The translations under genes were made by a program, and so were the position numbers. A DNA stretch of 64,000 nt from Phyllobates terribilis (lineage: Eukaryota): the NCBI RefSeq assembly GCF_046119375.1, contig NW_027362763.1, positions 420,298,001 to 420,362,000 on the forward strand. Direction: 5' to 3'. Shown here in pieces: positions 1 to 64,000 of the stretch. Within the stretch, counting starts at the first letter, position 1. The number at the start of each line of letters is the position of its first letter. The notes beneath the pieces are model-generated. The model was given only the letters and a program-made list of their open reading frames with translations, was not told the origin of the DNA and ran no database searches.

Positions 1-3000
1 GACCTACGCATTATACATATACACATTATATAGACACATGACCTGCGCATTATACATATACACATTATATGGACACATGACCTACGCATTATACATATAC
101 ACATTATACGGCCACATGCCCTACGCATTATACATATACACATTATACGGCCACATGCCCTACGCATTATACATATACACATTATATGGACACATGCCCT
201 ACGCATTATACATATACACATTATATGGACACATGACCTACGCATTATACATATACACATTATATGGACACATGACCTACGCATTATACATATACACATT
301 ATATGGCCACATGCCCTACGCATTATACATATACACATTATATGGACACATGACCTACGCATTATACATATACACATTATACGGCCACATGCCCTACGCA
401 TTATACATATACACATTATACGGCCACATGCCCTACGCATTATACATATACACATTATACGGCCACATGCCCTACGCATTATACATATACACATTATACG
501 GCCACATGCCCTACGCATTATACATATACACATTATACGGACACATGACCTACGCATTATACATATACACATTATACGGCCACATGCCCTACGCATTATA
601 CATATACACATTATATGGACACATGACCTACGCATTATACATATACATATTATATGGACACATGACCTACGCATTATACATATACACATTATACGGCCAC
701 ATGCCCTACGCATTATACATATACACATTATATGGACACATGACCTACGCATTATACATATACACATTATACGGCCACATGCCCTACGCATTATACATAT
801 ACACATTATATGGACACATGACCTACGCATTATACATATACACATTATATGGACACATGACCTACGCATTAAACATATACACATTATATGGACACATGAC
901 CTACGCATTATACATATACACATGATATGGACACATGACCTACGCATTATACATATACACATTATATGGACACATGACCTACGCATTATACATATACACA
1001 TTATATGGACACATGACCTACGCATTATACATATACACATTATATGGACACATGACCTACGCATTATACATATACACATTATATGGACACATGACCTACG
1101 CATTATACATATACACATTATACGGCCACATGCCCTACGCATTATACATATACACATTATACGGCCACATGCCCTACGCATTATACATACACACATTATA
1201 TGGACACATGACCTACGCATTATACATATACACATTATATGGACACATGACCTACGCATTATACATATACACATTATACGGCCACATACCCTACGCATTA
1301 TACATATACACATTATACGGCCACATGCCCTACGCATTATACATATACACATTATATGGACACATGACCTACGCATTATACATATACACATTATATGGAC
1401 ACATGACCTACGCATTATACATATACACATTATACGGCCACATGCCCTACGCATTATACATATACTCATTATATGGACACATGCCCTACGCATTATACAT
1501 ATACACATTATATGGACACATGACCTACGCATTATACATATACACATTATATGGACACATGACCTACGCATTATACATATACACATTATATGGACACATG
1601 ACCTACGCATTATACATATACACATTATACGGACACATGACCTACGCATTATACATATACACATTATACGGCCACATGCCCTACGCATTATACATATACA
1701 CATTATATGGACACATGACCTACGCATTATACATATACACATTATATGGACACATGACCTACGCATTATACATATACACATTATATGGACACATGACCTA
1801 CGCATTATACATATACACATTATACGGCCACATGCCCTACGCATTATACATATACACATTATATGGACACATGCCCTACGCATTATACATATACACATTA
1901 TATGGACACATGACCTACGCATTATACATATACACATTATATGGACACATGACCTACGCATTATACATATACACATTATATGGCCACATGCCCTACGCAT
2001 TATACATATACACATTATACGGCCACATGCCCTACGCATTATACATATACACATTATATGGACACATGACCTACGCATTATACATATACACATTATACGG
2101 CCACATGCCCTACGCATTATACATATACACATTATACGGCCACATGCCCTACGCATTATACATATACACATTATATGGACACATGACCTACGCATTATAC
2201 ATATACACATTATATGGACACATGACCTACGCATTATACATATACACATTATATGGACACATGACCTACGCATTATACATATACACATTATACGGCCACA
2301 TGCCCTACGCATTATACATATACACATTATATGGACACATGCCCTACGCATTATACATATACACATTATATGGACACATGACCTACGCATTATACATATA
2401 CACATTATATGGACACATGACCTACGCATTATACATATACACATTATATGGACACATGACCTACGCATTATACATATACACATTATATGGACACATGACC
2501 TACGCATTATACATATACACATTATATGGACACATGACCTACGCATTATACATATACACATTATATGGACACATGACCTACGCATTATACATATACACAT
2601 TATACGGACACATGACCTACGCATTATACATATACACATTATACGGACACATGACCTACGCATTATACATATACACATTATACGGCCACATGCCCTACGT
2701 ATTATACATATACACATTATATGGACACATGACCTACGCATTATACATATACACATTATATGGACACATGACCTACGCATTATACATATACACATTATAC
2801 GGCCACATGCCCTACGCATTATACATATACTCATTATATGGACACATGACCTACGCATTATACATATACACATTATACGGCCACATGCCCTACGCATTAT
2901 ATATATACACATTATATGGACACATGACCTACGCATTAAACATATACACATTATATGGACACATGACCTACGCATTATACATATACACATTATATGGACA

Positions 3001-6000
3001 CATGCCCTACGCATTATACATATACACATTATATGGACACATGACCTACGCATTACACATATACACATTATATGGACACATGACCTACGCATTATACATA
3101 TACATATTATATGGACAGATGACCTACGCATTATACATATACACATTATATGGACACATGACCTACGCATTATACATATACACATTATACGGCCACATGC
3201 CCTACGCATTATACATATACACATTATATGGACACATGACCTACGCATTATACATATACACATTATACGGCCACATGCCCTACGCATTATACATATACAC
3301 ATTATATGGACACATGACCTACGCATTAAACATATACACATTATATGGACACATGACCTACGCATTATACATATACACATGATATGGACACATGACCTAC
3401 GCATTATACATATACACATTATATGGACACATGACCTACGCATTATACATATACACATTATATGGACACATGACCTAAGCATTATACATATACACATTAT
3501 ATGGACACATGATCTACGCATTATACATATACACATTATATGGACACATGACCTACGCATTAAACATATACACATTATATGGACACATGACCTACGCATT
3601 ATACATATACACATGATATGGACACACGACCTACGCATTATAAATATACACATTATATGGACACATGACCTAAGCATTATACATATACACATTATATGGA
3701 CACACGACCTACGCATTATACATATACACATTATACATATACACATTATATGGACACATGACCTACGCATTATACATATACACATTATATGGACACATGC
3801 CCTACGCATTATACATATACACATTATATGGACACATGACCTACGCATTATACATATACACATTATACGGACACATGACCTACGCATTATACATATACAC
3901 ATTATACGGCCACATGCCCTACGCATTATACATATACACATTATACGGACACATGCCCTATGCATTATACATATACACATTATATGGACACATGACCTAC
4001 GCATTATACATATACACATTATATAGACACATGACCTGCGCATTATACATATACACATTATATGGACACATGACCTACGCATTATACATATACACATTAT
4101 ACGGCCACATGCCCTACGCATTATACATATACACATTATACGGCCACATGCCCTACGCATTATACATATACACATTATATGGACACATGCCCTACGCATT
4201 ATACATATACACATTATATGGACACATGACCTACGCATTATACATATACACATTATATGGACACATGACCTACGCATTATACATATACACATTATATGGC
4301 CACATGCCCTACGCATTATACATATACACATTATATGGACACATGACCTACGCATTATACATATACACATTATACGGCCACATGCCCTACGCATTATACA
4401 TATACACATTATACGGCCACATGCCCTACGCATTATACATATACACATTATACGGCCACATGCCCTACGCATTATACATATACACATTATACGGCCACAT
4501 GCCCTACGCATTATACATATACACATTATACGGACACATGACCTACGCATTATACATATACACATTATACGGCCACATGCCCTACGCATTATACATATAC
4601 ACATTATATGGACACATGACCTACGCATTATACATATACACATTATATGGACACATGACCTACGCATTATACATATACACATTATACGGCCACATGCCCT
4701 ACGCATTATACATATACACATTATATGGACACATGACCTACGCATTATACATATACACATTATACGGCCACATGCCCTACGCATTATACATATACACATT
4801 ATATGGACACATGACCTACGCATTATACATATACACATTATATGGACACATGACCTACGCATTAAACATATACACATTATATGGACACATGACCTACGCA
4901 TTATACATATACACATGATATGGACACATGACCTACGCATTATACATATACACATTATATGGACACATGACCTACGCATTATACATATACACATTATATG
5001 GACACATGACCTACGCATTATACATATACACATTATATGGACACATGACCTACGCATTATACATATACACATTATATGGACACATGACCTACGCATTATA
5101 CATATACACATTATACGGCCACATGCCCTACGCATTATACATATACACATTATACGGCCACATGCCCTACGCATTATACATACACACATTATATGGACAC
5201 ATGACCTACGCATTATACATATACACATTATATGGACACATGACCTACGCATTATACATATACACATTATACGGCCACATACCCTACGCATTATACATAT
5301 ACACATTATACGGCCACATGCCCTACGCATTATACATATACACATTATATGGACACATGACCTACGCATTATACATATACACATTATATGGACACATGCC
5401 CTACGCATTATACATATACACATTATATGGACACATGACCTACGCATTATACATATACACATTATATGGACACATGACCTACGCATTATACATATACACA
5501 TTATATGGACACATGACCTACGCATTATACATATACACATTATACGGCCACATGCCCTACGCATTATACATATACACATTATACGGCCACATGCCCTACG
5601 CATTATACATATACACATTATATGGACACATGACCTACGCATTATACATATACACATTATATGGACACATGACCTACGCATTATACATATACACATTATA
5701 TGGACACATGACCTACGCATTATACATATACACATTATACGGCCACATGCCCTACGCATTATACATATACACATTATATGGACACATGCCCTACGCATTA
5801 TACATATACACATTATATGGACACATGACCTACGCATTATACATATACACATTATATGGACACATGACCTACGCATTATACATATACACATTATATGGAC
5901 ACATGACCTACGCATTATACATATACACATTATATGGACACATGACCTACGCATTATACATATACACATTATACGGACACATGACCTACGCATTATACAT

Positions 6001-9000
6001 ATACACATTATACGGACACATGACCTACGCATTATACATATACACATTATACGGCCACATGCCCTACGCATTATACATATACACATTATACGGCCACATG
6101 CCCTACGCATTATACATATACACATTATATGGACACATGACCTACGCATTATACATATACACATTATACGGCCACATGCCCTACGCATTATACATATACA
6201 CATTATATGGACACATGACCTACGCATTATACATATACACATTATATGGACACATGACCTACGCATTATACATATACACATTATATGGACACATGACCTA
6301 CGCATTATACATATACACATTATATGGACACATGACCTACGCATTATACATATACACATTATACGGCCACATGCCCTACGCATTATACATATACACATTA
6401 TATGGACACATGCCCTACGCATTATACATATACACATTATATGGACACATGACCTACGCATTATACATATACACATTATATGGACACATGACCTACGCAT
6501 TATACATATACACATTATATGGACACATGACCTACGCATTATACATATACACATTATATGGACACATGACCTACGCATTATACATATACACATTATATGG
6601 ACACATGACCTACGCATTATACATATACACATTATATGGACACATGACCTACGCATTATACATATACACATTATACGGACACATGACCTACGCATTATAC
6701 ATATACACATTATACGGACACATGACCTACGCATTATACATATACACATTATACGGACACATGACCTACGCATTATACATATACACATTATACGGCCACA
6801 TGCCCTACGTATTATACATATACACATTATATGGACACATGACCTACGCATTATACATATACACATTATATGGACACATGACCTACGCATTATACATATA
6901 CACATTATACGGCCACATGCCCTACGCATTATACATATACACATTATATGGACACATGACCTACGCATTATACATATACACATTATACGGCCACATGCCC
7001 TACGCATTATATATATACACATTATATGGACACATGACCTACGCATTAAACATATACACATTATATGGACACATGACCTACGCATTATACATATACACAT
7101 TATATGGACACATGCCCTACGCATTATACATATACACATTATATGGACACATGACCTACGCATTACACATATACACATTATATGGACACATGACCTACGC
7201 ATTATACATATACACATTATATGGACAGATGACCTACGCATTATACATATACACATTATATGGACACATGACCTACGCATTATACATATACACATTATAC
7301 GGCCACATGCCCTACGCATTATACATATACACATTATATGGACACATGACCTACGCATTATACATATACACATTATACGGCCACATGCCCTACGCATTAT
7401 ACATATACACATTATATGGACACATGACCTACGCATTAAACATATACACATTATATGGACACATGACCTACGCATTATACATATACACATGATATGGACA
7501 CATGACCTACGCATTATACATATACACATTATATGGACACATGACCTACGCATTATACATATACACATTATATGGACACATGACCTAAGCATTATACATA
7601 TACACATTATATGGACACATGACCTACGCATTATACATATACACATTATATGGACACATGACCTACGCATTAAACATATACACATTATATGGACACATGA
7701 CCTACGCATTATACATATACACATGATATGGACACACGACCTACGCATTATAAATATACACATTATATGGACACACGACCTAAGCATTATACATATACAC
7801 ATTATATGGACACACGACCTACGCATTATACATATACACATTATACGGCCACATGCCCTACGCATTATACATATACACATTATATGGACACATGACCTAC
7901 GCATTATACATATACACATTATACGGCCACATGCCCTACGCATTATACATATACACATTATATGGACACATGACCTACGCATTATACATATACACATTAT
8001 ACGGCCACATGCCCTACGCATTATACATATACACATTATATGGACACATGACCTACGCATTATACATATACACATTATACGGCCACATGACCTACGCATT
8101 ATACATATACACATTATACGGCCACATGCCCTACGTATTATACATATACACATTATATGGACACATGACCTACGCATTATACATATACATATTATATGGA
8201 CACATGACCTACGCATTATACATATACACATTATACGGCCACATGCCCTACGCATTATACATATACACATTATATGGACACATGACCTACGCATTATACA
8301 TATACACATTATACGGCCACATGACCTACGCATTATACATATACACATTATACGGCCACATGCCCTACGTATTATACATATACACATTATATGGACACAT
8401 GACCTACGCATTATACATATACACATTATACGGCCACATGACCTACGCATTATACATATACACATTATACGGCCACATGCCCTACGTATTATACATATAC
8501 ACATTATATGGACACATGACCTACGCATTATACATATACACATTATATGGACACATGACCTACGCATTACACATATACACATTATATGGACACATGACCT
8601 ACGCATTATACATATACACATTATATGGACACATGACCTACGCATTATACATATACACATTATACGGCCACATACCCTACGCATTATACATATACACATT
8701 ATACGGCCACATGCCCTACGCATTATACATATACACATTATATGGACACATGACCTACGCATTATACATATACACATTATATGGACACATGCCCTACGCA
8801 TTATACATATACACATTATATGGACACATGACCTACGCATTATACATATACACATTATATGGACACATGACCTACGCATTATACATATACACATTATATG
8901 GACACATGACCTACGCATTATACATATACACATTATATGGACACATGACCTACGCATTATACATATACACATTATATGGACACATGACCTACGCATTATA

Positions 9001-10244
9001 CATATACACATTATACGGCCACATGTCCTACGCATTATACATATACACATTATATGGACACATGACCTACGCATTATACATATACACATTATATGGACAC
9101 ATGACCTACGCATTATACATATACACATTATATGGACACATGACCTACGCATTATACATATACACATTATATGGACACATGACCTACGCATTATACATAT
9201 ACACATTATATGGACACATGACCTACGCATTATACATATACACATTATACGGCCACATGCCCTACGCATTATACATATACACATTATACGGCCACATGTC
9301 CTACGCATTATACATATACACATTATATGGACACATGACCTACGCATTATACATATACACATTATATGGACACATGACCTACGCATTATACATATACACA
9401 TTATATGGACACATGACCTACGCATTATACATATACACATTATACGGACACATGACCTACGCATTATACATATACACATTATACGGCCACATGCCCTACG
9501 CATTATACATATACACATTATATGGACACATGCCCTACGCATTATACATATACACATTATATGGAAACATGACCTACGCATTATACATATACACATTATA
9601 TGGACACATGACCTACGCATTATACATATACACATTATATGGACACATGACCTACGCATTATACATATACACATTATATGGACACATGACCTACGCATTA
9701 TACATATACACATTATACGGACACATGACCTACGCATTATACATATACACATTATACGGACACATGACCTACGCATTATACATATACACATTATACGGAC
9801 ACATGACCTACGCATTATACATATACACATTATACGGCCACATGCCCTACGTATTATACATATACACATTATATGGACACATGACCTACGCATTATACAT
9901 ATACACATTATACGGCCACATGCCCTACGCATTATACATATACACATTATACGGCCACATGCCCTACGCATTATACATATACACATTATACGGCCACATG
10001 CCCTACGCATTATACATATACACATTATATGGACACATGACCTACGCATTATACATATACACATTATATGGACACATGACCTACGCATTATACATATACA
10101 CATTATATGGACACATGACCTACGCATTATACATATACACATTATACGGCCACATGCCCTACGCATTATACATATACACATTATATGGACACATGACCTA
10201 CGCATTATACATATACACATTATATGGACACATGACCTACGCAT
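1..10244. repeat. 39-bp tandem repeat array (about 262 units; left end outside the window)
   Basis: The unit GACCTACGCATTATACATATACACATTATATGGACACAT repeats from base 1 to about 10244, with a common variant GCCCTACGC...TACGGCCACAT. A 15-bp duplication lies at 3721-3750, and degenerate copies follow at about 10245-10350. Confidence 0.99.
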
Positions 10245-10957
10245 AAACACATTATACAGAGACATAATCTGTTAGCACATTATATAAATACATTACCTAT
10301 ATACACATGACCATATAACTACACACATTATATTGGGACATGACATATACATACTTACTCTCTTCATCAGCATTTATCCAGTGGCAGCAGTGGGGGATTC
10401 CTGACCTTGGAAATCAGCAGTAGTAGCAGCTTGTACACCCTGTCAGCCCTGCACACCCTCCCCCGTCACGACTGCTGAGCTGTCTGTAACATTACAGGAG
10501 GTGGGGGATGGGGTGCTGTGCAGGCACAGAGGAGAGAGTTGTGATCTATATCCCCTCTCCCTAAAGCCGGTGGCTATATTCCCTGACAGACCTGGCCTGA
10601 GTCCTCATTAACCTCCTTCCTCCCCCATCCAACATATACTCCCCCTAGGTGGCGCTGTGCAATTGCTCTGCACATGGATCCTCTGCTCTGACTTGCCAGA
10701 AGGACGAGCAGGGAGAGAAGCACATCCACTGCCCGCAGGGGAGCCTGAACCCTGCCTGTTGTGTGGTGCGTGCACTCGTACTTATGATCCAGGCCCCGGA
10801 TCTAAGTGCATAGTGACGCCCCTGACTGGGCCTGATTGGTGGAGCAGCAGCACATGCGGCCCTGCACAGATGCCGGGGAAGCGGCCCGGGCCCCGACGGG
10901 CAGTGGGCCCCCCTGATGGTCCAGGGCCCCGGCACTTGCCCGGGTACGCCGGCCCTG
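10245..10957. mobile_element. Right end of a putative non-autonomous hAT-type element
   Basis: Ends ...CGGGTACGCCGGCCCTG, i.e. CAGGGCCGGC on the minus strand, a hAT-like CAG terminus, with GGGCCCC subterminal motifs. The left end and TSD are not in the window. Confidence 0.5.
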
Positions 10958-11400
10958 CCCAGGAGCTTCACAGAAGTTTATAACATGGCGCCGGTAAAAT
11001 AAAAATATCAACCTTTTTCCACAAAAATTATGTTTTAGCCCCAAATTTTTTATTTTCACAAAGGTAAGAGGAGAAAATGGACCCCAAAAAACTGTTGTGC
11101 AATTTTTCCTGAGTATGCCGATGCCCCACATATGGGGAAAATACACTGTTTGGGCTCACGGCAGGGTTCAGAAGGGAAGGAGCACTGTGTGACTTTTTGA
11201 ACGCAAAATTGGCTGCAATTGAGAACGGATGCCATGTCGCATTAGGAGAGCCCTTGATGCGCCTAAACATTGGAAACCCCCCAGAAGTGACTCCATTTTG
11301 GAAACTAGACCCCTCAAGGATTTTATTAAGGGGTATAGTAAACATTTTGTTTGACACAGAATTTGATAACATTAGGTCATCATATTGAATAAGTTGTCAT

Positions 11401-11669
11401 TAGTTTTGAGCGCAAGTGCTCGCTACTTGAGTTTGCATCGGGTATGCACCATGTATCACGGGTGCTCAAGTGACCTGCTCGAGTCCCCGCCCCGCATGTT
11501 TCACAGTTATTATACACCCAAAAAAAAACATGCGGGGATCGCTCATGCATGGCAGGCAATCCCCGCAAGTTTTTTTGGCTGTATAACAGCTGCAAAACAT
11601 ATGGGGCGGAGACTCAAGCACCCGCGGTGCATACCCGAGCACCTGATGTAAACTCAAGTAGCGAGCACT
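11401..11669. mobile_element. hAT-derived palindromic MITE
   Basis: Starts TAGTTTTGAGCG (cf. TAGTGATGAGCG of the hAT at 45766). Arms AGTGCTCGCTACTTGAGTTT and AAACTCAAGTAGCGAGCACT are inverted. It shares GCATGGCAGGCAATCCC with the hAT subterminal region near 56140. The outermost right terminus is missing. Confidence 0.7.
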
Positions 11670-11683
11670 TTTTGTAAAAATAC

Positions 11684-11893
11684 CAACCCCAACACAACCC
11701 TAACCCCAATCCTAATACAACTCCAACCCTAGCATAACCCCAACCATAACCCTAGCCCAACCCTCACCCAACCATATCCCTAGCCTAACCCTAGCCCAAC
11801 CCTGACCCTAGCCCAACCCTGACCCTAGCCCAACCCTGACCCTAGCCCAACCCTAACCCTAGCACAACCCTAACCCTAGCACAACCCTAGCCC
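11684..11893. repeat. Degenerate telomere-like (AACCCT/AGCCC) repeat
   Basis: Run of AACCCT, AACCCC, AGCCCA and GACCCT hexamer variants, including several AACCCTGACCCTAGCCC units. Confidence 0.85.
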
Positions 11894-12676
11894 TGAAGTT
11901 TAATATTTACTCCGTTCCTCGTGCGGTATAAGTGAATAGACCACTTTAATCTTCAGTTAGCTGCGATTACAGCGATGCCAGATTCATATCGGGTTTTTAT
12001 GACTGACAGCTGTTACACACTAAAAGACGCTTTTTTTTGCATAGACTAGTTTTTGGTCACCATATTTTGAGAGCTATAATTTTTTCATATTTTGGCCGAC
12101 AGAGTCATGTGATGGCTTGTTTTTTGCGGGACAAGTTTTTATTGGTACTATTTTCGACCACATAACATTTTTTGATAGCTTTCTATTCCGATTTTTGGGA
12201 GGCAGAATAAACAAAAACCAACAATTCCGAAATTGTTTTTTTCTTTTTCTTATGCCGTTCCGCATGTGATAAAATTGATAAGGCAGCTTTATTCTTCGGG
12301 TCAGTACGTTTACAGCGGTACCACATTTATATCGTTTTTACACAATAAAAACTATTTTATAGAGAAGAATTGTTTTTGCATAGCTTTATTCTGAGAGCTA
12401 TAACTTTTTTATTTTTCGATCTTTGGAGCTATATGGCGGCTTGTTTTTTGCAGGACTAGATGACTGTTTCAGCGGTACCATTTTATTTGCATTCGACTTT
12501 TTGATCGCCTTTTATTTAATTTTTTGTTTGGCGGTATGATGATAAAGCATCGTTTTTTTCTTCGTTTTTTATTTTATTTTTTTTACCGTGTTCACTAAAG
12601 GGGTTAACTAGTGGGACAGTTTTATAGGTCAGGTCTTCCGGACGCAGCAATACCAAATATGTGTTCTTTTATCTTT

Positions 12677-12681
<5 letters not shown>

Positions 12682-12745
<64 letters not shown>
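12682..12745. repeat. (TA)n microsatellite
   Basis: Pure TA run abutting the Tc1 terminus. Confidence 0.97.
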
Positions 12746-12748
<3 letters not shown>

Positions 12749-14359
12749 TACAGACCTAAAGTTTGGACACACCTCATTTAAAGATTTTTTCTGTATTTTC
12801 ATGACTATAAAAATTGTACATTCACACTGAAGGCATCAAAACTATGAATTAACACATGTGGCATTATATACTTAACAAAAAAATGTGAAACAACTGAAAA
12901 TATGTCTTATATTCTAGGTTCTTCAAAGTAGCCACCTTTTGCTTTGATGACTGCTTTGCACACTCTTGGCATTCTCTTGATGAGCTTCAAGACGTAGTCA
13001 CCGGAAATGGTCTACCAACAATCTTGAAGGAGTTCCCAGAGATGCTTAGCACTTGTTGGCCCTTTTGCCTTCACTCTGCGGTCCAGCTCACCCCAAACCA
13101 TCTCGATTGGGTTCAGGTCTGGTGACTGTGGAGGCCAGGTCATCTGGCATAGCACCCCATCACTCTCCTTCTTGGTCAAATAGCCCTTACACAGCCTGGA
13201 GGTGTGTTTGAGGTCATTGTCCTGATGAAAAATAAATGATGGTCCAACTAAACACAAACCGGATGGAATATCATGCCGCTGATAGATGCTGTGGTAGCCA
13301 TGTTGGTTCAGTATGCCTTCAATTTTGAATAAATCCCCAACAGTGTCACCAGTAAAGCACCCCCACACCATCACACCTCCTCCTCCATGCTTCACGGTGG
13401 GAACCAGGCATGTAGAGTCCATCCGTTCACCTTTTCTGCGTCGCCCAAAGACACTGTGGTTGGAACCAAAGATCTCAAATTTGGACTCATCAGACCAAAG
13501 CAGATTTCCACTGGTCTAATGTCCATTCCTTGTGTTCTTTAGCCCAAACAAGTCTCTTCTGCTTGTTGCCTGTCCTTAGCCGTGGTTTCCTAGCAGCTAT
13601 TTTACCATGAAGGCCTGCTGCACAAAGTCTCCTCTTAACAGTTGTTGAAGAGATGTGTCTGCTGCTAGAACTCTGTGTGGCATTGACCTGGTCTCCAATC
13701 TGAGCTGCTGTTAACCTGCGATTTCTGAGGCTGGTGACTTGGATAAACTTAGCCTCAGAAGCAGAGGTGACTCTTGGTCTTCCTTTCCTGGGGTGGTCGT
13801 CATGTGAGCCAGTTTCTTTGTAGCGCTTGATGGTTTTTGCAACTGCACTTGGGGACACTTTCAAAGTTTTCCCAATTTTTCACACTGGCTGACCTTCATT
13901 TCTTAAAGTAATGATGACCACTTGTTTTTCGTTACTTAGAATTTGTATTATGGCAAGAAAAAAGCAGCTAACAGTCTATTCAGTAGGATTATCAGCTGTG
14001 TTTCCACCTGACTTCTGCACAACACAACTGATGGTCCCAACCCTATTTATAAGGTTAGAAATCCCACTTATTAAACCTGACAGGGCACACCTGTGACGTG
14101 AAAACCATTTCCGGTGACTACCTCTTGAAGCTCATCAAGAGTGTGCAAAGCAGTCATCAAAGCAAAAGGTGACTACTTTGAAGAACCTAGAATATAAGAC
14201 ATATTTCAGTTGTTTCACACTTTTTTGTTAAGTATATAATTCCACATGTGTTAATTCATAGTTTTGATGCCTTCAGTGTGAATGTACAATTTTCAAAGTC
14301 ATGAAAATACAGAAAAATCTTTAAATGAGAAGGTGTGTCCAAACTTTTGGTCTGTACTG
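12746..14359 (-). mobile_element. Tc1-like DNA transposon A (long TIRs, defective)
   Basis: Termini CAGTACAGACC...GGTCTGTACTG flanked by TA. Inverted repeats of about 260 bp (12746-13011 and 14104-14359). Same family as 57846-59475. Confidence 0.95.
12907..13967 (-). pseudogene. Tc1 transposase pseudogene
   Basis: ORF fragments 13490-13864 (HTH, GRPR) and 13012-13422 ([25 protein letters not shown]). Frameshifted, with stops and an inverted start-codon segment. Confidence 0.92.
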
Positions 14360-14367
14360 TATATATA

Positions 14368-15937
<1,570 letters not shown>

Positions 15938-16167
15938 TATATATAATTTACAATTTTGTTTTATTTATTTTTTTCACTTTCTGGCACTTTTTTTTTACTT
16001 TTACACTTTGTCCCACTATGGGACTTTCACTTTTTGCAGCCTGATCGACTGTATAGCACAGCAGCACCATCCCTGTGCTATACAGCCTGTCATCGCTGCA
16101 CAGAGAGAAGTTACTTTGGTCGTGCACTGCGCATGACCAAAGTAACTTCCTGCTGTCTGGTGTGCCG

Positions 16168-16247
16168 GATGTTGTCATGACGACATCGGGTTGTCATGAC
16201 GACATCGGGTTGTCATGACGACATCGGGTTGTCATGACAACATCCGG
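16168..16247. repeat. 19-bp palindromic tandem repeat x4
   Basis: GTTGTCATGACGACATCGG at 16171, 16190 and 16209, and a variant ending GACAACATCCGG at 16228. Confidence 0.92.
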
Positions 16248-16671
16248 GAGCCGCCGCAGACATCGCAGGACGGCGGCAGGAGAGGTGAGTATCGCGCTTA
16301 CCTCCCCTTGCCCTTGCAATGCTGCGATCGACTTAGATCGCAGCATTGCAGGGGTTAATGTGCCAGCAGCGGTGCGGGACCGCTCCTGGCACATAGCACA
16401 GAGTGTCAGCTGTGACAATCAGCTGACACCCGGCGGCGATCGCCCCGCACCACTTGTGTGCGGACGCGATCGAAGCGTGCGTAATAGTACGCAGCTGGCC
16501 CTATAGGCCCAGGGCGCAGCTACGTATTATTACTGACAAGGTTGGAAACGGGTTAATCCTACAATCTACCATACATAATGTCATCAAAAGATGAAGTGCA
16601 ATCCACAAATTGTAATGCACATTAAATAAATGCATGCTAAAGCTTTATTTGCATGTTCAACTTTTGTTTGC

Positions 16672-16810
16672 ATCGGTTTCCTCCCACACTCCAAAGACAT
16701 ACTGATAGGGAATTTAGATTATGAGCCCCAATGGGGACAGTGATAATGTTTTTAATGCTCTGCAGAATATGATGACGAAATATAAGCAAGCCTAATAAAT
16801 AATAATAATC
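16672..16810 (+). mobile_element. 3' fragment of a tRNA-derived SINE
   Basis: Matches the body and AAT-rich tail of the adjacent minus-strand SINE (CCAAAGACATACTGATAGGGAAT...GAGCCCCAATGGGGACAG). Confidence 0.75.
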
Positions 16811-17090
16811 ATCATCTTTTTATTTATATAGCGCCAACATATTCCGCAGCACTTTACAATTCAGACAATTTACAGATATTATGGACACTGTCCCTATTGG
16901 GGCTCATAATCTACATTCCCTATCAGTATGTCTTTGTAGGGAGGGAGGAGACCTGAGAACCCAGAGGAAACCCACACAAACCTGAGAAGAGCGTACAAAC
17001 TCCTTGCAGATGTTGTCCTTGGTGGGATTTGAACCCAGGACCTCAGTGCTGCAAGGTTGCAGTGCTAACCACTGAGCCACCATGCTGCCC
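16801..17090 (-). mobile_element. tRNA-derived SINE, full length
   Basis: The minus strand starts GGGCAGCATGGTGGCTCAGTGGTTAGCAC (Pol III A box) and contains GGGTTCAAATCCC (B box), followed by a body and an AT-rich tail. Confidence 0.9.
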
Positions 17091-17189
17091 TAAAAATAAA
17101 TAAATAATATCATGCAAAGAAGCAGCAATATATCAAAATAATCCAGAAATGCTGCTGTCTTCTCTGGGCCAAAGTGCTTTTAAAATGGT

Positions 17190-17500
17190 TTGAAGCAAAA
17201 TGGAAAACTGAGTAGTGGTCAAATGAATCAAAATGTAAAAAAAAAATGTTGGAAACCACGGTCGTCATGTCCTGCGGACCCAAGAGAGATCATCCAGCTT
17301 GTTATCACTGCAGAGTTCAAAAGCCTGCTATCTCTAATCATAATCGTTTTCATCATTCCTTGTGTTGGTATCTGTTCCAAGCTCTTGAAACAGTGCTAGG
17401 AGACACAACAAGTCTTCTTTCAACATCACATATAGATGTGCCATCCTGAAGGAGCTGAAGTACATTTTCACCCTGAATAGGCTGCATGTACCGCCTTATG
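17190..17500. mobile_element. Highly decayed Tc1-like fragments in both orientations
   Basis: The minus strand gives ENVLQLLQDGTSICDVERRLVVSPSTVSRAWNRYQ (Tc1 HTH-like). The plus strand has remnants resembling DHPACY..VQKPA. Confidence 0.45.
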
Positions 17501-17608
17501 TTACCCGTAGTGACAAGGCCATTAGCAAAATGCAAAACTAGAGAAGAATCAGCTAGGGTGGATAAGGAGAGAGTTATTATCTGTGACCACCTGCAAAACC
17601 ATTCCTTT

Positions 17609-18234
17609 TGTAATGCTGGTGAGTGTGGACCCACTGCGCCACGGGCCGGGCTTACCCTGGAGGGGCGTAATTAAGTGACTACCCGGTATTCACAAGAGCC
17701 TCTGATGGTGAGGATAGGCTTTGTCGCCAGTAGTTACCAGGTACCATTCCAGGGCAGTCCCCGGGTCTGCAGCAGCTGACCTGGGGTCAGAGGCACAGGT
17801 ACGAGGTACAAAGGAGCGAGACAGGAGCACATAGTCTGACGGTCAGAGCTTAGGGCAGGCAATACAGGATCATAGTACAAAGCCGAGGTTAGGAGCAAAG
17901 AGGTCAGGAAGGACAGGTAAACAAGCCAGGTCATTAATGGGAAGAGGAATTGCATAAAGGTATGCTATTGGGATAGGAACCAACGTTTGGGCGGAGAGTG
18001 GTAGGAGGAGCTGCCTAATAAAGGCCCTGCTAGCACAGGATAGGCCAGAGAAGCCAATCTCTGCAGGACACAATACAGTTAAATTCCTCTCTCTAAACTC
18101 TAAGGCTAAATGAATGCCTTATGCAGATGCAGCAGTGCTGCTTGAGGCAGGCTCAGCGGGGCGGCCTGACGCAGAGAGAAACTGCACGCTGAGTACAGGG
18201 GCGCTGAGAAGGCATGCAAGTCACCTCCGTGACA
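17609..18234. mobile_element. Solo LTR (626 bp)
   Basis: TGTAA...TGACA termini with a perfect 5-bp TSD CCTTT (17604-17608 and 18235-18239). Confidence 0.88.
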
Positions 18235-19449
18235 CCTTTTTTGTGGGTTGATTTGCTGTTGCACCTCCAGTGCATCTGCTGTTACTTTCATTTGCACCAA
18301 AGTAGCATAAATTGATTCACAAACACTTATGCTTCCTTACTGAAAAGATTTGTTACCACCTTCCTGAAATCCACCATACTTTTACAACACATGTTGGATG
18401 AATTTGTATGGAGCTGTACGTGCTCCATACATGGCAGGTGCCGGCTAAGTTATCCCAAAAAAGGCTGTACTTACCAATACCTGGTGACAGCACCAATATA
18501 CTGCAGGATGCAGACAGGCCAAAACTTGTATATTTTTGCCAAAATATAAACTAATGCCTCATGTATTTTTCATTTTTGCAAGATGCAGCCAGGCCCTGTA
18601 GAGCTAATTTTTTAAGGGGAGAAAAAAGGTAGTTTATGTTTCGATGGAGCACTTACATAGTGCTGGGCAATCCGCCTAATTTATTAGTATGGGCGTGACC
18701 AATAGCCTGTAAGTCAGCATGATGCACTACATGTACCTGTGTGACTAGCACCTTATATAAACTTTATCAGTGTAAAAGCAACCACCCCAGAGGCATAGCT
18801 AGGGGTTCAGCTTAGAGGGATGGGGGCGGAATGTCTAAATGGGCCGCTGACCAGGTGAGCATGTTTATAACCACAGTAGTGCCCCCCGAAAGTAGGTATA
18901 AGGGAACCCCAGCAGAAGACCGCGCTATTACAAAAAACAAATATCTATACAAAAACCAACACTGATATTACCTCCATTTGGAAACGTATAGTGGTAGATA
19001 TCAGTCCTGCAGAACATATACGACATTACAGTGCAGTCACATATAGTAACTTACAGCTGACATTCTTTCTGATGGAGTTGTTCCCTTCTTTTCCTTCTCC
19101 AGCCACGAATCATCTGCAGAGTTTAGAATTAAGACAAATTTGATTTCTCACATTACCAGCACCATCCCCATCTATTCCCAATCTGCACAAACTCCTAATC
19201 CTGCTGATACCCCAATGCTGAGCCGCTGCTGGCTTATGTGTCCCTATTGCTGCACCTACTGTGTGGCAGAAAAAACATTCTCCACTTGGTGCTCCACGTA
19301 ATAGTGCTCACCGGTGTATTTCTTACATCGCAAAATTTTCCCAGAGTTAATGGCCTGTGTAAGTATCCTAGAAAACAGCTTTGACGGTCAGAATGTCCTA
19401 ACTGTCCCTATAACACGAATGCTTCTTAAGTGTCCAGTTAATATTTAAT

Positions 19450-19825
19450 ATTGTCCCCTGAGTCCCCCCCCATGCACAGCTCATCTATATACAGTGTGAT
19501 GTCCTCACAGCTCCCCTATATACAGTGTAATGTTCTCAGAGCACCCCTATATACAACCTGTTGCCCCCACAGTACTCTAAGCATGGCGTAATGCCCCACA
19601 CACAGCAGGATGTGCCCACAGCTCCCCCACACACAGCATGTTGGACCCACAGCTCCTCCACACACAGCAGAATGTGCCCACAGTCCCCCCCCCACACACA
19701 CACAGCAGAATGTGCCCACAGTCCCCCCCCACACACACACAGCAGGATGGGCCCACAGTCCCCCCCCCCCCCCCACACCGCAAGATGGGCTCTAGTAAAC
19801 ACCCCCACACTGTATGATGGCACAT
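19450..19825. repeat. C/A-rich minisatellite inside the hAT element
   Basis: Repeated (T/G)CCCCCACACACAGCAG(A/G)ATGTGCCCACAG-like units. Confidence 0.8.
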
Positions 19826-20044
19826 CATACAGTACACATAAAGAGAAAGTGGGAAAAGTCTCCAATAAAAATAATTCTCACTTTATTTGTGCAAAATATT
19901 AAAATATATAAAAGTCCATGATAGCGGAGATGCAATCTCAAATCATATAGTAGTCAAAGAGGAACTTTGGAACCAGGAATAATTAAATGAAAAGTTGCTT
20001 TAGCATGAAGTGATATTTTAATTCATCCCCCACCAATGTGTATG

Positions 20045-20091
20045 GATAATGTCCTACGTTTCGGCCATGCTGGCCTTTATCAAGGTATATC
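20045..20091 (-). ncRNA. Penelope-type minimal hammerhead-like motif (U3-A8 variant)
   Basis: The minus strand reads GATATACC TTGATAA A GGCC AGCAT GGCC GAAAC GTA GG ACATTATC: core, stem II and a palindromic ACGT stem III are present, but stem I is weak. Confidence 0.5.
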
Positions 20092-20268
20092 TGTGTGAAA
20101 ACAGTGTATACATTGTCAAAAACAGGATGTACAAATTATTTACGTATATACAAAGATATGATCAGAGAAAATCTTTCAATGGCCAATGATCATAACCACA
20201 AATTACATGTTAATCGTATAAAGCAAAAGTTATATAAGCAGAATGTGGTTTTGCGTATAAAAGGTTAA

Positions 20269-20635
20269 AGAAGTTGTCCACTACTTTTACATTAATGCCC
20301 TATCCGTATTATAGGGCATCAATGTATGATCCGCCGGGGTTCCACACCCAGCATCCCCACCGAACAGCTGCTATTGGTGCCGGCGGCGGCATCTGTAGTG
20401 GCTGCCGCGGGGTACTTAACATCCACCTCCTATTGAATTGAATAGGAGGCGGATGTGCAGTAACAAGCGTTGGCCACTGCAACTTGACGGCCAAGCACCG
20501 CAGGTAAGCACTTGCGGCCGCCGCCGGCACTGATAACAACTGATCGGCGGGGGTGCCAGGTGCGGGACCCCGGCCGATGATACATTGATGCCCTATAATA
20601 CGGATAGGGCATTGTAAAAGTAGTGGACAACCCCT
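20269..20635. mobile_element. T2/Kolobok-family MITE nested in the hAT element
   Basis: TIRs of about 65 bp (AG(A/G)(A/G)GTTGTCCACTACTTTTACA...GCCCTATCCGTATTATAGGGCATCAATGTAT), with TTAA on both sides (20265-20268 and 20636-20639). Confidence 0.95.
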
Positions 20636-20844
20636 TTAAGAGAGTATCTTCATATGTAGATGGGTGTTAGGTATTGACTGATAATATTCAGAAAGGTCAG
20701 AATTTAATAGATAGTAGGAACGATATCCCTATGGAACAAACAGAGAGGTAAGTATATTCCGGAAGAGATAGGTGCACGAAAAATAAAAAGCAATCAGAAT
20801 AAATGAAGATTAGAAATATAGAATACATAGAAAAACACTGTATG

Positions 20845-21025
20845 GTAGCCCCTCCACATTGTATGATGGCCTTCATTAGCCCCCACATTGTATGATGGCC
20901 CCATGTAGCCTTCCCATTGTATGATGGCCCCTGTTGCCCCCACATTGTATGATGGCCTCCACAATGTATAATGCCCCCAGTAGCCCCACCCACATTGTAT
21001 GATGGCCTCTAGTAGTCCCCATAAG
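20845..21025. repeat. Minisatellite of CACATTGTATGATGGCC units
   Basis: About six imperfect copies. Confidence 0.8.
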
Positions 21026-21971
21026 TGCTATTAAAATAAAGAAAACATTGCCTACACCGTTAACCCTGGATCCTGACAAGTCTGCCATCACACAGCTGCA
21101 AGGCAGACCAACGCAGTGATATCATTGCACCCGGGCACATAAAGAACTTCAGTGTCCCAGCACGATGATGTCATCACATCGCTCCACCCAGGACGCACCC
21201 AATGCGGCAACCTGCCGTTCTGCAGCTGCATGAACTGCCCTCCTGTAGCTATGCTACTGAACCACCCCTTCATGGATGGTAGGCGTGTTGGTTGTTGATC
21301 AGTATTGTGCTTCTGTGCTACCACCTCTGCCTTTTATCATGGTGCCCCGTCTGCATTTTACAGTATATTGGTATTGTGACCAGGTATTGGTGAGCGTTAC
21401 CTTTCTTCTGTGATGTTTTTTGGATTTGATGTTGATGCAGCAACCACAGTTGGCTCCCATAGCTGATATTTTACCTCTTAAATGCTGCTGTAAATCACTG
21501 ACAGAATGGATGTGATTACATGGCAAATGCTTGACAACCTGATGAACATTACACCAAGTGAATAGGATTCTTACCTTGCTCTTTTATTCTAGTTGATCTG
21601 TTGGTACATCCTCTTAAAGTGCTTTAGTTCTGAAGTGAAAGATCACGATCGTACACTAGTGTAACAGGGTGATAGAATAATATTGTCTCTGTTCTTGTGT
21701 GCAATATTGATAGTTTTGTCTACAATAAACGGACATCTCATCACTAAGGGTCACTTACTGATTTAATTTGCCTTCAGTAAACCATTGTACTTATTACATA
21801 AAAGCTCTGAAGTAGTGCCCTAACTCTATTTTGTCCTTGTCCTTTAAAGTGAATTGTGATTTTTTTTCCTTTATCTTTTTTAAAGGGTCACATTTGTATT
21901 TCTTTTATGTTTCAAAATATAGCACTTCATAGCCACTTTGTCATATAGATTGTTACAAGCTTTAATCTTAA

Positions 21972-22300
21972 AGGGAAACTGTCACGTCCAAAAATAGGGT
22001 TTATCTGCAGGTACATAGCGAATTAATCTTACCTGCCTGCCTTACTGAAGAAGCGGCTGCAGAAAGAAAATGAACTTCTATTCTTCCTGTAACCACTTTC
22101 TTCCAGTCATCGGAGCAGTGCAGGGAGTGGTTACAGTCACTGCTTACTACACATTCAGCCCACTGTAATCACTCTGCAGCTTCTTGATTCTCTGCAGTGT
22201 ATATGCAGCTTATATGTTCAGAGCAGGCTGTCAAAGTGCCTCTAATTAACTGCAGCCCCTATGACTGAAAGCTAGTGACTACATAATAGAAGGGGGTAGA
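21972..22300. mobile_element. T2-MITE left-end fragment
   Basis: TTAA followed by AGGGAAACTGTCA, similar to the 44401 MITE end. No matching right TIR found, so the right boundary is approximate. Confidence 0.35.
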
Positions 22301-22536
22301 GAAAGATTGAAGGGAAGAGACGTATGCACACCAATTATTAAACACTAATATAAAGTTTATTGAGTATAATGGCAAGACAAAAAATCAACACAAACAGAAA
22401 AAACATTAAAAACGTATAGCGACTTGAAAGGCTTGGATATAATAATCCAATTAATACCCCTTTCATCATACAATGTCAGTATGATAATATTACTTTTATT
22501 GGATTTATGCATATTCCATGTATAAGTTAATATAAC

Positions 22537-23146
22537 TGTAACACATATGCCGGCACCCATGTATGGTTCCCCTTCCTTCTCCATGCAGGGAAGCCACCAT
22601 AATCAACACCCGAGCTGCACAGTGACCTCCCCATCTCCTGGCATGTCTCCTGTGCACTCCACACAGGCTTCCCAGCAGCGTGCCCTCCTGTTCTTAAAGT
22701 GGCAGTGCATGCACCTTGAAGATGCCCCCAGCCAATAGCTAGGAGGTATCTTGTATAAAAGGCACCCTCCCCAGTAGGGAGGTGCCTGAGCAACTCCTGT
22801 AGTTTCCTTACATCTCTTGTGTGTGCAACTGTATGTTGCCTGGTCCCCCGTCCTAATTTGGTGAAGTTAGTTCGGTATCCTATTACTGTGTAGTGTGTAA
22901 GTTACCCTGAAGCCACTAACTACAGTTTAGACAAACTGTGAGGCACAAGAGGAGGTGGCATTTGGATTTGGGAGAACAGTTAAGCTGGATTTCTTTTGGT
23001 GGGAGCCACATCCCTTTTCCAGAGCCTTTGTGCTACCAGTAATGTGGATGCTCCCTATATTTCTGTTAACAGATGACGAACCTGAGTGGGGACTTGTTTT
23101 TTTGTGGGTTGAGTACAAGCTTTTATTGGTGGTATTTTGGGGTACA
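22537..23146 (+). mobile_element. Probable solo LTR
   Basis: TGTAAC...GGGGTACA termini and a TATA-like TATAAAAGG near 22755. Flanks TAAC and GAAC give only an imperfect TSD. Confidence 0.45.
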
Positions 23147-23156
23147 GAACATTTTG

Positions 23157-23540
23157 GATCACATTTTTCTTGTTCTCTACGCTGAGCACTTACATCAGGG
23201 TTTCCATCTAAATCTACAAAATATGTGATTCGGATGAAACCCCAAGGGATCCACTCACTAATGAGGCAACAGAGTTACTCTGGGCTCTATCTGGCCTCTG
23301 TTTGGCGGTATCTGGCTTTTGAGAGGTGCACAAAACTGTGGCCGACTGTGTTTTTATGCACGCCTAAAAAGACGGACCCCACCGGATCATAGGCCAGACG
23401 GTGTCTACAGTGTCTCCATCTGCCTCGTTATAGGGAATCTTCCATTGGGGGTTCCATCTAAATCACTTATTTCAGATATTTACATGGAAACCCCGGTGTA
23501 AGCCCTCAGCGTAGAGCACAGGATAAGTGTGAGCTTAGCC
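23157..23540. mobile_element. Palindromic MITE (Harbinger-like)
   Basis: Inverted arms CTCTACGCTGAGCACTTACATCAGGGTTTCCAT and ATGGAAACCCCGGTGTAAGCCCTCAGCGTAGAG. The right end TGTGAGCTTAGCC is followed by TTA; the left terminus is decayed. Confidence 0.7.
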
Positions 23541-23559
23541 TTACTATGTTCAACAAACA

Positions 23560-23945
23560 AATAAACATCAGGTGAAGAATTGGTTTTATTTATTTTTTAC
23601 GCTGTTCCTCGTGCGGTATAAGTGATTCGACGACTTTATTCTTTGGGTCTGTGCGATTACAGCGATACCAGATTTATATCGGTTTTTATGTTTGCTAGCT
23701 ATCACACACTAAAAGATGCTTATTTTTGCAAAATAAAGTTTTTTGCATCTCCATATTTTGGGAGCTATAATTTTTACATATTTCTGGCAACAGAGTCATG
23801 TTGTGGCTTGTTTTGTGCGCAAGTTCACGTTTTTATTATTACCATTTTCGGGCACATAACTTTTTTTTATTGCTTCCTATTCAGATTTTTGTGAGGCAGA
23901 ATGAACAAAAACCAGCAATTCTGGAATTGTTTTTTTGTTTTTTTT
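23560..23945. mobile_element. Large non-autonomous repeat, copy B, left part (host of the L1)
   Basis: Colinear with 11900-12245 (TTCCTCGTGCGGTATAAGTGA ... GAGCTATAATTTTT ... GAGGCAGAAT). It breaks at the T-rich tract where the L1 inserted. Confidence 0.85.
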
Positions 23946-24459
23946 AACATTCTTTATTTCTGAATAAAGTATTGAACACAAAATATCGAATATACACGAC
24001 AAGTAAACAGTTGTACTGTACAATGATCAGAGGTACATAGGTCGTGTTGATACATTAAAAGGACATAGTAACATAAAAAACGGAAAAAACATAAATAAGG
24101 ACAACAACATAAACAAGCTCGCAGCCCAAGGAGTAGGCATCAAAAAAGAAATAAGTAAGAAACAAGAATAAAAAGTGGTCAGACATATGAGTAAAGAATG
24201 ACATATGAATATAAGATAAAATAAAATAATTGCAGTCAAGTAATCCTGTAAAGGAATAGTAGGTCTCTTAAGGCTTAGTGACATAAGAAGGTAGCAGTTG
24301 ATAAACATACTCGACCAAGGGAGTATTTTATTTGCAGATGGGTGGGGGAGTGGATGGGGATAGTCAAAAGGGGAAAGAATAGGGACTGAGAATAGAAAGA
24401 GTATATAACAGGAGATTGACATGGTTTACTAGGAGGGAGCAGGGAGACCAAGAAAGAAT

Positions 24460-25520
24460 TTAATCCTCCTGGCTCCATTGGCTCCAAACGTTAGTAAATT
24501 TGGGATGACTATAGGTTTCCCAGTTGGTGAGTTCCTCTAAACGCTTAATCATATTTACTTTATTTATCCATTCGGAGTGAGTAGGGGGAGATTCTTGTTT
24601 CCAATGTAGAGAGATCAGTTGTTTTGCAGAACCCAACAACAAGGGGATCAAGTCATGGTTTTTTGGCTTGTAATTATCTGTGGGGCAGGATAATAGAATT
24701 TCTTTAGGGGATAATGAGTGTCTTATCAGGCCTAATTTTTTAGGGTCGTTTCTATTTTATTCCAAAATGGTCTAATCTTAGAGCATGACCAAAAGATATG
24801 TGTCATGTTACCTACAGCTAGGTTGCAACTCCAATATAAGTTAGAGTCACTCAGACCAAAATGGTGTAATAATTCCGGGGTTCTGTACCAACGCAAAATA
24901 ATTTTATATGAGTTCTCTTGTGAAGTTATACATCTTGAGAAGCCATGTGCATTAGAAAGGATGGAGTCAGTTTCCTCTTCAGACAGTGTAATATTTAATT
25001 CCTTCTCCCAGGAATATATGAAAGTGGCTTTTTGAGAGAACTGGGATAGTGTCAAATGGTCATATATATTTGAAATGCCTTTGGAAAAAGGGAAAGAAAG
25101 TCTACTTAACATGTCAATCCAAGAGCCTCTATTGTCTAATGTTATGTCTAATCTCTAATGTTAGAGAATCTAGTTCTAAACTGGGAGAAGATATGAGAGA
25201 CATGATTGTGTTGCAAGAAGTTTTTGGGTCGCGTCGAGGTACCAATTGGCCAAGAGTCCAGCATTTGAAAGGAATTGCTTAATAGAATAATTTGGTAGCT
25301 CTGACAAGAGGTTATAAGAGTCTGTATACTTGGGATCTAGAAAGTATGGGATAGTAGATATTGGAGCATCAGACATAGGGATAGTGTCACCGTGGAGTTC
25401 TTGAACAAGATTACGTTTAATAGCCAGAGAGGTGGATGTAATGGTATTCCTCGACATCCCAGAGACAGGAAATACATCTGCCCATATGAACTTATGGGGG
25501 TTGTTACCTAGTAGAAGATA
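24460..25520 (-). pseudogene. ORF2: L1 ORF2, C-terminal part
   Basis: Fragments 25176-25562, 24732-25112 (WEKEL, ILRWYRTP, C..MTHIFWSC) and 24460-24651. Frameshifted. Confidence 0.88.
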
Positions 25521-25525
25521 CTCAA

Positions 25526-26366
25526 TGTAACGGGGCCGGGAGGTGGAACCTCTGAGCTGCAATACAAAGGGGAAGTCCTTGTAAGGAAGCGGGTGACTCC
25601 CAGGGAAGGCAAGCAGGTAGCCACAGCAAGTGACGGGGACAGTCTCTGGGTAAGCAGGCAGGTGGTCACGGCAAGTGACGGGGACAGTCTCTGCTTAGAC
25701 AGGCAGGAGGTCACGGCAAGTGACGGGGACAGTCTCTGGGTAGACAGGCAGGAGGTCACGGCAAGTGACGGCAGGATCTCCAAGCAGGCTGGCAGAAAGC
25801 AATCAGGTGCTCCCAGGAGAGCGGGCAGACAGACGAGGCGGATACCTGACAGGTAACTGGCGGGCGCTCCCAGGTGAGCGGGCTGACGGAGACAGCAGGT
25901 AACAGGCAGGTAACTGGTGGACGCTCCCAGGTGAGCGGTCTGACAGACGAGGCAGATGACAGGCAGGTAACTGGTGGACGCTCCCAGGTGTGCGGTCTGA
26001 CAGACGAGGCAGGTGACAGGCAGGTAACTGGCGGATAACAGGCTGGCTGGCAGGACAAGAAGTCAGGCTAGCAGCGGGACCTGAGGGCTGAAGCACAGGA
26101 AGACACAGTGCAAACAACTTTGCTCGGGCACCTCCATTTTGGAGGAGGTGCCTTATATATGGGAGATCCTCCAGCTATTGGCCGGGGACTCCTTAGGACG
26201 GCGCGCGCGGCCCCTTTAAGAGAGAGGGAGTGCGCGCGCCCTAAGCACAGTGCCAGGGAAGCAGCGTGCGCTGCCAGCAGAGCGGGAGGAGGACGCCGAG
26301 CATGGAGCAGAGAGGTGAAGGGAACGGCGTCTCTGCCTAGCAGGAGGCAGAGACGCCGATGCTACA
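25526..26366 (-). repeat. 3' LTR of Gypsy 1 (841 bp)
   Basis: Direct repeat of 37261-38146. Contains internal 45-bp and ~57-bp tandem units and a TATA at about 26153-26160. Confidence 0.97.
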
Positions 26367-29300
26367 GTACCCCCCCTTTAGGCCCCCCCTTTCTTAGGCC
26401 AGGGAGAAATTTATCAAGGATGAGCGGGGCATGGATGTTCTCCCGGGGCTCCCATGTTCTCTCCTCAGGACCAAACCCCTTACAATCCACTAGAAAAAAG
26501 GTCTTTCCTCTTACCCTCTTGATGGCCAGAATGCTCTCTACCTCAAACTCGTCTTCAGCGGAGACTGGAGCAGGAGGCGTACCTGTAGACTTGGAAAAAG
26601 AGTTAAGTACCACGGGTTTGAGGAGAGATACATGGAAGGAGTTGGGGATCCGCAAGTTGGCCGGGAGTTTCAATTTATAGGCCACCGGGTTGATTTGCTT
26701 GATAACTTCCAGTGGGCCGATGAACCGGGGCCCTAACTTTTAGGAAGGAATCTTGAGCCGGACATATTTGGACGAGAGCCAGACTTTATCTCCAGGACGG
26801 AATTGGGGCAGATCCAGACGTCTTTTGTCAGCCTGTTTCTTCATCCGCTCAGAGGACTGAAGAAATGCGGATCTGGTACTCTCCCAAATGGAGGAGAATT
26901 TGCTAACGAGACTCCGCGGCCGGGTTGTCCACGGAGGTGGAGACGGGAAACAGGATCCGGGGATTTTGACCGTAGACTAAAAAACGAGGATTTGGAAAAG
27001 GATTCACTCTCGTGATTGTTATAGGAGAATTCGGCCCACGGTAAAAGATCCACCCAATCGGAATGGTGGGCATTAACAAAGTGCCGGAGGTAACTGGTTA
27101 AAATTTGGTTGATCCACTCTACTTGACCATTGGACTGTGGGTGATAAGCAGAAGAGAAGTCCAAGGTGACCCCCAGCAGTTTACACGTGGCTCTCCAGAA
27201 GCGAGATGTGAACTGGACCCCTCGATCGGACACGATGTGGAGAGGAAGACCATGGAGACGGAAAATATGATGAATAAAGTCCTTAGCCAACTCAGATGCA
27301 GACGGAAGACCTGGCAGGGGAATGAAGTGGCAGGGGTAGGCCATGGAGACGGAAGATGTAGAGGAAGAAGTCCTTAGCAAGCACTGATGCAGATGGGAGA
27401 CCAGGCAGAGGGATGAAGTGGGCCATCTTAGAGAAGCGGTCAGCGACCACCCAAATGACCATACAACCAGCAGAGACAGGGAGATCCGTTATAAAGTCCA
27501 TGGCTATATGCTGCCACGGGGCAGCAGGTACGGGAAGAGGCAGAAGGCGGCCGGCTGGCAAATGTCTAGGAACCTTGTTGCGAGCGCAGGACGCACAGGC
27601 TGAGACAAAGTCTATTACCTCATTGCGCAGGGTAGGCCACCAGTAATGCCGGGTAATAAGCTGGAGGGTCTTCTTTTGGCCAGCATGGCCGGCTAGCTTA
27701 GACGAATGTCCCCAGTGCAGAACCTTCTCACGATCAGGTACTGTCACGAACGTCTTACCGGGTGGAAGACGATTCAGATCCACGGGAGCCACCTGCATTA
27801 CTTTGGCGGGGTCGATGATGTGCTTTGGCTCCTCCTCAAGATCGGAGGACAGAAAGGATCTGGACAAGGCATCGGCTTTGATATTTTTGTCTGCCGGGCG
27901 GAAATGAAGAATGAAATCAAAGCGGGCGAAGAACAAGGACCACCGGGCCTGGCGCGGGTTAAGTCTTTGGGCACTCTGGAGGTAAGCCAAGTTTTTGTGG
28001 TCCGTATAAATTATTACTGGATGAAGAGCCCCCTCGAGCAAGTAACGCCACTCCTCCAGTGCCAACTTAACGGCTAACAATTCTCGGTCTCCTATAGAAT
28101 AATTGCGCTCAGACGAGGAGAAGAGTTTGGAGAAGAAGCCGCAGGTTACCATTCTCCCGGATGGCGACTTTTGGGTGAGTACCTCTCCGGCTCCGGAGGA
28201 GGAAGCATCTACTTCTAAGAAGAATTGTTTGTTGCAGTCCGAACGGTGCAGCACAGAAGCGGAGGAGAAAGCTTGTTTCAAAGAAAGGAAGGCCTCCTCT
28301 GCCTCGGGCGGCCATTCTTTGGGACTAGCGCCCTTACGGGTGAGCGCGGAGATAGGGGCAGTCCGGGAAGAGAAGTGCTTAATGAAGAGGCGTTAGTAGT
28401 TGGCGAAGCCCAGGAACCGCTGAATAGCCTTCAACCCCTCCGGTCGGGGCCACTTCAGGATGGCAGAAAGTTTCTCAGGATCCATTCGTAGGCCGGTCTG
28501 GGAGATGACGTAGCCCAGAAATGGAAGCGAGGTCTGCTCAAAGAGGCACTTCTCAAATTTTGCGTAGAGGTGGTTTTGCCTGAGCCTGAGCAGGACTTGA
28601 CGAACGTCCCTCCGGTGTGTGGGAAGATCCGGAGAGAAGATCAAGATGTCGTCCAGGCACACCACCAAGCAGGAGTAGAGAAGGTCACGGAAGATGTCAT
28701 TGACCAACTCTTGAAAGACAGCGGGAGCATTACAGAGGCCGAAGGGCATTACGAGGTATTCATAGTGGCCGTCCCGGGTGTTGAATCCCGTCTTCCATTC
28801 ATCCCCCCGACGGATACGGACCAGGTTATACGCCCCACGGAGATCCAGCTTGGTGAAGATTCTGGCACCCCTCAGACGGTCAAATAATTCAGGAATGAGC
28901 GGAAGGGGGTATTTATTCTTCACCGTGATCCGGTTAAGACCTCTATAGTCAATACTGGGACGGAGTGAACCATCCTTTTTTTTAACGAAGAAGAAGCCTG
29001 CTCCCGCCGGGGAGGTAGATTTCCGGATAAATCCCCGGGCCAGATTTTCCTAGATATATTCAGACATGGCCCGGGTCTCGGCAGCGGACAATGGGTAAAT
29101 ACGCCCACGGGGTGGAGTAGCGCCGGGTACCAGGTCGATTGGGCAATCGTATGGTCTATGAGGGGGTAATGTCTCTGCTTCTTTCTTGTTGAAAACATCA
29201 GCATAAGACCAATAAGGGACCGGTAGGCCGGGTAGATTGGCTGGAGAAGAGAGGGACGAGCAGGACGAATAGGAACTAAACAAGTCTTATGGCAGTCCTG

Positions 29301-29700
29301 CCCCCAGCGTAGGACTTCTCCGGTCTGCCAATTCAGCACGGGTGCATGTCTCTGGAGCCAAGGTAGGCCTAACAAAAGGGCGTGAGAGAGTCCGGGTAGA
29401 ACATGGAAGAAGATGCTCTGAGTGCAGCATTCCCTCCTGCAGAGTTATGGGTTCGGTGATGAGTTGGATGGTTTGCGGTAAGAGACCCCCATCCACGGAG
29501 GCGACAGATAAGGGTTCAGCCAGAGGTTTAGTGGGAATGCGGTATTTCTCTACCAGGGACTGAGAAATGAGATTTCCGGCAGCTCCAGAATCAAGTTGAG
29601 CTAGTTCAAAGTAACGGTTCTCCCCTCAGATGATGGAGAGGGTTTACTCTTGTCTAGGACGACCTCTCTGAGCGCTCCTAGACACAGGCGTTTCCCGGCC
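26362..29700 (-). pseudogene. pol: Gypsy 1 pol (protease LDSGA, RT, RNase H, integrase, chromodomain)
   Basis: 28393-28923 is RT ([18 protein letters not shown]); 27292-28281 is RH plus IN zinc finger; 26841-27380 is the IN core; 26362-26685 is GPY/F plus chromodomain (FEVESIL...W EP). Several stops and frameshifts. Confidence 0.93.
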
Positions 29701-30920
29701 TCTCTGGGCAGGCACGGATCTGGTGCTCCTTACTGCCACAGTAGAAACAGCTCCCCTCGGCACGGCGTGACTCTTGACGGGTTTTGACCATCTTGGTCTG
29801 GTTGGTTGACCTGCATGGGCTCTGGCGAGTGCACCCGGGGAGTTACAGATGAAGAGACGGGTCTCTGGAAAGTAGGAGCAAGTCGGGGAAACTTCCTCTC
29901 ACGGGTGACCTCTTTGGTACGCTCCTGGAACCGGATGTCAATCCGGGTGGCAAGTGTCACCAAGTCATCCAGGGTGGTTGGAATGTCCCGACCGGCAAGT
30001 TCATCTTTAATCCGGCCGGATAGGCCCTCCCAGAAGACAGACACCAGGGCCTCGTTATCCCAGGCGAGCTCGGAAGCAAGGGTACGGAACCGTATGGCAT
30101 ATTGTCCCACGGTGAGACTCCCTTGGCGGAGGCGTAGCAGAGAGGAGGCAGAAGAGGTCTTTCAGCAGCAGAAGGGAAGGAAGGGAGACACAGATTCTCT
30201 ACTTCGTGGGGTAGGCGGAGCCCCATAGGATAGTCACCTCAGATTGGAAAATGACGACCGGCCCCTCCAGTATATAGGCTCCTCCTACTCCCATGTTCAT
30301 CAGTCTTTTTATCTGAGGTCTCAGAGGATAGTCGCTGCTTCGGCAGCTCCTCAGAAGAGTTTGTTATTTTATATCCAGCGATTCCTGGACCCCCCGTGGT
30401 TTAGAGGTCTCTAGGGGTCTCGGCGCTGCTGAGACCCCTGACCCTCCCCTGGCAGCTCTGTGTACCCCTTGAGGAGGTTCCCACTTATGCCTGCCGGCCC
30501 CGGGGGATACAGGGCGCTCCCTGGCGGAGGCGCACACCACACATCTGAGAGGGTCCCTGCGTGCTCTGCCATAGGGGGGAGCAAAGGGCCATGGCGCCAC
30601 ACATCCCTGAGGATCCCTGTGGCGTTCAGCCGGGTAAGTGCTCTTTGGTCTAAAGAGTATCTTTGACGGCTACGGCAAGTGTACTGCCTGTGTGTTTCTT
30701 GTCTATTTCAGACGCTGCCTTGACTGGGGAGCAGAGACGGAGGCCAGTAATTTTTATTTTTTATTTGCGCATGCTTTTTTCGTTTTTGCTTCCTGCCTTC
30801 ATTGAGGCAGGAAGCTCCCTGTATTTGCGCGCGTTTCCTTGCTTTTATTGACTTGCTTCCTGCCTTCATAGAGGTAGGAAGTTTTCTGCCCTCGTTTTTT
30901 GAATAAGCGCGGGCTTTGGC

Positions 30921-30992
30921 GGGGGGGGGGGGGGCGTGGTCTAGCGGGGGCGTGGCCTAGCGGGCGTGACCTAGTGGGGGCGTGGCTTAGCG
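30921..30992 (+). promoter_or_regulatory. Tandem GC boxes, probable internal DIRS promoter
   Basis: Four GGGCGTG(G/A) motifs separated by CTAG-like spacers, in a CpG-rich segment upstream of ORF1. Confidence 0.5.
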
Positions 30993-31117
30993 TCTCCTGG
31001 CTTCCTGCCGTCATTACTTAGACAGGAAGTGCTTGGTTGAGCACGCGCTGGCAGTCCCTGCTTCTCCCTCCGGCGTCCAGCGGCATCTCCTGCTCTCTGC
31101 TCCCCGTCCGTCCGTCC

Positions 31118-31442
31118 ACACACTCAGGAGGAGCGGTCGCCGCAGTACCGGTGAGTCCCCTCTGCCTCTGGCAGAGGTTCGTTGTCAGTGCTGTCACTTC
31201 GGCTACCTATTAGGAGTCCTCGTGAGCACTGCCGCTTTCCCTCCTAAAGCTATTTACTCCACTGACCTTTTTAGGCAGCGTAGTATTATAGTTGCTGTGA
31301 TGTTAACCCCTTCTGAACAAGTGGAGCTTTAGGGGAAACACATGGTGTTTAAGGGAATTTCTCCCTTTGATTTTTTTGCTCGGCATTTCTGGGGTAGCTC
31401 TTTTCTAAGAGTGAGCTTTAACCCTTCAGAGCCTGACGCATA

Positions 31443-31473
<31 letters not shown>

Positions 31474-31820
31474 TGAAGCGACACACTCAGGAGGAGCGGT
31501 CGCTGCAGTACCCCCTCTGCCTCTGGCAGGGGTTCTTTGTCAGTGCTGTCACTTCAGCTACCTATTATGAGTCCTCGTGAGCACTGCCGCTTTCTCTCCT
31601 AAAGCTATTTACTTCACTGACCTTTTAGGCAGCGTGGTATTATAGTTGCTGTGATGTTAACCCCTTCTGAAAAAGTGGAACTTTAGGGGAAACACATGGT
31701 GTTTAAGGGAGTTTCCCCCTATTGATTTTTGCTCGGCTTTCTGGGGTAGCTCTTTTCTAAGGGTGAGCTTTAACCCCTCAGAGCCTGACGCATATATAAA
31801 AAAAAAAAAAAAAAAAGAGT
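31118..31820 (+). repeat. ~363-bp tandem duplication in the DIRS 5' leader
   Basis: Copies start ACACACTCAGGAGGAGCGGTCGC at 31118 and 31481; each ends GCATATATA followed by poly(A). Confidence 0.93.
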
Positions 31821-31900
31821 GAGTTTTGAAAACAGGCTGTGCAGCTTTTACACTTTTTTTGCCATCCTTGTTGTACATCCTGGCATCTGGTGTGGGTGGC

Positions 31901-33202
31901 ATGTCGGATCAGGGGCCTGGGAGTGCGGATCGGTCTCCTGATCCGTTTCAGGTTCAGTCGCACGCCTCTGATACACTCAGGCCTTCTACTACATCAAGTT
32001 CAACGCTCAGTGATGTTAAAGTGGAGGCGCTCAGTCGCTCCATTAATAGTCTCTCTAGTCTCCTGGGACAGTGGGTGTCAGCTAGATCACACCCAATGCC
32101 ACGAGGTAAAAAGCGCCACAAGACTATGGTGGCGTTGTCTCCCTCGCAGAGCGCATCAGAGGCTTCGGATTCACCAACAGATTCGGTTGATGAAATTTCT
32201 GAGTCCGAAGAGGAGGATCAACAGGATCGCTCTGTTTCTCTTTCAGGTCGTGTAGATGGGCTTATTAAGGACATGCGGGAAGTATTAGAGCTGTCTGAAG
32301 AGCCGACAAGACCGTCTAGGTCGGCCCGTCTGTATCAGAAGACGCGCCGTGTTCGTTCTACATTACCTGCGCATGAGGAACTTAACGAATCGGTGGAGAA
32401 GGAGCGTCAGTGTCCGGATAAACGCTTCCGAGGAACGCGTTTTTTTGATGCCCTATATCCCTGTGCCAAGGAGATGTTTATTAATTGGGTTCCCTCTCCT
32501 GAGGTGGATATATCTCTGTCTCAGGTGACCAAGTCTTCCCTGCTTCCTGTTAAAGGGAGAGCCAATCTTCAGGATCCTTTGGACAGAAGATCGGAGTCAG
32601 CGGCGAAATCCATCTATGAAGCCGCAGGTCATGGTTTCCAAGCGGCCTTGGGGGCCATGTGGGCCGGTGAGGCTTCTCTGCGGTGGTTGGATCAGCTGCG
32701 TGCGGCGTGGCAGGATGGGACTTCGCGTTCAGAAGTGGAAAAGCTTTTTCAGCGAATGGAAGAAGCTATGTGTTATGGCAGAGATGCAGTACTGGACACT
32801 GCTTCAATTCTATCCAGGGCTCAGGCTTCGGCAGTCACGATTAGAAGAGCTCTGTGGCTTAAACAGTGGACCGGAGATGCGGTATCTAAACAGGGATTGC
32901 TTAGTCTGGCATATAAGGGCGGTCAGCTCTTTGGTTCAGATCTTTTGGAACTAATTGCCAAAGCTAAAGCTAAGGATGTTACTCTGCCTGGGAAAAAGGC
33001 AGTGGCATCCACAGCCAGCAGGACAGGGCCCGGCAGAGGTCTTCGGTCCTTTCGGGCCAGGGGACGATTCAGTCAGCCTTCTTGGAGATTGGGTCGTCCC
33101 TCATCCTCCGGCAGATCCGCCCAGAAATCTCGTACTCCCTGGAAGCAACGGTCCCGTCAGGACAGACGGGAGGTTGATAAAAAGTCCGCTAAGGCTGACT
33201 GA
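31901..33202 (+). CDS. gag: DIRS ORF1 (gag-like), uninterrupted
   Basis: Open frame from the first ATG at 31901. Ser-rich N-terminus, DPLDRR and RRALWLKQWTGD motifs, basic C-terminus; lies upstream of and overlaps ORF2. Confidence 0.85.
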   Translation: MSDQGPGSADRSPDPFQVQSHASDTLRPSTTSSSTLSDVKVEALSRSINSLSSLLGQWVSARSHPMPRGKKRHKTMVALSPSQSASEASDSPTDSVDEISESEEEDQQDRSVSLSGRVDGLIKDMREVLELSEEPTRPSRSARLYQKTRRVRSTLPAHEELNESVEKERQCPDKRFRGTRFFDALYPCAKEMFINWVPSPEVDISLSQVTKSSLLPVKGRANLQDPLDRRSESAAKSIYEAAGHGFQAALGAMWAGEASLRWLDQLRAAWQDGTSRSEVEKLFQRMEEAMCYGRDAVLDTASILSRAQASAVTIRRALWLKQWTGDAVSKQGLLSLAYKGGQLFGSDLLELIAKAKAKDVTLPGKKAVASTASRTGPGRGLRSFRARGRFSQPSWRLGRPSSSGRSAQKSRTPWKQRSRQDRREVDKKSAKAD

Positions 33203-35105
33203 CGCCAGGGATCCCCCCGAGGGCTCTCGGGTGGGAGGTCGTCTGCTACAATTCGGGTCGATCTGGCCATCCCACATAGCAGATGCCTGGGTGACACGGG
33301 TTATGTCGGCAGGCTATTTCATAGAGTTTCATTCTCTACCTCCAGACAGGTTTCGTCTGACGGGCATTCCGTCCGTGCCAAGACTGGCTGCCGCACTGTT
33401 TCAGGAGGCCGACTCTCTCCTACAGCAGGGTGTGGTGGTTCAGGTTCCTCCGGAAGACCAGGGAAAGGGTTTTTATTCCAACCTTTTTGTGGTCCCCAAA
33501 AAGGAGGACAAGTTTCGTCCGGGGCTGGATCTCAGGGATTTGAATATTTACGTCCAGACACGGAAATTCCGCATGGAGTCTCTCCGATCGGTGATGGCGA
33601 CCCTGTCGCAGTACGATTTCTTGGTGTCGATAGACATCCGCGACGCCTATTTGCATATCCCTATCGGCAGGGCTCACCAGCGTTTCTTGCGTTTCGCTAT
33701 AGGTCAAGCCCATTACCAGTTTGTGGCCCTACCCTTCGGGTTGGCCTCAGCTCCCAGGGTTTTTACAAAAATTCTGGCTCCTCTCATGGCGCTTCTTCGA
33801 AGACAGGGGGTTACGATCCTCCCCTACCTGGACGACCTTTTCATAGTGTCACCCACAGCAGAGGAGGCAATAACGGCTCGCGGTCTCTCCCTTCAGTACC
33901 TGATGGACTTCGGGTGGCTGATCAATTGGAAGAAATCGTCATTGGAGCTAGCACAGTCCATTCTTTTCCTGGGGATGCAGTTCGATACAGTTCGGGCAGT
34001 TGTGTCCCTGCCTCCTGTCAAACAGACGAACCTTCGTCTTCTGGTCCAGGCTATGAGGTCGGCGCTGTCAATGTCCCTTCGGGAATGCATGCGCCTTCTG
34101 GTTCAAATGGTGGCAACTATGGAAGCAGTACCGTTTGCACAATTTCATTCCCGGGATCTCCAAAACCTTATTCTGACCCATTAGGATCGATCGCTAACTT
34201 CTCTGGATCGCTCGGTCATTATCTCCCGCAGGGTGCGAGAGTCTCTTGGATGGTGGTTACGTCCGGAGACTCTATCCGTGGGGAAATCCTTCCTTCCCCC
34301 GAGATGGTCGGTGGTGACAACCGATGCCAGCCGGACAGGCTGGGGGGGAGTTTGGAACGACCTCTGGATTCAGGGGGTCTGGTCGCCAAAGGAGTCGTCT
34401 CTCCCGATCAACATTTTGGAGTTGAGAGCAATATTTCTCTGCCTCCAACATTGGACGGTCTTATTAAGCGGTCTACCGGTCCGGATCCAGTCGGACAACG
34501 CTACGGCTGTCGCGTACATCAACCACCAAGGCGGGACAAGGAGTTCCAGTCTCATGTCGGAGGTCTCTCGAATCCTGGTCTGGGCCGAGTCCAAAGTTCC
34601 AGCAATTTCTGCAATTCACATTCCAGGGGTGTTGAATATCTCGGCGGACTTCCTCAGTCGCGAGCAAGTGGACCCTGGGGAATGGAGTCTCCATCCAGAA
34701 GTGTTTTCTCTGCTGTGTTCCCGTTGGGGGACTCCTCAGGTGGACTTGATGGCATCCAGGCTGAACGCCAGGGTTCCGATGTTCATGTCCAGGTACAGGG
34801 ACCCGGAGGCGGTGGCGGTGGATGCTTTAGTGGCCCCGTGGGGTCAGTTCAAGCTGATCTATGCGTTTCCGCCGATATCCTTACTGCCTCTGGTGATCCG
34901 ACGGATCAAACTCGAAGGGGTATCAATAATTCTGATAGCACCAGACTGGCCGCGGAGGACATGGTATTCGACGCTGGTGTCTCTTCAGGCGGCACCTCCG
35001 TTTCCGCTGCCCCTTCGCCCGGACTTGCTCACTCAGGGACCCATTCGTCATCTGGACCTGAGGTCCCTTCGTTTGACGGCGTGGCTCTTGAGACCGAGAT
35101 CTTGA
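32955..35105 (+). pseudogene. pol: DIRS ORF2: RT, RNase H and methyltransferase-like domain, one in-frame stop
   Basis: SIDIRDAYLH, LPFGL and PYLDD (RT); TTDASRTGWG, INILELRA, SDNATAV and NISADFLS (RH); VDLMAS and YAFPP (MT-like). The TAG at 34182-34184 joins two same-frame ORFs. Confidence 0.93.
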
Positions 35106-36117
35106 CCCGTCGCGGTTTTTCGCCCGAGGTCATTGCTACCTTGTGGGCGGCCCGGAGTCCAGCTACGTCCAGGATTTATCACAGAACTTGGGAGTCTTTC
35201 TATTCATGGTGTTCTGGATCCTCGAGAAACCCGAGGGTTTTTTCCATCCCCAACTTCTTGGCCTTTCTGCAATCTAGTCTGGCCAGGGGTTTGGCAGTAA
35301 GTACGGTGCGGGGACAGGCTTCTGCTCTTTCCGCACTTTTTAGGAAGGCTATTGCCTCTCGCAGGGATGTTCGTTCTTTTTTTCGCGGAGTCGCACGTCA
35401 GTTTCGCCACGGAGGGCAGTTGTGGCTCCATGGCGGCTTTATCTAGTCCTGGAAGCCCTTCAGCATAGGCCTTTTGAGCCTATGGATTCTGCTAAACTTT
35501 TACTACTTTCTTGGAAGGTGGCCTTCTTGGTGGCAGTCACCTCTTTGAGAAGGGTATCGGAATTGGCAGCACTTTCTTGCTTACCTCCTTTCCTGGAATT
35601 TTTTCCGGATCGCGTGGTGCTTCGTACTCGTGAAGATTTTTTGCCTAAGGTAGTGTCACAATTCCACATTAATCAGGACATTGTGTTGCCTTCGCTTTGT
35701 CCAGGACCTAAGAATCCAAGGGAGCGGGCCTTGCACTCGTTGGACTTAGTGCGGGCATTGAAGTTCTATCTTACGATCACTCAAGGTTTTCGGAAGTCGG
35801 ACTCTCTTTTTGTAATTCCGGCAGGTCGTCGGCGTGGTCAACGTGCTTCCAAAGACACGATAGCTCGGTGGATCCGTTCAGCTATCCTGGAAGCGTACCG
35901 GCTCAAGGGCGAGCCTTGTCCGGTTAAAGTTAAAGCTCATTCCGCGAGAGCCATTGGCTCATCGTGGGCTTTTCGTCAGGGGGCCTCGGCAGCGCAGCTC
36001 TGCCGGGCGGCCACCTGGCGCTCCGTTCACACCTTTACTAAGTTTTATAAGGTGGACGTAAGTGCTTCAGCCGATGCGGCCCTGGGGCGCAGGGTCCTGC
36101 AGGCGGCGGTAATTTAA
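33914..36117 (+). pseudogene. DIRS ORF3 tyrosine recombinase, one frameshift near 35400-35425
   Basis: SLRRVSEL (R), KAHSAR (HxxR), TWRS and TKFY (Y). ORFs 33914-35446 and 35422-36117 are in different frames. Confidence 0.92.
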
Positions 36118-36235
36118 GTTATCCCTTTATTTAGTTTTCCATTATTTAGCGTGGTTTGCGCTCTTGCCTAAGTTTTGGGGTATGGAAGCTTCTGCCTCTA
36201 TTTCCCACTCTTAAGTAGGTACTGCTTTAGGACGT

Positions 36236-36350
36236 CCCACGAAGTAGAGAATCTGTGTCTCCCTTCCTTCCCTTCTGCTGCTGAAAGACGGATTTTGGTA
36301 AGAACTTACCTGTAAAATTCTTTTCAGCGAAGGAAGGAAGGGAGACACAG
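36236..36350. repeat. DIRS internal complementary region (ICR)
   Basis: Complementary in turn to the left ITR start, the right extension and the right ITR end. It contains the reverse complement of the circle junction (TGAAAGAC, 36282-36289). Confidence 0.95.
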
Positions 36351-37260
36351 CACCCTCCCAGGGCAGAAGTGTGTTGTTGTGTTTCTAGATGCAGCGCGTC
36401 TCCTTCCTGATGTCGATCTTCTGGACTGGGTTTAGCGCTCTACGGCTCTCCTTCCAGTTTCGCCAGCTCTACACAGTTGTCAGGTCCAATGGGGTATGCC
36501 TAAGACTGTGTGTTTCTATTACATAACCTGTTTTCTCTCATTTCAGAAGGGGATATGTTGTTCTGCTGGTTGGTCTGCTCTTCCTTAGCTTGTGTACGGA
36601 CTGATGAACATGGGAGTAGGAGGAGCCTATATACTGGAGGGGCCGGTCGTCATTTTCCAATCTGAGGTGACTATCCTATGGGGCTCCGCCTACCCCACGA
36701 AGTAGAGAATCTGTGTCTCCCTTCCTTCCTTCGCTGAAAAGGATTTTACAGGTAAGTTCTTACCAAAATCCGTCTTTCATCCTGGTTCGTCGAAGACTTT
36801 CCGGAAAGCCGTGAGAAAGGCTGGCAAGTTGGACACCAGGGGGTCTCCTCTCTCCCATAGAGGATTTAGCCAGGCCAGTGCCTCCCCAGTGAGATGGGAC
36901 ATGATGAAGGCCACCTTGGCCCGGTCGGTGGTGAACTGCTGTGCCAAAAGTTCTAAGTGCAGGGTGCACTGGTTAATGAAGCCCCGTGCCAGGCCGGGGT
37001 CTCCACCAAAACGAGGCGGGGTGGAAAGGCGGGGACCGGGAAGGGATGCCATGGTATTGATGGGCAGCGACGCTGCCGGGGTAGTAGTTGTGCGAGTGTA
37101 AGCAGCTCCCGATGAGGCAGTCAGTGTGTCCAGGCGGGAGTTAACACTACGCAGGTGACTCAGGATGGACTCCTGTTGGGACCTCTGACGGGATAGTTCA
37201 TGGCATTGGTCCAAGAGAGAGGGAGCTTGGGTGCCACCGGGTTCCATGGCCCAAGCAAAC

Positions 37261-38146
37261 TGTAACGGGGCCGGGAGGTGGAACCTCTGAGCTGCAATAC
37301 AAAGGGGAAGTCCTTGTAAGGAAGCGGGTGACTCCCAGGGAAGGCAAGCAGGTAGCCACAGCAAGTGACAGGGACAGTCTCTGGGTAAGCAGGCAGGTGG
37401 TCACGGCAAGTGACGGGGACAGTCTCTGGGTAGACAGGCAGGTGGTCACGGCAAGTGACGGGGACAGTCTCTGGGTAGACAGGCAGGAGGTCACGGCAAG
37501 TGACGGGGACAGTCTCTGGGTAGACAGGCAGGAGGTCACGGCAGGTGACGGCAGGATCTCCAGGCAAGCTGGCAGAAAGCAAGCAGGTGCTCCCAGGAGA
37601 GCGGGTAGACAGACGAGGCGGATACCTGACAGGTAACTGGCGGGCGCTCCCAGGTGAGCGGGCTGACGGAGACAGCAGGTAACAGGCAGGTAACTGGTGG
37701 ACGCTCCCAGGTGAGCGGTCTGACAGACGAGGCAGGTGACAGGCAGGTAACTGGTGGACGCTCCCAGGTGAGCGGTCTGACAGACAAGGCAGGTAACAGG
37801 CAGGTAACTGGCGGATAACAGGCTGGCTGGCAGGACAAGAAGTCAGGCTAGCAGCGGGACCTGAGGGCTGAAGCACAGGAAGACACAGTGCAAACAACTT
37901 TGCTCGGGCACCTCCATTTTGGAGGAGGTGCCTTATGTATGGGAGATCCTCCGGCAATTGGCCGGGGACTCCTTAGGACTGCGCGCGCGGCCCCTTTAAG
38001 GGAGAGGGAGCGCACGCGACCTAAGCACAGTGCCAGGGAAGCAGCGCGCGCTGCCAGCAGCGCGGGAGGAGGACGCCGAGCACGGAGCAGAGAGGTGAGG
38101 GGAACGGCGTCTCTGCCTAGCAGGAGGCAGAGACGCCGATGCTACA
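37261..38146 (-). repeat. 5' LTR of Gypsy 1 (886 bp)
   Basis: Direct repeat of 25526-26366 with one extra 45-bp unit. Confidence 0.97.
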
Positions 38147-38151
38147 GTCAA

Positions 38152-40883
38152 TATCTGTAGTATCCCTTCTTTTGGAGGCATTGGCCAGCTTAAGCCATCT
38201 GAGCAAGTGAATAGATTTGTAATATCTTAGAATGTCCTGAAGTCCAATCCCACCTCTATGGTTTGGTTGGGATAATAATTTGTGTGAGAGCCTAGGTCTT
38301 TTATGTTTCCATATGTATTGAGTGAGTACTTGTTTAATGGAGGAAAAAAAGACATAGGGAGGCATATGGGAAGCATATTTATATAGTAGATGATTTTAGG
38401 AAGAATGTATGCTTTTACTACATTTTTCCTACCAATCCAAGATAACAGTGGATTATCGTAAGTTTTAAGGAGGGATCTAATTTTCTCAACCAATGGTGTA
38501 AAATTTTTCTCATATAAAAAATCTGGGTTATTAGTTATCTGGATCCCTAAATATTTGATACAGCCATGTGGCCACTTAAAGGGGATAGAGCGCTGTAAAA
38601 ATTCAACATCCGATATGGGGGTGGAGATATTTAAAGCTTCCGATTTCTCGTAATTAATTTTAAAATTAGAGAGCTCTCCGAATTTATCAAAAATAGACAT
38701 GAGTTTGGGGAATGCTTTAATTGGGTTGGAAAGCATGAGGAGCAGATCATCTGCAAAAATTGCCGACAAAAGTTCAGTATTTTGCATTTTAACGCCCTGA
38801 ATGTCAGGATCTTGTCTGATTACTTGGCCAAGTGTTTCCATGAGGAGAATAAAGAGGGAGGGCGAGAGGGGGCAACCTTGCCTCGTCCCATTTTGAATAG
38901 TGAAACTTTGTGAAAGAGTACCATTCACCCGTATTCTAGCAGAAGGAGATGAGTAAAGAGAGAAGATAGCATTTACAAAAGTTTCAAGGAAAGCAAATTT
39001 TTCTAGAGTATATGCTAAGAACCTCCAACTCACTCTGTCGAACGCCTTTTCGGCGTCCGTAGAGAGCAAGATCAGGGGGATGTCCTCCCTTCTAGCATAG
39101 GTGATGGCGTGAATGATTTTACTAGAGTTATCTTTTCCCTCCCTTCCCTTAATAAAACCCACCTGGTCACGGTGTATTAGATATGGGAGCACATATTCAA
39201 GCCTCCTAGCAAGGAGTTTAGACCATAGTTTAACATCAGCATTCAATAGAGAAATTGGGCGGTAGTTACCGCTATGTGTAGGGTCTTTGCCTTCCTTGTG
39301 ATTAACCGAAACATAAAGTTTGAATAGCTGGAGTGTCTCCTGACAGGAATGCGTTAAATAATTCTACTAAGTGTGGGAGGAAAGAATTGATAATTTTTTT
39401 ATAGTAAATTATGGGAAGACCATCTGGGCCAGGTGATTTACCGTTAGGAATGGATTTTAGCGTGTCCAGAATTTCTTGTTGGGTGACCTTTTTTGTTAAT
39501 AAATGTATGTCTTCTGGTTTAAGAGTGGGAAGGTTCAACGAGTTTAAAAAATCTTTAATTTTTGAAGAAGCTAAATAAGGATCAAGCATAGAGGGCGGGG
39601 ATTCTATATTATACAGATCCTGATAGTAAGATTTAAATGAGTGTGAAATGTCTGCTGTATCTTCACTTGAGCACTTAAGGTACCATCTTTGGAGCGGATT
39701 TTTTTAATAAAAGATCGCTCAAGATTTTTCTTGAGTAAAGAGGAAGTAAGCTTACTTCCTCTATTACCATGTAGATAGATTCTTTGTTTACACCTTTGAA
39801 ATAATTTAGCAGATTTATCCTTAAGTTTATTTCTTAAGACCAGAAGGTCGTTTTGAGCTTTATCCGCTAGGGACTTTTTATGGAGTTTTTCTAAAGTATT
39901 AATTTGAAGGAGCAAGGAAAAGATTTCTTTATCTCCAGTTTTTTTTAGATGGGCGTTTAATGAGATTAGTTCATCCCTAATGACAGCCTTATGGGGTTCC
40001 CAAATCACCGGGACAGAGGGACCAGAGTTCAAATTTTCCTGGAAGTATAGGTCGAGAGACTTGGAGATCTTAGAGATATATTCTTCATGGTTTATTAGAG
40101 ACTCATTTAATCTCCAAGTCATTTCTCTTTTTGGTAGTGAGCATATGGATAATTCCAAGAATATTGGGGCATGGTCCAATAGCGTTATAGAGCCAATTGA
40201 GGCAGATTTTAGAAGAGATAAAGAAGAGTTTTGAATAAAGAAATAGTCTATTCTATGATAGGAGGAGTGTGGGTGGGAAAAGAAGGTGTAATCCTTTGAA
40301 GAGGGATTTAGAAGTCTCCAAGTATCTATTAGGTGTAAAGCATTCAGGGACATATGTATTTACCTCAAAGTCTTTTGAGAAAGAGCAGATAATCCTGAGG
40401 AAACTTGGGGATTTAAAGAGGAATTAAGGTCACCACCTACTATTAAAAGGCCTTTTTAAAGGAGTATAGAGTATCCAGAGTTTCTATCAACCAGCCAGCT
40501 TGACCCTGATTTGTGGCATAAATATTGCACAATGTAACTATGGTGTTTGCGATACTTCCTTTAACGAAAACATATCTACCTTCAGCATCTGAAAGTTGGT
40601 CCTGGAAAGAGAAGGGTAAATTTTTATGAAGAGCAATACTGGTACCTCTGGAAGCTGAAGAGCCGCAGCTGTGGTACCAAGTTGGGAATTTAGATCTGGA
40701 CAAGTCAGGAGTGCGTTCTTCTTTAAAATGTGTTTCTTGTATGAAAGCTATGGAAGTGTTATTTTTCTTTAACAAGTGAAGGATTTGACTGCGTTTCTGC
40801 GGGGAGTTAAACCCCTTAACATTAAATGACGCGATTACTATAGTGTCATTCGGGGTCATATTTGTCATCATAATTTCTTTCAA
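38152..40883 (-). pseudogene. ORF2: L1 ORF2, endonuclease and RT part
   Basis: ASFNVKG, IQETH, RIDYFF and DHAP (APE endonuclease); GKSPGPDG, DAEKAFDRV, RQGCPLSP and FADD (RT). Split by stops and frameshifts. Confidence 0.93.
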
Positions 40884-41391
40884 AGATAAAAGAATGTAAA
40901 GAGGTCCAATCAGTAGGGCACGAGCATAAACATATATAACATATTAGAACTATAGTATAATTAATATACAACTTATCTGCTGCAGGGGGGGGAACATCCC
41001 AAGAATAGCAGACAAGTTAGATCAGGAGGTGATACCTTAAAGAAATAAAAGGTAATACACAAACCAATAACAGATATGACAGTAATGAACAAAGCTCATC
41101 ATAATCATAACATTTTTGTCAGGTGAGAACAAAGCTAGGACGGAGAAAAACAATCAGGGAGGAATTCCAAGATAAGCTTTCTCAGCCGATTAAGGCAAGT
41201 GAAGAAGAAAACAACTGAACTTCTTCCAAAAGTAAAGGTGCAACATATAGTAGAAACTGGTATGAGAAGTCTAGTTCATCCTGGAGGGGGGTGCCTAGAT
41301 GGTCTTCCCCTAAGCCTATTAGTGGTGCTTCTCCCCTGCATCAACCATTTTTCAGGTCTCTGTAGCAGAGGAAAGGTGAAAGTTTCTTCAT

Positions 41392-42312
41392 CTAAGGGCA
41401 ACCATGAATGTCAATTTTTTGAATTCCAAGTATGTCCCACGAAGTCTCAAGGTCTTCCGGAGTACGAATGTAGATTTCTTTGCCATCTTTTAAAACCGCT
41501 AAACCAAAAGGAAAAAGCCATCTGTACACCAACTTGTTGATCCGAAGAGCATCTAGGAGGGGTTTAATTTTTCTCCTCTTGGCCAAGGTGGAGGGTGCTA
41601 TGTCTTGAAATATTTGTATCGGGTTATCGTCGTAAGATAACGAGCCCGCTTCCCTCGTCTTGGATAGGATTGCTGCAGTATTAACGTAGCTTAACAGACC
41701 GCAGATTAAGTCCCTTGGTGGGTCAGAGGGCTTTGGTTTGGGTCTCAGAGCACGATATATTCGCTCGATAGTAATGCTTTCAGCTCTTTCCGAACCAAGA
41801 AGGGATGTAAAAATCTCATTGGTGACACTTCTAAGGGTATCAGGAGTAAAGGATTCTGAGCCTCCCTTTAGCCTGAGGTTCTTTCGTCTGCTCCTATTCT
41901 CCTGATCTTCTATGGCGAGCAGTGCAGAATTCAGTTGTTGTTTATGGTAGGACAATTGGTCTTTCAGGGTGTCTGAAAAGTCAACTCTCTGACCTACTTG
42001 TTTAAGGTCTGCTCTCAGGCCGGACAATTCTTGCATTATTGGTTGCATCGCCTGTGTAAGTGTTTTCTTTAGGAAAGATCTAGAGATTGGAGCAGAGTTA
42101 GAGGGTTGAGAGCTCGAGTCCGAATCTTCGCTACCTGAATCTGTGTCTACAGCGGAAGTAAGCAATGGTGAGTTAGAGGCAATTTTTCTAGAGGCTTTTT
42201 GGGGTGTGGGAATTTTTTTCTTAAGAAACTTGTCTAATTCTCCTTGCTTACGAGGAGTGGCATTACTTTCAGAATCTTTTTCTTGTACGCTCTCTTTAGC
42301 TGTTTTAACCAT
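41392..42312 (-). CDS. ORF1: L1 ORF1 protein
   Basis: Coiled coil followed by EDQENRSRRKNLRLKG, ERIYRAL, PRDLI and IFQDIAPSTLAKRR. The frame is open, but the C-terminus may be altered. Confidence 0.85.
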   Translation of the reverse strand: MVKTAKESVQEKDSESNATPRKQGELDKFLKKKIPTPQKASRKIASNSPLLTSAVDTDSGSEDSDSSSQPSNSAPISRSFLKKTLTQAMQPIMQELSGLRADLKQVGQRVDFSDTLKDQLSYHKQQLNSALLAIEDQENRSRRKNLRLKGGSESFTPDTLRSVTNEIFTSLLGSERAESITIERIYRALRPKPKPSDPPRDLICGLLSYVNTAAILSKTREAGSLSYDDNPIQIFQDIAPSTLAKRRKIKPLLDALRINKLVYRWLFPFGLAVLKDGKEIYIRTPEDLETSWDILGIQKIDIHGCP

Positions 42313-43484
42313 TTTGAAGTAGTGATTTGAGCATGTATAAAAAGGTATCACCTCCTGTTAATGTTACATGTCACACTGTCATGGAGAGAGTAAAGCAAAG
42401 ATCAATAATGAAAGGTTATTATTTACTTGAGGTAAATGTAAAGTTAGACAGGTGGAGGTAAAAAATAGGTTTAAGAATTTTTCTCCTACAGATCAGTAGG
42501 TGTTCCTCTGTACCCACGCTAATAAACTAGAGCTTAACTGGGTGGGTAATATTCAATAGTACTTAAAGTTCAGTATGGTGGTTTAGTGGATAAAGTTCAG
42601 TTGAATATAGAGGTTGTAGTTCCACTTATGAACGATAGGTGTCAGCAAAATTCTTTATATATTGAAAGTAGATATGAGAGATTATATCAATAGAGAGTCT
42701 TCAAAAAATGTAAAAAGTTTATGAAAAAAGGATTATAAAGAAGCTGAGTGAAGCTCTTTGTGCAGGTCGCAGAAAGTGAGCTGAAAAGAGGTAAGTTACC
42801 TGCTTCCCTGTAGCAGGGGAGAGGGGCAAGAGGGAGCAACAAGATTCCCAAGATGGCGTGTTTTGGCGCCAAAATCCACAAGTTGCTTCAGTGACTGGGC
42901 CCAGCCGATCTTCAGGGAGAAGGCCCCGTCCACGCAGGCCCCCTCAGCTGGGTCCCAGAGGAAGAAGCTCCGCACCAGCAGCAACACCGCGACCAGTCAG
43001 AATCAGCACAAGGTGAGGCGAGGCAGAGGCCCTTTGCGCTTCTCTAAGTTGTGCCTCCCGGGCGCCGCAAATGGGAATGTGGGGGGAGATAGGAGTGCAG
43101 CTGCAGGGTCACCGCACTCCGGACCGCCGCCGGTAACCGGGGAGGCCAGATCCGTGAGGACTCTTTTACTATGGGGGGATTTCCGTGCTCCGATGCTCCT
43201 CACCTCCTACTTCACAGTCGCTGTCTCCTCCACACAGGGCGACACGCCGGGCACCACGCTGTACTCCGCAAGGCCTCCATCAGTTGGTCGCAGGGGGAAG
43301 CAGTAAAGTTGCTCCTGAGGGAAGAGTTTTGCTTCAGGCAGCTTCCCCAGGTCTCTTCAGCAGAAAATATTAAGGGAGAGGTAAAAAATACCCTGAAAAG
43401 TGGGAAAGAGGGTATATTTAAGAGGTCTAGGAGCAGGAGCTGCATGAGTACACATCCTGTCTGCTTTCAGCCTAGGCCACGCAC

Positions 43485-44396
43485 TTTTTTTTTTTTTTTA
43501 AATTCTATTCTCCGTGCGGTAAAAGTGATAAGACCGCTTTATTGTTTAGATCAGTACATTTACAGCGATACCACATTTATATAATTTTTTTTATGTTTTG
43601 TCGCTTCTACAAAATATTAACGATTTTATAGAAAAAGTATTGTTTTTGCATCGCTGTATTCTGAGATATATAACTTTTTTATTTTTCCGCTGATGGAGCT
43701 GTATGGCAGGTTGCTTTTTGTGGCACAAGATGACATTTTCAACAATACATTTTATTCCACTTTTTTTCCAGCGGTATCATGAAAAACCATAGTTTTTTGC
43801 CATGTTTTTTATTTGTTTACTAAAGGGGTTAACTAGTGGAATAGTTTTATAGGTCAGGTCGTTTTTGATGCAGCGATACCAAATGTGTGTACCTTATTGT
43901 TTATTTTTGTCTGTACATCATGCATTGCAATGCAATAGCATTTCAATGCATGAGACCTGTGTGATTACACAGGCAGGTCTCCTGTTTCACCCAGCCTATA
44001 ACTGTGTGTAATAAGCCACCTTACATGGCATTCCAGTTGTTTGACTTCCAGGTACCATGACAACCATCGGCATCCGGAGGGTTAATGACCCTGAGGCTGT
44101 GCTGGCACCGTCCCCGGCTCTCACTGCAGAAGCTTGGCTGTTAGCTGATCGTGCTGTGATCGGTCAGTCATATTGATTCACTTATTGACTGACCGATCAC
44201 AGCGCTCTGAGTGCCGGGACCTATGGCATGGGTTCCCTGCACCTCTTTCTGTGCCGCTCAGATGTCAGTGACCGCTATCTGCATGGATCTGTCATTGCAT
44301 GTTTACACGCAGTAGCAGTTTTAAATCATGACAGACATAGCGCAGGAACAAACACCCGCTCATGACGTGTCATGTCTAACATTTGTCGTAAAGGCT
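43485..44396. mobile_element. Large non-autonomous repeat, copy B, right part
   Basis: Resumes the host-repeat sequence (cf. 12250-12680: AAAGGGGTTAACTAGTGG, ATACCAAAT). Ends CGTAAAGGCT before TTAA. Confidence 0.8.
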
Positions 44397-44400
44397 TTAA

Positions 44401-44831
44401 AGTGAATCTGTCATGAGTTTTTTGCCACCTAATCTGATAATCAGCATAATGTAGAGACAGAGACCCTGTTTTCATCGGTTTGTCACTTTCTGGGCTTCTT
44501 GCTATAGTTTTAATATAATCACTTTTATAAACAATAGATTATCACTAAAGGACTAGTAAACCTACTGCCTTGTAGTCCTCCATATTCATAAACTTTGTAT
44601 AATTCCTGTCCCCAACCACTGATTGGGAGTTTTCTGCCTATGCACAATCAGTGGTGTGAGTGGGATTTTTCAGAGCTCAGCTTTCAGAAAACTGGTCAAT
44701 TGGCTGCAGATAATACAGTGATTTTATCAAAACTGCAGCAAGTAGCCCTGATACATAGCAGGAATTAAGGTCTCTACTCTTATATCATGTTGCTCTCAGA
44801 TGGGTAGCAAAAACTTGGTGACAGATTCCAT
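44401..44831. mobile_element. T2/Kolobok-family MITE
   Basis: Diverged TIRs AGTGAATCTGTCA / ATGGAATCTGTCA, with TTAA at 44397-44400 and 44832-44835. Confidence 0.85.
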
Positions 44832-46486
44832 TTAAAAGTTATTCACTTCTTTTTTTCTGTTTAAAAATGAAAATAGCATATTAGTTATTACTATAAAACG
44901 TAGGAGACCCATATTGTTCTGTTATGTCTAGATATAGTAATCTGAGTATAAAAACAGTCACATGTTCTTGTAAAGAACTCTGTTACTTGTAGAGCCCTTC
45001 TTGATTGGTGTCGACATGCACTAATATGTTCCGATATATTCAGGAAACAATGAATTCATCAAATGAATAATGAACTGTAAACTTCATACTGTCGATATAT
45101 TTGATTCATTCTCATCTTATGAACAGGAGTGCACCGCTCCCCAGCCTCTCAGTTTCCTGCCTGTGGGGGAAGGTGCTACTGCTTGATTGACAGTACGGAC
45201 CGTTGTCGTCCTCACATCGTTGCCCCCGAAGTGTGCATTCTTTGATGTTGCTATGTGAGGCATCTTTGCCTTTGCAGCATTGGAGGAATAAAGTTGAATT
45301 GAAGTTGGTCAAAATCAGGAACAAACAGAGCTCCAGCCTGTGAGCAGATCTTACAAGCTCTTTTGGAAAAAATGCTGTAAGCACTGGGGATGTTCAACCT
45401 CTGCTGCCAGACTGCAGCGGTGGCTGGTAACTTATGTAAAGAGCAATAAAATTTTAAAAAAAACTCCGTTCTTGAGACCAGTGAGGATTTTTAATAACAA
45501 GAAAATTGCAAAGTTGCTTGTTTTTACAAGCACTTTGCAATTTTACCTATTTAACAAGATGATGCTAATCATTAAAAAAAAAGTATACAGACTTACTTGT
45601 CAAAGAAGATGCATTCGTCTGACATGGTTCGAACATACACTGAGTGTTTTTTTGGGGTTCTATTTATTCTAACATCAAGTTTAGTAACTAACCCACATAG
45701 TAAATTGTTTTTTTCAGAAAGTATTATGGCTGTCAATATGCTCTGAAAAAAGTATTGTACAACATTAGTGATGAGCGAGCACTAAAATGCTCGGGTACTC
45801 GTTGTTCGAGTCGAGCAAATTGGAATACTCGGGTGCTCGGTCCGAATAACGTGCCCAATGTAAGTCTATGGGAAACTCGAGCTTTTTTCTGGCGGTCTGC
45901 AGAGGGCCTAAAAATTGCCCAAATCGATGGGAACAGTGCTCAAATGACATGGGAACAGCATGGGGAAAACCCCTGGAAGCATTTCTGACTCCCAGGTAAC
46001 TGCTGTCAACAACGTTGTCAGAGGTATTACGCCACTTTTACGGACTCACAATAAAACATGCAAAAACAAAATGGATTTTCCTGGGAAATATGTTAAGGAA
46101 CATCCTTTCCAGGGTAATGACTTGTATATAAGGCAAAATAAATAACCAAAAACAAAAATGCTCCTCCACACCTTGGGCTATGTTCACACGTAGCATTTTT
46201 GATGCGTTTTTGCACTTTTGCATTGCTTTCAACCAAGACAAATGCATTCACCTGGAAATGTAATTTTAACATTTTACAACCTTATCTGGTCATGTGGTGT
46301 GTGACACATCATCAGACACATCCTGTTTCATTTATGATGGAGGGACTCTGAAAGTCACAAACACTATTTTTATAGGGCATCAGGCGGCCATTACAATCCT
46401 TAAAGGGCCATCAGCCGACTATGCTTTGTTGTTCTCATTACTAACGAGTGGTTCTCCTATACTGTTATTGCGTATGCAATGACTGC

Positions 46487-46800
46487 AACGGCTGCCAAAA
46501 ATTTGGAGAAACTCCAGTGCCCTTTGCAAGAGACGTAGAGGTCGGAGGGCCTCCTGCAAAAAATGCTCCCATTATTAGGAAGTGTGTCTCCCATACTGTT
46601 TGCCTATGCAGTGAAGTAACGGCTGCCAAAAATGTGGAGGAACTCCAATGCCCCTTGCAAGAGACGTAGAGGTCGGAGGGCCTCATGCAAAAAGTGCTCC
46701 CACTATTAGGAAGTGTGCCTCCCATACTGTTTGCCTATGCAGTGAAGTAACGGCTGCCAAAAATTTGGAGGAACTCCAATGACCCTTGCAAGAGACGTAG
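46487..46800. repeat. 131-bp tandem repeat x2.4 inside the hAT
   Basis: AACGGCTGCCAAAA recurs at 46487, 46618 and 46749. Confidence 0.92.
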
Positions 46801-49690
46801 ATATGTTGATATAGTACATATGGTGGTGGAGGATGAGGATGCGGAAAAGGAGGAAGACAAGAACAAATAGACAAAATCAGGAACCGTATACCCATGTCTA
46901 CGTGGGAAGACAGAGGTGCATGGGAATAGAGTTAGATCTCCCAAAAAAATGACACTGTATTTGAGTTTGTTATGTTGCTCTCATTCGGTGGCTTTGAGAA
47001 GTCTGGCCCAATCCAGCCCTTGTTCATTTTTATAAGAGTCAGCCTGTCAGCATTTTCAGTTGACAGGCAGATTCGCCTATCGGTTATAATTCCACCAGCG
47101 GCACTAAAAACCCACTCTGACAAAACGCTAGCGGCAGGGCAGGCCAGGACCTCCAAGGCGTATAGAGCCAGTTCATGCCACGTGTCCAGCTTAGATACCC
47201 AATAATTATAAGGCACAGAGGAATCACGGAGGACATTGGTACGGTCTGCAAGGTACTACCTCACCATCTTCCAAAACTTTTCCTTTCTTGGGAGAAAACC
47301 CCGTGCCTCAGGGCCTGTGCGATGGGAGGGTCTGAGAAAACTGTCCCAGAACTTTGACAGTGTTCCCCTGCCTCTGCTGGATTGCATTTGTGTCTCTCTC
47401 GCCTGTACTCCTTGGTTGTCCAACGAACTGTGACCTCTGCCGCCAGTTTTTTCAGATGGGAATTTTTTAAAAAATTCCGCAACAAGCGCCTTCTCGTACT
47501 GCCCCATTTTATTAGGCCTGTCCTGCAAGGGAATAAGAGACAGAAAGTTCTCCTTGTAGCCTGGGTCTAGAAGTGTCACCAACCAGTAATAACTGTCACC
47601 CAAAATTTGGACAACGCGAGGGTAACGGGAAAGGCAGCGTAACATAAACTCAGCCATGTGTGCCCGACTGCAAAGAGGCAAGACTTCCGTGTCCTCACCA
47701 AGGGGATGACTGACCATGCTCTCCTCCTCATCTTCCTCATCCTCCTCCTCCCTGTCCTCAGGCCATCCACGCTGAACAGACGGTATGACAGTTGTGCAGG
47801 TAGTACCGTCTATAGCGCAGGAAACTAGCTCCTGTTCTTCTTCCTCCTCCTGTTCCTCATTCTCACCCAATCCATGTTGGGATGAGATGAGGCTGGGCTG
47901 TGTGTAATCACCCTGTATGGTTCCTTGCTCCATCTCATCGTGCTCCTCCTGCAATGCATCCTCTTTAATTGTGAGCAGAGAGCGTTTCAGAAGACAGAGA
48001 AGTGGGATGGTGACGCTAATTATGGCATCATCGCCGCTCACCATCTTGGTGGAGTCCTTCAAGTTTTGGAGGATGGTACAAATGTCTGACATCCATCTCC
48101 ACAGGTTTTATGTGTAGAGTCTGACCTAAATACCGACGGCCTTGTTGATGCTGGTAGTCAACAACTGCCCTCTTCTCACAAATCCTTCCCAACATCTGCA
48201 ATGTATAGTTCCAACACGTGGGGACATCGCAGATCAGTCGGTGAGCTGGAAGCTGCAAACGCTGCTGAAGCATGCCAATGACGGCGGAAGCTGTAGCTGA
48301 CTTTCTAAAATGGGCACACAGGCGGCGTACTTTGACAATCATATATCCGACAGATCTCGGTAGATTTTGAGAAACCGCTGAACCACGAGGTTAAGCACAT
48401 GGTCCAGTATTGGTACGTGTGTGAGCTCGCCTCGCCTCAGAGCCGTCACCAGGTTCCGGCCATTGTCACACAACGACCATGCCTGGCTGTAGGGTCAGCC
48501 ACAGATCTGCCTGCTCTTTCAGAGCTGTCCAAAACTCATCAGCATTGTGCGGTTTGTCACCTAAGCAGGCTTCAGCACAGCCTGTTGCCGCTTGGCCGAG
48601 GCAGTGCTTCTAGCTTGCGAGTGATGTGGTCATTTCAGAGATGGCAGCTGAAGAGGAGGAGGTGCAGGAGCTGTTGAGTATGGGGGGCAACCCTGATTGA
48701 CCAAGGGCCAGCAATCCTCGGCGTTAGGAGGACGTGTTCCGTCCCAATGTCCGACTGGGTCCCGGCTTCCACTATATTAACCCAGTGTGCCGTCAGCGAG
48801 ATGTACCGTCCCTGCCCACAAGCATTTGTCCACGTGTCCATGGTTAGGTGTACTTTCCCAGTAACTGCGTTGTTGAGGGCACGTCTAATGTTGTGGGACA
48901 TGTGCTCGTGTTATGCGGGGATGGAACATCGGGAGAAATAGTGTCGGCTCGGGACTGAGTACCGAGGGATGGCCGCCGCCATCAGGTTGCGGAAAGCTTC
49001 CGTCTCCACAAGCCTAAAAGGCAATATTTTGAATGCAAGCATTTGCAAAATGTGTGAATTTAGTAGTGTGGCCTGTGGGGAAATGGCTGCGTATTTGCAC
49101 TTGCGTTACAAGGACTGGGGTAGAGACAACTGAACGCTGCACTGGGACAAGGACGTGGACGTGCTTGCTAATTGTGCTAGTTGAGAGTGTGCAATGACAG
49201 GTGCAGGACAGGAGGCATGTTGGCATGCGCCATGGACAGGGGATTGTGTTATGATCTGCAACATGTACTAAGGAAAGATAGGGGAAAGCTGTCCCTACTA
49301 TAAGACTAAGCTGAATCCCTACGATGTAGCGGGCTGCCTGTTCCTAGTGAACAGACCCGCCTTAGTCCTCGGCTAGTCTGAACGAAGACCTATAGAATTA
49401 AGGGAGGGGTCCCTAAAAGAACTAAGGACTGGGACAAAAAAGGGACACCTCCTAAACAGAAGTTGTTGCAGAACACAAAAAGACAAACTGACAAAAAGTA
49501 CTAGAGGTCCCAGAGGACCAAGCGAACTTGACAAAGAAAGGCACAGAAGCACCAGGCTAGAGAGACAGTAGAACACTGAAGTCCAGCACAGCCAGAAGGG
49601 CGGAGCTGGAATATAAAGGCCGATGGTCACATGACCGCAAACCACATGATAGAAAAAACAAACAGGAGGGTTCTAACAGTACCCCCTCTT

Positions 49691-52600
49691 TTATGAGGAT
49701 CCTCCAGATCCTCCAGGCCCAGGCCTATCCGGAAACCTCCTGTGGAAAGCTTTAACAAGCCTAGGAGCAGAGACATCATCCGTCCTTACCCAGGAGTTGT
49801 CTTCGGGACCGAAACCCTTCCAGGAGACAAAATACTGTAATCTCCCTCTATGCCATCTAGAATTCAAGATACGAGAAATTTCATATTCGCCGTCTTCCAC
49901 CACAGGAGGAACTGTGACAGTGGCGTCCCTATCAGATACATCAGCCTTTTTCAACAAGGAAACATGAAACACAGGATTAATCTTCCAAGAAGTAGGGACA
50001 TCCAACCTAACAGCAGACGGGTTAACAACCTGAAGCACTTTAAATGGACCCACAAACTTAGGACCCAGTTTTTTAGAGGCAATCCTCAACCGCAGGTTCT
50101 TCGAGGACAACCAAACCATGTCACCCACAGTAAACAAAACCTCTTTACGTTTCCTGTCAAAATACTTCTTGTTAGCCTCTTGAAGGTTACAATGTACATT
50201 AGTCCAAACTCTCTCCAAATCACCGGAAAAATTCTCCTCCTCCGGCACCGCCGACCCCAATTTGGAGAACGAACCAAAAGACGGATGTCTCCCAGTACAA
50301 CAAAAAAAAGGAGAACACCCAGCAGAGGAGGATGTCTGATTATTAAGAGCAAATTCTGTGAGAGGCAGAAACTCAGACCACACCTTTTGATTGTCCACCA
50401 CAAAACAACGCAAAAACTGTTCAACATCCTGGTTTTTTCTTTCAGTCTGTCCATTCGACTCAGGATGATAACCAGACGAAAATGACAAATGGACTCCCAA
50501 CCTGTCACAAAAAGCACACCAAAAGCGAGCCACAAACTGAGGTCCTCTATCAGAAACAATATCCGTGGGAACGCCATGGAGCTTGACAATCTCCTTAACA
50601 AACGCCTTAGCGAGTGTCTTGGCGCAGGGCAACTTAATGAATGGAACCAAATGACACATCTTACTAAAACGGTCCTCGACCACCCAGATGACAGTAAAAC
50701 CCTCAGACACAGGAAGATCAGAAATAAAATCCATAGTGAGATGCGTACAAGGCGTACTAGGAACCTCCAGAGGGCAAAGCAACCCCGCAGCAGGAGTATG
50801 TGAAGCCTTTGACCTAGCACACACAGTACACTGACGCACCCACTTGATAACTTCCTTCTGCCATCCAGGCCACCAAAAACTGCGACTGATAAGTCTCTTA
50901 GTCTCCAAAACTCCTGGATGACCTGCCAACTGAGACTCCTGACACTCCACAAACAATTCTCTCCTAAAGGCTCTAGGCACGAACAACCTCCCATGGGAAG
51001 TGTTAGATGGAGCATCATCTTGAGCATTCAGAATCCCATTCTCCAAAACGGAGTCCAAAGCCGCCACCACAACTCCTTTCTGTAAAATGCTCTCCTCCTC
51101 CTCGGCACCGACCGTAGGAGAGAAGCTGCGAGATAAAGCATCGGCTTTAACATTTAGTACCAGGGATATAGGTAACAGAAAAATGAAACTGAGAAAAAAA
51201 AAAGTGCCCACCTAGCTTGACGGGCATTCAAGCGCTTGGCAGCATCCAGATAGATCAAATTCTTATGATCTGTGAAAACCTGAATAGGAAATCTAGCGCC
51301 TTCCAAAAAATGACGCCAATATTCAAACGCAAATTTAATAGCCAGCAACTCCCGATTTCCAACATCATAATTCAGTTCGGTTTCCGAATTTTTTTTCGAA
51401 AAGAAGGCACAAGGATGTACTCCACCCTTGTTCTCCTGAGACAAAACTGCTCCGACCCCACCGATGAAGCATCGGCCTCGACCAAAAAAGGCTTGGTCTC
51501 ATCAGGCTGCAAAAGGATAGGCACAGAACTGAACCTCTCTTTGAGATACTCAAACACTTCAATGGCCTCAGTAGTCCACTGGGCCGCATTCGCACCTTTC
51601 CTGGTGAGATCGGTTAGAGGTTTAACAATTACAGAAAAATCCTTAATGAATTTCCTGTAATAATTGGCAAAACCCAAAAATCTCTGTATAGATTTCAAAC
51701 CAATAGGCCTAGACCATTCCTGCACAGCCTGAACCTTCACAGGGTCCATCTCAAAGCCCTCGCTGGAGACAATGTAGCCCAAAAAACTAATTTTCTGCAC
51801 AGCGAACTCACATTTCTCCAGCTTAGCAAAGAGTGAATTATCACTCAATAACTGCAAAACTTCACGTACACTGTGCTAATGGGACTCTAGATCTGGTGAA
51901 TAAATCAAAATGTCATCCAAATACACAACCACATTCTTACCAATCAAAGGTCTCAGGATGTCATTAATAAGGTTCTGAAAAAATGCAGGTGCATTGGTAA
52001 GGCCAAAAGGCATCACCAGATTCTCAAAATGACCTACCGGAGTGTTAAAAGCAGTTTTCCATTCATCACCCTCCTTCACACGTAACAAATTGTATGCCCC
52101 CGGAGATCAATTTTGGAGAACCACTTGGCTCCCACTAACTGGTTAAATAAGTCAGGAATTAACGGTAATGGGTAGGAATTGCGTACGGTAATCTTATTAA
52201 TTTCACGAAAATCCAGACATGGACGTAAGCCGCTGTCCTTTTTTTTTAACAAAGAAGAATCCAACTGCCACAGGCGACTTAGAAGGTCTAATGTGACCAG
52301 CAGCCAGGCTAGTCTGTATGTACTCCTCCAAGGCCTTTCTTTCAGGGATAGTCAGATTAAACAAAAGACTTTTGGGAAGAGTAGCACCCGGAACAAACTC
52401 AATGGCACAATCATAATCCATATGAGGAGGTAAAACTTGCGACTCCTCCTCCGAAAAAACCCTCCAAAAATCTTGAATAGGCACCGGTAATTTCCCTTTT
52501 TCCACAGCCGCAATGCATCCATTACAACATTTATCATAGCACTTCGCACTCCAAGACTTAATCACATTAGTAGACCAGTCCAATAAAGGATTGTGCAGTC

Positions 52601-52874
52601 TTAACCAAGGCAATCCTAGAACAACTGGAGAGGGCAAATTATCCAAAACAACCAAGTCCAAAATTTCTTGGTGAATGCCATTGCTAGTGAGAGGAAATGC
52701 AGCAGTCTTGTGAGTAATACATTTCAAAGGAGTGTTATCAATTGCAATCACAGAAATAGGTGATGACAAAGGTTTGGATTTCAATTTAAGATTTTCCAAA
52801 AACCCTTTATCAATCACATTAAGTGTTGAACCACAATCCACAAATGCCTGAAATTCAATCAATTCTCCCTGCAA
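49691..52874 (-). pseudogene. pol: Gypsy 2 pol (PR, RT, RH, IN, chromodomain)
   Basis: FVDCGS (PR), MPFGLTNAP and YLDD (RT), EADAS and RELLAI (RH), 49691-51211 IN with SDRGPQF and chromodomain (EYEISRIL...SWKGFGPEDNSW). Multiple frameshifts. Confidence 0.93.
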
Positions 52875-52918
52875 AGTAGTACTCCCAGAAAGAAATGCTC
52901 CTGCAGAACATAAACCAG

Positions 52919-53745
52919 CTATACGGGCGTAACTGACCTTTTTTTTTCTTTACTTAGACGACGCTCACAATACTTAATCAAATGGTCAGCTTTACCACAA
53001 TAAAGACACGATCCCTCGGCGAATCTCCGATCTCTTTCCTGAGAGCTGAGTGACATAGCCCCAACCTCCATCGGTTCCCCGCCGTCAGAGCAGATTTTCT
53101 GGGGACTAGTACCTGACATTACAGGAGTCTTTACCTCATTGAGCCTGCACCTCAGTCTCCTGTCTATACGAACAGCTAACTGCATAGCTTCCTGCAGAGT
53201 CTCAGGTGCAGGGAATGCAATTAGCAAATCCTTAACCCTTTCACTCAGACCAGCAAGAAATAAACATCTCAGCGCCGAATCATTCCACTTAACTTCTGAA
53301 GCCCATCTCCTGGAGTGTGTGCAATAATTTTCAACATCATCTGACCCCTGATTCAAACGTCTAAGTTCTGATTCAGCAGATGAGACTCGATCAGGATCGT
53401 CATTTAATAGCCCCATAGCAGAAAAAATTCTTCAGCAGACCTTAAACACGGATCATTAGGCTGGAGAGAAAAGGCCCACCCTTGTGGTTCATTGCGCAAA
53501 AGTGACATAATAAAACCAATTCGCTGTGATTCATTCCCAGAGGACCTTGGTCTCAAACGAAAATATAACAAACAAGCATTTTTAAAGGAAAAAAATTTCT
53601 TGCTGTTTACCATAAAAACATCAGGCAGTCCTACCTTGGGTTCGACAAAATGTGCTCCAGGACAGCTACTCACGTGTTGCTGAAGCTCAGCCACCCCCAG
53701 AGACAATCCCTGCAGGCGTTGAGCCAAATCCTGGACGGAAACCAT
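52919..53745 (-). pseudogene. gag: Gypsy 2 gag with CCHC knuckle
   Basis: 53404-53745 plus 52919-53416 (frameshift); EPMEVG and CLYCGKADHLIKYC motifs. Confidence 0.9.
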
Positions 53746-55311
53746 ACTGATCCCCGAATTTCTTTCCTTTTACTTTTTTGGGCTGGACTTACTGTTATGA
53801 TCTGCAACATGTACTAAGGAAAGATAGGGGAAAGCTGTCCCTACAGTAAGACTAAGCTGAATCCCTACGATGTAGCGGGCTGCCTGTTCCTAGTGAACAG
53901 ACCCGCCTTAGTCCTCGGCTAGTCTGAACGAAGACCTATAGAATTAAGGGAGGGGTCCCTAAAAGAACTAAGGACTGGGACAAAAAAGGGACACCTCCTA
54001 AACAGAAGTTGTTGCAGAACACAAAAAGACAAACTGACAAAAAGTACTAGAGGTCCCAGAGGACAAAGCGAACTTGACAGAGAAAGGCACAGAAGCACCA
54101 GGCTAGAGAGACAGTAGAACACTGAAGTCCAGCACAGCCAGGAGGGCGGAGCTGGAATATAAAGGCAGAGGGTCACATGACCGCAAACCACAAGATAGAA
54201 AAAACAAACAGGAGGGTTCTAACAGATTGGCGTGCACGCACAACAGCGGAACAAGCAGTGGTGTCACCCACAGACACTGTTGCTGGACCCTAGGGTTCAG
54301 CCCATTTAGTCGGGTGCTTTGCTGCCATGTGCCTGATCATGCTGATGGTGGTCAGGCTGCTAGTTTTGCTACCCCTGCTGATGCTGACCTGGCAGGTGGT
54401 GCAAATGGCCTTTTTAGGGTTATCGGCAGAGTGTTTAAAAAACAACCATTCTCGGGAAGACCTAACAGTTGTACTGGCAACTTCCGTCGTGTTGGGGTTA
54501 CGAGGAATGCCTTCCCGCATTGTGTCTGCGGCCACCACACTGCTTGTTTTTGCCTTTTGTGGTGCTACTCCTCCCTCCCCCGTGTGCTGCTGTCCTCGCT
54601 CTGTATGTCCCCCTGCCTGGTTGAGTCAGTTACTATATCATCCACCACCTCGTCTTCCACTTTCGCACCCTGGCCCTCCTCCTGACTTTCTGGCAATTGT
54701 GTCTCATCATCATCCACCTCTTGCGACAGTAATTGCACTTTCCCACCGTCGCCTTCGTGTGACCGTGGCTGCTCCAATATTTGGGCATCGCTACACGCTT
54801 TCTCCTCTTGACTCGCTTGAAGCTGGCCGGGCAAGAGGCTTGAATCTACAAATGGTAAAGTGAACAGCTCTTCGGAGTGTCCAAGTGTGGGACCAGTTGT
54901 CTCCGGCCACACGGCATGGTAGGAGGAAGGAGGATCAGGGTAAGGAATATGCGGTCCAGACTCACAGCTAATGAGACTTGACCATGTGGAAGACAGGGTG
55001 ATTGTGGTGGTGGCTAAGTGACTTGAAGCATTATCTGCTATCCTACCAAGAACCTTTTGACACTGCTCTGTGTTCAGTAGTGGTGTTCTGCGGTCCCCTA
55101 GTAATTGGGACAGGAAGGTCAAGCGACAAGATGTGGGTGTTTGTTGTGGCACAGTTTCAACTTGCCCACAGCCACGTCCTCGGCCTCGGCCTCTGCATGC
55201 ACCATCCCGGCCACTTCCCCGTCCCTTGCCACGCACCTTGCCCATTTTTAATGGAGAACAATATTTTTCACGAGAAATCGCTGATTTTGGAACGCAGGTA
55301 TATGTGATACG

Positions 55312-55570
55312 TCTGACAGAGAGCCACAATTTTAAATAGCAGGCCTGAAATTTGCTAATACTATTCTTCACAGACACCTAGTATGAATAGCTTGACCTTC
55401 ACACTGCAATAGAATGAAAATGGAAGAAATGTCAGATTTTGGAACACTCTTATAGGTGTTATGTCTGACAGAGAACCACAGTTTTAAATAGCAGGCCTGT
55501 AATTTGCTAATACTATTCTTCACAGACACCTAGTATGAATAGCTTGACTGACACACTGCAACAGAATGGA
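55312..55570. repeat. 152-bp tandem duplication upstream of the hAT transposase
   Basis: TCTGACAGAGA...TTTAAATAGCAGGCCTG...CAGACACCTAGTATGAATAGCTTGAC at 55312 and 55464. Confidence 0.9.
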
Positions 55571-56804
55571 AAAGGAGGCCAATATTTTCCACGTTCAGTT
55601 CAAATTTCTGGATTTTTATCACTGAAATATGGAACAGATCTGGCTTTATTCTGCAGTGAGAACAAGCAAATGGAGCAGAAAAATTGTGTACTCTGGATTT
55701 CTTTTTAAGCAAATAACCAGTATTAAGATCAAAAGAAAATTTTCCCTGGCCCCTGATATCTGGAGCTATGTCTACAAATATCTGTAAGAACAGCAGCAGT
55801 AGGAATGTTCAATGGACCCTCTTGCACTATATGCACTGCAGTCTGCCACATACACTGCCTGCCTAAATCCTGTTATCACCACTGAATATATGCAGCTGGA
55901 TTAGTCCTCAGAAGGACTGTTAGTTCAGTTGGATATATATATATGTTGTGGAATGCCTATACTAACTATGAAGAAGCAAATCTCTCCCTGACGCAGCAAC
56001 AGCTCTCCCTACTCTGCCTGGTTCAGGAGTTGACTGTGACGAGCATGGCGGCGCCCGGTCTTATATACAACTGATGATTCTGTGCGGCCAGCCAATCGCT
56101 GTAATACCCACAACCAACATGGCTACGGCATTACAGTGCATGGCAGGCAATCCCTGCGTGTTCATTGGCTCTCTAAAGAGCTCCAAACATGCAGTGAGGG
56201 GACCTGAGTTCCCACCAGAACAACCTTGAAATACTCGCTGAGCTCGTCGAGCACAGTGATGCTCGGGCGAGTACCGAGCAGTGGCGAGCACGTTCGCTCA
56301 TCACTATACAGCATGTGAAGCATCTTTGCAGCTTCCATTACTTGACATTGATTCAGGAATGATATGTTATGAGTGGTGTGGGTGGAGAGGAGACATAAAA
56401 GAGTAAACTAGAGATAGCTAAAATGCATAGTAGCCATGACAATAACCTGTTCTTAAGAAACCTAAGGAATTGACATGGCTCAGGTATGGCATGTGTTATA
56501 TGAGCAGAAGAAATGATAATTGTTCAAATGAAAGAGGGATTTAAGGCTGGATTTCCACATTGAGGATCAAGAAGTGTCTAACAAGAATATAGTCCTGTAT
56601 GTAGAAAACCTGATTCTTTATTTACTCCTATAATACATTACATAACAATGAATATCAATAAAATATTATAAAAGGGTGCCTCTAGCCAAGAGGGAACCCA
56701 ACTCCAGACTAATAAGTAATCACAAAAATGTATGCTGAATAGCTATGGTTCAATAGATACAAATTCTAAGCAATCCGAATAGTTGGATCAATACATCAAA
56801 AAGT

Positions 56805-56807
<3 letters not shown>

Positions 56808-56862
<55 letters not shown>
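56808..56862. repeat. (TA)n microsatellite
   Basis: Pure TA run. Confidence 0.97.
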
Positions 56863-56863
<1 letters not shown>

Positions 56864-57167
56864 TCTATTCAATCTGCATAATACTGAAAGTGAAGTTCAT
56901 ACACGATAAATAATCCAGGCAAATAAATATCTTTATTGTTACTTATAGTATCTGTCTTTTGTAGTATAGAATGTTCTTGTTCTTAGAAATACCAATACTA
57001 AATAAGAATGCTTGTAAAAATGCATGCAAGGCCCGATTCAAGTGTTAACCAAGTGTGATTTTGAGATAGGCGATATACTAAGACATAAAGATATTGATGG
57101 GTATATTACCTGAAAAATAAATGTACTGGTCAAATCAACAAAACCAGACTGGAGCTGCGTCCCTCCA

Positions 57168-57202
57168 CCCCGACGTACGTTTCGCCTTGCTTCTTCCGGG
57201 GG
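57168..57202 (-). ncRNA. Penelope-type minimal type I hammerhead-like motif
   Basis: The minus strand reads CCCC C-G-GAAGA A GC AAG GC GAAAC GTAC GTC GGGG: stems I, II and III and a GUC cleavage triplet are present, and core U4 is replaced by G. Confidence 0.6.
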
Positions 57203-57845
57203 CATGTCAGGGTGGAAGACCTCATAGCTATTTAAATCCATGTAGACCATTTGAAGGACAAGGATAGTTTATCCAGTATCCGCCCTCCTTTTTATGTTGT
57301 GCTAATCTGCCATCTCCACGTCACAAAAGCAATTACACATGACCAACTTGTAAACACCCTCACCTCCTGCATCGTACCAATCAGTATTCACTGCGTCATG
57401 AAGTCAAGTTCACGTGACTTTACTCGGCTCATCCATTCATCAGGCCATCATTTGAAAATGACTTCCGGCCAGCAGCTGTGGTGGAACGCAAGGTCTGTAC
57501 CCACCCAATAAGAGTGAGGCGACCTTTCATCACCTGTTGCCATGGGCTAAGTAGTCTAATGAATAGTTCACATGTGCAAATCGCGCTATCACTGCACTGG
57601 TCCATTCAAAAACTAAGTCTTCCCTATTACATTATAACCCATTGTTGGTGGCAGAAAAAATGTAAGTATGCTAAATGAATCAAAATACGTATTGGTGCAT
57701 GTGCTACCATTAAAGTGTCTAATACAGGAGCATTTTGAAGTAATAAATGCATTTTAATTATTAAAGTGCTGCTTGCCAACAACATTTCTTAAACAAGAAG
57801 GAAAAAAGAAAGAAAACCAAACTATGGTCTTGAATAGAATATATA

Positions 57846-59475
57846 CAGTACAGACCAAAAGTTTGGACACTCCTCATTTAAAGATTTTTCTGTATTTTCT
57901 TGACTTTGAAAATTGTACATTCACACTGAAGGCATCAAAACTATGAATTAACACATGTGGATTTATATAATTAACAAAAAAGTGTGAAACAACTGAAAAT
58001 ATGTCTTATATTCTAGGTTCTTCAAAGTAGCCACCTTTGGCTTTGATGACTGCTTTACATACTCTTGGCATTCTCTTGATGAGCTTCAAGAGGTAGTCAC
58101 CGGAAATGGTCTTCCAACAATCTTGAAGGAGTTCCCAGAGATGCTTAGCACTTGTTGGCCCTTTTGCCTTCACTCTGCGGTCCAGCTCACCCCAAACCAT
58201 CTCGATTGGGTTCAGGTCTGGTGACTGTGGAGGCCAGGTCATCTGGCGTAGCACCCCATCACTTTCCTTCTTGGTCAAATAGCCCTTTCACAGCCTGGAG
58301 GTGTGTTTGGGGTCATTGTCCTGTTGAAAAATAAATGATGGTCCAACTAAACGCAAACTGGATGGAATAGCATGCCACTGCAAGATGCTGTGGTAGCCAT
58401 GCTGGTTCAGTATGCCTTCAATTTTGAATAAATCCCCAACAGTGTCACCAGCAAAGCACCCCCACACCATAACACCTCCTCCTCCATGCTTCACGGTGGG
58501 AACCAGGCATGTAGAGTCGATCTGTTCACCTTTTCTGCGTCGCACAAAGACACAGTGGTTGGAACCAAAGATCTCAAATTTGGACTCATCAGACCAAAGC
58601 ACAGATTTCCACTGGTCTAATGTCCATTCCTTGTGTTCTTTAGCCCAAACAAGTCTCTTCTGCTTGTTGCCTGTCCTTAGCAGTGGTTTCCTAGCAGCTA
58701 TTTTACCATGAAGGCCTGCTGCACAAAGTCTCCTCTTAACAGTTGTTGTAGAGATGTGTCTGCTGCTAGAACTCTGTGTGGCATTGACCTGGTCTGACCT
58801 GATCTGAGCTGCTGTTAACCTGCGATTTCTGAGGCTGGTGACTCGGATAAACTTATCTTCAGAAGCAGAGGAGACTCTTGGTCTTCCTTTCCTGGGGCGG
58901 TCCTCATGTGAACCAGTTTCTTTGTAGCGCTTGATGGTTTTTGCAACTGCACTTGGGGACACTTTCAAAGTTTTCCCAATTTTTCACACTGACTGACCTT
59001 CATTTCTTAAAGTAATGATGACCACTCGTTTTTCTTTACTTGGCTGCTTTTTTCTTGCCATAATACAAATTCTAACAGTCTATTCAGTAGGACTATCAGC
59101 TGTGTATCCACCAGACTTCTGCACAACACAACTGATGGTCCCAACCCCATTTATAAGGCAAGAAATCCCACTTATTAAACCTGACAGGGCACACCTGTGA
59201 AGTGAAAACCATTTCCGGTGACTACCTCTTGAAGCTCATCAAGAGAATGCCAAGAGTGTGCAAAGCAGACATCAAAGCAAAAGGTAGCTACTTTGAAAAG
59301 CCTAGAATATAAGACATATTTTCAGTTGTTTCACACTTTTTTGTTAAGTATATAATTCCACATGTGTTAATTCATAGTTTTGATGCCTTCAGTGTGAATG
59401 TACAATTTTCAAAGTCATGAAATTACAGAATAATCTTTAAGTGAGAAGGTGTGTCCAAACTTTTGGTCTGTACTG
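57846..59475 (-). mobile_element. Tc1-like DNA transposon C (same family as A)
   Basis: Termini CAGTACAGACCAAAAG...CTTTTGGTCTGTACTG, TA flanks and long TIRs. Confidence 0.96.
58006..59061 (-). pseudogene. Tc1 transposase pseudogene
   Basis: ATG at 59061 with an early TGA; ORFs 58288-58968 ([15 protein letters not shown]) and 58006-58278 (SPDLNPIE) are in different frames. Confidence 0.92.
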
Positions 59476-60979
59476 TATGTGCATAAAAAAAAATCTTATA
59501 AAGTGCCCTTGACTGGAACAAGATTCTAATGTTTTAAAATCGTATATTATATCTGAAGAAAAGCACAAAAATACATATTAAGTGCTGTGTGCATATAAAA
59601 AAAATTACTGGCCAATAGATATGAACCAACATAAATACGGGCACTGGGTATGTGCATGTATGAATAATTATATACAAAAAGAGAAAAAGCAATATGTTGC
59701 CCATACTGTGAAAATGGATCTGTAACAGGTTTGTTGAATTTATAATAGATATTACAACACCAAGTGCTATAAACAGATAAATTACAAAAATGAAAGCGTG
59801 CATATGAGTTACATATGAGGAGTATGAATGTGTATAAATAGGCGGGCTAATGTGTCAGGTTCGAGATGATAAACCTGAATAATGTGAGACAAGAAAACTA
59901 AAAGACATCTTGGACAACTTCAAAACAACTGCTCCAGGTTACCACAGATGTTCACAAAGGCATAATAGTAAAAACTCCAATACACAAAGTACCTACCTAA
60001 AGCTATTCTGGGGGAATAAACCCAAATTAAATTCAAAAGGTCAAAATTGGGGATTGAAAATTGTATGTGGAAAATTATACTTTTCAGTCGGACCAGCCAG
60101 TGCATCATGAAGGTTATTGCAGTGACTGGGCCAAGTGAGCAGCACACCAACCACAATCTTCAGTTTAAAGGGAAGTGACCAGGCGGAATGTATGTGGACA
60201 AAATAATCCTGTTCAACCCTGATCAGTCAGAGCCCAACAAAATGAAGTCAGGGGAATTGAACTCCGTGAACAGCACAGATGCCACATTAAAAAACAGCAA
60301 AAAGGCAAGCGAATAAAGGAAATAATGCACTGTTTAGTCGGACCAGACAAAGTACCAAACTATGGTCATGGTGACTAATGCATCTTTAAGACTACATGAA
60401 AAAGTGACTTTGCGTTTCCAGTTCAGGGGAATGAACTCAAAAAATAATATATAAGGAAGAATCTGTACTTCGCTGTAAGCAGTAACAGAGACTGGACCCA
60501 GTGATCAGTGCCAACTCCACAACAAATCTCAGCAATAAAATTTCAAATTTACTGACAATGAACCCAAGGAACCAAATAAGATTAGATTAAAACATTAAAT
60601 CAAGTATTCCGATTAATATATGTGTCCATAGATCAAAATAAATCTACTAAAATGGATGAATATTCATGCCCTTATTAGACCTGAAAATCCTCAAAAGTAT
60701 AAATGTTTCCTTTATGAATCTGAAGATTTTCCCATTGATGTTCGCAGAGTACTGCAGGGTTCAGAGGTATCCATGATTTTCATTCTTCAAATTTGCATGA
60801 AGGGGTTTAGAATGGAAATATCCAAGCGTACGCAGTCAGACCATGAATGATAAATAGATCCTAAAAAATATATAAAACACCAATTAAAATGAACAAACAT
60901 GAAATAAATATAAAGCAATGTCCACAACCCATAAAAAATGCCTCAATAGAAAAATTCATATTTACAAAAATGCTCCAAA

Positions 60980-63390
60980 ACTCTCATTTAATCCCTGAGA
61001 TGTGAGGGTGCCTAATGTATAAATCCATCGACTCTCAGTTACCACCCCTAGAGACCAGTGAAATTAGGTTGATACCTTTAATTTTTAGCAGATTGAAATT
61101 ACACTGATAAAATAGTTTAAAATGTCCTGGGATCCTTTTCAATGAGCATTTAGCCTCCACTGTTCTCGCCTTCTCAATGTCTCTGCAGTGCTCTCGCACT
61201 CGGATTTTGAGTTCACGTGTTGTTAGTTTAATGTAAATTTTTTACATGGACTTACTGCATGATTTACCATACCTTTGGAAGAGCAAGAAATGTACTTTCT
61301 GATGTCATAAGTCTTTGATCCGTCAAAATTGCTGAAAGTGTTAGCTTTTACAAGATTGGAACATGACTTGCATAGTCCACATGGGTAAAAAAAAAGACTA
61401 GTTATGCATCTGGAACTTGATGCATTTTTTGTGGGGTTATAGTGGCTGTGTACTAATAGATCTCGAAGGTTCCTGGATCTCTTCTCTACAATTGAAGGTT
61501 TAAGCTGCAGGATTTTCTTCAAAGTTGGGTCAGTGTGAAGGACAATCCAATGTTTGTCAATGATTTCCCTAAACTGATGCCACTTGTTGTGGTATACTGT
61601 AATGAGTCGTACCTGATTCTCGGACCTGGAATCTTTCTTGGTCGCATTATCATATAATAGTTCATTTCTGGGTGCTTTTTTAGCGCTCAAATAACCTATT
61701 CAGATGGTTCTTTTGTTGTAGCCTCTTTCCTGGAATCTTTGAACCATATCTTCTGATTGTGCTTCAAAGTTTTGAATATCAGAATATATTTGTTTTACTG
61801 TCAGGAATTGCCCAACTGGAATTCCACGTATGGTGGCCTGTGGGTGAGAAAAATGAGCATGAAGAAAAGACTTTGTTGCGGTAGGTTTTTTTTAAAAAAA
61901 AAAATTATAGATATGTTTCCATTGGGAAGAGTACATATCTGCAGATCCAAGAAGTCTATAGTTCTTCCATATTTGAAGGTTAAATTGATGTTAAGAGAAT
62001 TTCTGTGTAGTCTATCCATAAGAATTAGTAGTCCCTCCCAAATAAACCAAATATTATCTATCTCATCCATCCCTGAGTCAGCTGGCATTCGGTTATTGGC
62101 TCACTTCGAAAGATGTCCCTTCCCCATGCTCCTAAAAATAGGTTAGCATAGGGAGGGGCGCAACAGGCTGCCATTCAGTCCCCTGTAGTTGCAGATACAT
62201 GTGGTCCTTGAAGATGAAGAGATTATGCGTGAGTACAAACTCCAAGAGCAATAATAATAAAGTTTCCATCTTTTTGTTGATGTTGCTCGAGTTGAGGTAC
62301 CATGAAACTGCTTTCAGCCCGTCTGTATGTTGTATGGAAGTACACAGTGCCTCTACATAAGCTGTTGGCATAATGGAGTTCTCGCTAAGGTGTAAGTTGT
62401 CTGAGTAATGCTGCAGTGGTATCTTTGATAAAAGATGGCAGTTCACTCACCAAAAGTTTAAGAAAATAATCAATAACTTCGGTAATCACTTCACATAGTC
62501 TTCCATTTCCCATCACAATTTGTCTCTCAGGTGGTTCAAGTAGGTTATTGTGTATCTTAGGAATCAGATATAGCGTAGGTATCCGGGGTGGGAATCTTTG
62601 ATGACATTGAGTAATCTTTTTGGGATAAAAATTTCTTGATAGGCTCTCTCTAGGGTGTTACAAAGTTCATTCTGAAAAAGACCTATGGGATTGGTTAACT
62701 TTTTTTAGAACAGTTTTTGCTGTTCGGTAACTGAAACGCCTGCTTTTCGTACATATCGTTGGGGCAAATAGCCAAATTTTTCCCTTTGTCGGCCGGCTTA
62801 AACACAACATCGTCCCATGATCTCATTTCTTCAATAGCTGCTTGCTCAGATTGATTACAATTTGATTTGCCGAAACCTTTTTTGGATAGTTGTTCAATGT
62901 CTTAAGACACCAGTATGGTGAAGACATCGACAGTGAGACCTATGCCTAGAGAACGAAATTTTTGGGATTTGCCGATAATATGGTTGGGAAAATTATTTAT
63001 CGCCATTGGATTACTTTCTTGTGCCAGGGCTTCAAGATTAGCTAAGGCCTCCATTTTTTCAACAGATATAAATATATCATCAAATCCAGCTTTATGATCT
63101 AATTTTTTAAAAATCAATTTTCTACAAAATAATTTGGGCTTTTATTGTCGTGAATGGATCTAGAGAATATGAAGGAGAAAAAGGAAGTCCCTTCTCTAAT
63201 ATTATCAACTGATTATCAGATAGTATATGAGATGAAAGGCTAATCACCTTTGGTTGATCATTCTTCCTATTTTTGGGATTTCTTTTAAAGATGTCTGCTG
63301 GCCCATGTCGGAATAGTTTCTTGCTTTGCTCACTCATTGATGTATTAGTATCAGAAACTGAGGACATCGAATTAAATTAAGGATTTCTAG
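60980..63390 (-). mobile_element. Penelope-like retroelement (RT plus GIY-YIG endonuclease), decayed
   Basis: ILEKGLPFSPS, FVLTHNLFIFKD..YLQLQGT and IDNIWFIW (RT); RSRNLRDLLVHS, CGLCKSC, ISCSSK, TTRELKIRVREH and WIYTLGTL..GLNE (Cys motif plus GIY-YIG). Heavily frameshifted; boundaries approximate. Confidence 0.85.
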
Positions 63391-63395
63391 ATATA

Positions 63396-64000
63396 CGAGG
63401 GTCAGTCAATAAGTAATGCCTCCTATTTTTTTTCTCCTTAAATAAGGCAGTTATGTTAAATATTCGAATTTGGCACAATTCCTCAAACCTTCTTCTCCAA
63501 TCCACAGCAGTTGCAACTTCCTGCACCAACAGGTGGCAGGACTGTATCCGTTTGCAAAATGGCTGACATCGATGTTCGTATTAGACAATGTTCTGTGATT
63601 GAATTCTTGCATGCAGAAGGTGAAATGCCCATTCGAATTCATGAGAGACTGAAAAATGTGTACGGTGATGCAACAGTGGATGTCAGTACTGTTAGACGAT
63701 GGGCTCGTCGCTGTAACACAGCTGAAGGGCCATCACCGTTGGCTGACAAAATGCGGAGTGGCAGGCTAGTAACCGCAGTGACTCCAAGCAACATTCAGCG
63801 AGTCGATGACATCATTCGTGGTGACCGCCGGGTGACTGCAGATGAATTGTGTGGCATTATCTGCCTCAGTAAAGGCAGTGTGATGAAAATTATTGCACAA
63901 CTGGGATACAGAAAAGTTTGTGCACGGTGGGTCCCAAGAATGCTTTTTACCATGCTGGAATACATGCCCTTGTTAAACGGTGGACCAAGACTGTGGAAAT
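63396..64000 (+). mobile_element. mariner element, left end (irritans-like terminus), truncated by window end
   Basis: TA followed by CGAGGGTCAGTCAATAAG terminus, then a transposase start. Confidence 0.85.
63559..64000 (+). CDS. mariner transposase N-terminus (partial)
   Basis: My translation: MADIDVRIRQCSVIEFL...VYGD...STVRRW...RSGR...DRRVT...LGYRKVCARWVPRML. The WVPxxL motif is diagnostic; sequence after about 63945 may not be transposase. Confidence 0.85.
   Translation, partial: MADIDVRIRQCSVIEFLHAEGEMPIRIHERLKNVYGDATVDVSTVRRWARRCNTAEGPSPLADKMRSGRLVTAVTPSNIQRVDDIIRGDRRVTADELCGIICLSKGSVMKIIAQLGYRKVCARWVPRMLFTMLEYMPLLNGGPRLWK

What the first reader, a model, noticed from the sequence alone, without database searches (positions are those of the whole stretch)
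30157..36779. DIRS integration footprint: 8-bp core GTCTTTCA at both junctions equals the circle junction
Seen: GTCTTTCA at 30157-30164 and 36772-36779, and the ICR holds its complement (36282-36289) within the predicted circle junction CCGTCTTTCAGCAGC. Collapsing to one core restores the gag register: DEPG*KTSSASSLLRLRQG aligns without gaps to DDPDRVSSAESELRRLNQG of Gypsy 2, so the target was GTCTTTC(A/G), with TGA in place of an expected Arg codon CGA. Established: tyrosine recombinases exchange strands across 6-8-bp overlap regions, and DIRS1 elements use a circular intermediate and are usually described with little or no TSD. Inference: this family integrates by homology to a 7-8-bp core, like a sequence-specific integrase.
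Basis: partly seen in the sequence, partly recalled or inferred. Interest (0 to 1): 0.75.

Follow-up and report, generated by a model that had tools for sequence, protein, structure and literature searches.

The report
Frog DIRS insertion with 8-base junction match
A young DIRS-type jumping gene sits inside an older Gypsy element in a frog genome, at a spot whose 8 bases match the DIRS element's own circle joint. That fits the published way these elements insert, and one case cannot show that all 8 bases are required.

Summary
GTCTTTCA lies at both junctions (30157-30164, 36772-36779). [quoted passage not shown]

The element is a typical DIRS1-like retrotransposon with 131-nt perfect inverted repeats, gag, RT and a tyrosine recombinase. 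This copy's recombinase gene is broken by a frame change. It is inserted in the gag of a decayed chromovirus-type Gypsy on the minus strand.

New evidence: Gypsy-family contigs from four individuals align through the 8-mer and then continue into left-flank-like sequence. So uninserted Gypsy copies already carry the 8-mer. It is neither a target-site duplication nor a redundancy of the element's ends.

The inference is only partly supported. Integration by recombination between the circle junction and an identical short target sequence is already the published DIRS model. That model needs 3 bp, and the 3 bp are TTT in all Xenopus families. TTT is the centre of this 8-mer. In this window 0.4% of TTT sites give five or more extra matching bases by chance.

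The family-wide 7-8-bp rule is therefore untested. An unchecked note from this scan (s1-245176) reports another 8-bp case elsewhere in this genome.

The parts
30157..30164 (+). Left junction 8-mer GTCTTTCA. Under the TTT model, GTC is target-derived, TTT is shared and CA is the first two element bases.
30160..30305 (+). Left terminus of the DIRS element. It starts TTTCAGC, and the perfect ITR arm is 30175-30305.
31826..33202 (+). DIRS gag ORF (LAP2alpha-like domain).
32955..34184 (+). Reverse transcriptase ORF (RVT_1, E 1e-20).
33914..35446 (+). ORF in another frame downstream of RT. It overlaps the RT ORF by 270 nt, and its last part (35081-35425) is the N-terminal SAM-like domain of the recombinase.
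35398..36117 (+). Catalytic domain of the tyrosine recombinase (R...HxxR...Y columns present). It lies in a different frame from its N-terminal part, so the gene is broken near 35398-35425.
36236..36350 (+). Internal complementary region. The left half (36236-36289) is the complement of the left end. The right half (36282-36350) is the complement of the right end. The halves overlap by 8 bases at 36282-36289.
36599..36741 (+). Right ITR. The perfect arm is 36599-36729, followed by a diverged tip ending GCTGAAAA.
36742..36777 (+). Right extension (rE). It is complementary only to the ICR, contains its own small hairpin and ends ...CCGTCTTT.
36772..36779 (+). Right junction 8-mer GTCTTTCA.
36780..37364 (-). 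5' part of the host Gypsy gag (DUF4939 / Ty3 capsid). It is interrupted by the DIRS element.
29400..30156 (-). Continuation of the host Gypsy gag after the insertion.
25526..26368 (-). 3' LTR of the host Gypsy, 92% identical to 37261-38148.
37261..38148 (-). 5' LTR of the host Gypsy.

Best explanation
A recently inserted DIRS1-like tyrosine-recombinase retrotransposon entered the gag of an older Ty3/Gypsy chromovirus. It did so by conservative recombination between its circle junction (...AAAATCC GTC TTT CA GCAGCAG..., kept in complementary form in the ICR) and a target that already contained the same letters.

The exchange leaves one copy of the shared sequence at each junction, with no gain or loss of target bases. 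The only identity frog DIRS elements are known to need is the central TTT. The five further identical bases (GTC before it, CA after it) are most likely a coincidence of this one site, or at most a mild preference for longer identity. They are not a strict 8-bp requirement.

Shown: the anatomy, the identity of the three 8-mers, and the pre-existence of the 8-mer in uninserted Gypsy copies. Inferred: the circular intermediate, catalysis by the recombinase, and supply of the enzyme in trans because this copy's recombinase gene is broken.
For: - The ITR, ICR and right-extension architecture matches the published DIRS1-like layout, with perfect complementarity.
- gag, RT and the recombinase domains are present.
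- The host is a chromovirus-type Gypsy with 92% identical LTRs, so it is older than the DIRS element, whose repeats are 99-100% identical.
- Uninserted Gypsy-family contigs, 15-38 per run in four samples, align down to exactly 36772 and then carry left-flank-like letters.
- The gag frame is continuous across one core.
- Published model: a 3-bp junction recombines with an identical genomic sequence and makes no target-site duplication (PMC3266345; PMC7192593).
- All Xenopus DIRS-like families begin and end with TTT (PMC9210276).
- There are no inverted arms and no further junction-target similarity around the core.
- The empirical chance of the extra identity is 0.4% per TTT site.
Against: A 0.4% event is rare for a single insertion. 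Another unchecked note from this scan (s1-245176) reports a second 8-bp case in the same genome, which would be somewhat unexpected if only TTT mattered. Typical tyrosine recombinases exchange strands across 6-8 bp, so longer identity could plausibly help. No other copy of this family was examined.
Confidence: 0.62

Rival explanations
1. The recombinase of this family exchanges strands across a 7-8-bp overlap region and needs, or strongly prefers, targets identical to the circle junction over that whole stretch. It would then behave like a sequence-specific integrase.
For: There is 8/8 identity between the target and the circle junction, with a sharp end to similarity on both sides. The target 8-mer pre-existed. 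The chance rate is only 0.4%. 6-8 bp is the usual overlap length of tyrosine recombinases (PMC3212892). Cryptons show 4-6-bp terminal direct repeats that are taken as recombination substrates. An unchecked note reports another 8-bp case in this genome.
Against: Family consensus sequences of 95 Xenopus DIRS-like families and 28 other elements share only a trinucleotide at their ends, so flanks beyond it differ between copies. No inverted binding arms flank the core. Two other GTCTTTCA sites in the window (28712, 41959) and many Gypsy copies with the site are unoccupied. This is one selected case out of many DIRS copies read by the scan.
Confidence: 0.25
2. Capture by host repair. A linear, largely single-stranded cDNA whose two ends were copied on the ICR slightly past the junction, and are therefore terminally redundant, annealed to a short stretch of identical target sequence at a break. 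Host enzymes joined it. The length of microhomology would then vary from insertion to insertion.
For: Dictyostelium DIRS-1 makes mostly linear single-stranded cDNA, and circle junctions could not be amplified there (PMC7192593). Microhomology at both junctions with no target loss is compatible with this. The recombinase gene of this copy is broken.
Against: The same paper argues for recombinase-dependent integration and excludes plain homologous recombination. Precise, loss-free junctions are more typical of conservative site-specific recombination. A broken recombinase gene is explained equally well by enzyme supplied in trans.
Confidence: 0.08
3. The 8-mer is an ordinary target-site duplication from a staggered cut, or a terminal redundancy belonging to the element alone.
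For: The 8-mer is a direct repeat at both ends.
Against: The same 8 bases are inside the ICR at the junction of its two halves, which a duplication of arbitrary target sequence would match only 1 time in 65,536. Uninserted Gypsy copies carry the 8-mer, so it is not element-only. Removing it entirely would break the gag frame.
Confidence: 0.02

Closest known systems
DIRS1-like retrotransposons of vertebrates (XtDIRS / DIRS-n_XT of Xenopus, AcDIRS of Anolis)
   Same: ITRs of about 130 nt, an ICR made of two halves complementary to the two termini, and a right extension of about 36 nt. Also gag with a LAP2alpha-like domain, RT, a tyrosine recombinase, TTT at both ends and no target-site duplication.
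   Different: In this one insertion the identity between target and circle junction runs 8 bases rather than 3. The best recombinase match in the protein collection is only 68% identical, so the family itself is not among the proteins held there.
Crypton DNA transposons
   Same: They are eukaryotic tyrosine-recombinase elements. Their insertions are flanked by a short direct repeat taken to be the recombination substrate shared by circle and target (PMC3212892).
   Different: Cryptons have no RT, ITRs or ICR. Their repeats are 4-6 bp and are seen family-wide (for example TATGG). Here the family-wide length is unknown.
Bacterial and phage tyrosine integrases (lambda Int, Cre/loxP, Flp/FRT; heterology-tolerant Tn916 and CTnDOT integrases)
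   Same: Conservative exchange across a short overlap region leaves the shared core at both junctions. The catalytic R...HxxR...Y pattern is present. That Tn916- and CTnDOT-type enzymes need identity over only part of the overlap is from my own knowledge, and it offers a parallel for TTT-only identity.
   Different: No 11-13-bp inverted binding arms flank the core. The substrate is a reverse-transcribed circle.

Membership tests
DIRS1-like retrotransposon | Inverted terminal repeats | tested here: met
   Arms of 131 nt, 100% complementary, at 30175-30305 and 36599-36729. Diverged tips reach TTTCAGC and GCTGAAA.
DIRS1-like retrotransposon | An ICR whose two halves are complementary to the left and right termini and overlap at a short circular junction | tested here: met
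   36236-36289 against 30157-30210 (100%), and 36282-36350 against 36711-36779 (99%).
DIRS1-like retrotransposon | gag, RT/RNase H and tyrosine recombinase genes | tested here: met
   Pfam LAP2alpha, RVT_1, Phage_int_SAM_4 and Phage_integrase (the last two weak). The recombinase is 59-68% identical to frog DIRS recombinases, and the catalytic columns are conserved. The gene is broken by a frame change in this copy.
DIRS1-like retrotransposon | Methyltransferase domain downstream of RT/RH | tested here: inconclusive
   ORF 33914-35446 is in the expected place but gave no Pfam methyltransferase match.
DIRS1-like retrotransposon | Terminal trinucleotide NTT (TTT in frogs) equal to the circular junction, with no target-site duplication | tested here: met
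   TTT at 30160-30162 and 36775-36777, and AAA at 36284-36286 in the ICR. The empty site is restored with no gain or loss of bases.
Sequence-specific tyrosine integrase with a 6-8-bp identical core | Identical core in both recombining partners | tested here: met
   For this single insertion only: 8/8.
Sequence-specific tyrosine integrase with a 6-8-bp identical core | Inverted recombinase-binding arms flanking the core | tested here: not met
   The circle-junction arms match 2 of 13 as a dyad. Junction arms against target arms match 4/13 and 2/13.
Sequence-specific tyrosine integrase with a 6-8-bp identical core | The same core at independent insertions of the family | not testable with these tools
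No match was found in the metagenome or viral collections. The low-coverage contigs do not show flanks of single insertions.

The most novel reading that the evidence does not exclude
Frog DIRS recombinases, or at least this family's, choose targets by identity to the circle junction over the whole 7-8-bp strand-exchange region, with TTT only the invariant centre. That would reveal the length of the crossover region of a eukaryotic retroelement recombinase. It would predict insertion hot spots, for example this codon of the very abundant Gypsy family.
Probability: 0.2. Interest if true: 0.6.

Novelty: new member of a known kind. Interest (0 to 1): 0.3.

Why it matters
How DIRS elements choose their targets has been inferred almost entirely from 3-bp overlaps in consensus sequences, and integration has never been reconstituted. 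This case is clean: a filled site, and paralogous empty sites that carry the full junction sequence. It is good supporting evidence for the circle-junction recombination model.

If a genome-wide survey showed the longer identity to be systematic, it would give the size of the exchange region and make target choice predictable. As it stands, the case is one well-documented example of a known mechanism.

Tried and rejected
- Other copies in the window: self-BLAST and tblastn found none.
- Relatives in other frog genomes: the recombinase search found Ranitomeya, Anomaloglossus, Gastrophryne and Xenopus proteins at 59-68% identity.
- Exact right-end pattern in metagenome contigs: no match.
- Recombinase profile in viral contigs: no match.
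- Recombinase profile in metagenome contigs: seven short, distant, partial loci without both ends, which are unusable for measuring the overlap.
- Laid contigs: they come from low-coverage runs, so flanks of individual DIRS insertions are not assembled. ICR contigs also mimic the junction. The family's own boundary could therefore not be read from them.
- Rejected readings: an ordinary target-site duplication, and an element-only terminal redundancy.
- Rejected reading: a Cre- or lambda-type core site with inverted arms.
- Earlier-findings look-ups gave titles only, and the word search for the 8-mer found nothing.

Full report
**Observation.** The 8-mer GTCTTTCA is at 30157-30164 and 36772-36779 on the + strand, and its complement is at 36282-36289. 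The window holds five copies of the 8-mer against 1.56 expected from shuffles. None of 100 shuffles reached five.

The repeat finder shows three relations:
- Perfect 131-nt inverted repeats at 30175-30305 and 36599-36729.
- A 54-nt perfect complement between the left end (30157-30210) and 36236-36289.
- A 69-nt, 99% complement between the right end (36711-36779) and 36282-36350.

The two halves of the internal complementary region (ICR) thus overlap by exactly these 8 bases. Complementarity stops immediately outside them on both sides.

**What the element is.** It is a DIRS1-like retrotransposon.
- The gag ORF (31826-33202) carries the LAP2alpha-like domain.
- RT is at 32955-34184.
- A further ORF runs to 35446.
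- The catalytic recombinase domain is at 35422-36117.

Frog DIRS recombinases (Ranitomeya, Anomaloglossus, Gastrophryne, Xenopus) are 59-68% identical to it. The R...HxxR...Y columns are conserved.

Full-length relatives align to two different frames, 35081-35425 and 35398-36111. The recombinase gene of this copy is therefore broken by a frame change there. The RT ORF and the next ORF also overlap in different frames.

Aligning the left terminus to the reverse complement of the right terminus shows the ITR running out to TTTCAGC on the left and GCTGAAA on the right. The right ITR is followed by a 36-nt right extension that ends ...CCGTCTTT. This is the published terminus layout, with right extensions of 30-34 nt in Xenopus elements (PMC3266345).

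**The host.** The host is a Ty3/Gypsy chromovirus on the minus strand.
- LTRs lie at 25526-26368 and 37261-38148 and are 92% identical.
- The gag has DUF4939 / Ty3-capsid domains.
- RT, RNase H, integrase and a chromodomain are present in broken ORFs.

The Gypsy is clearly older than the DIRS element, whose repeats are 99-100% identical.

**Was the 8-mer in the target?** Yes. Translated separately, the gag piece ending at the right core reads ...FRKVFDEPG*K. The piece beginning at the left core reads *KTSSASSLLRLRQG..., in the same frame. Gypsy 2 (53345-53401) aligns without gaps and has CGA where this copy has TGA.

I also laid Logan contigs of four samples of the same species on 36150-37100. 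In every run, 15-38 contigs align from the Gypsy flank leftwards to exactly 36772. Their remaining letters (...GCAGAGATGAGGCGGATGAG) resemble the window's left flank (...GCAGAGAGGAGGCAGAAGAG). These are uninserted Gypsy copies that carry the 8-mer, or something close enough to align.

A minority of contigs (two in X8) have GTCCTCCG at that place and are clipped at 36780. That variant gives Arg-Arg on the coding strand. The table of other letters did not list position 36779, so I cannot say how many copies have G there.

This result rules out two readings. The 8-mer is not a staggered-cut duplication, and it is not a redundancy belonging to the element only. If exchange took place within TTT, the target was exactly GTCTTTCA. 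In that case GTC at the left junction and CA at the right junction are target-derived.

**What is already known.** The accepted model is that the element circle recombines through its 3-bp junction with an identical genomic sequence and produces no duplication.
- 23 of 28 annotated elements begin and end with NTT (PMC3266345).
- Malicki et al. restate the trinucleotide idea and show that the ICR is essential (PMC7192593).
- All Xenopus DIRS-like families have TTT at both ends (PMC9210276).

The TTT here is the middle of the 8-mer, so the insertion fits the known model. Only the length of 7-8 bp would be.

**Is 8 more than chance?** I aligned the circle junction at every TTT on both strands of the non-DIRS part of the window. 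Of 2962 sites, 12 (0.4%) share five or more further contiguous bases. That is rare for one insertion. But this scan has read hundreds of windows of a DIRS-rich genome, and the case was picked because it stood out.

A second first-reader note in the same genome also reports an 8-bp core (s1-245176). It is unchecked, and I could not see its sequence. Another note reports a junction at TTT only (s1-218012).

Around the core there is no dyad symmetry (2/13). There is also no similarity between junction arms and target arms (4/13 and 2/13). Two other GTCTTTCA sites in the window are empty.

**What could not be done.** The decisive test is the flanks of other copies of this family, and it was out of reach.
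- The window holds one copy.
- The right-end pattern has no exact match in metagenome contigs.
- The recombinase profile found nothing in viral contigs.
- In metagenome contigs it found only seven short, distant, partial loci.
- The laid contigs come from low-coverage runs, in which single-insertion flanks are not assembled.

**Mechanism proposed.** I put this reading at about 0.6. RNA is reverse-transcribed, and the termini are completed on the ICR to give a circle whose junction is the complement of 36275-36292. A recombinase supplied in trans exchanges strands at TTT with a target that carries TTT. The extra GTC and CA identities are fortuitous, or reflect a mild preference.

The rivals are:
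- A real 7-8-bp requirement or strong preference (about 0.25).
- Microhomology-guided capture of a linear cDNA by host repair (about 0.08).
- A duplication or element-only redundancy (rejected).

**Verdict.** This is a new member of a known kind, of modest interest unless a genome-wide survey shows the long core to be systematic.

Noticed in passing
window 31118-31464 and 31481-31816: A tandem duplication of a roughly 355-nt unit (92-97% identical) lies in the DIRS leader, upstream of gag. Each unit ends in a TA-rich stretch followed by a run of about 17 A, which looks like a small poly-A-tailed insert that was then duplicated.
   Followed up: no
window 30537-30991: The DIRS leader holds several short repeats: 60-67-nt spaced copies of GC-rich palindromic units (30762-30888) and a 30-nt tandem GGGCGTGG...TAGC repeat (30932-30991). 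These recall the hairpin array noted elsewhere in this genome (s1-209103).
   Followed up: no
window 35398-35425 and 33914-34184: The recombinase gene changes frame near 35398-35425, and the RT ORF overlaps the next ORF in another frame. So this copy has perfect repeats but broken genes. Either it was copied in trans, or these are assembly indels.
   Followed up: partly
window 36790-36980: This stretch of the Gypsy gag attracts far more contigs and summed depth than the DIRS parts in all four samples, and it has many variant positions. That points to a very abundant and diverse Gypsy family. A minority variant has GTCCTCCG (Arg-Arg) at the insertion site.
   Followed up: partly
window 37326-37500: Three 45-nt tandem repeats (82-84% identical to the first) lie in the leader / 5' LTR region of the host Gypsy.
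   Followed up: no
window 36733-36790 (circle junction as deduced from 36236-36350): As a single strand, the deduced circle junction folds into one long hairpin (-32 kcal/mol with DNA parameters). The two ITR tips pair (GCTGAAA with TTTCAGC), and the right extension forms a small hairpin at the top, with GTC just before the TTT.
   Followed up: partly
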